Positions 1 to 64,000 of a DNA stretch of 64,000 bases are shown here, piece after piece. A program made the position numbers and the translations under genes. Source of the stretch: Bdellovibrionales bacterium (GTDB lineage: Bacteria; Bdellovibrionota; Bdellovibrionia; Bdellovibrionales; JAUICD01); contig CBDANC010000015.1 of the NCBI GenBank assembly GCA_965197425.1, forward strand, positions 96,001 to 160,000, given 5' to 3'. The first letter of the stretch is position 1, and every line of letters starts with the position of its first letter. The notes below the pieces were generated by a model that had not been told where the DNA came from, searched no databases, and worked only from the letters and a program-made list of their open reading frames with translations.

Positions 1-1
1 A

Positions 2-184
2 GCTAAACTTAAAAGAGACAAGGATTCTCAGAAAGTCACAGATATTATAGAAGCAGACAAAGCTGAAGCTGCTAAGTTTGGATTTTCTGGAACACCTGGG
101 TTTTTAATAAATGGTGTATCTATTAAGGGTGCATATCCTGCTGCTGAATTTCAAAAAGTCATAGACAGACATTTAGCTAACTAA
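2..184 (+). CDS. DsbA-family/thioredoxin-fold protein, C-terminal fragment (5' end outside window)
   Basis: Frame 2 reads ...EADKAEAAKFGFSGTPGFLINGVSIKGAYPAAEFQKVIDRHLAN*; GTPxFxING is the cis-Pro motif of DsbA-like proteins. Confidence 0.8.
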   Translation, partial: AKLKRDKDSQKVTDIIEADKAEAAKFGFSGTPGFLINGVSIKGAYPAAEFQKVIDRHLAN

Positions 185-198
185 AGTAAAGCTCTTCA

Positions 199-242
199 AG
201 TGAGTCATCAAAAAGTAAACTTGTTTGCTTTTTGGACTCACT
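199..242. repeat. Long hairpin, probable diverged member of the intergenic palindromic element family; may act as a terminator
   Basis: AGTGAGTC..CAAAAAGTAAAC-TT-GTTTGCTTTTTG-GACTCACT; the AC-TT-GTT apex is shared with hairpins near 49435 and 50940. Confidence 0.55.
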
Positions 243-465
243 GTTGCGCAGAGAACCGGCCCCCGTGAAACCCTTGTTTTGCCTTAAATGCTAGAGGTAG
301 AAATGAAACTGTGTCTTTGCATAGTTCTCAAGGAGGATCAGACAGTCCGGTAATCAGGTACCCCCTAGCGAGGGAGGTATTTGAGCATTGTTAGCGTTAC
401 AAAATTTTATTTTGTAAAAGATAGAACGCTTGTCGAACACTTTCACCCTTAGGGTGGTCGGGCAG

Positions 466-1443
466 TCAGGCGTTTGGAACTTTTAGGCAAGCAGCAATAT
501 GACGATCTCTTTTTGTATTTAGCTCTGGAATTTTTTTAGCACATTCACTGTCTGCAATACTACATCTGGGGTGAAATGAGCATCCTGTTGGTGGATTAAT
601 AGGGCTTGAGACATCTCCAGAAAGGATTATTTTTGCTTTCTTTACCTTTGGATCTGGTATTGGTATTGCTGACATCAGTGCTTTTGTGTAGGGGTGCTGT
701 GGATATTTATATAGGTCAAGGCTTTCAGCTAATTCCACGATTTTTCCTAGATACATCACTGCTACGCGATTTGAGATGTGTTCTACTACCTTTAGATCAT
801 GAGCTATGAACAGATAGGTTAATTCAAATTTTTCTTGCAGATCCATTAGTAGGTTCACTACTTGTGCTTGGACCGAAACATCTAGTGCTGATACTGGTTC
901 ATCGCAAACAATAAATTCTGGATTAACTGCAAGTACTCTTGCTATTCCTATTCTTTGTCTTTGTCCTCCAGAAAATTCGTGGGGATATCTGTTTATGGCT
1001 TCAAATCTTAATCCCACAATTTCCAAAAGTTCTTTTACTCTATCCATTCGGTCTTTTTTACTTTTTATTAGTTTGTGAATTACAAGTGGTTCTGAGATGA
1101 TATTTCCTACTGTCATTCTTGGGTTTAAACTAGCGTACGGATCTTGAAAGATGATTTGTATTTTTTGTCTAAGCTTTCTAAGTTGTTCCCCTTTATATTT
1201 AGTTATATTTTGGTTCCTATAGAATATTTCTCCTTGGTCACTTTCTAATAGTCTTACAATAATTCGGCCCAGTGTTGATTTTCCACAACCACTTTCTCCA
1301 ACTAAGCCTAAGGTTTCTCCTTTTTTTATATCAAAAGTTACTCCAGAAACTGCTTTGACACTAATTTTTTCTTTTGAAAAAATATTTGTTTTGATTTCAA
1401 AATTCTTACGTAAGTTTTTAACTTTGATTAAATTTTCACTCAT
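466..1443 (-). CDS. oppF: Oligopeptide/dipeptide ABC transporter ATP-binding subunit
   Basis: GESGCGKS, YPHEFSGGQRQR, DEPVSALD, C-terminal HPY and GCxFHPRC. Confidence 0.93.
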   Translation of the reverse strand: MSENLIKVKNLRKNFEIKTNIFSKEKISVKAVSGVTFDIKKGETLGLVGESGCGKSTLGRIIVRLLESDQGEIFYRNQNITKYKGEQLRKLRQKIQIIFQDPYASLNPRMTVGNIISEPLVIHKLIKSKKDRMDRVKELLEIVGLRFEAINRYPHEFSGGQRQRIGIARVLAVNPEFIVCDEPVSALDVSVQAQVVNLLMDLQEKFELTYLFIAHDLKVVEHISNRVAVMYLGKIVELAESLDLYKYPQHPYTKALMSAIPIPDPKVKKAKIILSGDVSSPINPPTGCSFHPRCSIADSECAKKIPELNTKRDRHIAACLKVPNA

Positions 1444-1444
1444 C

Positions 1445-2422
1445 TTAGGTACCTCTAGGAAAGTAACATGAAAATGTATGGGTGTTAGAGCTTCTAGATA
1501 GATCCGGATGTCTTTCTTCGCATTGTGTTTTGGCGTGATTACATCTTTTTCGAAAACGACATCCTGGCCCTATGTCTAGTAGGCTTGGTACCATGCCTGG
1601 TATAGCTTGTAATCTCTTTAATTTTTTGTCTGTTTCAAAACGTGGTACGGAGTCAATTAATCCTTTTGTGTAATGATGTTTTGATCTGTAAAAAATATCT
1701 TGTGCAGTTCCATACTCGATGATTTTCCCTGCGTACATAACCGCTACATTGTCGCAAGTTTCTGCTACAACTCCCAGATCGTGTGTGATTAGAATCATTG
1801 CCATGTTTAGTTTTTGTTGAAGTGTATTTATTAACTCTAAAATCTGAGCTTGTATTGTAACATCTAAAGCTGTTGTGGGTTCATCCGCTATTAGCAGTTC
1901 TGGACCTGAGCTTAAAGCCATTGCTATCATCACTCTTTGTCTCATTCCTCCGGAGAGTTGGTGTGGATATTCGCTCAGTCTTTTTTTTGCTTCTGGTATC
2001 CCAACTAGCTCTAGCATTTCTATTGTTTTGTCTATTACTTCTTTTCTGCGTAATTTTTTTTGATGTAATGATATGGCTTCTGAGATTTGATTACCTATAC
2101 TGAATACAGGGTTTAAACTGGTCATGGGTTCTTGAAAGATCATAGAGATGTGATTGCCTCTTATACCTCTCATCTCTTTTTCATTGATAGTTAATACTGG
2201 CCTTTTTTTAAATAAAATCTCGCCACCATATATTTTGCCAGGTGGTGATTGAATTAATCTCATTATAGATAGTGCGCTTACTGATTTTCCACAGCCACTC
2301 TCTCCTACCAGCCCCAAGGTTTTGCCTTTTTCAACTTTAAAAGAGATATCATCAACAGCGGTGAGAAATCCTTGGTCTATTTTAAATCCGACTTTTAAAT
2401 TATTAACTTCAAGTAAACTCAC
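1445..2422 (-). CDS. oppD: Oligopeptide/dipeptide ABC transporter ATP-binding subunit
   Basis: GESGCGKS, FQEPMTSLNP, YPHQLSGGMRQR, DEPTTALD. Confidence 0.93.
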   Translation of the reverse strand: MSLLEVNNLKVGFKIDQGFLTAVDDISFKVEKGKTLGLVGESGCGKSVSALSIMRLIQSPPGKIYGGEILFKKRPVLTINEKEMRGIRGNHISMIFQEPMTSLNPVFSIGNQISEAISLHQKKLRRKEVIDKTIEMLELVGIPEAKKRLSEYPHQLSGGMRQRVMIAMALSSGPELLIADEPTTALDVTIQAQILELINTLQQKLNMAMILITHDLGVVAETCDNVAVMYAGKIIEYGTAQDIFYRSKHHYTKGLIDSVPRFETDKKLKRLQAIPGMVPSLLDIGPGCRFRKRCNHAKTQCEERHPDLSRSSNTHTFSCYFPRGT

Positions 2423-2534
2423 AATAAACTACCTGCCGGGGATGTTACCATATGCAGCAAAAAAATATATAAGCAAGTGAAAAAAAAGCTAAAGAATGTT
2501 GACACATAGTGCTTTCGGGCATGACCATGGAACT

Positions 2535-3053
2535 ATGAGATGGATAGTGTTAGCGATTCTTATGTTTACTTTGCCAGCGATGGGTGCAAAGAGACCAAAT
2601 CAAGCAAAAAGAAAAATTTCTGTTAAACAAGAATTATTTGAATTCAAAGAACTTGAAACTTCATGGTGGAGAGCTCCTGTGCCTGCTAGTAAAAAAGGTG
2701 TGGCTTTGTTGTTTAGAGCCCCATTATCTAAGCAAAAAGATTTTCAGCCTATTATGACTGTAAGGGTTGGTAAAACCAAACAGGGCATAAATAATTATGT
2801 GGCTTCATGGATGGGTGACTATTCAAAATTAGGATATGATATTTTGGGTTCTAGGGCATTTAAGCACAACAGCCAAAGATCATATGTGGTAGATGTCAGA
2901 AACTCTTCTACTAAAAAACAAGCTCGTCAGGTGATCTTTTTAAAAAACAACAATACTGTGATATTAACCTGCATAGACAGAGTAGATACCTTCAAAAACT
3001 CTCTTTCTGAGTGCAATAAAATAGTAAAATCTTTTTCCTGGACCACTATTTAG
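2535..3053 (+). CDS. Hypothetical exported protein (possibly PsbP/DcrB-like fold)
   Basis: Signal peptide MRWIVLAILMFTLPAMGA; start moved to ATG 2535; fold is a guess. Confidence 0.65.
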   Translation: MRWIVLAILMFTLPAMGAKRPNQAKRKISVKQELFEFKELETSWWRAPVPASKKGVALLFRAPLSKQKDFQPIMTVRVGKTKQGINNYVASWMGDYSKLGYDILGSRAFKHNSQRSYVVDVRNSSTKKQARQVIFLKNNNTVILTCIDRVDTFKNSLSECNKIVKSFSWTTI

Positions 3054-3162
3054 GTTCCATAGCTTTAAAGACGATATATAAATGTTAAGGATTTATTCTT
3101 AAGTGTGGTGGAACTAGAGTTTTGATTGATTCAATCAGTGTTGGTAGGAGGGGTTTAAACAG

Positions 3163-3864
3163 ATGAGATGGATATTTTTCATACTGCTGCTTGCTTCCTT
3201 TGGTGCACAGGCACAAAACAAAGAAGCTAAAAGTTTTTTTATATCAGCTAAAGACGGTTTTCTTTTAGGTGGTCAGAAAACCAAAACAGTAGGTTCAGGT
3301 GCAGAGCTGGACTATGATAGCAAGATAAGCTTTGTTAACGGAGTGAATATTGGATATGTATTTAACTCCGTTGCACTCGATATGGGCATTTCATATTATG
3401 AAGCTATTTTGGATCTTAATGAATCTGGAAGTTTGCGAACACAATCAGTTTGCAGTTCCATAGGTTGTGTTGTGGGCGAGAGAAAGAATGTTTTGGTCTC
3501 GCTTGGTGGCACAGCATATTTTTTGAGTAACAAAAACTTAGTAAAGCCATACCTTACTCTGAGAGCTGGAATGAGCAGAAGCCATGTTATACTTAACTTG
3601 GGGGTAGATAAAACTGTTACCTCCGAACAGGGTATTGGTACTCGTGCAAACGCAGGTGTGGTGATATCTGATAGTAAAAGTTTTGTTCCTTTCGCTCAAA
3701 TTGGAGCAGGAATAGATCTTTCCTACGGTCTTGGTGTTGGCTATAAATTTATGTGGTTGGGGTCACACAGAGTTAATAAATTGTCAGGACTACAAGATGA
3801 ATTAGAGCTTAAAAACTCATTCAACCATATTGCTGAATTAAGACTAACCTTGCCTTTCAATTAA
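3163..3864 (+). CDS. Outer-membrane beta-barrel protein (OmpA/opacity-like)
   Basis: SD-like AGGAGG, signal peptide ending AQA, alternating beta strands (KPYLT, PFAQIGAG, LGVGYKF), C-terminal LRLTLPFN. Confidence 0.8.
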   Translation: MRWIFFILLLASFGAQAQNKEAKSFFISAKDGFLLGGQKTKTVGSGAELDYDSKISFVNGVNIGYVFNSVALDMGISYYEAILDLNESGSLRTQSVCSSIGCVVGERKNVLVSLGGTAYFLSNKNLVKPYLTLRAGMSRSHVILNLGVDKTVTSEQGIGTRANAGVVISDSKSFVPFAQIGAGIDLSYGLGVGYKFMWLGSHRVNKLSGLQDELELKNSFNHIAELRLTLPFN

Positions 3865-3869
3865 TATTA

Positions 3870-3931
3870 AAGGTCTTCCGAATTAAGCTAAAAACAAGTC
3901 ACCTTGTTTCTAGCCTCATTAACCTCACCTT
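3870..3931. repeat. Palindromic intergenic element (MITE-like), minimal copy
   Basis: AAGGTCTTCCGAA-GCTAAAAACAAG/CTTGTTTCTAGC hairpin-CTCATTAACCTCACCTT; both ends match other copies. Confidence 0.75.
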
Positions 3932-4048
3932 GTCTGGTATGTTTTTAATTTTTTTGGAAAAATTAAAAGATATTACTGTTGCCTGGTGGCGGGTGCCAGA
4001 TGCAGATAACAGATCCCTGATTACCAGATCCCAGATCTAATCTGGCGA

Positions 4049-4594
4049 TCAGTACAGAGCTTTAAATACCACTAGAGATTTATCGCCGTAAGTTTTTTTA
4101 CTTATCTGGGATAAATTTTGATATGACTCTTCCATGCTGTCATGTTTGCTTACTTGAATTGTTACCAAACCACTTTCTCTTACAACATCACTATTTGAAA
4201 CAGCTAACAGAATCTTATCTGATATTCTTTTTGTAAAAGGAGGATCAACAAATATAATATCAAACTTTTTATCACAAGCTTCTAGAAACCTGAAAGCATC
4301 TTGTTTATACACTGATATTGACTGTGATAGATTAAACTTTTCTATATTTTTCTTTATAATATCTATGGATTTTGTATTATTGTCTACAGCAACAATACTT
4401 TTAGCTCCTCTAGAAATTGCTTCTATTGACAAATTTCCTGTGCCAGAAAACAGATCTAGTATCTCTGCATCTTGTATATGAAAGTTTATAATATTAAACA
4501 AACTTTCCTTTACTGTATCTGACATGGGTCTTATATGTGAAAAATTAAAGCTTACAAGGGTTCTACCTTTTAGACTCCCACTAATTACTCTCAT
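4049..4594 (-). CDS. rsmD: 16S rRNA m2G966 methyltransferase
   Basis: MRVISGSLKGR, RP..D.VKESLFN, LDLFSGTG, DPPF. Confidence 0.93.
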   Translation of the reverse strand: MRVISGSLKGRTLVSFNFSHIRPMSDTVKESLFNIINFHIQDAEILDLFSGTGNLSIEAISRGAKSIVAVDNNTKSIDIIKKNIEKFNLSQSISVYKQDAFRFLEACDKKFDIIFVDPPFTKRISDKILLAVSNSDVVRESGLVTIQVSKHDSMEESYQNLSQISKKTYGDKSLVVFKALY

Positions 4595-5242
4595 TTAAAA
4601 TTCTTTTATACTAACAGTCATACCTTCTGTTGTGGGTAGTATAATGGAAGTATACTTTTCAGTGTCACTTAGTGTTTTGTTAAATTCTCTCATAACTTCC
4701 CAAGCTTGTTTAGATACATCTTTTGTTGGGTTATCTAAATATATATTCTCAAATAGATAAGTATTGTCCCCAATGATTAGGCCACCTTTTCTGATATACT
4801 TAGAGGCCCAATTCAAGTAATCCATGTATCCTCCCTTATCAGCATCAATAAATATTGCATCAAAAGGAGCAGAGCTTTTTAACAAGTTCAAACTATCTAA
4901 AGCATCTCCAGTCATTACTTCACAATTATTAAAACCAGATAAAGCTTTTTTGGCTAAACTTGCATGCTCAGGCTCTTGTTCAAGAGTCCATAATTTCCCA
5001 TCACTTCCCAATGCTCTTGCAATCCAAAGTGCAGAATATCCAGTAAATGTTCCAACTTCTATAACTTTTTTAGCGTTAATCATTTTCAAAAGTAATTCTA
5101 GAATTTTTCCTTCAACAAAAGAGATAGACATTTCTGGATGAATTTTTTCTGCGCTTTTTTTAGCAAAGTTAAAACTGTCATTTTCAATATTAAAAAGCTG
5201 TTTTAGGTACTTTGTTTTTGGTGAGGTTGCACTTTGTCTCAT
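4595..5242 (-). CDS. SAM-dependent O-methyltransferase (COMT/CCoAOMT-like)
   Basis: EVGTFTGYSA, FDAIFIDADK, GGLIIGDN. Confidence 0.9.
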   Translation of the reverse strand: MRQSATSPKTKYLKQLFNIENDSFNFAKKSAEKIHPEMSISFVEGKILELLLKMINAKKVIEVGTFTGYSALWIARALGSDGKLWTLEQEPEHASLAKKALSGFNNCEVMTGDALDSLNLLKSSAPFDAIFIDADKGGYMDYLNWASKYIRKGGLIIGDNTYLFENIYLDNPTKDVSKQAWEVMREFNKTLSDTEKYTSIILPTTEGMTVSIKEF

Positions 5243-5253
5243 TAAACTTCTCC

Positions 5254-7875
5254 TTAGATATTATCCTTTATGTATTTGCTTACAACTTCTTCACATTTAG
5301 TTAGTTTATTTATATCCAATACAAAACCTTGGGCTAAATTAGACCTACCACCTCCGCTGCCACCAGCAATTTTTGTTATAGTGTTTAAAATGTCACCAGC
5401 GTTTAATTTTAAATCTTTTGATACATTAACTATCAAAGGTGATTTTTTATCTTCTCCTACAACTACAACTACTCCTGAAGTGATTTTGTTTTTCAGTTTT
5501 TCTAGTGTGAGCATCAAATATTTTCTGTCATTTGATTTTATATGTACTAATAAAAACTTGTGATCTTTTATAGATTGAGCTTTTTTTACATATTGTTCTA
5601 TTTCGATTTTAGGTCTACTTGATATTTTTATTTTTTTCTTTAAATCTTTTTCCAGGGTTTTTTGCTGTTCTATCCAAGCTGGCATGACAAAATTGTTATT
5701 TTTGTAATCTTGCCAGCTATACTGAACTTGAGCTTTGTTTTTGCTCAAAATATTTTCTCTCGTGTTTTTAAGTAAAAACTTTGTACCTTCAATCCCTGCT
5801 ACTGCTTCTATTCTCCTAACGCCTGACTTTATACTACCTTCAGATACAATTTTAAAAACTTGAATACTAGAAGTGTTTTTAACATGTGTGCCTCCACACA
5901 ATTCAAATGAAACATCTCCCATTTTTATTGTTCTAACCACATCTCCATATTTTTCACCAAACATTCCAATGGCACCCTTTTTAATAGCTGTGTTATATTT
6001 CATTGTCTCATGTACAACATCTATTCCTTCAGAGACAATTTGGTTTATTTCATTTTCCATCAACATGATTTCCTCTTGGGTTACTTGTTTATCATGAGTA
6101 AAATCAAATCTTAATTTTTCATTAGTTACCTGACTACCAGCTTGCTTTATATGATTGCCCAAAACATTCTTTAATGCTGAGTTTAGCAAATGTGTAGCAG
6201 AATGATTATTTGCAGTTTGTTGTCTTGTGAGCTCATCTACTGCTAAATCAATTTTGGATCCAACCTTTATTGATTTACCTTCATTTACTTTTACCACATG
6301 AATAAAAACTCCTTTTCTTTTTATACAATCTTGTACTTGTGCAAGATCTAAAATTTCACCTCTATCTCCTATCTGCCCGCCGCTCTCAGCGTAAAAGGGA
6401 GTTTTGTCTAGGATTAAAAAACCTATTTGATTAGAGTCAAGCTTGTCCACTAATTTTTTAGTGTCAGAAATTGCTAACACCTTACCTTTGCATTTTAAGT
6501 GTTCGTATCCTACAAATTCAGTTTCTTTGTGTGCACCTATAAATTCCATAATATGTGTTTCATCTTTATTTATATGTTGCCCTGTCCAAGTTGATTTGGA
6601 AATCTTTTTGGCCTTAGACATATGCTCTAAAAACGATTTTTCGTTCACGGTAAATCCTTTTTCATTAGCAATAATTTTTGTTAAATCTATAGGGAAGCCA
6701 TATGTGTCATATAACTTAAAAGCAATTGAACCATCTAAAGTTTTACCTGGTGATTTTTCTAGAGCTTTGTTTAATAGCTCTTCTCCTTGCTCCAAAGTTT
6801 GAATAAACTTTCCTTCTTCATTTTTTGTAGCTCTCAATACCAAGGCTTTGTTTTTGTCCAGTTCTGGGTAAACACTGCTCATGTTAGAAATAACTTCATT
6901 TGCTAAGCTAGATAGTAAGTTGGTGTGGTTTGATAATTTTCTAGAATATCTGATGGCTCTTCTAATAATTCTTCTAAGTACATATCCTCTACCATCATTG
7001 GATGGCATAACTCCATCTGCTATCAGAAATGATATTGCTCTTGCATGATCTGCTAAGACTCTCATTGCTACTATAGTTTCATTATCTCTTCTATAGGATA
7101 TGCCAGTTATACTAGACAACTTATCTATTAGATATAAAAACAAATCTGTCTCAAAGTTTACATTTGTATTTTGCATAACAGCAGTTAGTCTTTCTAGACC
7201 AGCTCCTGTATCAACACATGGCTTTGGGATCTTAGTTCTTGAGTTTTCAGATTCATGAAACTGCATAAACACCAAGTTCCATATCTCCACAAAGCGATCT
7301 GTATTATCATCATTTATATTTTTAGCCTCCCCCTTTTCTGGATAATGATCGTAGTATACTTCACTGCAAGGTCCACAAGGGCCTGTATTACCCATCCTCC
7401 AAAAATTGTCTTTCTCACCAAATTTAAAAATTCTACTTGTAGGGATTTTTTCCTGCTTATGCCAAATATCAAATGATTCTTGATCATCTGTAAATACACT
7501 TATATACAATCTGTCTTTTTCTAACCCTAAAGTTTTGGTTAAGTAATCCCATGCATAAAAAATTGCGTCTTTCTTAAAATAATCTCCAAAGGAAAAATTG
7601 CCCAACATTTCAAAAAAAGTGTGGTGCCTTGCTGTATGACCTACATTCTCCAGATCATTGTGTTTTCCACCTGCACGTAGACATTTTTGATATGTGACCA
7701 CTTTATCTTCTTTAAGTTTTTCTAATCCTAAAAAAACATTTTTAAATTGATTCATTCCAGAATTTGTGAATAAAAGATCCCCACCATCAGGAACAAGAGA
7801 ACTACTTTTTAAATGTTTGTGATCATTTTTAGAAAAGTAGGATATAAAACTTTTTCTTACTTCATAACTCTTCAT
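5254..7875 (-). CDS. alaS: Alanine--tRNA ligase
   Basis: LLFTNSGMNQFK, RHHTFFEMLGNFSFGDYFK, HSATHLL, ELCGGTH. Confidence 0.98.
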   Translation of the reverse strand: MKSYEVRKSFISYFSKNDHKHLKSSSLVPDGGDLLFTNSGMNQFKNVFLGLEKLKEDKVVTYQKCLRAGGKHNDLENVGHTARHHTFFEMLGNFSFGDYFKKDAIFYAWDYLTKTLGLEKDRLYISVFTDDQESFDIWHKQEKIPTSRIFKFGEKDNFWRMGNTGPCGPCSEVYYDHYPEKGEAKNINDDNTDRFVEIWNLVFMQFHESENSRTKIPKPCVDTGAGLERLTAVMQNTNVNFETDLFLYLIDKLSSITGISYRRDNETIVAMRVLADHARAISFLIADGVMPSNDGRGYVLRRIIRRAIRYSRKLSNHTNLLSSLANEVISNMSSVYPELDKNKALVLRATKNEEGKFIQTLEQGEELLNKALEKSPGKTLDGSIAFKLYDTYGFPIDLTKIIANEKGFTVNEKSFLEHMSKAKKISKSTWTGQHINKDETHIMEFIGAHKETEFVGYEHLKCKGKVLAISDTKKLVDKLDSNQIGFLILDKTPFYAESGGQIGDRGEILDLAQVQDCIKRKGVFIHVVKVNEGKSIKVGSKIDLAVDELTRQQTANNHSATHLLNSALKNVLGNHIKQAGSQVTNEKLRFDFTHDKQVTQEEIMLMENEINQIVSEGIDVVHETMKYNTAIKKGAIGMFGEKYGDVVRTIKMGDVSFELCGGTHVKNTSSIQVFKIVSEGSIKSGVRRIEAVAGIEGTKFLLKNTRENILSKNKAQVQYSWQDYKNNNFVMPAWIEQQKTLEKDLKKKIKISSRPKIEIEQYVKKAQSIKDHKFLLVHIKSNDRKYLMLTLEKLKNKITSGVVVVVGEDKKSPLIVNVSKDLKLNAGDILNTITKIAGGSGGGRSNLAQGFVLDINKLTKCEEVVSKYIKDNI

Positions 7876-8302
7876 GTGCTATTCTTCTTGCTATGTTGCG
7901 ATCATACCCTTGTGAATATAAGAATCTAAAAATTTTGTGGATACTCCACTCGTTTAAGTTGGATTCTGATTTAGAAAACTTTCTTTTGACCAACTCTCTT
8001 GCCTTTGATAGCTCTAAATCTTCCTCAATTTTCACTTCAGGCAAACCTTTAGTAGATAGGTACTGATTTATGTATCTTCCGCCCTTGTACTTGGAGTTAA
8101 GTCTAGATGCCACCTTCCAGGACAGTTCTTTTGGGGGTATCAAGAATCCATGTTTATCCGCATGCTCTATTGCCTGTTCTACTTGTTCTAAAGAGAAGTG
8201 TTTGCCAAGCTTATCTCTTAGTTCTTTTACAGAGTGATCTCTTGTTGTCACATATCTTATCAATTTATCAAGTGCTTTATTTTTATCTGACATATTAGTC
8301 AT
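7862..8302 (-). CDS. recX: Regulatory protein RecX
   Basis: RDHSxKELRDKL, KGxRYIxQYLxxKG, KIFRFLYSQGY; overlaps alaS start; start placed at ATG 8302. Confidence 0.8.
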   Translation of the reverse strand: MTNMSDKNKALDKLIRYVTTRDHSVKELRDKLGKHFSLEQVEQAIEHADKHGFLIPPKELSWKVASRLNSKYKGGRYINQYLSTKGLPEVKIEEDLELSKARELVKRKFSKSESNLNEWSIHKIFRFLYSQGYDRNIARRIAHEEL

Positions 8303-8403
8303 TTTTATCTTTCCGATTAAGTAGTTACTATAATTTTCCCATAGTAGCAATACTTGATAATTATCTAAACACAAGTTTTATACTTTGTTTGATATTATAA
8401 AAG

Positions 8404-8880
8404 ATGTTAATAAAGCTTATGAAATTTGTGCGGCTTATTGTAACAGGTTTTTACTTGGGTTTTGCGCCTAAAGCTCCTGGAACAGTAGGCACTTTGCTCG
8501 GTATACCCTTGGTTATTTTGGCAGGACAGTTTGGAGACATATTTTATTTGTCCTTTGTTCTTTTGTTTATTATCGGTGCTATTTTTCTTGTTGAAATTTA
8601 CGAATCAAATTTAAGCACAGATGACTCCCCTGTAGTGGTAATTGATGAGGTGGCTGGTTTTTTGGTAAGCTTAAGTCTCATTCCTAAAAGTTGGGTTTAT
8701 ATAGTCATAGCATTTGTAATTTTTAGAACTTTAGATATCTTCAAGCCATTTCCTATATGTTATTTAGAAAGAAAGATAAAAGGTGGCATGGGCGTTGTGT
8801 TAGATGATGTATCTGCAGGATTAATAACCAATGCTTTCCTACAGATAATTTACCTAAATAACTTGTTTCTAATTAACTAG
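8404..8880 (+). CDS. pgpA: Phosphatidylglycerophosphatase A
   Basis: PKAPGTVGT, VVIDEVAG, FRTLDIFKPFP, GGMGVVLDD. Confidence 0.95.
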   Translation: MLIKLMKFVRLIVTGFYLGFAPKAPGTVGTLLGIPLVILAGQFGDIFYLSFVLLFIIGAIFLVEIYESNLSTDDSPVVVIDEVAGFLVSLSLIPKSWVYIVIAFVIFRTLDIFKPFPICYLERKIKGGMGVVLDDVSAGLITNAFLQIIYLNNLFLIN

Positions 8881-9050
8881 TTTTTAAAATAATTTCCTAT
8901 ATTCTGTAGGCGTTTTTCCCTTGTTTTAGATACTAAGGGCGTAAGACCTTATACTGAGCGTTAATTTTTCAGTCTGGTGTTAAAAAAGGTATTTTTAGTG
9001 GTGGGTTTATAGTAGGTATATGGCTAAATTAAGGATATATGGGAGGTGAC

Positions 9051-10094
9051 ATGCTTGAGACTAATCGTGCAGAAAGAAGGAAAGCTTTGGAAGTAGCCAT
9101 TGGTGCTATAGAAAAGCAATTTGGTAAAGGTTCTATAATGAAGCTGGGGGATAAAAAAAGCCCCTACCAGAACATTTCTACTATATCTACGGGTTCACTT
9201 TCGTTGGATATCGGGCTTGGTATTGGAGGAGTTCCAAGGGGCAGAATTGTTGAAATATATGGGCCTGAATCATCTGGTAAAACTACATTGGCCTTATCAA
9301 TAGTTGCTCAGTGCCAAAAGGCAGGGGGTACTGCTGCATTTGTGGATGCAGAACATGCTCTTGATCTTTCTTATGCAAAAAAAGTGGGTGTTAAAACCGA
9401 GGATATGCTTATTTCACAACCTGATACAGGAGAACAGGCTTTAGAGATAACTGAGACACTTGTCCGCTCTGGTGGTGTTGATATTTTAGTTATAGATTCT
9501 GTAGCAGCTTTAACTCCTAAAGCAGAGATAGAAGGTGAGATGGGTGATAGCCACATGGGTCTGCAGGCAAGGTTGATGTCACAGGCTTTAAGAAAGCTAA
9601 CTGCTGCAATTAACAGGTCTCATGCGACTGTAGTCTTTATAAATCAAATTAGAATGAAAATAGGCGTTATATTTGGAAATCCAGAAACTACCACAGGTGG
9701 TAATGCGCTGAAATTTTACTCTTCATTAAGGCTTGATGTTAGAAGATCGTCTGTCATAAAAGATGGTGATAGTATCAAGGGTTGTAAAACGACTGTTAAG
9801 GTTGTTAAAAACAAACTAGCACCACCGTTTGCAAAAGTAGAGTTTGATCTAATATACGGTGAAGGTATTTCACAAGAAGGTGATGTTTTAGACCTTTCTG
9901 TTTCCAAAAATTTAGTTCAAAAATCTGGTGCATGGTATAGCTATGAAGGGAACAAAATTGCTCAAGGCAGAGAGGCTGCTAAAGCTTATTTAAAAGAACA
10001 TCCTAATGTACTAAAGGTTTTAAAAAATAAATTGCTTATAATGCATGGAATACAATCTGTAGACGGTAGAAAAGCACCTACAAAAGAAAGATAG
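9051..10094 (+). CDS. recA: Recombinase A
   Basis: [37 protein letters not shown] before ATG 9051. Confidence 0.99.
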
Positions 10095-10140
10095 TAGAGC
10101 TTAAAGCAACGTACTGGGTTGGTCGGGGGTTAGTGTTGGT

Positions 10141-10246
10141 GCTCACCTTTGAGGATGAGTTTGATGACATGTGTATGACCGGGCAACCACCAGGCTTTGA
10201 AAGCAGACAGAGTCTTCTTATTTTTTGCCTCGTTAGGAAAACCTTT
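10141..10246 (-). repeat. Palindromic intergenic element copy
   Basis: Minus strand AAGGTTTTCCTAACGAGGCAAAAAATAAG...CCTGGTGGTTGCCC...AAAGGTGAGC. Confidence 0.7.
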
Positions 10247-10262
10247 AAACTCAGTGTTGATT

Positions 10263-11153
10263 ATGCTTATTGCTATTTCCGGTGCTAGTGGTTTTATTGG
10301 GGCTAGGTTAAAACAGCACCTGGTTGATTGTGGGTTTTCGGTTCTTTCCATTGTAAGAACGCCTCCTAAAGATCGAGAAGTTTTTTTTGATCCTTATAAA
10401 GATTATTTAGACACAGACAGTCTCGAAGGTATAGATGCTCTGATAAATCTCTCTGGAGCTTCTATCGCCACTCGTTGGAGTAAAAAAAATAAAGAAATTT
10501 TAAGAACCAGCAGAATCAAAAGCACCAACACTTTAGTGAATTCAGTGCTAAAACTTAAAAAACCGCCACAAGTGTTTATTGGGGCAAGTGCGGTCGGTAT
10601 ATATGGTAATAGAGGATCAGAAATTCTCTCAGAAGAGAGCAACATTAATAAAGAAGATTTTTTATCAAAACTCTGCATAGATTGGGAACGTGCTAGTAAC
10701 AGGTTAACTGAAACAAAATGTCGCGTTGTAAATTTAAGATTAGGTCTTGTGTTAGATATAAAAGGTGGAATGCTAAAAAAATTAATACCAATGTTTAAAT
10801 TAGGTCTGGGAGCTACAATAGGGCCTGGAACTCAATACATGAGCTGGATTTGTATAAAAGATCTTTTGTGTTTAATAGAATTTATTTTGAAAAACCAAAA
10901 CATATCAGGTGCTATAAATGCATGTAGCCCGAACGCTGTCACAAATGAGGAGTTTTCAAAAGAAGTAGCAAGCGCACTCAAAAGACCTTGTTTTTTTACT
11001 ATACCAAAATCTTTTATACAATTAATGATGGGTGAAATGGGAAACATTTTGATAACAGGACAAAGAGCAGAGCCAAAAAAAGCAATGAATTTTGGATTTA
11101 AATTCAAATACCCTTTGGTTAAAGAGTGCTTAGAAACACTATTCCATACATAG
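10263..11153 (+). CDS. TIGR01777-family NAD-dependent epimerase/oxidoreductase (YfcH-like)
   Basis: IAISGASGFIG, INLSGA, SAVGIYG, QYMSWI; the ORF extension to 10197 runs through the repeat element. Confidence 0.9.
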   Translation: MLIAISGASGFIGARLKQHLVDCGFSVLSIVRTPPKDREVFFDPYKDYLDTDSLEGIDALINLSGASIATRWSKKNKEILRTSRIKSTNTLVNSVLKLKKPPQVFIGASAVGIYGNRGSEILSEESNINKEDFLSKLCIDWERASNRLTETKCRVVNLRLGLVLDIKGGMLKKLIPMFKLGLGATIGPGTQYMSWICIKDLLCLIEFILKNQNISGAINACSPNAVTNEEFSKEVASALKRPCFFTIPKSFIQLMMGEMGNILITGQRAEPKKAMNFGFKFKYPLVKECLETLFHT

Positions 11154-11184
11154 TGTATTTTTAGAGACTAACGTTGATAGTTTT

Positions 11185-11784
11185 CTATAGTAGCTCAAAG
11201 TTAATTTTAGAATTTTGTGCAATGGCAATTGGATAATGTTGTGGTAAAAACCAAGACAATGCTTTTAATATTCCAGCATGTTCGGACCTAGGCGGGTTAC
11301 CTAATGAAGAAGCACAAAAACACAGATCAAATTGTTTTTTTTGATTTTTTATAGTTGTAAACTTAACTTGATATACACCTTGATCCAGGAAAAATTGTTT
11401 TAAAATAGATCTTACATAATTTGGTAACTTTGGTTTTTGATTTGCATTTATAACTGAGGTCAAAAAATGGTTGGTTTCTTTAAAATTCCATATCATGCCA
11501 TAAGTAAAAATAAAGTCAGGGAAATGTTTTTGTGGATTAACAACGATACCTACTCCTTTATCATATGCCCAGTTAAGTAATTTTATTGTAGTTTCTTTAG
11601 AGTTCTTGTTGGTTGAGACAAGCATATAGCACATTCCATCAGAACCTTGCCTGGGAAGATTATCATCGACATCTATAAAAATTTTTGGAAAAATATTTAA
11701 AAATGTATTTTCCCATTCCAAGTCTCTGTCTTTATCTTTTATATCTAGGTGTTTTAAAAATTCACTTTGCAACATGTAAGGCAA
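11185..11784 (-). CDS. Hypothetical protein
   Basis: 199-aa ORF filling the gap, protein-like composition. Confidence 0.6.
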   Translation of the reverse strand: MPYMLQSEFLKHLDIKDKDRDLEWENTFLNIFPKIFIDVDDNLPRQGSDGMCYMLVSTNKNSKETTIKLLNWAYDKGVGIVVNPQKHFPDFIFTYGMIWNFKETNHFLTSVINANQKPKLPNYVRSILKQFFLDQGVYQVKFTTIKNQKKQFDLCFCASSLGNPPRSEHAGILKALSWFLPQHYPIAIAQNSKINFELL

Positions 11785-11826
11785 AATAAAAGCCTTATCT
11801 TTAAAACAGTCAAGTATAAATAAGTT

Positions 11827-12213
11827 TTAAACTACTTCATCGGTACTGGGTAGTAGGTCAAATAAACACTCTTTAAAATAATTAGAATATTTATTTCCAA
11901 AATTTACATTTAAAGCAAACATGCCATTTCCAAGCATAATAGTTTGTACCACATAGCCACTGATATCTAGGTTCATAGGTTCCAAAGTTAAGGTTATGGA
12001 TTTTCCTTCTAAAGGAGTTAAATTTATATGTCTTCTAAGTTCTATCCATTTCAAATCTACCCTGTCGATGTGTACCAAAAAACTGTCATTAGAGGCGTTA
12101 ACCAAGACAGCGCTATTTGCTATCAAATTAGGAGGGTTAACAGTTCTAACAGATATAACCTTTACACCCACTACATCCTTCACCAAGTTTTTCTTTGAGG
12201 CACCAACTGACAT
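11827..12213 (-). CDS. Hypothetical protein, possibly PilZ-like beta-barrel
   Basis: SD AAGGGG; NAS..SFLV and ISGYVV...FALNVNF patterns resemble a PilZ fold (weak). Confidence 0.6.
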   Translation of the reverse strand: MSVGASKKNLVKDVVGVKVISVRTVNPPNLIANSAVLVNASNDSFLVHIDRVDLKWIELRRHINLTPLEGKSITLTLEPMNLDISGYVVQTIMLGNGMFALNVNFGNKYSNYFKECLFDLLPSTDEVV

Positions 12214-12389
12214 AAAACCCCTTTATAAAATACTCGGATACACCTAGCCTAAAGTTTAGGCCTATAATAAAGATATTCTGATGGTGTTTTAGTACAAAAC
12301 AATAGTTGTTGATTATTTATACGATTCGTTTTTTTTGGATCACTTAATGTGTATCAAAATTAATAACATGTATCAAAAATTGACTCAAT

Positions 12390-12483
12390 AAGGTCTTCCA
12401 AACAAGGCAAAAAATAAGGAAGCTATGCTTACTTATTTTTGCCGAGTGGTTGTTTCCTGGCGGACCTCACAACCGATCTCCTT
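12390..12483 (+). repeat. Palindromic intergenic element copy
   Basis: AAGGTCTTCCAAACAAGGCAAAAAATAAGGAAGCTATGCTTACTTATTTTTGCCGAGTGGTT; colinear with the copy at 54959. Confidence 0.8.
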
Positions 12484-12505
12484 CCCACAAAGTGTTATTC
12501 AAAAG

Positions 12506-13882
12506 CTAGTTTTGTCTAGCTATAGAATTTACATCTAAACAGGCCTCTCTTATAACCTCAGTTAGTGTAGGATGAGAGTGGAAGCTTCTGGCCACATCCT
12601 CACTGCTTGCTGAAAATTCCATTGCAATAACAACTTCTGATAGTATATCAGAAGCTCTGGGTCCTACTATGTGACATCCTAAAATTTTATCGCTTTTCTC
12701 TTCAGATAAAATTTTAACAAAGCCATGAGTATCACCCATTGCCTTTGCTCTACCATTTGCTCTAAACAAAAACTTTCCTTTTTTATAGGTTATATTTTTT
12801 TCTTTTAATTGCTCTTCAGTATATCCAACACAAGCAACTTCTGGATGTGTGTATATAACACTTGGTAATGTTAAATAGTTCACAAATCCTGTACCACTAG
12901 CAACTATTTCTGCTACAGCAACACCTTCTTCTTCTGCTTTGTGAGCTAACATAGCTCCATCTATAACATCACCTATTGCATATATACCAGGGACTGAGGT
13001 TTGAAACTTATCATTAATTACAATAGTCCCTCTATCGGATAAATTAATATTTATATTCTCTAAACCAAGGCCTGCCGTGTATGCCTTTCTACCAACAGCT
13101 ACAAGACAGATATCACCCGATACAGTGTTATCATCCAAGCTTAACTTAACACCATCTGCATTAATTTCTCCCGACTGCACTTTTGAATTTAAAAGTATTT
13201 TTATGCCTTGAGAGGTCAAGATTTTTTGTAACTCAGAACTCACCTCTTTATCCATATTTCCACAAATTTTATCCATGGCCTCTATAACTGTTACTTGAGC
13301 TCCAAGCCTTTTCCATACAGAACCTAGTTCTAAACCTATTGCACCTCCACCTATTACCATTAAGTGATTTGGCACTGATCCCAAGGTTAGACCTTGTGTG
13401 GAGTGTATAACTTTTTCGTAATCAAATTTTAAAAAGGGGAGTTCAATAGGAATACTGCCAGACGCAATTACTATAGTCTCCGTTTCAACTAATTCATTTA
13501 AATTTTCATTTACAACAGAAACCATGTTTGGAGTTTTGATCTCACCAGTTCCATGAAATACTTTGATCTTATTTTTTTTCATCAAGTATTTAACGCCAGA
13601 AGTAAGTTCTGAAACGATACTATCTTTTCTTTTCATCATATTTGGTAAATTGAGCTTAAACTGGCCGTCTATTCCATGCTTAACTGCATCTTTTGACATC
13701 ATAAAAGCATAGTGTTCTGACGAATCTAAAAGAGCTTTACTAGGTATGCAGCCCACATTTAAACATGTGCCGCCTAAATTATTAGATTTATCTATTAAAG
13801 CTACTTTTAAACCAAGTTGTGCAGCCTTGATTGCTCCAGTATACCCACCAGGACCACCACCTATAAATGTTATATCAAACAT
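12506..13882 (-). CDS. lpdA: Dihydrolipoamide dehydrogenase (E3)
   Basis: GGGPGGY, GGTCLNVGCIPSK, HPTLTE. Confidence 0.97.
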   Translation of the reverse strand: MFDITFIGGGPGGYTGAIKAAQLGLKVALIDKSNNLGGTCLNVGCIPSKALLDSSEHYAFMMSKDAVKHGIDGQFKLNLPNMMKRKDSIVSELTSGVKYLMKKNKIKVFHGTGEIKTPNMVSVVNENLNELVETETIVIASGSIPIELPFLKFDYEKVIHSTQGLTLGSVPNHLMVIGGGAIGLELGSVWKRLGAQVTVIEAMDKICGNMDKEVSSELQKILTSQGIKILLNSKVQSGEINADGVKLSLDDNTVSGDICLVAVGRKAYTAGLGLENININLSDRGTIVINDKFQTSVPGIYAIGDVIDGAMLAHKAEEEGVAVAEIVASGTGFVNYLTLPSVIYTHPEVACVGYTEEQLKEKNITYKKGKFLFRANGRAKAMGDTHGFVKILSEEKSDKILGCHIVGPRASDILSEVVIAMEFSASSEDVARSFHSHPTLTEVIREACLDVNSIARQN

Positions 13883-13899
13883 AATCCCTCACTAAAAAC

Positions 13900-15129
13900 T
13901 TAAATATTTAAAAGAAGCCTTTGAGGATCTTCTATGGATTGTTTTATATTAACCAAAAATCCAACAGCGTCTCTACCATCAACAATTCTATGATCATAAG
14001 ATAGCGCCAGGAACATCATTTTGCGAGCCTCAATTTTAGAATTCACAACAACAGGTCTTTCAATTATAGAATGCATTCCCAAAATACCACTTTGAGGAGC
14101 ATTGAGTATTGGAGTTGACAACATAGAGCCAAAAACGCCACCGTTAGTGATAGTAAATGTACCTCCACTTAAATCATTCAACGCTATTTTTTTATTTCTA
14201 GCCTTTTCGACAAAATCTTTTATTGCCAGCTCAAGTTCTGCTAAAGTCATTTGATCCGCATCTTTAATAACAGGTACCAATAATCCATTGTCAGTGCTAA
14301 CTGCAACTCCTATGTTGTAATAGTTGTTATAGACAATGTTGTTATCTTCCACAAACGCATTAACTACAGGAAAACTCTTTAAACTTTCAATACTAGCTTT
14401 TATAAATACACTCATTAATCCCAGCTTAATGCCGTGTTTTCTAATAAACTCATCTTGATATTTAGATCTTAACGACATAAGAACAGTTAAGTCTGCCTCA
14501 TTGAAGGTAGTAAGTATTGCAGCAGTTTGTTGAACACCTTTTAATCTAGTGGCAATTGTTTTTCTTATAGAAGACATAGGTTTTATAACCTTTCTTTCTG
14601 AAGATTTTTGGTTTGGTTCTACAGAAGGTTTTGGTTTGTCATTTAAATCTTCTTTTAATACACGGCCGGCCTTACCACTTCCCTTAATAGAATCTATATC
14701 TATGTTTTTCGATAAAACTCCATGCCTTACTGCAGGAGATAAGTTTTGAAGATTCGATCTAGAAGCCTCTGTAGTACTATTTGGTTTTGAAATTGTTGAT
14801 TTTGAAGTTTTTGATGTAGTAGCAGATTTTGTGTTGTTATTATTTTCTACTTTTGTTTTAGCTTCTTGATTCAAATTTTTTGGTTTCGCAACTGAGCTAT
14901 CAATGGTTCCAACTATATCTCCTACCGCAACTGTTTCACCAGGTTGTTTTAATATCTTCAACTGTCCACTTACATCTGCTGCAACTTCAACAGAAGCTTT
15001 TTCGGTATCAATGCATAAAACATCTTGACCTTTCTTAACAAAATCGCCTTCTTTTTTTAACCATTCTCCTACAGTAACTTCCGTTATAGATTCACCTACA
15101 GATGGGATAACTATATTTACTACACTCAT
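13900..15129 (-). CDS. sucB: 2-oxoglutarate dehydrogenase E2 succinyltransferase
   Basis: Lipoyl domain (DTEKAS), SPAVR E3-binding segment, [10 protein letters not shown]. Confidence 0.96.
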
Positions 15130-15146
15130 TGCTTAGTCCTCGTTTC

Positions 15147-17861
15147 TTAGTTTTCCTGATTTCTAATGTTTAGACTTTCATTTATTATTCTTTCTTGTTC
15201 AAGACTATGTCTTTTACTACAACCTGTTGCAGGACTTGCGCTTAAAGGCCTTCCTATATATTCTAAATTTAAATTTGTTCTATTTAAAATGCTGTACATT
15301 TGAGTTCTAACAAACCTATATGCTCCCATATTTCTAGGTTCCTCCTGCACCCAGCATAACCTTTTTATATTAGGATACTGAGAAATCATTTTATCTATAT
15401 AAGGTCCTGGGAATGGATAAATTTGCTCTAGTCTGGCAATCAAAGTATCATTAATTCCCTGCGACTCCTTTTGTTCAACTAGATCATAGTATATTTTTCC
15501 AGAACAAAGCAGTATTTTTAGAACCGCGTCTTTATTAGTGACCTTATCTTTTAATATTTCGTTAAAGGTTATTGCATCACTACAGAACTCGTCAATGTGA
15601 GATATCACCCTTTTATGTCTCAATAAAGATTTAGGAGACATTATTATAAGAGGTTTTCTAAAGTCTCTTTTCATCTGCCTTCGTAATAAATGGAAAAATT
15701 GTGCAGGGGTTGTTGGATTACAAACTTGCATGTTGTTATTTGTACATAGTGATAAAAACCGCTCCAGTCTAGCAGAGGAGTGCTCAGGCCCTTGCCCCTC
15801 ATATCCGTGAGGTAGAAACAATACAATACCACTCATTCTGTTCCATTTAGATTCAGCGGCTACAATGAATTGATCTATTATTACTTGGGCACCATTTGCG
15901 AAGTCGCCAAACTGAGCTTCCCATATGGTAAGCATCCAAGGATCTGCTGCAGACACACCATATTCAAAACCCAATACAGCAGTTTCTGATAAAAAACTAT
16001 TATGAATAATAAAATTAGCCTCACCTGCAGATAAAGTATCAAGAGGAGAGTAGATAGATTTGTTTTTATAGTCAAAATATTTGGCATGTCTATGTGAGAA
16101 TGTACCTCTAGTTGAGTCCTGTCCAGTTAACCTTACTCTTGTTCCCTCCAAAACTAATGATCCATAAGCTGCCATCTCTGCTAATGTCCAATTCATTAAT
16201 CCCTTAGATTTATATTGCTCATACACTTTTTCATATTGCTTTTTAAGTTTAGGATGCCAATTAAAATTTTTAGGTGGATTCGCTAAGGCTGTAATTACCT
16301 TATCTATGTCTGCTCTTAAGCCAGATGTGTCGACTTTGGCAAACATATCATCATCATTACAGGTTCTTCTTAAACCAGTCCAAGATCCTCTGATTACATC
16401 TGGTTTTTGCTTTAAAGGGGTTTTTCTTACATTGTCCAGTATGTTTTGTAATTCATCAATTTTGTTATTATAAAGTTTTTCTATCTCGTCTTCATTAATC
16501 AAGTTTTGTTTGGACAATTGATCTGCATAAATTTGTCTAACGGTAGGGTGATTCTTGATTTTATTATACATAGCTGGTTGAGTGTAAGACGGTTCATCTC
16601 CCTCATTGTGGCCATGCCTCCTATAACCAACATGTCTTATAACTATGTCTTTAAAAAATTTATTCCTATAAGTTATGGCAATTTGTGCAGCTCTAATTAC
16701 ATGTTCAACTTTGTCAGCATTTACATGAATAACAGGGGTGTTACTAATTTTTGCAACATCAGAAGAGTATGTTGCTGTTTTTAGCTCATGAGGGTTTACT
16801 GTAAATCCAATCTGGTTGTCAAAGATTATGTGAACAGTACCACCTACGTTGTTTGCTTCAAGGCCTGACATTTGAAGAGTTTCGTACACAACACCCTGGC
16901 CTGAAAATGCAGCGTCTCCATGTATCATAACAGGTAGTACAGACATATAATTTTGCTTTCCGTTAGCTCTCTGTTTTGCCCAGCTACTTCCTGAAACAAC
17001 AGGACATACATATTCTAAATGAGATGGATTAAAGGCAAGTGACACATTTACAGGTCCATACTCTGTAGTTCTTAAGGTGGAAAAGCCCATATGGTACTTC
17101 ACATCTCCACTTTCATTTTTTCCATTTAACAAAGAATTTTGCCCGTCAAATTCAGCTAATACAATGTTAATTGCCTTACCCATAAAGTTAGTTAAGACAT
17201 TGATTCTTCCTCTGTGTGCCATAGCTATAACAAAGTTTTCTGCTTTTGCTTTTTCCAGCAACACCTCTAAAAGCAGAATCCCAGTATCAGATCCTTCAAC
17301 AGAAAACCTTTTAGTACCCACAAATCTAGAGTGCAAAAACCTCTCCATGGCTTCTATTGAATTCAATTGATTTAGATGATTTAGTTTTTGTTTGTTTGTT
17401 AATTTAGGATCTAAACCTTTTTGTTCAAATTCATTTATTAAAAAATCTTTTTCTTTTTTGTTACAGTCATTAAATTGAACGCTTATGTGAGAGCAATAAG
17501 TTTTTATTAAAAAATCTATAACATCTTTATTCGACTTACAGCCTTTTTTGATAAACCAACTATCTTTAGTTAAATCGTCCTGATCTTTAGAATTTAAAAG
17601 TTTATACAATTCATCGTGCGATACCTTGCTGAACTCCAAAGGATCTAATAAGGCAAACTTATGTGCCGTATGTCTTAGAGTATCTACATAATTACTCTGA
17701 CTTAAACCCGATCCACCTTCCTTGGTAGAAAGGCCGAGTTCAAGGCCCTCAAAAAAACGTCTCCACTCTGCATCAACTGATAAAGGGTTTTGTAGATAAT
17801 CTTTATGTAGGGAATTTATATAGTCAGAACTAAGAGAGTTCATATAGTCAGTCGTTTGCAT
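15147..17861 (-). CDS. sucA: 2-oxoglutarate dehydrogenase E1
   Basis: KRFSVEG, GDVKYH, NPSHLE, HGDAAF, WEAQFGDF, GPEHSSAR. Confidence 0.97.
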   Translation of the reverse strand: MQTTDYMNSLSSDYINSLHKDYLQNPLSVDAEWRRFFEGLELGLSTKEGGSGLSQSNYVDTLRHTAHKFALLDPLEFSKVSHDELYKLLNSKDQDDLTKDSWFIKKGCKSNKDVIDFLIKTYCSHISVQFNDCNKKEKDFLINEFEQKGLDPKLTNKQKLNHLNQLNSIEAMERFLHSRFVGTKRFSVEGSDTGILLLEVLLEKAKAENFVIAMAHRGRINVLTNFMGKAINIVLAEFDGQNSLLNGKNESGDVKYHMGFSTLRTTEYGPVNVSLAFNPSHLEYVCPVVSGSSWAKQRANGKQNYMSVLPVMIHGDAAFSGQGVVYETLQMSGLEANNVGGTVHIIFDNQIGFTVNPHELKTATYSSDVAKISNTPVIHVNADKVEHVIRAAQIAITYRNKFFKDIVIRHVGYRRHGHNEGDEPSYTQPAMYNKIKNHPTVRQIYADQLSKQNLINEDEIEKLYNNKIDELQNILDNVRKTPLKQKPDVIRGSWTGLRRTCNDDDMFAKVDTSGLRADIDKVITALANPPKNFNWHPKLKKQYEKVYEQYKSKGLMNWTLAEMAAYGSLVLEGTRVRLTGQDSTRGTFSHRHAKYFDYKNKSIYSPLDTLSAGEANFIIHNSFLSETAVLGFEYGVSAADPWMLTIWEAQFGDFANGAQVIIDQFIVAAESKWNRMSGIVLFLPHGYEGQGPEHSSARLERFLSLCTNNNMQVCNPTTPAQFFHLLRRQMKRDFRKPLIIMSPKSLLRHKRVISHIDEFCSDAITFNEILKDKVTNKDAVLKILLCSGKIYYDLVEQKESQGINDTLIARLEQIYPFPGPYIDKMISQYPNIKRLCWVQEEPRNMGAYRFVRTQMYSILNRTNLNLEYIGRPLSASPATGCSKRHSLEQERIINESLNIRNQEN

Positions 17862-18015
17862 TAATTATCCCTCGGGCATGAATGTATTAGACAGCATAGC
17901 TTAAAGCAAAACCTGACACTATAATTGACTATATGTGGCAGACTAGGCTATGTTTTGTGTTTATGTTTCTATAAGGTCAAGTTGACTAAAAGACAAAAGT
18001 ACTTTTACTCTTGTC

Positions 18016-20109
18016 ATGGATTTGAGGACCATGGATTTAAGGTTAGATACACCTGTTCAGTATGTGAAAGGCATAGGCCCAAAAGTAGCAAATTTATTAA
18101 AAAAAAAACAAATAAAAACAGTATTAGATTTAATAAGCCACTATCCTAAACACTACCTAGATTACCGTAAAGCTCGATCAATTAATAGTCTCAAACCAGG
18201 AGAGCATGTAAGCCTCACTGCCACAATAGTATCTGTGAATAGCATCAGTATGGGACGCAGTCTGCACAGAAGAATTTGGACAGTGTTGGTAAAAGATAGT
18301 ACAGGCTCCATTGCCTGTAAATATTTTCGCATTCCCTATAGAGGATATTTTACAAGACTGACTGCTGGAAAGAAAATAACCATAGAAGGGAGCGTATCGC
18401 TTTATAGAGCTGGGATGGAATTTCACCATCCGGACATACTAGAGTTTACAGAGGATAAAAAAAATCAAGTGGTGCCTATCTATCCAGAAATAGATGGAAT
18501 TAGTCAAAAAAAACTTCAAAATATAATTGAAACTGCCTTGATGGGTACTAAAGATAAATTAGGTGAATATCTCCCTGATTGGATCTTAAAGCAAAATAAA
18601 TTTGCAAATCTTAAAGAAGCTATATTTAAAATTCACAAACCTCATGATGATACTGATTCTAATTTTTTATCTAAAAATTCAATTTATCACGACAGAATTA
18701 AGTTTGAGGAGTTTTTTTGGTTTCAGTTACCTTTACTCATGGTGAGATCAGATATTCAAGAAGCTAAAACAAAGGCATTTGATTCTAACAATAACATTTT
18801 AAATCAATATATCGATAAACTTGAGTTTAAATTAACAAACGCACAATCTAGAGTGTTAAAAGAAATTATATCTGATCTCAGTCTGGAAAAACCTATGCAC
18901 AGAATGATACAGGGAGATGTTGGATCTGGCAAAACTGTAGTTGCACTTTTATCTGCTATGCTTGTTATGTCACATGGATATCAAGTTGCTATAATGGCCC
19001 CTACAGAAATTTTAGCAGAACAACACTTTAAAAAAGCTAAAAAACTTTTTGATGATCTTTTCAACACAGTATTGCTAACAGGTAATATGAAAAAATCTAT
19101 AAGGGATGAAAAAGCTAAGATTTTAGAAAGCGGTAACGGGTTATTGTGTATAGGTACTCATGCTCTAATTCAAGAAAATGTTAAGTTTAAAAACTTAGGC
19201 CTTGTCATCGTGGATGAGCAACATAGGTTTGGGGTAGAACAAAGAGCGGTACTTAAATCAAAGGGAAGGCACCCACACCTGCTTGTGATGACAGCAACAC
19301 CCATACCAAGATCACTTTCTATGACTCTATACGGAGATTTAGATGCTTCCATAATTGATGAAATGCCAGAAGGAAGATTGCCAATTACCACTAGGGTTAC
19401 CTATCAAAGTAAAAGATCACTGGTAATAGATTTTATAAAAAAACAACTTAAAAAGAGAAGACAAGTGTATATTGTATATCCTCTTATAGAAGAAAGTGAA
19501 AAAATGAACTTAAAAGATGCAACAACTGAGTATGAAAAATTAGTAAAAGAGTTTTCTGGTTACAAGGTAGAAATACTGCATGGTAAACTGAAGAAGGATG
19601 AAAAGGAATTTGTATTTCAAAAATTTGTGAAACATGAGATAGATCTTTTAGTCTCTACTACCATAATTGAAGTTGGAATAGATGTTCCCAATGCAAACTT
19701 GATTTGGATTGAAAATGCGGAGAGATTTGGTTTAAGTCAACTGCATCAGTTAAGAGGTAGGGTAGGTAGAGGGAAGTATCCAAGTTATTGCATACTAATG
19801 TTGGGAAATGCAGTATCACATGAAGGCAGAGAGAGAATGAGGATAATGGAAGAGACCACAGATGGTTTTAAAATTGCGGATAAGGATTTAGAACTAAGAG
19901 GACCTGGAGATTTTTTGGGTACAAGACAATCTGGGGTACTAACTCTAAAAATGGCCAATGTCTCTTCTGATTTGAGTATTTTAACCAAAGCCAGAACTTG
20001 TGCAAAACTTTTGTTAAAAAAAGACCCAAAATTACAAAACCCAGAACATAAAGCCTTAAAAAACAAAATTATTGAAAAAGGTTATTTGTCCTTAACCCTT
20101 TCAGGGTAG
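18016..20109 (+). CDS. recG: ATP-dependent DNA helicase RecG
   Basis: QGDVGSGKT, DEQH, MTATPIPR, QLRGRVGRG, TRG motif DLELRGPGD. Confidence 0.97.
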   Translation: MDLRTMDLRLDTPVQYVKGIGPKVANLLKKKQIKTVLDLISHYPKHYLDYRKARSINSLKPGEHVSLTATIVSVNSISMGRSLHRRIWTVLVKDSTGSIACKYFRIPYRGYFTRLTAGKKITIEGSVSLYRAGMEFHHPDILEFTEDKKNQVVPIYPEIDGISQKKLQNIIETALMGTKDKLGEYLPDWILKQNKFANLKEAIFKIHKPHDDTDSNFLSKNSIYHDRIKFEEFFWFQLPLLMVRSDIQEAKTKAFDSNNNILNQYIDKLEFKLTNAQSRVLKEIISDLSLEKPMHRMIQGDVGSGKTVVALLSAMLVMSHGYQVAIMAPTEILAEQHFKKAKKLFDDLFNTVLLTGNMKKSIRDEKAKILESGNGLLCIGTHALIQENVKFKNLGLVIVDEQHRFGVEQRAVLKSKGRHPHLLVMTATPIPRSLSMTLYGDLDASIIDEMPEGRLPITTRVTYQSKRSLVIDFIKKQLKKRRQVYIVYPLIEESEKMNLKDATTEYEKLVKEFSGYKVEILHGKLKKDEKEFVFQKFVKHEIDLLVSTTIIEVGIDVPNANLIWIENAERFGLSQLHQLRGRVGRGKYPSYCILMLGNAVSHEGRERMRIMEETTDGFKIADKDLELRGPGDFLGTRQSGVLTLKMANVSSDLSILTKARTCAKLLLKKDPKLQNPEHKALKNKIIEKGYLSLTLSG

Positions 20110-20248
20110 TACAGAAGTTAGCAAATAAAAACTTCTGTATGTGTATGCATTTGAAACCTTAATCAAGACAGACATGAACAATGCAATTTTGTTTATTTAA
20201 ATAGAAAGATAAAAATTAAATAAGCATCTCAGATGAAGTTAAGTTGGC

Positions 20249-21085
20249 TCAATTGCCTGTAAGGGTCCCTGGCTTTATCTCCACCTTTAATTGAACGTTA
20301 TGCCCCCCAATACTATTTGTTTCAAGGTTTACATCGAAATTTTCTGGAATGTCTTCCTCTAAAACGCTATCCCTTGTCCTATCAAGACTTAGCATATACC
20401 CATCTGTGAATATATAGTTATATAGGGTTCCTAAGTTAACAGGCCCTAGGTCAAACCTTAGGCCAACACCAGCCTGTGCGGCAGGTGAAATATCCCAACC
20501 ATCCAGGTATCCAATAGTAAAATCTAATGAAGTCCCAGTGTCTTCTTCCAATAACTTTGCAGACATTTTTGCATCTACAATAGCAGTAGCTAGGCCAAAG
20601 TCAGTGCTTAAATAAGGAGTTACTACGCTGGAGTTGTCAAAATAATAATTTCCTCCAACAAAAAAAGTGATTGTTTTTTGGCTACCATCAATAGATATCT
20701 CAGGTCCGTCTTGTACGACTGATCTAAAAATATCATGTTGAAAGTATCCAAGGCCTGTATCAAAAGATAACCCTTTATAGGGTTTGTATTCTGCAGTTAT
20801 GTTAAAAGCAGGGATCCAAGTTTCTTTAAGCTCAAATGTACTAGGGAGTAAAATAGCTTCTACTTCTTCATCCTGGCCATCAAAATCATATTCAGATCCG
20901 AAATTAAAATCTCTAACTCCATAAAAGACAGTGCCTAGAGACAGCCCCAAACTCCATCCAAAGTCATCATAATAAAACACTCTGTCATCATCATAAAGAT
21001 CTCTTACTTGTGAGTGTGTACTAAAAGAAAAAACTTGTATCAAAAGTATAAAAAACAAGCTTTTTAATGATAGAAGCTTTTTCAT
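20249..21085 (-). CDS. Outer-membrane beta-barrel protein, paralog 1 of tandem cluster
   Basis: SD GGAGAGGAG, signal peptide, FVGGNYY, TPYL, PAAQAGVG, DLGPVNLG.LYNY. Confidence 0.8.
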   Translation of the reverse strand: MKKLLSLKSLFFILLIQVFSFSTHSQVRDLYDDDRVFYYDDFGWSLGLSLGTVFYGVRDFNFGSEYDFDGQDEEVEAILLPSTFELKETWIPAFNITAEYKPYKGLSFDTGLGYFQHDIFRSVVQDGPEISIDGSQKTITFFVGGNYYFDNSSVVTPYLSTDFGLATAIVDAKMSAKLLEEDTGTSLDFTIGYLDGWDISPAAQAGVGLRFDLGPVNLGTLYNYIFTDGYMLSLDRTRDSVLEEDIPENFDVNLETNSIGGHNVQLKVEIKPGTLTGN

Positions 21086-21280
21086 ATCAACTCCTCTCCC
21101 CATTTTCTCAAACTAATCTCTCTTAATACAAGGGAATAGATAATGGTAGTATTGATATATAAAGCTTGGCAAATAAAACCTCCTTCTTACAGATTTTTTA
21201 TGTGTAAATTAAAACCAAAGGTAGTACTGGTTAGATTTAAAAATAGTATAAAAACTGCACTGGCCTGCTATTAAAGGCAT

Positions 21281-21311
21281 AAAAAAACGGAGGATAAATC
21301 CTCCGTTTTTT
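21281..21311 (-). terminator. Intrinsic terminator downstream of OMP paralog 2
   Basis: Perfect inverted repeat AAAAAACGGAGGAT-AA-ATCCTCCGTTTTTT with a U-run on either strand. Confidence 0.85.
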
Positions 21312-21338
21312 ATTCAAAATAAAATGCTTATCTATGTT

Positions 21339-21977
21339 TTATAGAGGCATCTTAACTGTTAGTGCAGCACTGTGACCAAAAAGGAACTTTTTCAAAAACT
21401 TCACATCAGTAGGAGCAGTATTCGTCACTTTAGTTGCATCTGTTGTATCCGTATTGCGGTATTTTGCTCCACCAAGTGCAACAAAGTTGTACTGAAGACC
21501 AAGGCTAACTGTGCCTAAGCTATAATCTACACCAAGACCAACTTGTCCAGCAGGAGCAAGCAAGGTTCCTTTAGCTTCACCTATCTTTGCCATGTCTGCG
21601 GAATAACCTAGATCAAAAGATATGTGAGGCATAACAGGGCTGTCATTCGCTATGTAGTAATTTCCTCCAACAAACAAGGTAAATCTATTAGAACTAGCAA
21701 CATCTGTTGTACTGTCTTTAAATTTACTTTGCAAATAACTTACATTAGCTTCCACAGTAAATGCATCTCCAACAGCAAACTCACCACCTAAACCAATCGC
21801 AGGCGGTACCCAAACCTGACTTGCTTTTATTTCAGCGCCATCTACAACAGTATTACCTTGAAAAAATACATTACCCAATGACAAGTTAACACTGTTACTT
21901 GCGCCGCCTTCCTGAGCCTGAGCAGTAGCTACAAATCCCATAACAGCAAACGCCAAAAGTAGTTTCTTATAAGTCAT
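21339..21977 (-). CDS. Outer-membrane beta-barrel protein, paralog 2
   Basis: SD GGAGG, signal peptide ending AQA, FVGGNYY, PAGQVGLGVDY, LGLQYNF. Confidence 0.82.
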   Translation of the reverse strand: MTYKKLLLAFAVMGFVATAQAQEGGASNSVNLSLGNVFFQGNTVVDGAEIKASQVWVPPAIGLGGEFAVGDAFTVEANVSYLQSKFKDSTTDVASSNRFTLFVGGNYYIANDSPVMPHISFDLGYSADMAKIGEAKGTLLAPAGQVGLGVDYSLGTVSLGLQYNFVALGGAKYRNTDTTDATKVTNTAPTDVKFLKKFLFGHSAALTVKMPL

Positions 21978-22321
21978 AAAACCTCCAAAAGTTACTAAAA
22001 CAACCAAACTACAAGATAATAAAACAACATTATCCAGTATAGTAAAAAAATAACAAGCTATTTTTTCTAGCCCAAAATCTAATCAAAACTATCGGAACAC
22101 TTATACTAAAGGTTTATAGTAAAATTAAAGTATAAACTTTCATACTATGGAAACATTTCACCTAATTTGTATCAACTACATTCCATTATCTTGTACCCAA
22201 TTATATAGCTAACCCACTGTAATGAGTTGTAAAAACCACATTTTTGGTATTCCATTGTGTATCACAATTAAATATTAAGTAAATATATAAGTAAATATTA
22301 TGCTGTTTACCGCTTAGTATT

Positions 22322-23176
22322 TTATCTAGCCCCTCTTAGTGTGCCAGGTTTAACGCTCAGTTTTAGGTCAACTCTGTGTCCACCAAGCTCTCTCATGGTA
22401 AACCTGTTGGTTACATCTAAGTTTGTAATACCACCAGATTCATTGGTAACTGACATCTGTTCATTTTGATACAAATTATGCTCATTTAACAGAATATAAT
22501 TGTAGGCAGCTCCTAAAGTTACAGGACCTAGGTCCACATCAAATCCTCCCCCAGCTTGGATAACAGAGTGATATCCCCAATCATCCACTATAGTTGCATC
22601 CTGATCGGCAGAGTTCAACTGCAACAAAGTACCCCCAGCTCCAACATCAGCGGTTAAATATGGGGTAATAACAGTACGATTTCCAAAAAAGTAATTTCCT
22701 CCGGCTAAAAGCAGAATACTTCTGCTTTTTCCATCAAAAAACACGTCATTATCATTACATAGAAATACATCGCTACCTTCATTAACATCAGCTAAAATAC
22801 ATAATTCAATAGCACCGTCATGTTCCTGTTGAAAATAAGAACCCTCTATACCCAAGGATAAACCCCTATAAGGCCTATATTCTCCGACTAGGGTAATTGC
22901 AGGCACAGGAATGGTTTGGGTAAGGTCACTATAACCAGTAGCACTCGATACTTGCATGGAGTCGCTGTTGGTATCATCACCTACATTAGTAGTGCCATTC
23001 ACATCAAAGTCTAGCCTATCAAATAAAAGTGCACCAATTGATACACCCAAGCTCCAGCCTTCTAATTCACCATAAAATATTCTGTCATCATACATATTTT
23101 GTTGCGAATGAGCACTTAGCGCAAAAAACTGAATAACAACTAACAGAACCAACTTGTTTATAGAAAACCTTATCAT
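22322..23176 (-). CDS. Outer-membrane beta-barrel protein, paralog 3
   Basis: Signal peptide; GWSLG, EYRPYRGLS, AGGNYF, DLGPVTLG, KPGTL shared with paralog 1. Confidence 0.8.
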   Translation of the reverse strand: MIRFSINKLVLLVVIQFFALSAHSQQNMYDDRIFYGELEGWSLGVSIGALLFDRLDFDVNGTTNVGDDTNSDSMQVSSATGYSDLTQTIPVPAITLVGEYRPYRGLSLGIEGSYFQQEHDGAIELCILADVNEGSDVFLCNDNDVFFDGKSRSILLLAGGNYFFGNRTVITPYLTADVGAGGTLLQLNSADQDATIVDDWGYHSVIQAGGGFDVDLGPVTLGAAYNYILLNEHNLYQNEQMSVTNESGGITNLDVTNRFTMRELGGHRVDLKLSVKPGTLRGAR

Positions 23177-23339
23177 AAAAACCCCCGGTATTTATCGTGT
23201 GTGCTAGTAAGAAAGATAACTTTAAACCAAGAAGTATAGCAAACATATTTTATAAATGGATAGAATTTATTGCGATGAAACCAAAAGGTTGCACAATTCA
23301 GTTGCAAGAACTTAAGCCTATAATTTTTATTGTTCAGTT

Positions 23340-24584
23340 TTAAAGCATCTCTTCTATTTCTAAAAGACGATTATATTTTGAAATTCGCTCTGATCTGGAT
23401 AACCCTCCAGCTTTAATCCCCTCACACTCTAATCCTAAAGCTAAATCAGCTATTGTATCATCTGAGGTATCTGCGCTTCTATGAGACATAATTTTTGAAA
23501 ATTTATTTTGCTTTGCTATCGACACAGCCTCCATAGTCTCACTAAAAGTGCCTATTTGATTACATTTGACTAACAAAGAATTGGCCCAACTATTCTTTAT
23601 TCCGATCTTAACTTTTTGAACATTTGTTACAAAAAGGTCGTCACCTACTATTTGGACAGTATCTCCCATCGATTTTGTAATTTTCTTCCATGTGTTTGTA
23701 TCTTGTTCTGAAAAAGGATCTTCTATACCAATAAGAGGGAAGTCTTTTTTTAGTCCTTCATAAATATCTAAAAGCTCATCACTAGTTATTGTTTGTTTAT
23801 CCCATAAATATTTGTTGTTTTTAGATAATTCATTTGCAGCAACATCTAAAGCTACGAAAACATTTTCTCCAGGAAGATAACCAGATTTTTGAATGGCTTC
23901 TAAGATTAGCTCTAAAGCACTTTTGTTATTTGAAAGATTTGGAGCAAATCCACCTTCATCTCCAACAGCTACAGACATGCCTTTGTCAGATAATGACTTT
24001 TTTAAAGTATGAAAAATTTCAGCACCAGCCCGCAAACTTAATGCAAATGTAGAAAGCTTTGGTACTAGCATAAACTCTTGAATATCTAAGTTGTTATTAG
24101 AGTGTGCTCCGCCGTTGATGACATTTATAAAAGGTGCAGGCATGCTAAATTTTTCTTTGTCATGTTTAGACTTTATATATTTAGATCGCACATATTTAAA
24201 TAGAGGAAGATTTAAGTCCATGCTCCCTGCCCTCAAGCAAGCAAGAGAAACACCTATGATAGCATTTCCTCCAAGCCTAGCTTTGTTTTTTGTTCCATCT
24301 AGATCCATTAGATTTGCATCAATTTTATTTTGTTCTGTAACTTCTATTCCTATCAGTTTAGGTGCAATGATTTCATTAACATTGCTTACTGCTTTAAGTA
24401 CTCCCATTCCATGGAATCTTTTGTCATTGTCTCTTAGTTCAACACATTCAAACTTACCTTTTGAAGCCCCTGAAGGAACTTTAGAAACAGCTGTGTTATT
24501 TTGAGTTGTGACTCTCACTTCAACAGTAGGGTTGCCTCTACTATCTAAAATTTCCCTGGCAAAAACTCTTTGTATCAGTGACAT
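23340..24584 (-). CDS. eno: Enolase
   Basis: AREILDSRGNPTVE, VPSGAS, NGGAH, GDEGG, GDDLFVTN, SHRS. Confidence 0.97.
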   Translation of the reverse strand: MSLIQRVFAREILDSRGNPTVEVRVTTQNNTAVSKVPSGASKGKFECVELRDNDKRFHGMGVLKAVSNVNEIIAPKLIGIEVTEQNKIDANLMDLDGTKNKARLGGNAIIGVSLACLRAGSMDLNLPLFKYVRSKYIKSKHDKEKFSMPAPFINVINGGAHSNNNLDIQEFMLVPKLSTFALSLRAGAEIFHTLKKSLSDKGMSVAVGDEGGFAPNLSNNKSALELILEAIQKSGYLPGENVFVALDVAANELSKNNKYLWDKQTITSDELLDIYEGLKKDFPLIGIEDPFSEQDTNTWKKITKSMGDTVQIVGDDLFVTNVQKVKIGIKNSWANSLLVKCNQIGTFSETMEAVSIAKQNKFSKIMSHRSADTSDDTIADLALGLECEGIKAGGLSRSERISKYNRLLEIEEML

Positions 24585-24677
24585 TTTCTAAACCACACCT
24601 TCAACAATTATTGCTTGCATAAACATTAAATAAAGCATAGAAACCACCTATGGCAAACAAAAACAAACAATATAGAG

Positions 24678-25304
24678 ATGAGTAATACAAATAAAATAAA
24701 AATTATTAACAAAAACACAGTTTATATACATTCTAAAGTTACAATTGGTGAAGGCACAGTAATTTATCCAGGGGTTTGCATAGAATCAAACACAATAATA
24801 GGAAATGACTGCGTTATTGAATCAAATTGTGTAATCAAAAGCTCCATAATAGAAAACAATACTCTTATAAAGGCCGGGAGTTACATAGAAGAATCTGTAG
24901 TAGGTTCTGACTCACAAATAGGCCCTTATGCACATATTAGAAAAAATAGTAAAGTTGGTAAGTCTTGTAGAGTGGGCAATTTTGTTGAACTAAAAAATGT
25001 AACTTTTGGTGATAAGTCTAAGGCAGCACATCTTGCTTACCTTGGAGATGCAGTAGTAGGAATAGGCGTAAATATAGGATGTGGTGTAATAACCTGTAAC
25101 CTAAGAGAAGATGGCAAAAAGTATCAAACCTTAATAGAAGACAGTGTGTTTGTGGGAAGTGATGTACAGCTTGTTGCTCCTATAAAAATTGGAAAAAATG
25201 CTATCATAGGTAGTGGTTCAACCATAACCAAAGATGTTCCTGCCAATTCGCTTGCTATAGCAAGAGCGCGAGAAACCATTAAAGAAAACTGGAAACACAA
25301 ATAA
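24678..25304 (+). CDS. glmU: GlmU C-terminal glucosamine-1-phosphate acetyltransferase (LbH) domain only
   Basis: [50 protein letters not shown]; directly upstream of glmS; no N-terminal domain. Confidence 0.85.
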
Positions 25305-25306
25305 AC

Positions 25307-27175
25307 ATGTGTGGAATTATAGGATATCAAGGAAAGAGAGAAGCTTGTGAAGTGTTAATCAGAGGATTAAAGACTCTGGAGTATAGAGGTTACGATAGTT
25401 CAGGCATTAGTGTTATTAAAGAAAATAAATTTTCAAGAATACGCTCTGAGGGAACACTCAGTAACCTTGTGGAAAAAATAGAAGGTGAAGACTTAAAAAG
25501 TTCCATTGGTATTGGGCATACAAGGTGGGCAACTCATGGTATTGTCTCAGAATTAAATGCACACCCTCATCAAGTTGGTAGTGTGAGTATAGTTCACAAT
25601 GGTATTATCGAAAACTATATAGAGCTACGGGAACAAATAAAAAAAGAACAAAAAAATATTGTCCTTTCATCTGATACAGACTCCGAACTAATAGCTGCCC
25701 TTATCTATACTAATATAGAAAAAGGTTTGTTAAACGCAGTGTTGGAAACTTTGCCTAAATTGCAAGGTGCATATGCTGTTGTGGCTATGTGTGAAACTGA
25801 GCCGAATACCATAATAGGTTTTAAAAATGGCCCACCACTTGTTATAGGTACTGGAGATGGAGAAACTATAGTAGCCAGTGATATCAACCCTATTGTACCT
25901 TACACAAAAAATATTCTATACATGGAAGATAACGAAGTTATAGAAATTGTTGATAACAAATTAAGATTATTAGACACCAGTGGTAGGGAGAAATCACCAA
26001 AATTCATTAGCGCAAGTTGGAATGTAGAAGAAGAGGGAAAAAAAGGCTTTTCTCACTATATGCTAAAGGAAATTTTTGATCAGCCATCTAGTATAAAACA
26101 AGCAATCTTACCATTTTTGAACATAAAAAATAAAACTATAAATTTACCTAGCTTAGGTTTCGGAAAAAGTTTTATAGATTTTGTAAATGGTAATAACAGC
26201 TCCCATGACAATACATATGAAGTATTAAAAAAAGTTGAACATATTTTTATAGTTTCTTGTGGTACAAGCTATCATGCTGGTTTAGTTGGAAAATATATGA
26301 TCGAAAATTGGACTAATGTGAAAGTTGAAGTTGATATGTCCAGTGAGTTTAGGTATAGACGACCTCTAGTTCCTAAAAATTCTTTGTTCATATCTATATC
26401 TCAAAGTGGCGAGACTGCAGATAGTATTGAAGCATTAAGGCTTGCAAAAAAACTAGGAGCAGAAACTCTTTCGATAAGCAATACACCAGGATCTACATTA
26501 GATAGAGAATCGAATGGTCACATCTACATGTCTGCAGGCCCTGAAATAGGAGTAGCCAGTACCAAGGCATTCACATGCTCACTAGTAGGTTTAACTGCTC
26601 TGGCATTTTGTATGTCTAAATTGAAAAATAAAAACCCTATAGGAGAGTCAAAAATTTTCGATGCATTTATTGCGTTACCAACTCAAATAGAGACTGTTCT
26701 TGGTTTAGATAAAACTGTTCAACAAATTGCAAGCTCCTTCAAGAATTTTAAATTTTTGTTTATAGGTAGAGGTATTAGTTATCCAATAGCTTTAGAGGGA
26801 GCTTTGAAATTAAAAGAGTTAGCATATATTCATGCTGAAGGGTATGCAGCAGGGGAGATGAAACACGGGCCTATAGCATTGATAGATAAAAATATGACAA
26901 TTGTTGCAATAGCACCTTTAGATCATGTTTATGAAAAGACGATTAATAACCTAGAAGAGGCTAAGGCCAGAGGTGCTAACATAATATCAATTACCGACTC
27001 AAACAATAAACACCTAGATCAATTAACCCTTCACCAGATTGTAATACCAAACAATATATTGTCAGGTGTTTTAAGTGTTATTCCATTACAGCTACTTGCT
27101 TTCCATATTGCAAAAGCCTTAGGTCATAATGCGGATAGGCCAAGAAATTTGGCTAAGTCAGTTACAGTGGAATAA
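25307..27175 (+). CDS. glmS: Glutamine--fructose-6-phosphate aminotransferase
   Basis: MCGIIG, EYRGYDS, GHTRWATHG, SQSGET, PRNLAKSVTVE. Confidence 0.98.
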   Translation: MCGIIGYQGKREACEVLIRGLKTLEYRGYDSSGISVIKENKFSRIRSEGTLSNLVEKIEGEDLKSSIGIGHTRWATHGIVSELNAHPHQVGSVSIVHNGIIENYIELREQIKKEQKNIVLSSDTDSELIAALIYTNIEKGLLNAVLETLPKLQGAYAVVAMCETEPNTIIGFKNGPPLVIGTGDGETIVASDINPIVPYTKNILYMEDNEVIEIVDNKLRLLDTSGREKSPKFISASWNVEEEGKKGFSHYMLKEIFDQPSSIKQAILPFLNIKNKTINLPSLGFGKSFIDFVNGNNSSHDNTYEVLKKVEHIFIVSCGTSYHAGLVGKYMIENWTNVKVEVDMSSEFRYRRPLVPKNSLFISISQSGETADSIEALRLAKKLGAETLSISNTPGSTLDRESNGHIYMSAGPEIGVASTKAFTCSLVGLTALAFCMSKLKNKNPIGESKIFDAFIALPTQIETVLGLDKTVQQIASSFKNFKFLFIGRGISYPIALEGALKLKELAYIHAEGYAAGEMKHGPIALIDKNMTIVAIAPLDHVYEKTINNLEEAKARGANIISITDSNNKHLDQLTLHQIVIPNNILSGVLSVIPLQLLAFHIAKALGHNADRPRNLAKSVTVE

Positions 27176-27184
27176 AACTAACCT

Positions 27185-28372
27185 TTAGTGTTTAGCTTCC
27201 ATAGATATTGCTACAGCAGACAGTTTTGCAATAATGCCATAGACATTTTCCATCATAATGCCGTTTGTTGGGGACTCAATATCTGTCATGCAAAACTTTT
27301 TAAACACACTTCCTGGAGAATTTAGATTGTCAGTTATTGTTTTTTTCCCATGAGTTCTAAGGAAACCTCCTACTAAATTATCTCCAATCATATATAATAC
27401 TGGCTCCGCAATGTATCCTTCATCAGTTTTTATGCATGATGGTACACCCTCTTGGATAATTAATTCATTAACTGTTGTGCCAAGTTTTCCAGTTTTAATT
27501 CTCGATTTTTGTTTTTCATTCCAATCCAAAATATCTTTTGGATTTTTTACGGGAATAACACCCATGCCATATGTTCCTGAGTTGTTTTTGATAAACAAAA
27601 ATGGATCACTTTTAATTTCTCTTTCTTTATAATCATGGGATAAGGTTTTTATCATCTCCTCTGACATTTTAACTAGATGTTCAAATTGTATCTCTTCTAC
27701 ATTTACAGTTTCTGCCATCAGAGAGAGATACCAAGGATCGAGGTTTAAAAGATCGCATAACTCATTTACAACTCTGTGATAATATTTTAAATGAACACTT
27801 TTTTTTCTATTAAACCAACCCAATTCATACGGTGGGATGAGGGGTTGTTTTATGTTTTCAAATAATTTGTTTTTTAAAGTAAAATCATTGTTACTCAAGA
27901 TTAAATCGATTTCATGATCATCTACTCTTGCAATTCTATCTTTTATCTGTACATCTGATAGCACAACAGTTCTGCCAGATGAAGTGGTAATACTACCACT
28001 ATCCATGTGTGTTGCCATACTTATTAGACATTGGAATCCAGCTTCTTTAATGATGGAAAATATGGTATATATATTGTCCCAGTAGAATAAATTTCTGGTA
28101 TTATCTTCTGTCAAAAGGAGTATTGTTTTAATGTTACCATATCTTTTTAGTATAAAACTTCTAAAAACTTCTGATGAAGTTTCTTTGTCTACATCACACA
28201 TATTGTTAAATCCAGCAGGATATATATTTGCATCTATTGGAGCAATTTTAAATCCAGCATTTCTAATATCTACACTTGAATAAACGGTACATGGAAATTG
28301 ATTAAATTTAGTTTTAAAGAAATCATAGATGGTATCTTTTTTGCCTCTTATAGTAGTGAGAATATGATCCAT
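27185..28372 (-). CDS. gshA: Glutamate--cysteine ligase (GshA family, ATP-grasp type)
   Basis: YSSVDIRNAGFKIAPIDANIYPAGFNN, GTYGMG, IIQEGV, AEPV, VGGFLR, NLNSPG. Confidence 0.88.
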   Translation of the reverse strand: MDHILTTIRGKKDTIYDFFKTKFNQFPCTVYSSVDIRNAGFKIAPIDANIYPAGFNNMCDVDKETSSEVFRSFILKRYGNIKTILLLTEDNTRNLFYWDNIYTIFSIIKEAGFQCLISMATHMDSGSITTSSGRTVVLSDVQIKDRIARVDDHEIDLILSNNDFTLKNKLFENIKQPLIPPYELGWFNRKKSVHLKYYHRVVNELCDLLNLDPWYLSLMAETVNVEEIQFEHLVKMSEEMIKTLSHDYKEREIKSDPFLFIKNNSGTYGMGVIPVKNPKDILDWNEKQKSRIKTGKLGTTVNELIIQEGVPSCIKTDEGYIAEPVLYMIGDNLVGGFLRTHGKKTITDNLNSPGSVFKKFCMTDIESPTNGIMMENVYGIIAKLSAVAISMEAKH

Positions 28373-28373
28373 A

Positions 28374-29135
28374 TTAAATCTCTTGGTTTATTTTTAGTTG
28401 AACAACAAGCCAAGCTGCACCTACAACTGCAACAGGTAATAAGAGTAGGTTAATTACTGGCATAATTCCAAAAAAACAACAAAACCCAGTAAATTCAATA
28501 AAATATTTCTTGAATATAGAAAATCTTTTTTTCAAATCAAACTCAAGTATTTCTAATGAATAATCTAAACAATCAGATGTAATAATCAAAAGACCTATAA
28601 ATCCTGCTAGTATGCTTAAGCCAGGGACAAAGAAAGAAAGCAAAAATGGTACAAGACCAATTATTAACAGAACGGAGGTTCTGATTATTGAGATAAAAAA
28701 CATTCTAGCACAAGTTTTTAGCCAGTTTGAAATAGAAAATGGTTTTTGTTCAAGTGCATTTAGATCTTTAAGCGTTCTTTCTGCTAGTAGAGAATGGAAA
28801 GGGATGCATATGATGTTTACTAGAATCATCATTATAAACACCCATAAGATAGAAATAACAATATAAGTTGTTACGTTCAGTAAAAGCTTTGCAATTGTAG
28901 CCACAATTCCGCTGGACAGTATTGCTGTTTTTGGAGAGAAAAGAAAAGACAAAAACATAGGGAAAGTGCCAAAGCTGAACTCAAATGCTAGTATCAAACC
29001 TATAATTACAAGCACCAGTGATATTGCAAACGGTGCGATGCTAAGGTGCAGTAACTTGGTATTGTTTTTTATTAATTTAAAACCATTAATTGGAGCTTTG
29101 AAACCTAAAATAAATCTAGGTATTAAATTTCTCAT
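28374..29135 (-). CDS. EI24/CysZ-family membrane protein
   Basis: Multiple TM helices, PF..LAE, DY, P..NL...PVAVVGA. Confidence 0.75.
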   Translation of the reverse strand: MRNLIPRFILGFKAPINGFKLIKNNTKLLHLSIAPFAISLVLVIIGLILAFEFSFGTFPMFLSFLFSPKTAILSSGIVATIAKLLLNVTTYIVISILWVFIMMILVNIICIPFHSLLAERTLKDLNALEQKPFSISNWLKTCARMFFISIIRTSVLLIIGLVPFLLSFFVPGLSILAGFIGLLIITSDCLDYSLEILEFDLKKRFSIFKKYFIEFTGFCCFFGIMPVINLLLLPVAVVGAAWLVVQLKINQEI

Positions 29136-29205
29136 ATACTTATTAAAACCTGCTACAAGCTATTCATCAGATCAAGATATTGTAACTTTAGATCAATTAG
29201 CCTGT

Positions 29206-30372
29206 TTATTTGACGTGAGCAAGCTTTTTGTTTAAGAAGATTTCTGCTAGATACTGTTCAACCAATTCGTGCCTGACAAGTTCTGTTAAATTGTTTTCAA
29301 AAGAAACCATTCCATCTTTTGCTCCCGTTTGTATTACAGATTTAATTTGAAAACCTTTGTTTTCTCTTATCAGGTTTGAAACTGCTGGGTTATTTACCAA
29401 AACTTCAAATGCAGCAACTCTGCCTGTCTTACCTTTAACAGGGAATAGTTTCTGTGAGACTACCCCTTTTAAACTCTCTGCTAACATTGTTCTTACTTGT
29501 GATTGTTGATCAGCAGGGAACACATCAATAATACGCTCAAGTGTACTTGTTGCATTAGAAGAGTGAAGTGTAGATAACACCAAGTGACCAGTTTCAGCTG
29601 CTGTTAGAGCAAGGGATATGGACTCCAAATCCCTAAGCTCACCTACAAGAATTACATCAGGGTCTTCTCTTAAGGCAGCCTTAAGGGCATTTTTAAAGCT
29701 TTTGGTGTTAGACCCTAGCTCTCTTTGGTTTACAATAGATAATATATCTTTGTGAACAAATTCAACTGGATCTTCTATTGTTAGAATATGACAATGTTTT
29801 GTTTTGTTTATATGGTCTACCATAGAAGCCAAGGTCGTGGATTTACCAGAACCTGTAGCACCTGTTACAAGTATCATCCCTCTATCTAACGCAGCTAATT
29901 TTTTTAGCACAGGCGGCAGGTTCAATTTGTCAATTGGAACCACATCTTCAGGGATTAAACGAAGTGCAGCGGCGAGACCATTCTTCTGCATGAATATATT
30001 AATTCTGAATCTACCTAAGCCTTCAATGCCATATGATTTATCCAACTCCCAGTTTTCTATAAATTGTCTTTGTTCTCTTTCAGATAGGATCTCAAATAAT
30101 AAAAGCTGACACTCTTCTTTCTCTATTATATTTTCATTCAACTTAGTGATTTTACCGTCTACACGATAATATATGGGCTTTCCACTAGATATGTGTAAGT
30201 CACTGGCTTTTACACTACACATAATTTCCAAAAGCTTGTGTATGTGAGGTGCGGAGGCACTGCTGGCAAAAGATGACCCAGTTACATTTTCCCCTACAGC
30301 ACTTTTAGTTGTATTGGGTATATCAACATCCATAGTTCTTGTTTGATCTAGGTTTTTCTTGCTTTCCGACAT
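29206..30372 (-). CDS. pilT: Type IV pilus retraction ATPase
   Basis: ASDLH, GATGSGKST, TIEDPVE, ALREDPD, ETGHLV.STLH; SD AGGGG before ATG 30372. Confidence 0.93.
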   Translation of the reverse strand: MSESKKNLDQTRTMDVDIPNTTKSAVGENVTGSSFASSASAPHIHKLLEIMCSVKASDLHISSGKPIYYRVDGKITKLNENIIEKEECQLLLFEILSEREQRQFIENWELDKSYGIEGLGRFRINIFMQKNGLAAALRLIPEDVVPIDKLNLPPVLKKLAALDRGMILVTGATGSGKSTTLASMVDHINKTKHCHILTIEDPVEFVHKDILSIVNQRELGSNTKSFKNALKAALREDPDVILVGELRDLESISLALTAAETGHLVLSTLHSSNATSTLERIIDVFPADQQSQVRTMLAESLKGVVSQKLFPVKGKTGRVAAFEVLVNNPAVSNLIRENKGFQIKSVIQTGAKDGMVSFENNLTELVRHELVEQYLAEIFLNKKLAHVK

Positions 30373-30442
30373 AGGTATCCCCTGACCCATTCTGTTCGGT
30401 ATGTATTGAAAATTTATTAATAGTGGGATAGAAAAAAGGCAT

Positions 30443-31621
30443 ATGACTTTATTAATCTCTTCTGAGCCAAACATTCAAAAAGTAGCTGTTATCCATAAAA
30501 GCAAGACAGTGGATTATTTCGAGAGCCGAGATTTTGAGCTAGATGTGGGCTCTATATACAAGGCAAAAGTTAAAAATATTATCCCAGGTCTTAAGTTTTT
30601 ATTTTTAGACTTAGGAGGAAATCTTAGTGGATTCATGAAAAATGTGGAAACCAACGAATTTCACCTAGGTCAGCATCTTATGGTTCAAGTAGCTACTTTG
30701 CCCTACAAAAATAAGCTTGCTAGGGTGAGCTTAGATATTTCGATTCAAGGGCTGACTTCAGTATATATGCCAAAGAAAGTAGGTATAGGTATCTCAAAGG
30801 AGATAGAGGATGAAGAAGTAAGAAACAAACTTATTACAGGGATAAGTGAGCTTGAAATTACAGATGGTGTTATACTCAGAAGTTATGCAAAAAAATCTGC
30901 AGTTAAAACTATAGAAAATGAAATAACCTATCTTAAAAGTACTTATGAAAACGTAAAAAAAATATATTCTTCCAAAAAATCTATAGGTTTAGTTTACAGG
31001 GATTCCCCCTTACCTGTTAGGGTTATAAAGAACTTTGCTAAGTTTGGTATTACAAAAGTTTACTCTGATAACAAGTCCTTGATATCAGATATTGAGCTTT
31101 TCTTAAAAACCTTCACTTTAAAGGTGAGTATTTCACTTTATGACACATCAAAGAACATATTTGACCAATATGATGTCAAAGATCGTTTGAAAAAAGCTTT
31201 TTTCAGAAAAATTTATTTGCCTTCTGGAGGACATATTATTTTTGATGAAGCAGAAGGGTTTGTTTTGATCGATGTAAATACAGGAAGTTTTCTGGGTAAA
31301 AAAAATGTAGAAAAGACAATACTAAAGACAAACTTGGAAGCAGCTCTGGAAATCTGCATTCAACTTAGAATTAGAAACTATAGCGGCATTATACTAATTG
31401 ATTTTATAGATATGGATCAAAACTTAAGTAAAAAAAAGTTAATAAATGTTTTACATAAGGAACTAAAGAAGGACATAGCCAGAACAAATCTAATTGGCTT
31501 TACCAGGTTAGGTTTAATTGAAATGACTAGAAGACGAACCGGCGTAAGCCTAAATGAAATGTACTCAAACACCTGTCCTCATTGCATGGGAAAAGGGGTG
31601 TTATCCACCAAACCAGATTAG
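30443..31621 (+). CDS. rng: Ribonuclease E/G family protein
   Basis: S1 domain, LPSGG, IDVNTG, TNLEAA, IDFIDM, EMTRRR, CPHC.G.G. Confidence 0.88.
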   Translation: MTLLISSEPNIQKVAVIHKSKTVDYFESRDFELDVGSIYKAKVKNIIPGLKFLFLDLGGNLSGFMKNVETNEFHLGQHLMVQVATLPYKNKLARVSLDISIQGLTSVYMPKKVGIGISKEIEDEEVRNKLITGISELEITDGVILRSYAKKSAVKTIENEITYLKSTYENVKKIYSSKKSIGLVYRDSPLPVRVIKNFAKFGITKVYSDNKSLISDIELFLKTFTLKVSISLYDTSKNIFDQYDVKDRLKKAFFRKIYLPSGGHIIFDEAEGFVLIDVNTGSFLGKKNVEKTILKTNLEAALEICIQLRIRNYSGIILIDFIDMDQNLSKKKLINVLHKELKKDIARTNLIGFTRLGLIEMTRRRTGVSLNEMYSNTCPHCMGKGVLSTKPD

Positions 31622-31775
31622 AAGTAATGGCGTGTATATAGCGAATTTTCACGGCGCTGGGATAGGTTAGGGTGTCTACATCTACTAAAAAATAAAGCTG
31701 TAAGAATTGACAATTGTTGGTTGTTATGAGACAACTTTCAGGTTTCAAACCTTGAGGTAGATGGGAGATATCTAA

Positions 31776-32096
31776 ATGTATGCCATTATTCAATCCGGAG
31801 GAAGACAATACAAGGTGTCTCCTGGTGAAAAGATTACAACGTATCACAAGGATTGTTTCAAACTTGAAGCCAATCAACCTGTTAAAATTGATAAGGTTTT
31901 GGGGTTTGGAGATAATAATACTTTCAAAGCAGGCAGTCCATTTGTAGATGCTGTGGCTCATTTCAAGGTTTTAAGAGCTTTTAAGCAAAAGAAGGTGTTG
32001 GTGTTTAAGAAAAACAGAAGAAAAAGATACAGAAGGCTAAATGGACATAGGCAGCAGTGTGTAGAGCTTGTCTGTGAAAAAATTGATTGTAAATAA
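31776..32096 (+). CDS. rplU: 50S ribosomal protein L21
   Basis: MYAIIQSGGRQYKV, KKNRRKRYRRLNGHRQ. Confidence 0.96.
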   Translation: MYAIIQSGGRQYKVSPGEKITTYHKDCFKLEANQPVKIDKVLGFGDNNTFKAGSPFVDAVAHFKVLRAFKQKKVLVFKKNRRKRYRRLNGHRQQCVELVCEKIDCK

Positions 32097-32121
32097 AATT
32101 TAACACAGGTGGGGCACAACC

Positions 32122-32376
32122 ATGGCATCGAAGAAATCTGGTGGAAGTAGTAAGAATGGAAGAGATTCCAAAAGCAAACGGCTGGGTGTGAAGATATTTG
32201 GTGGTGAAGCAGTAAAACCTGGGACTATAATAGTTCGTCAAAGAGGAACCAAGTTTCATATAGGGAAAAATGTAAAAGCCGGTCGTGATCATACAATATT
32301 TTCTAAAATTTCTGGTGTTGTAAAGTTTGAACAAGTCAGTAAATCCAAATACAAAATAAGTGTCTACGATCACTAA
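32122..32376 (+). CDS. rpmA: 50S ribosomal protein L27
   Basis: [29 protein letters not shown]. Confidence 0.98.
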
Positions 32377-32387
32377 AAGACACCCCT

Positions 32388-33515
32388 ATGCCAAACCTAT
32401 TTATAGATAGAGCTAATATAGTTGTCAGATCTGGCAAGGGTGGTGCTGGCAAAGTTAGTTTCAGAAGAGAGAAGTATCGTCCAAAAGGAGGACCAGATGG
32501 AGGAGATGGAGGAAATGGTGGTGGTATCATTTTTAAAGTAAATCACCAAATGCGATCCCTTATGGATATAACTCAAAAAAAATATTATACGGCAGAGGAT
32601 GGCTTATGTGGTGGAGGTTCTAACAAGAAAGGTCGTAGTGGAAAGAGTCTAGCTATTGAAGTTCCCTCCGGTACGGTTATATGTTCTGAATCGGAAACTT
32701 TGCACGACATGGAAGAAACTCCAGAAATTGTACTATTAAAAGGTGGTATGGGTGGAAAAGGTAATACATTTTTCAAAAGTAGTACAAATCAAACGCCTTA
32801 TTTTGCACAACCAGGTGAACCAGGCCAAGAGATTGAAATTACACTGGAGCTAAAGCTATTAGCTGATGTTGGTATAATAGGGCTTCCCAATGTAGGTAAG
32901 TCTCAACTGTTAGCTACAATATCAAATGCTAGGCCAAAAATAGCTAATTATCCATTTACTACCTTGGTGCCAAATTTAGGAGTAGTAAAAAGATTTAAAG
33001 ATAGGCCTTCTTTTACTGTCTCAGATATACCAGGTCTTATTAAAGGTGCTTCTAAGGGAGTAGGTCTTGGAATAAATTTTTTAAAGCATGTAGAGAGAAC
33101 AAAAATTCTGGTTCACATGCTAGATTGCAGTGCAACTTTGGATAAATTGATTAAAAACTACAACACAATAAACAACGAACTGAAGCTTTATGACTTACAC
33201 CAGTGGAGTATCCACAAAAATTCACTTGATCTATCCAAAAAACTACAAATAGTTGTGTTAAACAAAATTGATCTGGTGGATGATTCTCATTTAACAAAAT
33301 TAAAATCTAAATTCCCCCGAGCTATTTTAATATCTGCAGCCACAAATGAAGGTATAGACTCTTTACTACATCATATATTGGACACAATTCCATCACCAGT
33401 GGAGTATCCACTACCGGTTGAGTATCCACTACCGGTGGAGTATCCACTACCGGTGGAGTATCCACCTGCAACTATGTCTTACATGGAACCTGACACAGAG
33501 CAGATCGACTTGTAA
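32388..33515 (+). CDS. obgE: GTPase ObgE/CgtA with repeat-derived C-terminal tail
   Basis: GGPDGGDGG, GLPNVGKS, YPFTT, DIPG, NKID; follows rplU-rpmA. Confidence 0.97.
   Translation: MPNLFIDRANIVVRSGKGGAGKVSFRREKYRPKGGPDGGDGGNGGGIIFKVNHQMRSLMDITQKKYYTAEDGLCGGGSNKKGRSGKSLAIEVPSGTVICSESETLHDMEETPEIVLLKGGMGGKGNTFFKSSTNQTPYFAQPGEPGQEIEITLELKLLADVGIIGLPNVGKSQLLATISNARPKIANYPFTTLVPNLGVVKRFKDRPSFTVSDIPGLIKGASKGVGLGINFLKHVERTKILVHMLDCSATLDKLIKNYNTINNELKLYDLHQWSIHKNSLDLSKKLQIVVLNKIDLVDDSHLTKLKSKFPRAILISAATNEGIDSLLHHILDTIPSPVEYPLPVEYPLPVEYPLPVEYPPATMSYMEPDTEQIDL
33394..33465 (+). repeat. 4 x 18-bp in-frame minisatellite (PVEYPL)
   Basis: Unit ACCGGTGGAGTATCCACT with single-base variants. Confidence 0.9.
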
Positions 33516-33538
33516 TCTAGAATTTTTATTTGAGGTAA

Positions 33539-34117
33539 TTGGTGCAAAGTAAAAAAATAGGAATGTTTGGAGGTAGTTTCAATCCATTTCACAATGGTCA
33601 TATTAACTGTATAGTAGAAGCTAAAAAAGCTCTAGGTTTAGATACAGTTATGGTAATTCCTGCCTATAAAAATCCTCTAAAACCTATGATACAATCTCCT
33701 ACACCACAACAACGCCTACATATGTCTACACTTTCATGCAAAGACTATGACTTCATATATGTGGATGACAGAGACATAAAGAGAAAAGGGGATAGTTTTA
33801 CAATAGTATCTGTAAAAGAGCTTGAGAAAATGTATAGTGATATATATCTAATTATGGGAGCAGATCTATTCGGGTTTTTTTATGACTATGCTGGTTATGA
33901 TGAGATAGCAAAGAGAGTTAAAGTGGTGGTAGCTTCAAGACTTGGTTATGAGATAAAAAAAGGTCGTGACATAATTCATATTAAATTAAATGACATAGAC
34001 ATATCAGCTTCTAGACTTAGGAAGTGGATCAAACAAAACAATAACAGGGTATACGATTACATGAACAAGAATGTGGTGGAGTTTATAAAAGAAAACAAAC
34101 TCTATCTCGACTATTAG
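33539..34117 (+). CDS. nadD: Nicotinate-nucleotide adenylyltransferase
   Basis: GMFGGSFNPFHNGH, LIMGAD, ISAS. Confidence 0.9.
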   Translation: MVQSKKIGMFGGSFNPFHNGHINCIVEAKKALGLDTVMVIPAYKNPLKPMIQSPTPQQRLHMSTLSCKDYDFIYVDDRDIKRKGDSFTIVSVKELEKMYSDIYLIMGADLFGFFYDYAGYDEIAKRVKVVVASRLGYEIKKGRDIIHIKLNDIDISASRLRKWIKQNNNRVYDYMNKNVVEFIKENKLYLDY

Positions 34118-34122
34118 CAGGC

Positions 34123-34695
34123 TTATTCTATTAAAAGATCGCTTATCATATCGACGTATCTAGAGTGACTCCAATCATTAGCTCCATCGGAAGACAAAAC
34201 TTTTTTATTATATTTATCTAAAACGAAATTTGCTGGAAGGGCAGAAACACCAAAATATTCCGATGTTTTATTATTATAATCCATGTAGTAATCAAATGGC
34301 ATCTGCATACTGATCCAAATATTATCAACTTCACCTTTAGATATGTTTTCACCTACATTTACAGCTACTACTTTAAATCCTTTATTTTTTAATTTTTCAT
34401 ATAGCTTTGCAATTGTTGGAAGTTCTACCTTGCATGCTCCACACCATGTGGCCCAGAAAGCAACCAAGGTTACAACACCTTGAACTTCTGATAATTCTAT
34501 TACCTGTCCGCTCCTGTCTGTAAGAAGTGCCCTTTGTTCTCCACCAAGTTTTGCCCAATCTTCGTTACCTTTAGTTTGAGAGTAAAGCAAAGCTAATATA
34601 CTTCCGATCACTAAAAGTGTAACCAATATTGTTATAGGTTTTAAAAATGATTTCACCAGGTAAAAATAAAGCTCTAAACAGACATAGTCAACCAA
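34123..34695 (-). CDS. TlpA/ResA-family thiol-disulfide oxidoreductase
   Basis: N-terminal TM, FWATWCGACKVELP, GVSALP; true start may be GTG 34656. Confidence 0.88.
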   Translation of the reverse strand: MVDYVCLELYFYLVKSFLKPITILVTLLVIGSILALLYSQTKGNEDWAKLGGEQRALLTDRSGQVIELSEVQGVVTLVAFWATWCGACKVELPTIAKLYEKLKNKGFKVVAVNVGENISKGEVDNIWISMQMPFDYYMDYNNKTSEYFGVSALPANFVLDKYNKKVLSSDGANDWSHSRYVDMISDLLIE

Positions 34696-34877
34696 GGCTT
34701 ATATCAAATCAGAAGGGGCAGATAGTTTTAGAGTATGTGCTTATATTAGTTGTAACTGTGGCATTAGCCTCTACCATTGTAAGTACAATGGTGAAGAGAT
34801 CGGATAATGAAGATGAGCGTGGGTTTATCATAAACTCATGGAGCCAGTTAATAGATGTAATAGCCTCAGATGTCTAA
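34647..34877 (+). CDS. Small Flp/TadE-like pilin with class III signal peptide
   Basis: KG|QIVLEYVLILVVTVALAS: G|xxxxEY followed by a hydrophobic helix. Confidence 0.7.
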   Translation: MISPGKNKALNRHSQPRLISNQKGQIVLEYVLILVVTVALASTIVSTMVKRSDNEDERGFIINSWSQLIDVIASDV

Positions 34878-36333
34878 AACTGAATGTATTTTAGCAATAG
34901 ATCAAGGTACCACTGGTACAACAGCTTGTCTTGTTAGTAAATCTGGTTTTATATTGGCTAAGCACAATGTAGAATTTAGACAAATTTATCCGCAACCAGG
35001 TTGGGTAGAACACAATCCACAAGATATCTGGAAAAGTACAAAACAAGCTGTCCAGAAGGTGTTAGAAAAATCCAGAACCAAGAAAATTCACTCTATTGGT
35101 ATTACCAACCAAAGAGAAACCATTTTGATATGGAATAAAAAGACAGGCAAAGTTTTACATAATGCAATTGTTTGGCAATGTAGAAGAACAAAAGATTTTT
35201 GTGATAAATTAAGAAAAACAAGTAAAAGCAAAATAAAATCAAAAACAGGTCTTGTTATAGATCCATACTTTAGTGCTTCAAAGGCCAGATGGTTACTTAA
35301 TAGATACAAAAATAAAGATACAATTGTTGGTACTATTGATACCTTTTTGTTATGGAAATTAACAGGAGGCATGGCTCATAAAACTGATGTTACTAATGCA
35401 TCTAGAACACAGCTTTTTAACATCAAAACTCTTAGTTGGGACGAAGAGCTTTTAAAAATCTTTAAAGTTCCAAAACATACACTGGCTTCTGTTATGCCTT
35501 CAGGTAGTATTTTTGGTACCACAAAAGACCTAGACTTTCTTCCTAATGGAATTCCTATATCTGGCATGATTGGGGATCAACAGGCTGCTTTATTTGGAGG
35601 GGGTAGTTTTAATCCGGGGAACACCAAATGCACTTTAGGAACCGGCAGCTTCATGTTGATGAACATAGGTGATAAACCAAAGAACGCAAGGCATTGCTTA
35701 ACCACGATAGCTTGGCAACTAAAACAAGATAAACCGGCAGTGTATGCTTTAGAAGGTTCTGTCTTTATATGTGCTGCTGCTGTTTCGTGGTTAAGAGATG
35801 GGCTAAAAATTATAAAAGATGCCAAGGAAATTGAATCACTGGCAAAAAAAGAATCAGATAGTGGAGGTGTAGAATTCGTTCCAGCTTTAACAGGGCTAGG
35901 ATCGCCCCATTGGGATGCAGGTGCTAGGGGTTTGATTTGTGGATTAACAAGAGGAACAAATAGATCACATATAGCTAGAGCTACACTAGAGGCAATGGCA
36001 CTGCAAAACTGCGAAGTTCTATTTGAAATGGAAAAAATTAAAAAAATTAAGAAAATAAAAATTGATGGGGGAGCTGCTAAAAATAATCTGCTTTTACAAT
36101 ACCACAGCGACTACCTGGGGGTGGAAGTTACAAAACCAAAAATAGTTGAAACAACAGCAATGGGAGCTGCATTTATGGCAGGTCTTACCACTGGCTTTTG
36201 GAAAAACTTAAACGAAATAGAAAACATACTCAAAGTGGATAAAGTATTTAAATGTAAGATGACCAAACAGAAAAGAAATATGAGACTTGCTTCTTGGCAA
36301 AAAGCTATCAAAAAAACCAAAGACAAATCATAA
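34870..36333 (+). CDS. glpK: Glycerol kinase
   Basis: AIDQGTT, GITNQRET, AIVWQCRRT, TDVTNASRT, GDQQAALFG. Confidence 0.97.
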   Translation: MSKTECILAIDQGTTGTTACLVSKSGFILAKHNVEFRQIYPQPGWVEHNPQDIWKSTKQAVQKVLEKSRTKKIHSIGITNQRETILIWNKKTGKVLHNAIVWQCRRTKDFCDKLRKTSKSKIKSKTGLVIDPYFSASKARWLLNRYKNKDTIVGTIDTFLLWKLTGGMAHKTDVTNASRTQLFNIKTLSWDEELLKIFKVPKHTLASVMPSGSIFGTTKDLDFLPNGIPISGMIGDQQAALFGGGSFNPGNTKCTLGTGSFMLMNIGDKPKNARHCLTTIAWQLKQDKPAVYALEGSVFICAAAVSWLRDGLKIIKDAKEIESLAKKESDSGGVEFVPALTGLGSPHWDAGARGLICGLTRGTNRSHIARATLEAMALQNCEVLFEMEKIKKIKKIKIDGGAAKNNLLLQYHSDYLGVEVTKPKIVETTAMGAAFMAGLTTGFWKNLNEIENILKVDKVFKCKMTKQKRNMRLASWQKAIKKTKDKS

Positions 36334-36476
36334 AAAATCAAATTAACACACATAAAAAATTGTTACTTGTTAAATAACCCTCTAAATGCCCAAAGTTTGA
36401 GCTTCCGTGTAATAAATAGCTTGAAAAGCTTTAAGACTTAGGACTATATCTTGTTGGTGTTTATTATTTGTAAGAT

Positions 36477-37106
36477 ATGAAGCGGATTTTATTTACATTT
36501 TGTTTGTGTGGTATTCTCTCCACCGGTGTGATTGCAAGCGATGAGTTGGATTTCGGAAAGAAGGCTGCTGATGAGTATGTTCTGAATAGGACAAATAGGC
36601 TGACCTACCCTGGAGAAGCTCGCTTTATTGGTATACTAGGTGGCCACACCTTTAAATCCTCTGCCTACAACTGGGGTGATATGCAGTGTAGCGACAAATG
36701 TCAGGATATTGGTGGATACCAGGTAGGGTTGGTTTATGGCACCAGGATGAATTGGAAGTCTGTGGATTTGTTGTGGAGGGCCGTGGTCAATTTTTTCAAT
36801 CTAAAAGATGAGTATAAACCCATATCATTTTCCATTAAACCCAATTTAGTGTTTCCTGAAATTAAATCCAAAGTACCTATATATGTTGGTATTGGGGCGG
36901 GGTTAGGTATGTTTACTAGGCAAGCTTCTAAAACCTCGGCACTATCTGTTGATATAGATATGTTTACAGGATTTAGGGCAATGAATGTGTTAAGTTCCCT
37001 TGGTTTCTTTGCTGAGGTAGGTTGGCAAACCAAAATATTTTTGTTGTCTACAAGAGGGAGATTTATATCTGGCTATGTGGCTGTTGGTACTGGATTAAAT
37101 TTCTAA
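36477..37106 (+). CDS. Putative outer-membrane beta-barrel protein
   Basis: Signal peptide, PIYVGIGAG strand, C-terminal GTGLNF. Confidence 0.7.
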   Translation: MKRILFTFCLCGILSTGVIASDELDFGKKAADEYVLNRTNRLTYPGEARFIGILGGHTFKSSAYNWGDMQCSDKCQDIGGYQVGLVYGTRMNWKSVDLLWRAVVNFFNLKDEYKPISFSIKPNLVFPEIKSKVPIYVGIGAGLGMFTRQASKTSALSVDIDMFTGFRAMNVLSSLGFFAEVGWQTKIFLLSTRGRFISGYVAVGTGLNF

Positions 37107-37111
37107 TATCT

Positions 37112-38146
37112 CTACCGTGCTGATTGGCAGTCGTAGACTGTACAACGGCTGTATTCGTCGCTACAACTTGCACTAACATCAACTTCTCTAATCCTACTTC
37201 CACAGGCCAAATAAATGTCACTGTTCAGTGGAGTATAACAGCTTTGTGATAGTACATAACAAGTTTCTCCACCCCCAGGATTTTGAGTGGTAGTAGTTCC
37301 ACACCAAGAAGAATCTGTACTTAGTTTAAAGCCTGTACTATCTATTTTATAATAGACAGTATAATTACTTTCTACATTTGAGGCCTTGACATTGAATTGA
37401 ACCGTTTTACATCTGTTATTAGTAGGCGTATTTGGCACATTAACATTAAGCACTGAGTTTTGTGTATTACAATGAATTTTTTCGAGGGTTTGTGTGTTGC
37501 TCCCTGATGTAGCTCTTATAATACAACTAGAACTAAATGGGTTGTTTAATCTGACAGATATTACATAAGCAGCTTCACCTGTATGACAATTGGCAACGGT
37601 GGGTACTGTATCTGGAACAAAAGCGTTTATTCCTGCTACAGGGCATCGATACCCAAGATCTGCTTCGATACTAGAAACGAGTGTTATATTTTTTTGATAA
37701 GAGAAACGATCATCTCCAAGATCTTCAATTGCTACTACTGTATATTTTCCAAGCTTTCTTGAATCAAAAGAGTGTGTAAGTTCACCTCCACTAACAGGCT
37801 CTCTAAGTACATTTGTTACTACTCCCTTTGAATCGATATAATCAATATACCACTCCAAATTGTCCGATGCTTGTGGATCAGAAACCGTGAAAACTACGTT
37901 AGAGGGTTTTAATATGTCATCATGATATGTTTTGTTTCCTACCCTCATCTCTATGTCATCGCTGAAATTTCCACCATGGCTAGATGAGCCAGATGAGCCA
38001 GATCTATGTATGGCACAGTTTTGAAATATTGCCATTGCTCCTAGACCCATGAAAAGCGATGCAATGGCTATGTACAGATAGTGCTTAGTTTCACCGCGAA
38101 CTTTCATGAGAGGTAGTTCGGAATTTAATGAACCAAACTTAATCAA
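37112..38146 (-). CDS. Hypothetical lipoprotein with Cys-rich C-terminus
   Basis: Hydrophobic stretch followed by FQNC lipobox, Ser/Gly linker, beta-rich domains. Confidence 0.7.
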   Translation of the reverse strand: MIKFGSLNSELPLMKVRGETKHYLYIAIASLFMGLGAMAIFQNCAIHRSGSSGSSSHGGNFSDDIEMRVGNKTYHDDILKPSNVVFTVSDPQASDNLEWYIDYIDSKGVVTNVLREPVSGGELTHSFDSRKLGKYTVVAIEDLGDDRFSYQKNITLVSSIEADLGYRCPVAGINAFVPDTVPTVANCHTGEAAYVISVRLNNPFSSSCIIRATSGSNTQTLEKIHCNTQNSVLNVNVPNTPTNNRCKTVQFNVKASNVESNYTVYYKIDSTGFKLSTDSSWCGTTTTQNPGGGETCYVLSQSCYTPLNSDIYLACGSRIREVDVSASCSDEYSRCTVYDCQSAR

Positions 38147-38239
38147 TTAGCTATGATTCGAAGTGCGTACCATATGGTAAATCAGAGAATTTCTATTTTT
38201 GTTCTTGCAAGGTATGTGGTTTCCAATCATATATTACCT

Positions 38240-38470
38240 ATGGCAGATAAATCTTCAAAATTTGAAGAAAATGTGAAGGGCTCATTTTATGTGGATAACA
38301 CTTGCATTGCTTGTGATGCATGTAGTGTTGCTGCCCCTAATAACTTTAAGCTGTTAGAAGATGAGTATGCATTTGTATTTAAACAACCCGATTCTGAAGA
38401 AGAAAAAGAACAGTGTTTAGAAGCAATGGAGAGTTGTCCGGTAGAGGCTATAGGAAATGATGGAGATTAA
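38240..38470 (+). CDS. Ferredoxin (single 4Fe-4S/3Fe-4S type)
   Basis: CIACDAC...AP..F...CPVEAIG; start at ATG 38240. Confidence 0.9.
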   Translation: MADKSSKFEENVKGSFYVDNTCIACDACSVAAPNNFKLLEDEYAFVFKQPDSEEEKEQCLEAMESCPVEAIGNDGD

Positions 38471-39074
38471 GCCTCTATTGAGGTTACTGAAGAAAAATTA
38501 CGAGGAAACTGAGTGCGCTCTAGAGCACAAAAATCCCTGGCAACTTTTGATAGCTACAATGTTATCTGCGCAATGTACAGATGAAAGAGTTAATATGGTA
38601 ACTCCAGTATTATTTAAAAAGTTTACAAATGAAAAACAGTTGGCAAAGGCGAATGTTAAGGAAGTAGAAAAACTTGTCTATTCAACTGGATTTTATAAAA
38701 ATAAAGCACGAAATATAATAAAAGCCTCTCAGGCTCTATCTAGCTTTGAGAAATTCCCAGATACCATGGAAATTTTAGGCTCACTTCCAGGTGTTGGTAG
38801 AAAAACTGCAAATGTGGTTTTGGCAAATGCATTTGGAAAACCTGCGGTTGTGGTCGATACCCATGTCACAAGGCTGGTTAACAGATTTGGGCTTGCCAAA
38901 GGAAAAAATGCTACAATCTTGGAAAGAAAGCTTAATGATATTTTAGATAAAAAAGATTGGATTATGTTTTCTCACTATCTAATTGCGCATGGCAGAGCAG
39001 TTTGTAAAGCTAGAAAACCTAACTGCTCTAAATGCTTCTTATACGATCTTTGTCCTAGAGTTGGTGTTCAATAA
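38457..39074 (+). CDS. nth: Endonuclease III
   Basis: LSAQCTD, LPGVGRKTANVV, VDTH, C-x6-C-x2-C-x5-C. Confidence 0.96.
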   Translation: MMEIKPLLRLLKKNYEETECALEHKNPWQLLIATMLSAQCTDERVNMVTPVLFKKFTNEKQLAKANVKEVEKLVYSTGFYKNKARNIIKASQALSSFEKFPDTMEILGSLPGVGRKTANVVLANAFGKPAVVVDTHVTRLVNRFGLAKGKNATILERKLNDILDKKDWIMFSHYLIAHGRAVCKARKPNCSKCFLYDLCPRVGVQ

Positions 39075-39117
39075 TAGTTTGACATAATAAGGCTTGGGTG
39101 GAACACTTTTTTCGACA

Positions 39118-39600
39118 ATGTTTATATCATTTTTTGAAAGCTTTAAACACGTAGGTCATTTAATTCCAGTAGCAGGGCTTAGGATATACTTGGGTGTTTA
39201 CTATATCTGCGAATGTTACTCTAGATATAACAATGATTTCTTGTCTGCCAATATTATACCTAGTTTAATCAAAGATAATTTATCTGAACAATTAAATATA
39301 GGTGGATATCAGAACTTTATAAGTGGCTACATATTAGATCACTGGAAGTTTGTAGCTTACTTTGTATTGATTTGTGTACTGTTGATTGGCGTATCTTTTA
39401 TATTTGGTTTTATGGTAAAAGTATTTTCTTTAATAGCAGTTTTTTTAAGTTTACATATTCTGATGTTTGGTAATAGTAGTGATTTTTTAATACATCAAAT
39501 TCTCATTGGTGTTAATCTTACTTTTTTCTTGATTGGTGCTGGTAGGTGCATAGGAATAGACTATTTCTTTTATAAGAAAACCAGAGGCTTATTTTGGTAA
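39118..39600 (+). CDS. DoxX-family membrane protein
   Basis: LRIYLG, several TM helices, GAGRCIGID. Confidence 0.75.
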   Translation: MFISFFESFKHVGHLIPVAGLRIYLGVYYICECYSRYNNDFLSANIIPSLIKDNLSEQLNIGGYQNFISGYILDHWKFVAYFVLICVLLIGVSFIFGFMVKVFSLIAVFLSLHILMFGNSSDFLIHQILIGVNLTFFLIGAGRCIGIDYFFYKKTRGLFW

Positions 39601-40565
39601 AAATTATTTTGATAGTCCTGGCTTTAATTTATCCTATTTGGAAAATTTTAGACAGAACTCCGGACTGTTATCTTAGTATTTATACATACTCTTCATTTAC
39701 TAGCAGTTGGGGTGCTGGGCCTGCCTTAAACAAAATGTTTATAGACAAGCACAGTTGTGAGTTGAGGTTTGAGGATGTTGGAGATTCCAGAACTATTTTA
39801 CAACGCTTAAAAAGAGAAATAGAAGTGAAACAAAAATCAGATGTAGATGTGGTTCTTGGGTTGGATCAGTATTCAATAGATGAAGCTAAAAATACAACAA
39901 AATGGGTTAATATAGAGAATTTGAAACCAGATTTTTACGATTGGAGTACCCACAAATACTTTAAGGAGGAACAGTTTTTTATACCATTTGATTGGGCTCC
40001 TTTGGTATTTATCACAAATCTGGAAGATAAGATTAGTTCCGTAGATGAAATATTGAATCACAAATACTCTCTTATGGAACCTAGAAGTAGCTCTCCGGGA
40101 TTTCAGTTTTTAGTCTGGATCTTAAATGGTATGGGAAAAGATGTTTTAACCAAATTCAAAAACAACGCACACACTATTTCTCCGTCTTGGAGCACTGCTT
40201 ATGGTCTTTTTACAAAAAATGAAACCAATGTCATATTTACTTATCTTACCTCATTGGCGTATCACATGGAAAAAAACGAAACAAACTATAAGATGGTTGA
40301 AATAAATAAACCCTATCCATATCAGGTAGAATTTTTGGGTATTTCGAATGACAGCACAAAAAAGAATTTAGGTAAATTGTTTATAGAATTCATTTTGTCC
40401 AATGAGGCACAGCTTGCAGTTATGAAGCACAACTATATGTTGCCAGTTGCGGCCTCAGTGGTTAAAGGTACTGTTTTTGAGAATCTGCCAGATGTCAAGT
40501 TGGTAAAAGAGAACAGGGAACAAAAAAAAGCACAATACTATATAGATATTTGGAAAGACATATGA
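39594..40565 (+). CDS. thiB: Thiamine ABC transporter substrate-binding protein
   Basis: IYTYSSF.SSWGAGP, DVVLGLD, PRSSSPG, WSTAYGLF, YLTS.AYH, QVE. Confidence 0.85.
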   Translation: MVKIILIVLALIYPIWKILDRTPDCYLSIYTYSSFTSSWGAGPALNKMFIDKHSCELRFEDVGDSRTILQRLKREIEVKQKSDVDVVLGLDQYSIDEAKNTTKWVNIENLKPDFYDWSTHKYFKEEQFFIPFDWAPLVFITNLEDKISSVDEILNHKYSLMEPRSSSPGFQFLVWILNGMGKDVLTKFKNNAHTISPSWSTAYGLFTKNETNVIFTYLTSLAYHMEKNETNYKMVEINKPYPYQVEFLGISNDSTKKNLGKLFIEFILSNEAQLAVMKHNYMLPVAASVVKGTVFENLPDVKLVKENREQKKAQYYIDIWKDI

Positions 40566-41926
40566 AGCATTTTGCTTTGTTAGGCCTGTTTTTATTTTTA
40601 TTTTTACCTTATGTTTTTTTATTTTCATTAGACAACTTTTCTTTTGTTAGTTTAGATTTTACAGTCATCTATCACACATTCATTCAGGCATTTATTAGTG
40701 CACTGCTATCTATATTGTTAGGTCTTATAGGTGCTTGCGGTTTACTCAACTTAAAGAGATTAGAGTTCATATGCCTTCTGCCATCTATATTACCTTCATT
40801 GTTTGTGATAATTGCATTGTTGAATATAAAAATGCCCTACGGCTTTGTTGGGATAGTGGTTGCACATACTGTGATAAATGTTGGGCTGGTTTCTTTTATA
40901 TTAGCTCAAGCTATAAAAGGTTCTTGTGGTAGAGAAATTTTTTTAGCAAGGTTATGTGGTATATCTAGAATTAAGGTTTTTTTTAAAATTGTGCTAGTAA
41001 AAATTAAAACTCAGACTCTATATGCATTTTTAACTGTTTTTGCTTTTTGTCTCTCTAGTTTTTCTATACCTCTTATTCTAGGAGGGGGAAAATTCCAAGT
41101 ACTGGAGCTTTTAATATATGAACTTGTCAGATTTGACAACAACCTATCTGGAGCTGCGCTGGTTTCTGTTTATCAGATTGTGGTTATGTTGTTATTGGTT
41201 ACTATAATTTCAAAATTAAATGTAGAAAAAAACAAAACAGTTAAGTGGGATTATATTAGTTTTAAACCATTTGTTTTAATTCCCGTTTCAATATTAATTT
41301 TGTTGTTTGGTTCTGTGATATTTAACCTCATAGGTATTTTACAAATAAAAGATGTTTTAAATTTGAGTTTAGTTCAAAGTTTTATTGGCACACTTTCATT
41401 AAGTGCGTTCACTGGTTTGTTGGTTATGTTAGTGTTAGCTGTTATGTTATTTGTAGGTGAAAGCAAATTTTTAGATAGAGTTTATTTATCATTTATAGCA
41501 CCTAGTACTGCTGTTATAGGAGTATCGATGATTGTGTTGTCTTATTGGCTTGGTGTTGGTTTGACTCCTGTTGCTATGTGTTTGTTATTCATTGGTGTGT
41601 TGTATAGACTTGGTTGGTCTGATGAAATAAAAAAATACAAAAAACAGAAATTTTTGGCCAGAGTTTATGGACACAATGATTTTTCCATATTTAAAAATAT
41701 ATCTTGGCCACTTTCAAAAAAATTAGCAGGCAAACTCTCAGGTTTGGCTGCATTTTGGGCAGCAGGAGATTTTGCAGTATGTACAATTTTAAATGAAAAA
41801 ACGCTTGGTTTGGTAGCAAAAAACTTCCTGTCTAGTTACAGGGTGGATGGTGTAAGTTGGATTTTTCTATTAATGACTTTTGTTGGTGCTATGATGTATT
41901 TTATGTTCAGATATGTCACTGATTAA
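40562..41926 (+). CDS. thiP: Thiamine ABC transporter permease
   Basis: TFIQAFISA, VAH...N, SF.IPLILGGG, LE..IYE, GDF; lies between thiB and an ATPase. Confidence 0.75.
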   Translation: MKHFALLGLFLFLFLPYVFLFSLDNFSFVSLDFTVIYHTFIQAFISALLSILLGLIGACGLLNLKRLEFICLLPSILPSLFVIIALLNIKMPYGFVGIVVAHTVINVGLVSFILAQAIKGSCGREIFLARLCGISRIKVFFKIVLVKIKTQTLYAFLTVFAFCLSSFSIPLILGGGKFQVLELLIYELVRFDNNLSGAALVSVYQIVVMLLLVTIISKLNVEKNKTVKWDYISFKPFVLIPVSILILLFGSVIFNLIGILQIKDVLNLSLVQSFIGTLSLSAFTGLLVMLVLAVMLFVGESKFLDRVYLSFIAPSTAVIGVSMIVLSYWLGVGLTPVAMCLLFIGVLYRLGWSDEIKKYKKQKFLARVYGHNDFSIFKNISWPLSKKLAGKLSGLAAFWAAGDFAVCTILNEKTLGLVAKNFLSSYRVDGVSWIFLLMTFVGAMMYFMFRYVTD

Positions 41927-42545
41927 GAATATAAATCTAAAATTAAATAATTTTTGTCTAAGCCTTGAAGAAGTAGAGGTTCCAGATCAAGGCATGACTG
42001 TTGTAATGGGTAAGAGCGGTAGTGGTAAAAGCACTTTGCTTAAGGTATTAATGGGCTGGTTTAACCCAAAGGGATGGAGTTGGCTTTTTAAGGAACAAGA
42101 TTTAAGCCTTTTGCCCGTTGAAAAAAGAAAGCTTGGTGTTTTGTTTCAAGAAAATGATATTTTTCATCACCTAACAGTTAGGGATAACCTGCTGTTTTCA
42201 GGAAGAGTAAAAAAAGAGACTGACCTTTCCAAAAGATTAATACAAAAATTAGATCTAAATGGTATTTTTGATAAAAAGGGAATTGAGTTGTCTGGGGGTG
42301 AAAGGCAGAGAGTAGCTTTGGCAAACGCTATTATGACAGCTCCTAATATATTGTTACTAGACGAACCTTTTAATTCTTTAGATAGAGAATTGAAGTCACA
42401 GGCCGTAGCACTTACGCTTAATATTATAGATGAGTTTAAAATTCCTGCAATTATGGTGACTCATGATGAAGCCGACAAATCTATTGCCAAAAAATTATTG
42501 AAGATATATAACGGAAAGGTGACTGAGGCTGTGGATTTGGTTTGA
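41913..42545 (+). CDS. thiQ: ABC transporter ATP-binding protein (thiamine)
   Basis: GKSGSGKST, LSGGERQR, LLLDEPF; operon context. Confidence 0.78.
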   Translation: MSLIKNINLKLNNFCLSLEEVEVPDQGMTVVMGKSGSGKSTLLKVLMGWFNPKGWSWLFKEQDLSLLPVEKRKLGVLFQENDIFHHLTVRDNLLFSGRVKKETDLSKRLIQKLDLNGIFDKKGIELSGGERQRVALANAIMTAPNILLLDEPFNSLDRELKSQAVALTLNIIDEFKIPAIMVTHDEADKSIAKKLLKIYNGKVTEAVDLV

Positions 42546-42598
42546 TAAAATCAAAGTTTAAAGACTTTTCTTAAAAACTATAACGAGGCCCAAAAACC

Positions 42599-43237
42599 AT
42601 GAGTAATAACATAATTAAAAAATTTACTGCTAGCCGTAGATTCATTTGCTTTTTGTTCTTAGCCTCTGTAATTTTACCTGCCAAGTTTTCCTATGCAGTT
42701 TCTTTTATGGGCAAAACTTCTGCTAAATTTTCATATGTCAAATCTAATGTTGGCAATGCTAGTTCATCAGATATAAAAAGCAGTGTAAGCAATTTGTCTT
42801 TTGATTTAAATTTGGTATTTAACAACGGCATATTTATTGGTTTGTCTGGCGATAAGGATCATTTGTTTCAAAGAAGCCTAGATGGGTTTGGAAATGAAAT
42901 CAAGGAATTAACTTCAACATTAGGTTTTGGGGTAAATGTTGGGTATTGGAATTCAGGTTTCTACGCAAGTTTAACTTATTTGCCTGTGGTATCAGGTGAG
43001 ACTTTCTCTGATGTTAGTATTGCTGAGGCAGCTGGTATCGTAGGTCAGGCTGGATTGGCTATGAATTTAGCAGGTGTAATTCCTGGCATTGATTCTTGGC
43101 CTTATATAGGTTTAGGCCCTAGCTTTAGATATAAAATGCTAGTGAATCAGAATCTCAAAACATCAAGTTCTTTGAATGACAAAAATAGCACAACCTCTGG
43201 TTTATCTTTAATGCTAGATCTAGTGCTTGTCTTTTAA
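42599..43237 (+). CDS. Putative outer-membrane beta-barrel protein
   Basis: Signal peptide, amphipathic strands, C-terminal LDLVLVF. Confidence 0.65.
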   Translation: MSNNIIKKFTASRRFICFLFLASVILPAKFSYAVSFMGKTSAKFSYVKSNVGNASSSDIKSSVSNLSFDLNLVFNNGIFIGLSGDKDHLFQRSLDGFGNEIKELTSTLGFGVNVGYWNSGFYASLTYLPVVSGETFSDVSIAEAAGIVGQAGLAMNLAGVIPGIDSWPYIGLGPSFRYKMLVNQNLKTSSSLNDKNSTTSGLSLMLDLVLVF

Positions 43238-43354
43238 AGTGAGTGTTGGTCAAGCTATAGAAAAACACTAATGCACAGAGCCAGTGAGCCATGGTAGCTT
43301 AGGCTTTTATAAAAGTACTTGTCAAAAGCACTAAAAATATAGATAAAAAACTCT

Positions 43355-44500
43355 ATGGTTTGTAATAGTCGCTACATGCTATTTAGTTTGCATATAAAAA
43401 ATGTTGGTATTGACACTTTGAGCACAAAGGTAAAAGAGATCTCTGATCTGAATGATGCAAAAAAGATCCAAAAGAGATTACAATCAAATGAGATATATTA
43501 TCTCCATACCTGTAACAGAGTGGAAATTTTGATGTCTTATGACAAAGACAAAACAATTGATACAAATATGTTGCCTTCTTACAAAGCAAGACATGATTTG
43601 AAGGATATTATATCTCATTTATTAAAGGTGGCCTCAGGTGCAGACTCAGTGTTGTTTGGGGAAAATCAGATATTAACTCAGTTTAAAGAAGCTATGGAAA
43701 ATTCTAGAAAGGCAGGTTTAACTGGGCCTAGTTTAAACCCTCTTTTACAAATGATTATAAGAGATGCGAAGGTAATAAAATCTAAGGTAAAAATTACTGC
43801 AAATCATAATTCAATTAGTTCTATGGCTGGTCACTATATTAGAAAGAGAGCGAGAGGCAAGTATATAAAGGTTTTGTTAGTTGGATACAGCAATACAAAT
43901 AGATCTTTATATTTACTTCTTAAAAAAGCATCTAACGTAGAGATATATTGGACAAATAGGACTCATGGAAAAATAGATACTGATGTGAAAGAGATCGCAT
44001 GGCGTAGATTTATGGATGGCAAATTGCCCGGTGTTGATGTTATTGTTCTGGCTACAAAATGTAATAACAAACTTATTACTGTAAAAAACTTAAATTCTAC
44101 AAATGCCAATTTGGTTGTTGATCTATCAGTCCCATCCAACGCATCTAAGAGATTGGTTCAGGCAAATCATGTTGAGTACATTGGCATTTCTGAGATAAAT
44201 GAGCTAATAAATCAATCTCAGAGAGGAGCAAAAGAAAAATTAGAAATCATAAACCATATAATAGACTTAAAATCTGGCATGCAGATCAAAGATCTCTTAT
44301 TAAGATCAAAGAGTAATGTTGTAACTGATATTTTAAACACTTCTGAGGATATTTATAACAAGGCAATGAATGAGTCTGATAATTATCTTAGAGATCTTGA
44401 TGAAGTTTCAATGTCTCAAGTAAAAAAATGGTCTAAGCATTTGGTTAAAAAACTAAACCATGAATATTTAGAAACTGTAAAATTACTTTTATCAAGATGA
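43355..44500 (+). CDS. hemA: Glutamyl-tRNA reductase (divergent)
   Basis: HTCNRVE, VASGADS..GE.QI..Q, DLSVP; first gene of the hem cluster. Confidence 0.88.
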   Translation: MVCNSRYMLFSLHIKNVGIDTLSTKVKEISDLNDAKKIQKRLQSNEIYYLHTCNRVEILMSYDKDKTIDTNMLPSYKARHDLKDIISHLLKVASGADSVLFGENQILTQFKEAMENSRKAGLTGPSLNPLLQMIIRDAKVIKSKVKITANHNSISSMAGHYIRKRARGKYIKVLLVGYSNTNRSLYLLLKKASNVEIYWTNRTHGKIDTDVKEIAWRRFMDGKLPGVDVIVLATKCNNKLITVKNLNSTNANLVVDLSVPSNASKRLVQANHVEYIGISEINELINQSQRGAKEKLEIINHIIDLKSGMQIKDLLLRSKSNVVTDILNTSEDIYNKAMNESDNYLRDLDEVSMSQVKKWSKHLVKKLNHEYLETVKLLLSR

Positions 44501-46038
44501 AAATTCGTGTAGGCACAAGGGGTAGTTCTCTTGCTCTTATCCAGACAGCTATTGTAGAGGCTCTTTTAAACGAAAAATATGAAAATGTAGAGATTGAAAG
44601 AGTTATCATAAAGACAAAAGGGGATATTGATCTAAAGCCCTTGTTGGATCTTTCAGGGGATGGATTTTTTACTAAAACTCTTTTTAATGCTTTGATGGAT
44701 GATAAGATTGACCTTGCTGTACATTCTGCAAAAGATTTACCTACAGTCAGTCATAATGGTTTTGCATATTATGCTGTAGGTGAAAGAGAGTCTGTTACAG
44801 ACACACTTTTAATTAAGGAAAACTGTGGTTTAAATCCAGTAATTGGAACATCTTCTATAAGAAGGGCTTTACAGATAGCTGATTACAATCCAAATGCAGT
44901 GATAAAGCCAATAAGAGGAAATGTGGATTCCCGTATTAAGAAGATTTTATCTGGCAAGTTTGATGGTATTGTGTTGGCATCTGCTGGATTAAATAGATTA
45001 AAGGTTGAATTACCAGAGGGCTTAATCTTAAAACCTATGGATTTTGTTACAGCTCCCGGCCAGGGAGTTTTGGCTATTCAGGTTAAGGAGTCTTTTAAAA
45101 GCAAAGTAGAAAAAATAATAAATTATGATTTAGATAAAGTTTTAAAAACAGAAAAAACTTTTTTAACTTATCTAGGTGGTGGTTGCCACTTGCCTTTTGG
45201 TTGTAATATTGAAAAGCAAAATTTAAAAATTTATTATAACTCAACTAAAGATATTATTAAATCCCTAAGCCCTAACTTTTCTTATGATAATCAAAGCTTT
45301 TGTTTTAATAAAAATGTTAGGTTTGATGATAAGGGTGGTAGTTTAGAGGAGCTATTTCAAAAGGGAATAGATGGTATACTAGGAAAAACTTCAAACTCCG
45401 TTGTTTGGATAACATCGCCTATACAAAATCAATTACAAACATCATTAAAGCTAAACAAAACACAAGTTATTTGTTTTCCGTTGATAGAAACAGCACCTAT
45501 GTTTAAAGATGAAGATTTACATAATTTAAAAGATGATTTCGATTGTGTTATATTTCCTAGTCAAACAGGAATAAAATTAGCAAAAGGAATTTTTGCTAAA
45601 ACCCGTGTATTTTGTATGGGTGAAAGTAGTAAAAAACTACTAGAGAGTTTTGAGTATAGTGATATTTCGATAATTGATAATTTAGATAAATTACGAGGCT
45701 ATAAAAAAACTCTATTGTTGTCGGCAGATTATTCTTTGGTAGCGGGAAGGCTTAAACAAAGTAATATATCCCATACACAATTTAAATTATATAAGACCAA
45801 AAATGTGATTTGGCAGAGCTTGCCATATAAGCCTAGGAAAGAAGATTTTATAATATTCACAAGTCCATCTACTGTGGAAAGCTTTGTTGAAAATGTTAAA
45901 GCTCATCCTTTACTTTTAAACTTAAACAGATTTGTGTTAGGTGATACAACGCTTGCCAAGCTAACTTCATTTGGTTTAGAAGGACAAATAGCAAAACATG
46001 GTAATATAGACTCATTAGTAGAGTTAATAGAAGGCTAG
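44497..46038 (+). CDS. hemC: Hydroxymethylbilane synthase fused to uroporphyrinogen-III synthase (HemC-HemD)
   Basis: GTRGS.LA, FTK, AVHSAKD, GTSS.RR, RGNV, GGGC; C-terminal FPS/FTSPSTV HemD-like domain. Confidence 0.9.
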   Translation: MKIRVGTRGSSLALIQTAIVEALLNEKYENVEIERVIIKTKGDIDLKPLLDLSGDGFFTKTLFNALMDDKIDLAVHSAKDLPTVSHNGFAYYAVGERESVTDTLLIKENCGLNPVIGTSSIRRALQIADYNPNAVIKPIRGNVDSRIKKILSGKFDGIVLASAGLNRLKVELPEGLILKPMDFVTAPGQGVLAIQVKESFKSKVEKIINYDLDKVLKTEKTFLTYLGGGCHLPFGCNIEKQNLKIYYNSTKDIIKSLSPNFSYDNQSFCFNKNVRFDDKGGSLEELFQKGIDGILGKTSNSVVWITSPIQNQLQTSLKLNKTQVICFPLIETAPMFKDEDLHNLKDDFDCVIFPSQTGIKLAKGIFAKTRVFCMGESSKKLLESFEYSDISIIDNLDKLRGYKKTLLLSADYSLVAGRLKQSNISHTQFKLYKTKNVIWQSLPYKPRKEDFIIFTSPSTVESFVENVKAHPLLLNLNRFVLGDTTLAKLTSFGLEGQIAKHGNIDSLVELIEG

Positions 46039-46066
46039 TTCTCTGATTTTGATTAGGTAATTGGAA

Positions 46067-47305
46067 ATGAATCAAAAAAGTTTATTTGGTAAGGCAAGAA
46101 AATATATTCCTGCAGGTGTACATTCACCTGTGAGGGCATTTTTGTCGGTAAAGGGTTCGCCGATATTTATTAACCGTGCAAAGGGCGCTTATCTGTATGA
46201 TGAAAATAACAGAAAGTTCTTGGATTTTTGTATGGGTTGGGGATCCTTGGCACTTGGTCATGCACAAAACAAAGTTATATCTAGTATAAAGAAGCAGGCA
46301 TCTCTGGGAACATATTATGGAACTGTGACCAAGCTAGATATAGAGCTTTCAAAGGGAATACTAAGTCGTATCCAACCTTTCGAAAAAATAAGATTCGTAA
46401 ATTCTGGTACAGAAGCAGTAATGACAGCAATTAGATTAGCTAGAGGTGTAACAAATAAAAATATGATAGTAAAAATTGATGGCAGTTATCATGGTCATAC
46501 AGACTCTATGTTGGTGTCGAGTGGAAGTGGACTAATTACCAAAGGAACTGGTAGCTCGGATGGAGTTCCTCAATCTGTTTTGAAAGATACATTAGTAGTG
46601 AAATATAATTCAAGAGAGGCACTAAAAAAAGTTTTTAGTAAGTATGGAGATAAGATAGCTGCATTGATAATTGAGCCTGTGTTGGCAAACTGTGGTTTAT
46701 TTGAACATGATTTAGACTATCACAAACTATGTAGAGCTTTAACAACCAAGCATAAGTCACTGTTAATTTATGATGAAGTGATAACTGGATTTAGGTTGTC
46801 TTATGGTGGAGCAAAAGAGGTTTTAAACATAACTCCAGACATTGCAACCTATGGCAAGGTAATAGGAGGTGGCTTGCCAGTAGGAGCGGTTGCTGGTTTC
46901 AATAAATTTATGAAACATCTAGCACCAGAAGGAAATGTATATCAAGCTGGGACATTGAGTGCTAATCCTCTTACAATGTCAGCAGGGCTTGCCACATTAA
47001 ATGTAATGAATAAGACTTTTTATTCTCAAATGGAAAAATTAGGTTTATATATGGATAGTGTTTTTAAGAAAATAAAAAATATTCACTACAAGAGAGTAGC
47101 TAGTATTTTTTGGCTTTACTTTGAACAGCAAAAAGCTTCAAAGGCTAAAGAAATATTATCCTCAAGGTACAAGTTGTATCATAAAGAGTTTGTTGACAGG
47201 GGTATATATCTTCCACCTAGTGCATTTGAGGTATGTTTTTTGTCTTCTGCACACAAAAAAAAGGATATAGATAAATTGGCGCAAGCAGTGTTGGATTTGG
47301 TGTAA
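46067..47305 (+). CDS. hemL: Glutamate-1-semialdehyde 2,1-aminomutase
   Basis: GVHSPVRAF, NSGTEA, YHGH, DEVITGFR, GKVIGGG, YQAGT. Confidence 0.96.
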   Translation: MNQKSLFGKARKYIPAGVHSPVRAFLSVKGSPIFINRAKGAYLYDENNRKFLDFCMGWGSLALGHAQNKVISSIKKQASLGTYYGTVTKLDIELSKGILSRIQPFEKIRFVNSGTEAVMTAIRLARGVTNKNMIVKIDGSYHGHTDSMLVSSGSGLITKGTGSSDGVPQSVLKDTLVVKYNSREALKKVFSKYGDKIAALIIEPVLANCGLFEHDLDYHKLCRALTTKHKSLLIYDEVITGFRLSYGGAKEVLNITPDIATYGKVIGGGLPVGAVAGFNKFMKHLAPEGNVYQAGTLSANPLTMSAGLATLNVMNKTFYSQMEKLGLYMDSVFKKIKNIHYKRVASIFWLYFEQQKASKAKEILSSRYKLYHKEFVDRGIYLPPSAFEVCFLSSAHKKKDIDKLAQAVLDLV

Positions 47306-47307
47306 AA

Positions 47308-48330
47308 ATGAGTAGTTTTGTAGATGCTTTGCTGCATTCGAAAAATAGTAAAAGAGTCCCTGTTTGGTTTATGAGGCAGGCAGGCAGATATTTGCCTGAG
47401 TACATGGAAATTAAAAATAAAAGTAACTTTAAAACTATGAGTACAACACCTGATTTAATCAAAACAATTACACTTCAGCCGTTAAAGAGATTTGATCTGG
47501 ATGCTGCAATAATATTTTCTGATATTTTAACACCACTAGGGCCTATGGGTGCATCTTTTGATTTTGGTTTAAAAGGCCCTGAGTTAAAAGAACATGGACC
47601 TGATGCACTACTTGAGTTGAGAGAACTGAATCCTTCTGATGATATGGGTTTTGTTAGAGAAGCTATGAAGTTGGTGTTAGATGAAATTCAGATTCCTTTG
47701 ATAGGCTTTGTTGGGGCTCCTTTTACTTTGGCCTCATATTTAATAGAAGGTGGAGGTTCTAGAGAATTTAGAAAAACGAAAACATTTATGTACAATGAAA
47801 GAACCAAATTTATGTCTGGTCTGGATCATTTAGCAGAAGAACTTTCTAAATATATCAATTACCAAATCGATAGTGGGGTTAGTGCTATACAAATTTTTGA
47901 TTCGTGGGGTGGTATATTATCCCTCAGAGACTACGATAGGTTTATATTGCCTTCTTTAGATAGGATGTTAAGTAATATTAAACCTATACCTGTTATTTTT
48001 TATACTCAACCCAGTTTGCACTTGTTGCCGGGGCTATCAAAGCTCAAAATATCTGCTATTAGTTTAGATTGGAGATGTGGTATTAGCAGGGCATATAAGG
48101 TACTAAAAGAATGTGGTGCAGATGTAGCAATTCAAGGCAATTTAGATCCAATGGCAATGACCGCTGATTATTCATATGTAAAAGAGAGTGTTTTATCAAT
48201 ACTAAATGAAGCAGAGGGGATAGGACTAGAAAGGTTTATATTTAATGTAGGTCAAGGCCTTACCCCGCAAACTAGGATTGACAATGTAGAGAAGATTATA
48301 AAAGAAGTACATAAATACAGGGATATATAA
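47308..48330 (+). CDS. hemE: Uroporphyrinogen decarboxylase
   Basis: PVWFMRQAGRYLPEY, FSDIL, GAPFTLASY, QGNLDP. Confidence 0.96.
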   Translation: MSSFVDALLHSKNSKRVPVWFMRQAGRYLPEYMEIKNKSNFKTMSTTPDLIKTITLQPLKRFDLDAAIIFSDILTPLGPMGASFDFGLKGPELKEHGPDALLELRELNPSDDMGFVREAMKLVLDEIQIPLIGFVGAPFTLASYLIEGGGSREFRKTKTFMYNERTKFMSGLDHLAEELSKYINYQIDSGVSAIQIFDSWGGILSLRDYDRFILPSLDRMLSNIKPIPVIFYTQPSLHLLPGLSKLKISAISLDWRCGISRAYKVLKECGADVAIQGNLDPMAMTADYSYVKESVLSILNEAEGIGLERFIFNVGQGLTPQTRIDNVEKIIKEVHKYRDI

Positions 48331-48373
48331 AAAGCTAAGTTAACTTTTTATAGTAATTGGTGAGTAAGATAAA

Positions 48374-49384
48374 ATGAAAATAGATGTGCATACACATATA
48401 ATACCACAAGACATGCCTAAGTTCAGGGATATGTTTGGCTATGGTAATTTTACTCACATTGAGCAATGTGATAATTGCAGGGCTAATTTAGTAAATAATG
48501 AAGGTGTTATTTTTAAAAACCTCTCCAGTAATTCTTGGGATGCCAGGGTTCGTTTGAAAGAGTGTGACGGGACTGGTGTGGGGATTCAGGTTATCTCTAC
48601 TGTTCCTATAATGTTTAACTATTGGGCTAAACCAAAAGACTGTGACTATACTTCTAAGTTTATAAATGATCATATATCTAAAGTTGTAAGTGTTGATCCA
48701 AAAAGATTTTTTGGTTTGGGAACTTTACCCATGCAAGACACCGAGCTTGCGATCAAAGAATTGGATAGGTGTGTAAATGAGCTGGGGTTACTTGGAGTTG
48801 AAATAGGCTCTAACATAAACGGCATGGATCTTAATGATGAAAAGGTATTTCCAATTTTTCAGGCTGCTTCAGACATGAGTGCTAGTATATTTATTCATCC
48901 TTGGGATGGAATGATGGAAGGTTCAAAAATGCAATCTCATTGGCTTCCATGGTTAGTTGGAATGCCATCTGAAGCATCTAGAGCTATTTGTTCCATGATT
49001 TTTGGTGGTATATTTGAAAGGTTGCCAAAGCTTAGAGTGTTATTTGCACATGGAGGAGGATCTTTTCCTGCTACACTTGGTAGAATACAACACGGCTCTA
49101 AGGTAAGACCAGATCTGTGTAATACTTCAAATACAGTTAGCCCTGTGGATAGCTTAGGTAAATTTTATGTCGATTCGCTTGTGCACAGTAAAGATGCATT
49201 ATCTCATCTCTTAAGTGTGTTTGGTGTGGATAAAGTTTGTCTTGGTAGTGACTACCCATTTCCATTTGGAGAGGCTACACCAGGTAGGTTGATTGAGGAG
49301 GATACGGGGTCTTTTCCACAAAGCTTGAAGGATAGAATTTATTATAGGAACGCACTTAGGTGGGTTGGTAAAATTAAGAGTTAA
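48374..49384 (+). CDS. 2-amino-3-carboxymuconate-6-semialdehyde decarboxylase (ACMSD), amidohydrolase family
   Basis: KIDVHTH, STVP.MF.YWAK, IHPWD, WLPWLVGMP.E, AHGGGSFP, GSDYPFP. Confidence 0.88.
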   Translation: MKIDVHTHIIPQDMPKFRDMFGYGNFTHIEQCDNCRANLVNNEGVIFKNLSSNSWDARVRLKECDGTGVGIQVISTVPIMFNYWAKPKDCDYTSKFINDHISKVVSVDPKRFFGLGTLPMQDTELAIKELDRCVNELGLLGVEIGSNINGMDLNDEKVFPIFQAASDMSASIFIHPWDGMMEGSKMQSHWLPWLVGMPSEASRAICSMIFGGIFERLPKLRVLFAHGGGSFPATLGRIQHGSKVRPDLCNTSNTVSPVDSLGKFYVDSLVHSKDALSHLLSVFGVDKVCLGSDYPFPFGEATPGRLIEEDTGSFPQSLKDRIYYRNALRWVGKIKS

Positions 49385-49409
49385 TATCACAACACTGATT
49401 GAGTTTAAC

Positions 49410-49635
49410 AAGGTCTTCCGAACGAGGTCAATAAAGTGAACTTGTTACTTAAAGGTGAGCCTAGCGAAGCTAAAAATGGGCTGGTGTAACGACTGTACAA
49501 AGTACAAGTGGAACCAGAACATTTTTAAGCTAAGTGGCTCCTTCTTGCTTTTTTTGACCGAGTGGTTGCCCAGCACTGGAACAAGATGCCGATTTCGTCA
49601 CACAAGGTCTTCCGAACGAAGATTAGGAAGGCCTT
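49410..49635 (+). mobile_element. Composite MITE-like palindromic element with a nested second module
   Basis: Ends AAGGTCTTCCGAA / TTAGGAAGGCCTT form an imperfect inverted repeat; inner module at 49451-49543; no transposase. Confidence 0.65.
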
Positions 49636-49831
49636 AAAGCGCTGACTGAATATGGCAAATAACGCCTTGTTTATATTGTGTCTTTCTTTGTAAACCTTAT
49701 CAGGTGCGACTAAATTTTGTTCAAGATCTGCACTGAAAATATTTATAAAAATAACATGCTTGTAATATCCGGATAGTTGATATACCAAGTATTTCAATTA
49801 CTAATAAACTTTTTATTTATTTGATTTTAAA

Positions 49832-49847
49832 TGGTACAGGTTTTGCT
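49832..49847 (+). promoter_or_regulatory. Sigma-54 (-24/-12) promoter
   Basis: TGGTAC-AGGTT-TTGCT has GG-N10-GC spacing, about 30 nt before the next start. Confidence 0.65.
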
Positions 49848-49875
49848 TTAAAACTCTTAAGAAGGGTCATTTTAG

Positions 49876-50760
49876 TTGGAATATTTTAACAATACAAAGT
49901 CAGTTTTGAGCAAATTTACAAAGATGGTACATGGTCGTTTTGGATTTGATGCTACCTTTCATACTGTAAAGAAGAGTGCTAAGAATGGGGACGGGCTTCT
50001 AAAAGTTATAGAAGATAACAAATACGCAAAAATCATAGCTTATAAAAATCATGTTATTATGCCAATAGAGCAATTTGGTGTTGTGCTTGGGTATGTAAAA
50101 ATCGAAAATGGCATTGCTCTTAAGCAAAACCACTTGATGCAAGTAAGTGATCTTTCAGATTTGTTGGTTAAGACAATGATTGTATCTGAAAAAAATAAAA
50201 GAATTCAGCTTATAATAGAGGATATTATTCAATCGAACTTAAGTAGCGTAAATGAGCTAGATACATTTTCAGAAAATCAGGTAAATCATTTAAAGGTTCT
50301 AAAAACTAATCTTCCTTTATTGATATTATCCAACACTCATTTGTCGGCTAGAAATTTGGCAAGAGACCTACATAGTGATTACAAAAGTGATCATTTTGTA
50401 ATTGTTGATGACTGTAATATATCTTATTTTAAAACATCTAAATCCATTAGCACTTTTAAAAATTGTACCATTTATATATCAGAGCTTGCAGATTTAGAAA
50501 AACAACCACAGTTGGCATTTGAACACTATCTTAAAATAGGGTCTTCACATGGCCCAAAAGTTATGGCATGTACTATTTTTGATCCTATACATTTAGTTAA
50601 AAAACAAATTGTTAGACAGGAGCTCATATATCTTTTATCAGGTAACAGAATTTTAAGTCCAGAAGATGAGTGCAGACTAGAGGACAAATCTACCTTAACT
50701 AAATATCTATTTAGTTCATTGAAAAATAAGTCTAAGATTTCACTTTTGCCTGGTATTTAA
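49876..50760 (+). CDS. Hypothetical protein with degenerate sigma-54 activator-like AAA+ domain
   Basis: TIYISELADL...Q, VMACT, LV.KQIVRQELIYLLS echo TLFLDEI..L...Q, IIAAT, FR.DLYYRL; no Walker A, GAFTGA or HTH. Confidence 0.6.
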   Translation: MEYFNNTKSVLSKFTKMVHGRFGFDATFHTVKKSAKNGDGLLKVIEDNKYAKIIAYKNHVIMPIEQFGVVLGYVKIENGIALKQNHLMQVSDLSDLLVKTMIVSEKNKRIQLIIEDIIQSNLSSVNELDTFSENQVNHLKVLKTNLPLLILSNTHLSARNLARDLHSDYKSDHFVIVDDCNISYFKTSKSISTFKNCTIYISELADLEKQPQLAFEHYLKIGSSHGPKVMACTIFDPIHLVKKQIVRQELIYLLSGNRILSPEDECRLEDKSTLTKYLFSSLKNKSKISLLPGI

Positions 50761-50789
50761 CTTGCAATTATTAGTCTCATCTTTAGTGG

Positions 50790-50978
50790 AAACAGGCACT
50801 CGGCCAAAAGATGTCTTGGCTACATTTGGACTTCGTCCTGCATTTCACCAATACATCTTATTGGCCTCATTAACCTCACCTTTAGTTACTGGGTCGGCAT
50901 CGTGTCCAGAGCTGGGCAACCACTCGGATAAAAAAAGTGAACAAGTCCACTTATTTTTATCCTCGTTCGGAAGACCTT
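50790..50978 (-). repeat. Two tandem modules of the palindromic element family
   Basis: Minus strand AAGGTCTTCCGAACGAGGATAAAAA...TTTTTATCCGAGTGGTTGCCC followed by AAAGGTGAGGTTAATGAGGCCAA...TTGGCCGAGTG. Confidence 0.8.
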
Positions 50979-50992
50979 AGATTGTAGGTTAT

Positions 50993-51021
50993 TTGTAAAA
51001 TAAAAGATGCCATGCTAGAGT
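50993..51021 (+). promoter_or_regulatory. Sigma-70-type promoter, probably producing a leaderless mRNA
   Basis: TTGTAA-17 bp-TAGAGT with TGn extension; ATG 7 nt downstream; no SD. Confidence 0.45.
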
Positions 51022-51028
51022 CGATCTT

Positions 51029-52012
51029 ATGGTAGAGAGTGGTCGTGAAGACTTAGAAAAGTTAGAGAAAGATAATTTAACTCCAGACCATTTTGATAAT
51101 AAGAAAAGCATACAAACATTTTTAGGCACAGATAACTTCAATATAACTCCTCTTACAGGGGATGCATCTAATAGAAATTATTTTAGGATAACCACTTCAA
51201 ATAAAAATTATATTTTGATGCAAAGTCATGATGAAAATAGCAATAAAAATTTTGTTACTATCTTAAATATTCTAGAAACTGCTAAAGTTAATGTTCCAAA
51301 ACTTTTTAAACACAAAAATCTTTTTATGTTAGAAGACCTAGGAGATCTAACATTAGAGCAGTTGTTCTTTAAAGAGAAAAAAGAAGCTGTAATTACTATG
51401 TACAAAAAGGCAATAGATCAACTAATACAGCTTCAAAAAGTTCAGTCTAATTTAAATATTACTTTTGATACAAAAAAATTATTTGAAGAGCTTATGTTTT
51501 TTAAAAATCAATTTTTTGTAGGTGCTAGTAAAATTGATAAGGAGATGGAAGCTACTTTTCAAAGTATATGCGAAAGGCTTGATAGCAAAAATCATGTTAC
51601 ATGCTTTGTGCATAGAGATTTTCATTCAAGAAATATAATGGTGTACAATAATAAACCTTACATCATTGATTTTCAAGATGCTAGAATAGGGATTTGTCAG
51701 TATGATTTGGTAAGCTTATTAAAAGACTCTTATATACATATACCGTTTGGGAACTGTCTTTTAGATTATTACTTTGAAAATTCTCATTTTAAATTCAACA
51801 AAGAAGAGTTTATGCAAGTGTTTGAGCTTCAGAGTGTTCAAAGAAGTCTTAAAGCTTGTGGTAGCTTTAAGAGTTTTGATAATTTAAAAAATGACAAAAG
51901 ATATTTAAAATATATTCCTATTGGCTTGGACTATGCTCTGGAAAGTTTAAAGAAATTTAAAGAATACAAAACACTTTTTGATATTATATTGGATTTAAGG
52001 GGTGGTTTATGA
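51029..52012 (+). CDS. amgK: Anomeric MurNAc/GlcNAc kinase (APH-like phosphotransferase)
   Basis: GDASNR.YFR, EDLGD, HRDFHSRNIM, IDFQDA, YDLVSLL.D, QR.LK..G.F. Confidence 0.85.
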   Translation: MVESGREDLEKLEKDNLTPDHFDNKKSIQTFLGTDNFNITPLTGDASNRNYFRITTSNKNYILMQSHDENSNKNFVTILNILETAKVNVPKLFKHKNLFMLEDLGDLTLEQLFFKEKKEAVITMYKKAIDQLIQLQKVQSNLNITFDTKKLFEELMFFKNQFFVGASKIDKEMEATFQSICERLDSKNHVTCFVHRDFHSRNIMVYNNKPYIIDFQDARIGICQYDLVSLLKDSYIHIPFGNCLLDYYFENSHFKFNKEEFMQVFELQSVQRSLKACGSFKSFDNLKNDKRYLKYIPIGLDYALESLKKFKEYKTLFDIILDLRGGL

Positions 52013-52722
52013 ATACATTGGTTTTATCTTCAGGGCTGGGTTCCAGGTTAAGGCCTATTACTTATCATACACCTAAGCCTATGGTGAAGATTTTGGATCT
52101 TCCAATGGTGTGTTTTAGTATGTACCCTTTAATTCCATATACAAATACTTTTGTATTTAATCTGAGTTATTTGGCATCAAAATTACACAATGCTCTTTTA
52201 GGTATTCCTGTTAAAAAACAATTTGTCATGGAGGGAGACAAGCCTTTAGGTGTTACAAAAGGAATTTTAAATGCTAAATCTTTTTTAGAAGATGGTGAAA
52301 ATTTTTTTGTTGTAAATGCTGACACTGTATTTTTGCCAGAAAAGAAAGATTTTATAAAACAGTGTTTAGATTTTCATAATAATAGTAATTCCATTGCTAC
52401 ATTCGTTGTTATGGATTTTGAGTCAGATCATATAAAATTGGCAATAGATGATGAGAATACCTTAGTAGGGGTAAAAAAGGATAAGGGATTTCATTTTATA
52501 GGGTATTATATTTTAAACAAAAAATTTTTTGAGTTTTTGTCTTATGATTCTGATCTATTTAAATGTGTTCTTAAAGCTGGTAAGACTAATAATGTAAAAT
52601 GTTTTGTTTCAAAAGGGCTTTGGTTTGAAGTCGGTAATGGGACATCTTTAATAGAAGCAAGAAATTTTTTAAAAGGATATTCTAATACTTATTTAGAAGA
52701 ACTTTTGAAATTTTATAGATAA
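52009..52722 (+). CDS. murU: MurNAc-1-phosphate uridylyltransferase-like nucleotidyltransferase
   Basis: L..GLGSRLRP.T...PKP, VVNAD, W..VG; overlaps the amgK stop. Confidence 0.75.
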   Translation: MNTLVLSSGLGSRLRPITYHTPKPMVKILDLPMVCFSMYPLIPYTNTFVFNLSYLASKLHNALLGIPVKKQFVMEGDKPLGVTKGILNAKSFLEDGENFFVVNADTVFLPEKKDFIKQCLDFHNNSNSIATFVVMDFESDHIKLAIDDENTLVGVKKDKGFHFIGYYILNKKFFEFLSYDSDLFKCVLKAGKTNNVKCFVSKGLWFEVGNGTSLIEARNFLKGYSNTYLEELLKFYR

Positions 52723-52733
52723 AATTAAGTGTT

Positions 52734-53603
52734 CTAATTAGCTTTATTGTCTATCCACCATCTAGATTTTTGGGCTGACATTTTGGTACTGGGTTTCATT
52801 GCCAGGGCTCTTTTATTGTATTGTCTTTTGATCATATCAAAGATATTGTCTCCTGATACGCCTATTTTTTCTTTACCGTGCGTTACGCTTAGTCCTTTTA
52901 CATCTTCTTTTTTTGGTTGTTGAGGTAGGTTAAATAATGAAGAGAAGTCTGGCATTTTGTAATCCATGCTACTGGGGTTATAGCTATAAGAGTTAGGATT
53001 CGGCATGCTGTTTCTGATAGAGTTAGATGCGACTTGATGTTTTTTTAGAGCTTCATTATATTTTTTTCGAAAACCGTTTGTGATTCTTTTTTCTATTTTA
53101 CTCATCTCTGATTGTAGTTTATTGAATTCTTGAGGTGTAAAACCTGCATTCAAAAACTTCTCACGATTTTTGAGATCTTGTATATCAATTGATTTTCCTT
53201 TTGGTGTTTTTATCTTTCCAGTTTTTTGTTCTATCAAATAGCCCATATCTTCTAATTTGGATTGCATTTGTTGAAGTTTTGGGTCTGTGTAGGTATTTTG
53301 ATTTATGAGTGTTTGGGCGTAATCTGGCATTTCGTAGCCATCGGGCTTAATGTGATCTGCCGTTTTAAAGGAGCTCAGGGCTTGCTTCCCGCTTAATAAT
53401 GCTTGGCCTGTATGTACAGTTGCAAGAACACAACTAAATCCTGGTGAGGCCAGGCACTTTGCTCCTTGATCGACGGCTTCTTTGGTATTTATTGTAGAGC
53501 TGCTCATTCCGGTAATACCTGTTAGCATGGCTGAGTCAAACATGTCGTTTGCATAGATAAATAGTGGAAATATGAATGTTGTAACAAAAATGGTTTTCTT
53601 CAT
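52734..53603 (-). CDS. Hypothetical secreted protein
   Basis: Signal peptide, Cys pair, C-terminal IGVSGDNIFDMIKRQY. Confidence 0.7.
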   Translation of the reverse strand: MKKTIFVTTFIFPLFIYANDMFDSAMLTGITGMSSSTINTKEAVDQGAKCLASPGFSCVLATVHTGQALLSGKQALSSFKTADHIKPDGYEMPDYAQTLINQNTYTDPKLQQMQSKLEDMGYLIEQKTGKIKTPKGKSIDIQDLKNREKFLNAGFTPQEFNKLQSEMSKIEKRITNGFRKKYNEALKKHQVASNSIRNSMPNPNSYSYNPSSMDYKMPDFSSLFNLPQQPKKEDVKGLSVTHGKEKIGVSGDNIFDMIKRQYNKRALAMKPSTKMSAQKSRWWIDNKAN

Positions 53604-54898
53604 GGAAGAAGAATTCCTCTTTTTTCGTTAATTGACCGTGTTACTTTTTGAAAGTTACTTTCTCCGTTTGCAGTTGATATACCGGTGGAGTTTGTTGGTT
53701 TGTTTACGCTTGCTATGCTTCTTTGTTTAGCTTTTTCTCCTCCAGGAAGAAATTTCTTTAAATCAAAAAAGCTGGACTTGCCTCCGCCGAATCCATCTAA
53801 ATTAGATGAAGGGGAAGCATTAGATGGGGTGCCGTCTGTATATCCTCCGCCACCGCTTCCGCCGCTACCTCCGCCGCCACCTCCAGCAGATTGTACTCCT
53901 CCTAAAATGTCTGTGTCATAGCCAGGGCTTCCTCCTGAAGCTCCACCAGATGAGCCTCCACCGGAGTCACTGCTTCCGCCACCTCCTCCGCCAAGGCCAC
54001 CGCCGCCTCCACCTGGAGGGCTAAATCCACCGCTTCCGTTAGCTCCTTGGGATCCAAAGTCTGCTGGCTCTTCGTCTCTAAGTAGCTCATCTAGATCGTA
54101 GTTTTCATCTCCAAAGCCTTGGTTTTGTTGTTGACTGAAAGGGTCCATGTTCATGTTACCGGCTGCTCCACTGCACATAGGTGATGATGGATCTCTTAGG
54201 CATGCACAAGCTGGTTTATTGAAGTGTTCAGGTTTCCCACAATCTTCTGGAGATATGTTGCCACCTGCGGCAGCTGCATTTTGGTTTGATTCATCTTCCA
54301 TCTTCTTACAGGAGTCCATCATCCTTTTAACATTTGCGCCACTTAAAGCAGTCTGTGCTGTTAGTTGCCATTTGAAATCGCTAAATTCTTTACACTTTCT
54401 CTGGCTTACAATCCAACTAGTAAGGCCATTACCAGTAAGGCCAATGCTCTCAGGGTCCGCTGCACAAGCTGAATTACAAGCTGATACAGCCTGCCAGCAT
54501 TTACCAGTTAAGAATCCATTCATAGCAGCAGACAGCCATGTGGTACCTTCTAAAATATCACATGTCTTTTTCATATCATTAGATGCATAGGCAGACCCCA
54601 GAGCTGGTAGCATAGTTGTAAGTGCGGTAAGCCCACCTCCTACAGTGGACATATCACCCATGCACCATCTTTCCGCTGCACTAACCGCATTATGACAAGC
54701 ATTTAGTAGGTTCGTTGGCTCGTTAGGTGCAACTTCTCTAATAATGTTTAGTGTTGGAATATGTTGTTGGATTGTTCTATCTGTCTCTGGTAAGTAAGAG
54801 GGGTCTGGATCTCCTTCTGAGTTTTGTGAGTACAAATTGGTGGAAACTCCACTCGTAATGGCTAAAAATGCCAATAAAGCTAACCTTAAAAAATTCAC
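53600..54898 (-). CDS. Hypothetical secreted Cys-containing, Gly-rich protein
   Basis: Signal peptide, Cys-studded helical region, poly-Gly/Ser tract, DLKKFLPG..RSIAS, NFQKVTRS. Confidence 0.75.
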   Translation of the reverse strand: MNFLRLALLAFLAITSGVSTNLYSQNSEGDPDPSYLPETDRTIQQHIPTLNIIREVAPNEPTNLLNACHNAVSAAERWCMGDMSTVGGGLTALTTMLPALGSAYASNDMKKTCDILEGTTWLSAAMNGFLTGKCWQAVSACNSACAADPESIGLTGNGLTSWIVSQRKCKEFSDFKWQLTAQTALSGANVKRMMDSCKKMEDESNQNAAAAGGNISPEDCGKPEHFNKPACACLRDPSSPMCSGAAGNMNMDPFSQQQNQGFGDENYDLDELLRDEEPADFGSQGANGSGGFSPPGGGGGGLGGGGGGSSDSGGGSSGGASGGSPGYDTDILGGVQSAGGGGGGSGGSGGGGYTDGTPSNASPSSNLDGFGGGKSSFFDLKKFLPGGEKAKQRSIASVNKPTNSTGISTANGESNFQKVTRSINEKRGILLP

Positions 54899-54958
54899 TT
54901 ATATACCCTCACTTATAGACGATCTACAGCTCATGTACCTTCGGCAAATTTCGAACTA

Positions 54959-55109
54959 AAGGTGAGCTTAATGAGGCAAAAAACAAGGAGGCTTTGCCTA
55001 CCTTTTTTTGCCGAGTGGCTCCTTCCTGGTGGGCCTCATGGCTGATTCCTCTGTTCGGGTATTCTGGCATTCCGGAACTCAAGCAACCAGTCAGTGTTAA
55101 CCTCACCTT
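54959..55109 (+). mobile_element. 151-bp MITE-like palindromic element
   Basis: 13-bp terminal inverted repeats AAGGTGAGCTTAA / TTAACCTCACCTT (1 mismatch); internal hairpin shared with 12390. Confidence 0.7.
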
Positions 55110-55165
55110 CACACTGTATTTTATTGGGATTTTCTAAAAAAAGTTATAGCAATGTGTATCTTGTT

Positions 55166-55174
55166 TGCTATGAT
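55166..55174 (+). promoter_or_regulatory. Extended -10 element ahead of ATG 55183
   Basis: TG-C-TATGAT, 8 nt before the ATG. Confidence 0.45.
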
Positions 55175-55182
55175 CTTGTTTC

Positions 55183-58100
55183 ATGGGATGGGGCTTTCGA
55201 AACAAGAACTCTCACAGGGGTATTGACAGTAGTGCTGTTGGTGGTGTTGCTGATAAAGAAGCTAATACTAAAAACACTAGTAATAACGAATATTTAGCTG
55301 TACCCCCCCCTCTAAAATTCCGCACAGAGGTTTAAAGTTACGCTTAAGTAATGCATATTTCAAACAGAATAAAAGTTGGTTTAAGCCACTATTAAAATGC
55401 CTCCGCCTGCAAGGTGGTAAATGCCTCCATCTGCAAGGTGGTGGGTACTCTACTGGTGGTAAATGCCCCCACCTGCAAGGTGGTGGATACTCCACTGGTG
55501 GTGGTTTTACTTTAATAGAGACTGTAGTTGGTTTAGCCTTAGTATCCATATCTGGTTTTGTAGTTACATTTATATCTGGTCAGATGAACACGGCATCTAA
55601 GTTGACTGATGATTCCTATGAATGTGCAGCTATAGCTACTAATGTAATGGAGAGATTTTCTCAGGGTGGCTTAGAGCCTATTGTTTTGCTTAACTCAGAG
55701 CATTTCCCTGGTACTCCTCCTACTGATTTTGAAGCAGCTATAGAAGAAAGAAGCACTATATCTGTAAACACTAGTGGAGAGGCTACTCATAATGCTGGTC
55801 CTAATCTTGTTATAGAGCCTCATGGTAGTAATAGTCACATTACTTTGAAAGTAGATAAGTTTCATAGAGGTAGTGGTGTTAGTTTAGTAGAAGATTTATT
55901 TAACGAGTACCGTTCTACCATATGTCCATCTAATGTAGATAACCTGACCTTTGATCTTGCTAATGATATGGTGATTACCTACAAGGCTGGTAACACTGCT
56001 AAGCTGATAGACTTACATAAGAAGCTAGATGATGTAAAACCAGCAACTCCAGGACCTGAACCTGATTACTATAAGGAAATGGCTGATGCTAATTTATCTT
56101 CTAATAACTATGCTTGGGATACTTTTACCTCTGAGTACTTATATGGTTTATCCAAGAGTCTCAAAAATGCCTTAAATTTGCATCTCTTAGCAGGTTTTAC
56201 TGATTATAGTACTAGTTATACTAATACTGCTCAGCCATATGATGTGAAGATAGGTATAAGGCCTTGGAGTTTATCTAATCGTAGTGCTCTTGGTTGTACT
56301 GATACTAAGGTTCATCCAGCAGTCTTTTTAAGACCTGGTTCTAAATATGACAGATACATTACAGATAGTATTTTAGGCACCAACGAATTAGAGAGACAGA
56401 ATAAGATTGGTTATAAGCTGGAGAGGAGTCTAACTTCAGCTAAGATGAGGTCAGATGTAGGTTTGAAGTTATTTGTTGAAGTTAAAACAAGACCTGGTGT
56501 GGATAAGTTAGAAAGATCCTGTAAGTCAAATAAGTTATTTGCTTATGCTAACAGCTTTGCAGTTCCTCCATCTAGAAGACCTGTATATGTTCACCATGAC
56601 AGAGAGATTAAAGATGGTTCTAATGATTTTATAGCTTCCACAACTCACCCTCTTCAAAACAACCCTGGTTTAAATGTTGGTTATAAGTATGGTGCTGCTG
56701 ATTCTATCCCTACTAAGCCTGATGGTGCTACTCATGCTACTCTTAGTGATTATGCTACAGAAGCTACATTAAACTTTAGGAATATTGGTAAGGTTTGGAG
56801 AGATGTAAACAACCCTAGTTCCTTTGCTGATGATGAGGAAGATTTTAGAGGGGTCTTTTTATGTGGTTTTGAGAAGAATCGTTTTGAAGACTGTGTTAAA
56901 GGCCCCCCCGATTGTGATGATATACCAGGTTTAAGCTCCTATAGGACTTTTGGTACTAATGGTGCACATAAGGCTGGTATAAGAAGCTATGATACTGAGT
57001 ATGGTAGTAGAGATGGCTCCGTAAACTCATCTAGGAGATGGGATTTATGTGAGAACTTTAAGCTTACCCCCAGTCAATCTAATAATTCTACCACACTAAA
57101 AGCCAGTGCATCCAATGTAGATGATGGTAAGTTAGGACTTGAGTTAGATAATTTAAATGTATCCAGTTGGCCTGATGAAGATCAGGATGCTGATTATAGA
57201 GTTAGATTTAAGTTAGTAGATGAATATGGTAATGATTACTCTGCCACAGAAAATGGACAGATACAGGAGGATGATTATACCGAGGAGCATAGAGTTTTTG
57301 CCTACAACTGTGCACAGTTTGGTAATACTCATGCTTCTGGTAGTTATCAAAATCCCCCTATAGGCTGTGGAGTTATAAATCCTGATCCTAATATTGCTAA
57401 GTACAACCGTAGGATAGATAATCCTTTCTATAATACCCAAGCAGATTGTGAACATCAGTTTAACCTACTTTCCAGCCCCAGTGCTCAATGTGTGAAAGTT
57501 ACTAATATTAGGGTTTACAATGATTATTTTGATGATTCCATAGAGGAGAGGACAGGTCCTGCGAACAGCCCTGTTCGTCCTGTTAATGGTACTGGAGTTA
57601 CCTGTGATTATTGGGTTGAGCAATGTGTAAAAGATGGTACAGCCTGTGTGCAATGTGGCCAAGGTTATATGCGTGATTATCCTAATGCCACAAGACAATC
57701 TTGTCATGGAGGTTCTGCAAGCTTAGGTGGAGTTACCTGTTATAAAGCAGGCTCTCATTGTTGTCATAATGATTATGGTAGTTTTAACTGTTTTACAGGT
57801 AAGGATCCTTGTTCAAATCCTAATGGTTGTGGATTTAACCAAGATCCTACCTGTGGAGCTACCTGTGGTGATAACGGCCACGGATGTAATATTTGTACAG
57901 GAGCTACTCCTTGTAACACAGCTGGTTGTGATAGTTGTAGTTTTGGTACTGCTGGAGTTTGTCAATATAAGTGTAGTTTCCCTACTCAGTACTGTGATGG
58001 TGCTAGTAATTGTGTAGAATGTCTGAATGACGGCCACTGTGGTGGTAATGATATATGTTGTTCTTACAGTTGTAAGGCCCCATGTAGTCCAGATTCTGAT

Positions 58101-60719
58101 CAATGTGAGGAGTGTGCTAGTGATTGTGCATCTCCTCATTCAATATGTGGTTCTGGTGAAGGGTGTAATGGTAGTGGGTGTTGTGTAGAGCTACCGCCTT
58201 GGTGTAATCCTGCATGTACAGGTACAGATATATGTTGTGGTACTGGTACTTGTCAGTCTAGTTGTGCTCCCCTGAATGTTGGTGCATGTACTTCTGGTAA
58301 TACACCTCCGCCTCCATGTCCTGGTGGTCAGATAATGTGTGGTGGTAGTTGTAGGATTGCAGCTTGTAATAATGATAATGACTGTAATTCAGGTGAGACC
58401 TGTCAGAATGGAGGAAGTTGTACTGCTACATGTGCAGGTGTTACCTGTGGTACTGGTAGTATGACGGGCTATCCTAATTCTCCTCCTGATCCAGGGTGTG
58501 GAGCTACAAGTAGAATCGCAAGTGGTGTAGAATGCTGGACAGATCCAAATTGTACAGGAAGTACTCCGAACTGCTGTGGCACAACTTGTCAGGCCACTTG
58601 TGGCTGTACCTCAGATATTGAGTGCTCTGTGCCTACACCGGCTACTCCGTGTTGTGTTGGTACTACCTGTGCTGCTGCAGCTTGTACAGTAGATCCTAAT
58701 AATTGTGTAACATGTCCTACTGGCTCGTGTGGTACTCCAGTTACAGGGCCAGCAACTTGTACGGCGGACCCGAATACATGTACCACATGTCCTAATGGTC
58801 CATGTGGTACTCCAGTTACAACAACTCCTTGTGGTCCATGTAACCCACCAACTTGCACGCCGGATCCTGATAATTGTGTAACATGTCCTACTGGCTCATG
58901 TGGTACTCCAGTGACGGGAACAGCAACTTGTACGGCGGACCCGAATACATGTACTACATGTTCTAATGGCCCATGTGGTACTCCAGTTACAACAACTCCT
59001 TGTGGTCCATGTACTTCTAATAGTGACTGTGCTGATCCAGCTAAGCCGAATTGTTGTGGTGGAAGCTGTCAAGCAGTCACTTGCGTAAGTACACCATGTA
59101 CTTCTAATGGTGACTGTGCTGATCCAGCTAAGCCGAATTGTTGTGGTGGAAGCTGTCAAGCAGCTACTTGTCCAGTAAACTGTGGTACACCTACTTGTGA
59201 TGACTGTGAGACACAACAAAATTGTACTGGAACAGGGTGGACCTGTGCACCTAAAACTGATGGAACTAGTTGTGGCACATGTGGAACATGCAGTAGCGGG
59301 TCTTGTAATGAACCGGCTACTTGTCCAGTAAACTGTGGTACACCTACTTGTGATGACTGTGAGACACAACAAAATTGTACTGGAACAGGGTGGACCTGTG
59401 CACCTAAAACTGATGGAACTAGTTGTGGCACATGTGGAACATGCAGTAGCGGGTCTTGTAATGAACCGGCTACTTGTCCAGTAAACTGTGGTACACCTAC
59501 TTGTGATGACTGTGAGACACAACAAAATTGTACTGGAACAGGGTGGACCTGTGCACCTAAAACTGATGGAACTAGTTGTGGCACATGTGGAACATGCAGT
59601 AGCGGGTCTTGTAATGAACCGGCTACTTGTCCAGTAAACTGTGGTACACCTACTTGTGATGACTGTGAGACACAACAAAATTGTACTGGAACAGGGTGGA
59701 CCTGTGCACCTAAAACTGATGGAACTAGTTGTGGCACATGTGGAACATGCAGTAGCGGGTCTTGTAATGAACCGGCTACTTGTCCAGTAAACTGTGGTAC
59801 ACCTACTTGTGATGACTGTGAGACACAACAAAATTGTACTGGAACAGGGTGGACCTGTGCACCTAAAACTGATGGAACTAGTTGTGGCACATGTGGAACA
59901 TGCAGTAGCGGGTCTTGTAATGAACCGGCTACTTGTCCAGTAAACTGTGGTACACCTACTTGTGATGACTGTGAGACACAACAAAATTGTACTGGAACAG
60001 GGTGGACCTGTGCACCTAAAACTGATGGAACTAGTTGTGGCACATGTGGAACATGCAGTAGCGGGTCTTGTAATGAACCGGCTACTTGTCCAGTAAACTG
60101 TGGTACACCTACTTGTGATGACTGTGAGACACAACAAAATTGTACTGGAACAGGGTGGACCTGTGCACCTAAAACTGATGGAACTAGTTGTGGCACATGT
60201 GGAACATGCAGTAGCGGGTCTTGTAATGAACCGGCTACTTGTCCAGTAAACTGTGGTACACCTACTTGTGATGACTGTGAGACACAACAAAATTGTACTG
60301 GAACAGGGTGGACCTGTGCACCTAAAACTGATGGAACTAGTTGTGGCACATGTGGAACATGCAGTAGCGGGTCTTGTAATGAACCATCACCCTGTCCATG
60401 TACCTCCGATAGCGAATGTGGTGCGGGTGAAAGATGTTGTTCTGGTGACTGCATAGAACCTGCTTGTAGCAGTGATGGTGATTGCAATTCAGGTGAAACT
60501 TGTGAAAATCCAGGAGATTGTAATGCCAGTTGTGTTGATCCGTGTGACGGTGCAAGAGATTGTCAGGCTAGTAATGCTTTCGATGTCAGTGATTTGTCGA
60601 GTTGCACGGCGTGGGCAATTGGAGCAGGCTTGGGTGAATGTAACCCGCTACCACCAAGTTGCGAAGCATTCTATCATAACAGCACACTTTGTTGTTATGT
60701 AGCTGTGTGCGGATTTTAG
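55183..60719 (+). CDS. Giant type IV prepilin-like surface protein with Cys-rich repeat stalk; start separated by a frameshift at C8 (55303-55310)
   Basis: The frame of ORF 55584-60719 is open back to 55287 and reads G|FTLIETVVGLALVSISGFVVTFI at 55503; ATG 55183 joins this frame if the C tract is 9 long. Confidence 0.75.
55395..55502 (+). repeat. In-frame A-A-B-A-B minisatellite (24-bp and 18-bp units) in the pilin leader
   Basis: A = AAATGCCYCCRYCTGCAAGGTGGT, B = GGRTACTCYACTGGTGGT. Confidence 0.85.
58681..59162 (+). repeat. Imperfect duplications, 2 x 171 bp and 2 x 87 bp, encoding Cys-rich modules
   Basis: CT.DP.NCVTCPTGSCGTPVTG...PCGPC twice; PCTSN.DCADPAKPNCCGGSCQA twice. Confidence 0.85.
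59163..60386 (+). repeat. 8 x 153-bp essentially perfect tandem repeat (51 aa, 10 Cys)
   Basis: Units start at 59163, 59316, 59469, 59622, 59775, 59928, 60081 and 60234. Confidence 0.97.
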
Positions 60720-60822
60720 TTTCAAAGACGAGTGAAAATAAAATACACCTCAATTTTCAAGTCATCTTGTTGTAGTTCTAATAAACTTTGAGGTGCGTAA
60801 GGCCGTCACCAAAAACTAGCGG

Positions 60823-60844
60823 AACCCCGAGGACTGGGGTTTTT
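60823..60844 (+). terminator. Possible intrinsic terminator
   Basis: AACCCC-GAGGACT-GGGGTT followed by T-run, between convergent genes. Confidence 0.4.
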
Positions 60845-60982
60845 AATGAAGTGACTGTATCAAAGTCTAATTCGTATAGTAAAAACAGGTTCGCTTTTAA
60901 GTAACAGGATCGATTGTGAAGTCTCATAGGAACATTAGGTCTACGACAAAAAAATAACAAATGAATTTTTTGCTAAGCATGG

Positions 60983-63900
60983 TTAATGTTTAGCTCTCAG
61001 TGCTTTTGCAGTTATTGCATTGGAAACTGTCGAAAGATCTAAAGGAGCAACACTCCTATCAGAATATTCAGAAACAGTTTTAATTGTATACTGTGCTGCC
61101 TCAGATGAGTCTGCAACAATACCCCTATGAGGTCCTCCAATTCTAATTGAACTATTAGAAAGATTGTTATTGTGATGATAACGGCAGTATCCAACATATG
61201 AATCTATATCGACATCTTCACAAAGTTCCGATACTAAAACCTCCTTGTCAGCGCTAAATACAGGAACGAATTGATTGGTCCCAGAATAGGACATTATAGT
61301 TGAAACTGGAAGATCGCTTAGATACCCTCCATAGCCATAGCCAAACCCAGTAGCATTTGCACCATTAAGTCCAAACGATCCCGGATCTGCCCCAGCGTTC
61401 AACAGTGTATCTACATCATGGTGAAGACCTAAAATATGACCAATTTCATGCGCTAATATACTAGAAGCTGAATAGTAGTTACCACTACTATTACTTGAAA
61501 AGAAATGATCCCTAACCCTTACAACTCCCCTAGAGTTCCATCTGGATAAAGAGTGATGATTAATATAGAACGGATTTATTGTTGCCGCACCACCTCCTGT
61601 GCCAAGAACAACTGAAAAAATTATGTCAGCAGGGTGATCCTTACGAATAATCGGGAGGAACTCCAAAAGTAATGCTTGTTCCCCTTGTCCATATGAAGAG
61701 CCAGCATTAAGCCTTTCATCTTCAAAAAATAAATCATCAAAGGAAGGCAGATCACATAGCAAATACCCTCTATACTCAGAAAAAGGACTCATTACTGAAG
61801 CCCTAAGCTCAACATTTATCCCAGATCTCTGAAATAACCTGTTTGTATTTTCAATAACATTATCTTCAAACTTCTTTCGCCAATCACCAATAGCATTGTT
61901 TACAATAGTATCTGAAAAAATGAATGCAGCATCAATAACATACCTAGTGTTAGGCTCTGCTTTTTCAAACTTTTGTCTTTGCTCATCACCACCAAATATA
62001 TCATCCGACATTGCACCATCAAAGGCTACGTCATCTGGTAAAGAGGCAAATGCTCCAGTTGCATATGTATCACATGTAAAACGATCTACTTCCTCCTGAT
62101 CACCATGCTGCTCATGATAGCGATCATAACTTGATGTAGATGGTCTGTATTCAACATCACAAGAATTGAAAGCATACACAACTCCATAATCTCCATGATA
62201 AAATGTTTTTGTGTCGTCTAAATAGGAATTAACAGAGCTACTATCAGCGATCTTAGCTACATCAGATCTTCTGGCAAAATTGCTGACCACAACATCATAA
62301 ACAACCCACTCAGTAAAAATTTCTCCGAAATGTGTTGCAGGCTCATACGGAGGATTTATAGTAATAACAGTCTTACCACCTAAATGACTTACCGATGCTA
62401 GGTTCAAACCTATAGGTCCGTTTAATCTTACACGATCCTCTCTAGGCCGATATTCCCTTTCAGAAATCTCTATCATCTCTAGAATATCTTCCTTTGTAAT
62501 CTCTCGCCACTGGCCAGAATCAGGTAAATATACAACCTCTGAATCAAAATAAATCTTTATAACTTCTGTTGGATCCCAACTGGACTCAATTAACTCCCTT
62601 CCTCCTCTTGGAGTGAAAGTGTAGACTACCTGAGGAATCCTAATGCAGTCCTTCGAGCCATCATCATTTGTTAGCTCAAAATAGCCAGAAGCATTCTCTT
62701 CACACAAGGTGCTAATATTAGGTGTTGAAAATGAAGAGTATTCTTTGTTTATTAGTGCAAGGTAGTCTTCTGTGTTGGTAGCATCTAAGACTTTCGAGAC
62801 GTTTAAAGAACTGGCATAGTTTTTTACCTTTACTGAATAACTTCCAGCAGGATAGCTTGGTTGAGGAGTTAGGATAAAATATGAGCTTTCCTCCTCAACT
62901 CCTGCTTCCATCTGAAATCTAAATGTACTAGTTAATAGATTTGTGCCTCCTGTGTTTAGTTCGATCATGTTTCTTGCAAAAGCTGCTGTAAGCCCTTCAT
63001 AACGAGAAGAATCTATAAAACTTATTCTTTCATCAAAACTTACCTTTATAGAGTGATCTGAGATTGTAGATGTATCTTCTACGGTGTTTCCTTCTTTATC
63101 AAGGTAAGTAATAGTAGGAGGGTTTATAAGCTTAATACAATCTGTTGTATTATCATCATAAGTTAACTCAAAATAACCAACTTCTTCTCTTCCACAAGGA
63201 GTTTCTATGTTAAAAGGTTGTTCTTGGCTTATTTCAGCTAGATAGCTTTGAATGTTATTACTTGCTAAAATAGCTCCATCATCATCACTTTTTGCATAAT
63301 TACCTACAGACAATACATACTGACCCAGCTCATATCTATTATCATTAGGAGGATTTATAGTAATAACTGTATTTTCGTTAGATTCTGTGACAGATATCTG
63401 ATCTTCACCAATAGGACCATCTACAGTTGCAAGATCAACTCCTGAACTATTAGTAATTGCAATCATTTCTAAGATATTTGGCTTGGTTAGACTGTTGGAT
63501 GTAATACCGTCTGTGTACACTATCTTAGCATCAAACTCCATTCTTATAATAGTGGTAGGATCTCCACTGTGTTCATCAGAAAAACTTTCTTTATCTTGTG
63601 TAAAGGTAAAGCTTAGTTGAGGTAGCTTTATACAACTAGTAGTTAAATTATTATTTGTTAGCTCAAAATAACCAGGTTCATTATTAGTACAAGAAGTTGG
63701 TATTACAGGAGATGTAAAAGAGGATAAGGACTGTGACATAGCATTAATCTTGCTAAGATACTCAGCTCTGTTAGTAGCATTAGCAATCTTGGATATATCA
63801 GCCTTCTTTGCATAATTACTCACACCAACTACATAATCTCCAGCAGGGTAGTTGGTTTCCGGAGTTAAAGTAAAAGAAGTCTCATCACTTGAAATCTCTA

Positions 63901-64000
63901 TGGTAAAACCAAAGCCAACATCTAACAGATCTATATTGCCTAACTTTATATCAACCATCTTAACTACATTCTCGGGAGTTAAGTTTCCATGGTCAGTAGC
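60983..64000 (-). CDS. Large repeat-containing metzincin (reprolysin/M12B-like) metalloprotease; 5' end outside window
   Basis: HEIGHILGLHHD and Met-turn STIMSY; about 165-aa repeats joined by C...GYFELT...CI; frame open to 64000. Confidence 0.85.
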   Translation of the reverse strand, partial: ATDHGNLTPENVVKMVDIKLGNIDLLDVGFGFTIEISSDETSFTLTPETNYPAGDYVVGVSNYAKKADISKIANATNRAEYLSKINAMSQSLSSFTSPVIPTSCTNNEPGYFELTNNNLTTSCIKLPQLSFTFTQDKESFSDEHSGDPTTIIRMEFDAKIVYTDGITSNSLTKPNILEMIAITNSSGVDLATVDGPIGEDQISVTESNENTVITINPPNDNRYELGQYVLSVGNYAKSDDDGAILASNNIQSYLAEISQEQPFNIETPCGREEVGYFELTYDDNTTDCIKLINPPTITYLDKEGNTVEDTSTISDHSIKVSFDERISFIDSSRYEGLTAAFARNMIELNTGGTNLLTSTFRFQMEAGVEEESSYFILTPQPSYPAGSYSVKVKNYASSLNVSKVLDATNTEDYLALINKEYSSFSTPNISTLCEENASGYFELTNDDGSKDCIRIPQVVYTFTPRGGRELIESSWDPTEVIKIYFDSEVVYLPDSGQWREITKEDILEMIEISEREYRPREDRVRLNGPIGLNLASVSHLGGKTVITINPPYEPATHFGEIFTEWVVYDVVVSNFARRSDVAKIADSSSVNSYLDDTKTFYHGDYGVVYAFNSCDVEYRPSTSSYDRYHEQHGDQEEVDRFTCDTYATGAFASLPDDVAFDGAMSDDIFGGDEQRQKFEKAEPNTRYVIDAAFIFSDTIVNNAIGDWRKKFEDNVIENTNRLFQRSGINVELRASVMSPFSEYRGYLLCDLPSFDDLFFEDERLNAGSSYGQGEQALLLEFLPIIRKDHPADIIFSVVLGTGGGAATINPFYINHHSLSRWNSRGVVRVRDHFFSSNSSGNYYSASSILAHEIGHILGLHHDVDTLLNAGADPGSFGLNGANATGFGYGYGGYLSDLPVSTIMSYSGTNQFVPVFSADKEVLVSELCEDVDIDSYVGYCRYHHNNNLSNSSIRIGGPHRGIVADSSEAAQYTIKTVSEYSDRSVAPLDLSTVSNAITAKALRAKH

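Follow-up and report, generated by a model that had tools for sequence, protein, structure and literature searches.

Organization of the Locus

The DNA analysed here is a 64,000-nucleotide stretch of a Bdellovibrionales contig (hereafter, the window). Near one end it carries a gene for a giant Cys-rich pilin-type protein, in which a repeat within the 5' coding region sets the reading frame by its length, and this gene faces a convergently transcribed gene for a large metzincin protease. The features of the locus are as follows.

54957..55046, no strand assigned: dispersed palindromic repeat with many copies in the genome (74 BLAST hits, E ≤ 1e-4)
55132..55182, plus strand: promoter-like block of an A-tract, TAGCAA (55147-55152), 16 nt and TG-n-TATGAT (55166-55174), common to four paralogues in alignment
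55183..55505, plus strand: leader peptide from ATG to Gly-1, 108 aa if in frame, hydrophilic (16 K/R vs 4 D/E)
55303..55310, plus strand: run of eight C (C8), out of frame; in-frame lengths are 9, 12 and 15
55333..55335, plus strand: stop codon met with C8 in the frame reading (50-aa product)
55395..55502, plus strand: 24/42-nt repeats inside the leader, with allele copy numbers that differ by multiples of 3 and a strong RNA fold (z -3.9)
55503..55664, plus strand: class III signal motif G↓FTLIE, hydrophobic stretch and predicted helix of ~52 residues (TIGR02532 over cut-off; low-confidence models)
55665..57605, plus strand: Cys-poor head of no known family (mature residues 1-616 are 93-100% identical among paralogues and 34-35% identical to congener copies)
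57606..60719, plus strand: Cys-rich variable tail, ~20 Cys per 100 aa, mosaic among paralogues
59163..60385, plus strand: 153-bp unit (51 aa, 10 Cys) repeated perfectly 8.0 times inside the tail
60983..64000, minus strand: convergent partner gene of 1,333 aa, starting ~1 kb beyond the window, with a signal peptide, an internal lipobox-like motif, a repeated stalk and a C-terminal metzincin domain
61418..61450, minus strand: zinc-binding motif HEIGHILGLHH of the partner (Reprolysin_4, 27.4 bits vs a cut-off of 22)

The Reading Frame Is Set by a Poly-C Run

A sequence-only reading of this DNA had proposed that the pilin gene starts behind a poly-C frameshift and is in the off state. Recomputing the coordinates gave the same picture: the frame is open from 55287 to 60719, it holds no ATG, GTG or TTG between 55287 and 55584, and the homopolymer at 55303-55310 is C8. 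Translation from ATG 55183 yields 50 aa before it meets the stop at 55335; one extra C (C9) carries this frame into GFTLIE, and C7 and C8 both stop early. Paralogues and homologues back the proposed start, the frameshift and the pilin-type motif alike. The paralogue designated C12, with a run of C9, reads the predicted leader. A homologue that is 66% identical (P0004) and one that is 84% identical, has the run deleted and has a leader of 73 codons (P0021) are in frame from the ATG at 55183 too; a contig from sequencing run X5 implies the same run-less leader (219 nt). Indels ahead of the C run are 15, 15 and 21 nt long. The leader of P0004 downstream of the run is translated in a different frame from that of the window genome, as expected of a disposable spacer. 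Recoding of the stop codon was ruled out, as TAA, TAG and TGA each terminate long frames.

The extended -10 element that had been read upstream of the start is present as TG-C-TATGAT at 55166-55174, 8 nt ahead of ATG 55183, and a consensus promoter scan made no calls at this site. Because no Shine-Dalgarno sequence precedes ATG 55183, the start is probably leaderless; -10 boxes lie 5-9 nt before the ATG in 36 of 409 genes lacking a Shine-Dalgarno sequence, vs 18-20 at control offsets. The palindromic repeat precedes the window copy only and lies outside the shared cassette. Across the four copies, the RNA fold of the leader has z values of -3.75, -3.01, -1.96 and -0.14, and since its strength is not general among them we assign it no role.

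A Pilin-Type N-Terminus with a Giant Cys-Rich Tail

The Gly codon at 55503 and FTLIE from 55506 form the predicted cleavage motif, and the mature protein is 1,737 aa as had been calculated, with 204 Cys. In one point the earlier reading needs correcting: the Cys-poor head extends to about residue 700 rather than 550, and the Cys-rich tail is ~1,040 aa. A class III signal is defined by a leader ending in Gly or Ala (PMC10191384), and this leader ends in Gly. It is hydrophilic, as that signal demands (its hydropathy peaks at 0.23), and is unusually long, with no K/R among the last residues before Gly-1. A signal of this class also calls for 20-25 mainly hydrophobic residues with Glu5; the hydrophobic stretch beginning FTLIE has a hydropathy peak of 2.14, the sole peak above 1.5 in the identical stretch of the paralogues, and Glu5 is kept in all ten aligned members (at least 90%). 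TIGR02532 scored 17.9-18.0 bits vs a cut-off of 16.3 both on short pieces and in the genome search, and 11.1 bits on the whole frame; for PF07963 the window copy scored 19.3 vs a cut-off of 21.2, and two of the six pilin pieces tested passed (21.6 and 23.8). Type IV pilins have an alpha1 of about 50 residues packed against a beta-sheet head; two AlphaFold2 models, of low confidence (pLDDT 28.9 and 32.4), both place a helix at residues 2-53.

Beyond the N-terminus, similarity searches returned little. Pfam placed no family above cut-off on eight pieces of the tail, Foldseek with the second model (pLDDT 32.4) gave no match at E ≤ 0.001, a PDB sequence search returned only two rows (E ≥ 0.15) and ESM Atlas leads were all under 0.9. 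Weak N-terminal matches include GspI/GspH. The whole frame has no Pfam match to the PilY1 beta-propeller, the C-terminal domain of PilC/PilY1 adhesins, which for their part lack a pilin N-terminus; a PilY1 search was negative in all five genomes, with the control equally silent. The paralogue alignment reveals no C-terminal anchor common to the tails.

Four Paralogues and Their Protease Partners

Four paralogues of the gene are encoded in the 1.6-Mb genome, and their runs are C8 (out of frame), C9 (in frame), C16 (in frame) and C16 (out of frame); the only two 16-mers in the genome are these. Among alleles, run length varies between C8 and C9 within near-identical flanks. For G/C runs of at least 9 bases, which is the PhasomeIt cut-off for Neisseria (PMC5953494), we observed 10 vs 1.6 expected, which is above chance, whereas for runs of at least 8 bases we observed 12 vs 7.8 expected, so that C8 by itself is not. 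The window copy therefore falls below the cut-off, and the other three of the four paralogues reach it. Given this, and the mismatch repair gene MutL encoded in the genome, the window copy may revert rarely. Two decayed copies were also found: one (C15:82927) is an orphan leader that breaks off at the run, and of the other (C13:37554) only the promoter is left. The genome encodes type IV pilus, T2SS and Tad ATPases, secretins and a prepilin peptidase, with three type IV filament systems in all, and the paralogues are located away from the pilus operons.

When these four genes and eight from a congener (G001) are taken together, 11 of 12 have a gene for a giant metzincin protease immediately downstream. 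For the 11 proteases linked to pilins, grouping in a single clade was rejected weakly (p-AU 0.029, with long branches). A terminator scan called none between the convergent pilin and protease genes (hairpin z -1.08).

Run Length in Other Samples and Relatives

A contig from run X1 spans 55176-56200 without differences and has C8 with no gaps and 127 bases upstream of the run. The evidence from X1 consists of contigs at a single-copy depth of ~3 to 5, and X1 and X2 may represent the source sample; X2 does not bridge the run, and X3 was left out because its share was too small. We found no mixture of lengths at the window locus in these contigs, whose depth is low. Diverged strains in X4 and X6 have C9.

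The eight homologues in the congener all have a run of G9-G13 after the pilin helix, at codon 69-79 of the mature protein, and two of them are in frame; the G11/G13 lengths could include consensus errors. The congener leader is unrelated to that of the window family, and its post-helix poly-G would be a different switch from the leader poly-C. Short products terminating at the G run are present in other assemblies (P0013-P0016), and out-of-frame products recur among the ENA, JGI and Logan records of relatives. A parallel family of giant pilins in a sister genus has a leader poly-C in six of 13 copies and no run in the other seven. Its homology to the window family was not established: hhalign gave 57%, confined to the N-terminal 119 columns, and a search of 1,281 frames with the sister-genus profile placed the window family at E about 3. 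Scans of genome-contig and metagenome-contig collections for relatives found none.

A Probably Phase-Variable Family of Predicted Tip Adhesins

Taken together, these data make it likely that slippage in the run switches each of the four giant pilin-type copies on and off independently, so that cells would show different subsets of predicted pilus-tip adhesins. The transcript would begin at ATG 55183. With C9, the 108-residue leader would remain cytoplasmic and be removed by PilD, in which case none of the prolines that the run encodes, however many, would be present in the mature protein; with C8, the ribosome would halt after 50 codons. The disulfide-bonded tail may make a stalk or binding region and is probably too bulky for the filament body, which suggests a location at the tip. 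RecA-type exchange among copies would homogenize the heads and shuffle the tail modules. The unit that was amplified is a cassette of two genes, the pilin gene and the neighboring protease gene.

Three other accounts of the C8 allele have to be weighed against independent switching. The family may be phase variable in principle and the window copy a decaying or near-permanently silenced duplicate whose C9 shrank to C8 and which now reverts too rarely to matter, so that it is at best a source of tail modules for other copies. The length of its run relative to cut-off and chance expectation, the mismatch repair gene and the two decayed copies fit this account; nevertheless, the 5.2-kb frame 3' of the run is stop-free and matches the in-frame copy designated C14 exactly over its first 3,053 nt, and the promoter-like block is intact, and we consider it unlikely. 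Much less probable is that the C8 allele is expressed regardless, the run tuning its level, through a non-canonical start (ATA 55290, ATT 55317 or CTG 55407/55431/55473) or through -1 ribosomal or polymerase slippage. In-frame near-cognate codons do exist, the four copies have in common one CTG immediately ahead of the Gly-rich leader end, and C-CCC-CCU permits tRNA re-pairing. However, the run-less P0021 and the distant P0004 stay in frame with ATG 55183, ATA and ATT fall in another frame in the paralogue with C9, the CTGs lack a Shine-Dalgarno sequence and lie inside the strong RNA fold, and no downstream ATG/GTG/TTG is common to the four copies. An assembly error in a gene that is simply on seems, if anything, slightly more remote still: homopolymers are error-prone and the depth and coverage of X1 and X2 are as given above, but a sequencing-run contig that crosses the site does so gap-free with C8, where an error would leave all reads at C9, and relatives repeatedly yield out-of-frame products in separate records.

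A further alternative concerns display only and is compatible with switching: the protein might not be a type IVa pilus subunit, and might instead use its class III signal as a membrane anchor or be handled by the T2SS or Tad system. The low-confidence models with no Foldseek match, the GspI/GspH matches, the presence of three filament systems and the distance of the copies from pilus operons are in its favor. On the other side, modular pilins with bulky grafted domains have been proposed as tip subunits (PMC8179133, PMC10628169), Glu5 is conserved and the tails share no C-terminal anchor; we regard this alternative as improbable, though less so than a silenced duplicate. Independent switching of tip-displayed proteins remains our preferred reading.

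Comparison with Known Systems

The switching mechanism itself is already known from Neisseria pilC and opa. Poly-G phase variation has been described for pilC1/pilC2 (Jonsson 1991, cited in PMC13190605 and PMC5953494), which are also paralogous type IV pilus adhesin genes with a G/C-run switch in the signal-peptide region, the adhesin role being predicted here. In contrast, PilC is not a pilin, whereas the genes described here number 4 to 8 per genome and have the run inside a prepilin leader or, in the congener, behind the helix. The opa genes (PMC3960869) similarly form a dispersed multigene family in which a leader-region repeat switches each copy and recombination within an isolate generates diversity, but Opa proteins are outer-membrane proteins with CTCTT repeats rather than 1,400-1,850-aa pilin-type proteins with a mononucleotide run. 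Streptococcus sanguinis PilB/PilC and ETEC CofB (PMC8179133, PMC10628169) share the class III signal, a pilin module, large grafted domains and a predicted tip location. However, PilB has 454 aa, and 860 aa is the length quoted for the protein with the most domains (Dataset S1 may list longer ones), whereas the proteins here have 1,439-1,844 aa and tails of unclassified Cys-rich modules, and their genes are multicopy and probably switched by frameshift. The CofB-CofJ adapter and cargo (PMC8179133) also tie a large minor pilin to a secreted partner; here the putative partner is instead a convergently transcribed, probably lipid-anchored metzincin. We found no description of this giant Cys-rich pilin family in the literature searched, including for Bdellovibrio pilin phase variation.

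Biological Implications

A broader scenario is possible, although we hold it tentatively and think it more doubtful than not: in a small-genome family of Bdellovibrionales, opa-like antigenic variation may have evolved several times independently on the largest pilins. Giant tip pilins, in banks of 4-8, would share a constant head while their disulfide-rich tails are shuffled, and they would have gained homopolymers at different places (the leader poly-C, and the congener post-helix poly-G with an off-state mini-pilin). Every such pilin would be paired with a surface metalloprotease of its own that acts together with it or trims it, and the whole would serve to attach to, or to evade, a eukaryotic host or changing prey.

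Banks of phase-variable adhesins are familiar chiefly from pathogens, which face selection by their hosts. That Bdellovibrionales with 1.6 Mb devote ~20 kb to four giant pilins and 16 kb to the neighboring proteases suggests that diversifying selection acts strongly on the cell surface in this uncultured lineage. The family also stretches the limits of prepilins, with a leader of 70-108 residues that would house a switch, being disposable and tolerant of frame, and with ~1,700 residues carried by a single pilin helix, and its two switch positions within one gene family provide a testable case of the repeated evolution of contingency loci.

A giant pilin-type gene out of frame at a poly-C run

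The open frame 55287–60719 has its first ATG, GTG or TTG only at 55584, and the sequence-only reading of a prepilin motif upstream of it, G|FTLIE, holds on re-reading (Gly at 55503, FTLIE from 55506), as does the mature length of 1,737 aa, in which we counted 204 Cys. As also claimed, translation from ATG 55183 through C8 (55303–55310) stops after 50 codons and with C9 runs into GFTLIE; in our translation of run-length variants C7 ended this frame after 43 codons. Cys-rich modules do follow a Cys-poor head, but that head is longer than the ~550 aa stated, reaching roughly residue 700. The tail contains 8.0 identical 153-bp units. Taken alone, the C8 run is unremarkable against chance (G/C runs of at least 8: 12 observed vs. 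7.8 expected). Runs of at least 9, by contrast, exceed expectation (10 vs. 1.6), and paralogues of the window gene contain both 16-mers of G/C. The frameshifted giant pilin-type gene is a real feature, and the sequence-only reading of it is supported.

For the pilin call we used the class III signal definition in PMC10191384; the product has Gly-1, Glu5, a hydrophobic stretch and a hydrophilic, net-positive leader. In the proposed HMM check PF07963 scored slightly under its cut-off with this copy; a second signature, TIGR02532, scored above its own. We file the product as a pilin-type protein, probably a modular minor pilin and a candidate pilus subunit. The source genome (1.6 Mb, 35% GC, 99% complete) uses all three stop codons. 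Its gene set includes six ATPases of the T2SSE family (over cut-off), four secretins, a single prepilin peptidase and MutL. The best 2 of 80 RecA matches listed are Pseudobdellovibrionaceae (77–78%), which makes a position within Bdellovibrionales likely.

Four paralogues in different states

A promoter-like block followed by an ATG, a C run and the pilin motif occurs four times in the source genome.

Pilin copies in the source genome
Contig C15 (window 55183..60719, +): run C8, out of frame, 1,737 aa
Contig C12: run C9, in frame, 1,439 aa
Contig C14: run C16, in frame, 1,844 aa
Contig C6: run C16, out of frame, 1,544 aa

The contig C12 copy, with flanks nearly equal to those of the window copy, actually reads the leader predicted for C9. 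The contig C15 and C14 copies are identical over 3,053 nt and diverge thereafter, the contig C12 and C6 copies are 94% alike across 3,890 nt, and short tail modules recur in several copies in differing order, a pattern that homogenised heads and shuffled tails would give. Orphan cassette copies lie at C15:82927-83132 (promoter and leader, cut off where the run would be) and C13:37554-37614 (promoter block, nothing else). Upstream of the window gene are a palindromic repeat that has a long A/T stem and is dispersed through the genome (54957-55046; 74 BLAST hits there) and, on the opposite strand, two exported proteins of no family (52734-54898, −), one with a Gly/Ser-rich C-terminal half.

Elsewhere in the genome, C10 runs lie upstream of two paralogous lipoprotein-like genes (C15:372515 and 374114), and of the long C runs C13:247885 (C9), C13:136258 (C10) and C15:8237 (C11) two are upstream of exported-protein genes and one is within a coding frame, which we take to be ExbD-like; these other runs are candidates for further contingency loci. 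A separate Cys-rich exported family with up to 182 Cys (C15:437541-441149, C14:141377-143362, C12:73054-74340, C12:83994-85013) has two members flanking the contig C12 pilin cassette and one sharing short tail modules with the pilins.

Run length in sequencing contigs

Six sequencing runs, none recorded as RNA, were all seen as contigs. A contig of X1 covers 55176-56200, has C8 and differs nowhere from the assembly, and those of X2 do not bridge the run; X1 and X2 are a single sample, which may be the source sample of the assembly. Contigs of X4 and X6, which come from two further studies, have one extra C in one or other of the paralogues; because 6 and 8 additional differences accompany it, these are diverged strains.

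Start codon and leader

Comparison with homologues bore out the start. Two homologous proteins are in frame from the same ATG: P0004 (66% identical) has the N-terminal peptide read from ATG 55183 and the proline run, and P0021 (84%) has a deleted C run and a 73-codon leader. Contig pieces of run X5 sum to 219 nt, the P0021 leader length, and indels 5' of the run measure 15, 15 and 21 nt. Because P0004 and the source genome use different post-run frames, the leader sequence seems of little importance provided that it is open.

No Shine–Dalgarno sequence precedes ATG 55183, and −10-like boxes 5–9 nt 5' of the ATG occur in 36 of 409 genes lacking one vs. 18–20 at control offsets, two of the 36 being in-frame paralogues of the window gene; leaderless initiation at ATG 55183 is therefore plausible. 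A consensus scan called no promoter before this ATG. Long prepilin leaders are present elsewhere in the genome: a PilA-like prepilin at C13:112402 has 44 leader residues, its adjoining paralogue 14.

A probable poly-G switch in a congener

In a search of 40 relatives the head of the window gene was matched in one genome only, that of the congener G001, and a profile search across the family gave the same answer. G001 has eight copies (34–35% identity to the window gene in the two aligned), each with a G run at mature-protein codon 69–79; by assembly lengths G12 and G9 are in frame and five G13 and one G11 out of frame, the start codon assigned in G001 being tentative. A search of G001 found no homologue of the window leader cassette, and where G001 has its G run the window gene lacks one, so that poly-G after the helix appears to be a switch different from leader poly-C. 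Out-of-frame G001 copies would still yield an 83–92-residue mini-pilin, and similar short products are present in ENA, JGI and Logan records. In the head tree copies cluster by genome. The G11 copy (L035) has an in-frame TAG within its leader, a second break besides the run.

A protease neighbour

All four pilin copies of the source genome stand tail to tail with a gene of 1,183–1,514 aa whose product has a signal peptide, an internal lipobox-like motif and a C-terminal HExxHxxGxxH domain, with Reprolysin_4 above cut-off.

Metzincin protease genes directly downstream of pilin copies
Source genome: window 60983-64000 (−); C12:74969; C6:46431; C14:356468
G001: loci L160-L164, L173, L174

In G001 a family member directly follows 7 of 8 pilin copies; pairs in both genomes comprise 10 convergent and 1 co-oriented. 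The eight pilin-linked protease loci checked contain no G/C run of at least 8. The family also occurs unlinked to pilins (2 of 6 matches in the source genome; 8 of 15 genes in G001, where 17 matches include two second pieces). A protease-domain tree of 20 sequences (all 6 of the source genome, 12 of 15 of G001, one each from the relatives G011 and G022; a dissimilar contig C11 candidate was dropped) places linked genes in one clade per genome (support 100/100). A single joint clade of linked proteases was weakly rejected (p-AU 0.029). Co-amplification of pilin and protease genes as a cassette is well supported by these sequence comparisons, and a functional partnership is a candidate reading.

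A parallel family in the sister genus

A genome-wide prepilin search revealed further giant frames in G002 of the sister genus, and the second giant Cys-rich prepilin family to which they belong was found, out of 201 genomes searched within the order, in 2, each a member of that genus.

Sister-genus copies
G002 (six; L175-L178, L198, L199): C17, C17, C18 out of frame; C16, C19 in frame; one run-less
G004 (seven; L191-L197): six run-less; one in frame, with C19 and a leader of 30 codons

Homology to the window family is not established beyond the pilin N-terminus, and the protease neighbour was not seen beside copies in either genome. The existence of run-less copies shows the putative switch to be an add-on and no fixed part of giant pilins. 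G002 has a large bank of pilins of ordinary size (44 prepilin motifs, mostly in 200-270-aa frames; 15 in the source genome, 18 in G001). In the source genome a 1,628-aa Cys-rich frame (C4:260-5146; E 1e-45), on a small contig that could be foreign to the bin, and a 618-aa prepilin (C12:152593-154470; E 3e-8) are hits to the profile built for the sister-genus pilins.

Proposed mechanism and significance

We propose that the transcript of an in-frame copy would be translated leaderless and its product inserted by Sec with the long leader left in the cytoplasm; PilD would then cleave, disulfides would form outside, and the mature protein may be shown at the tip of a filament, as the modular pilins of PMC8179133 and PMC10628169 suggest by analogy. 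An out-of-frame copy would give a 50-aa peptide instead, and each copy would flip independently of the others. Longer homopolymer runs are expected to switch faster (PMC5953494), which would make flips common in the C16 copies and rare in the C8 copy. The family resembles Neisseria pilC (PMC13190605) and opa (PMC3960869), paralogous adhesin genes in which slippage within the part encoding the signal is established.

Protein relatives of the window gene are very few (9 hits among 1.84 billion protein representatives), and the literature searched, with subscription journals outside coverage, held no publication on this giant pilin family. New here are the four-copy on/off pattern and the evidence on the start codon, the two proposed switch positions within one family, the pairing with a protease gene and the parallel family in the sister genus.
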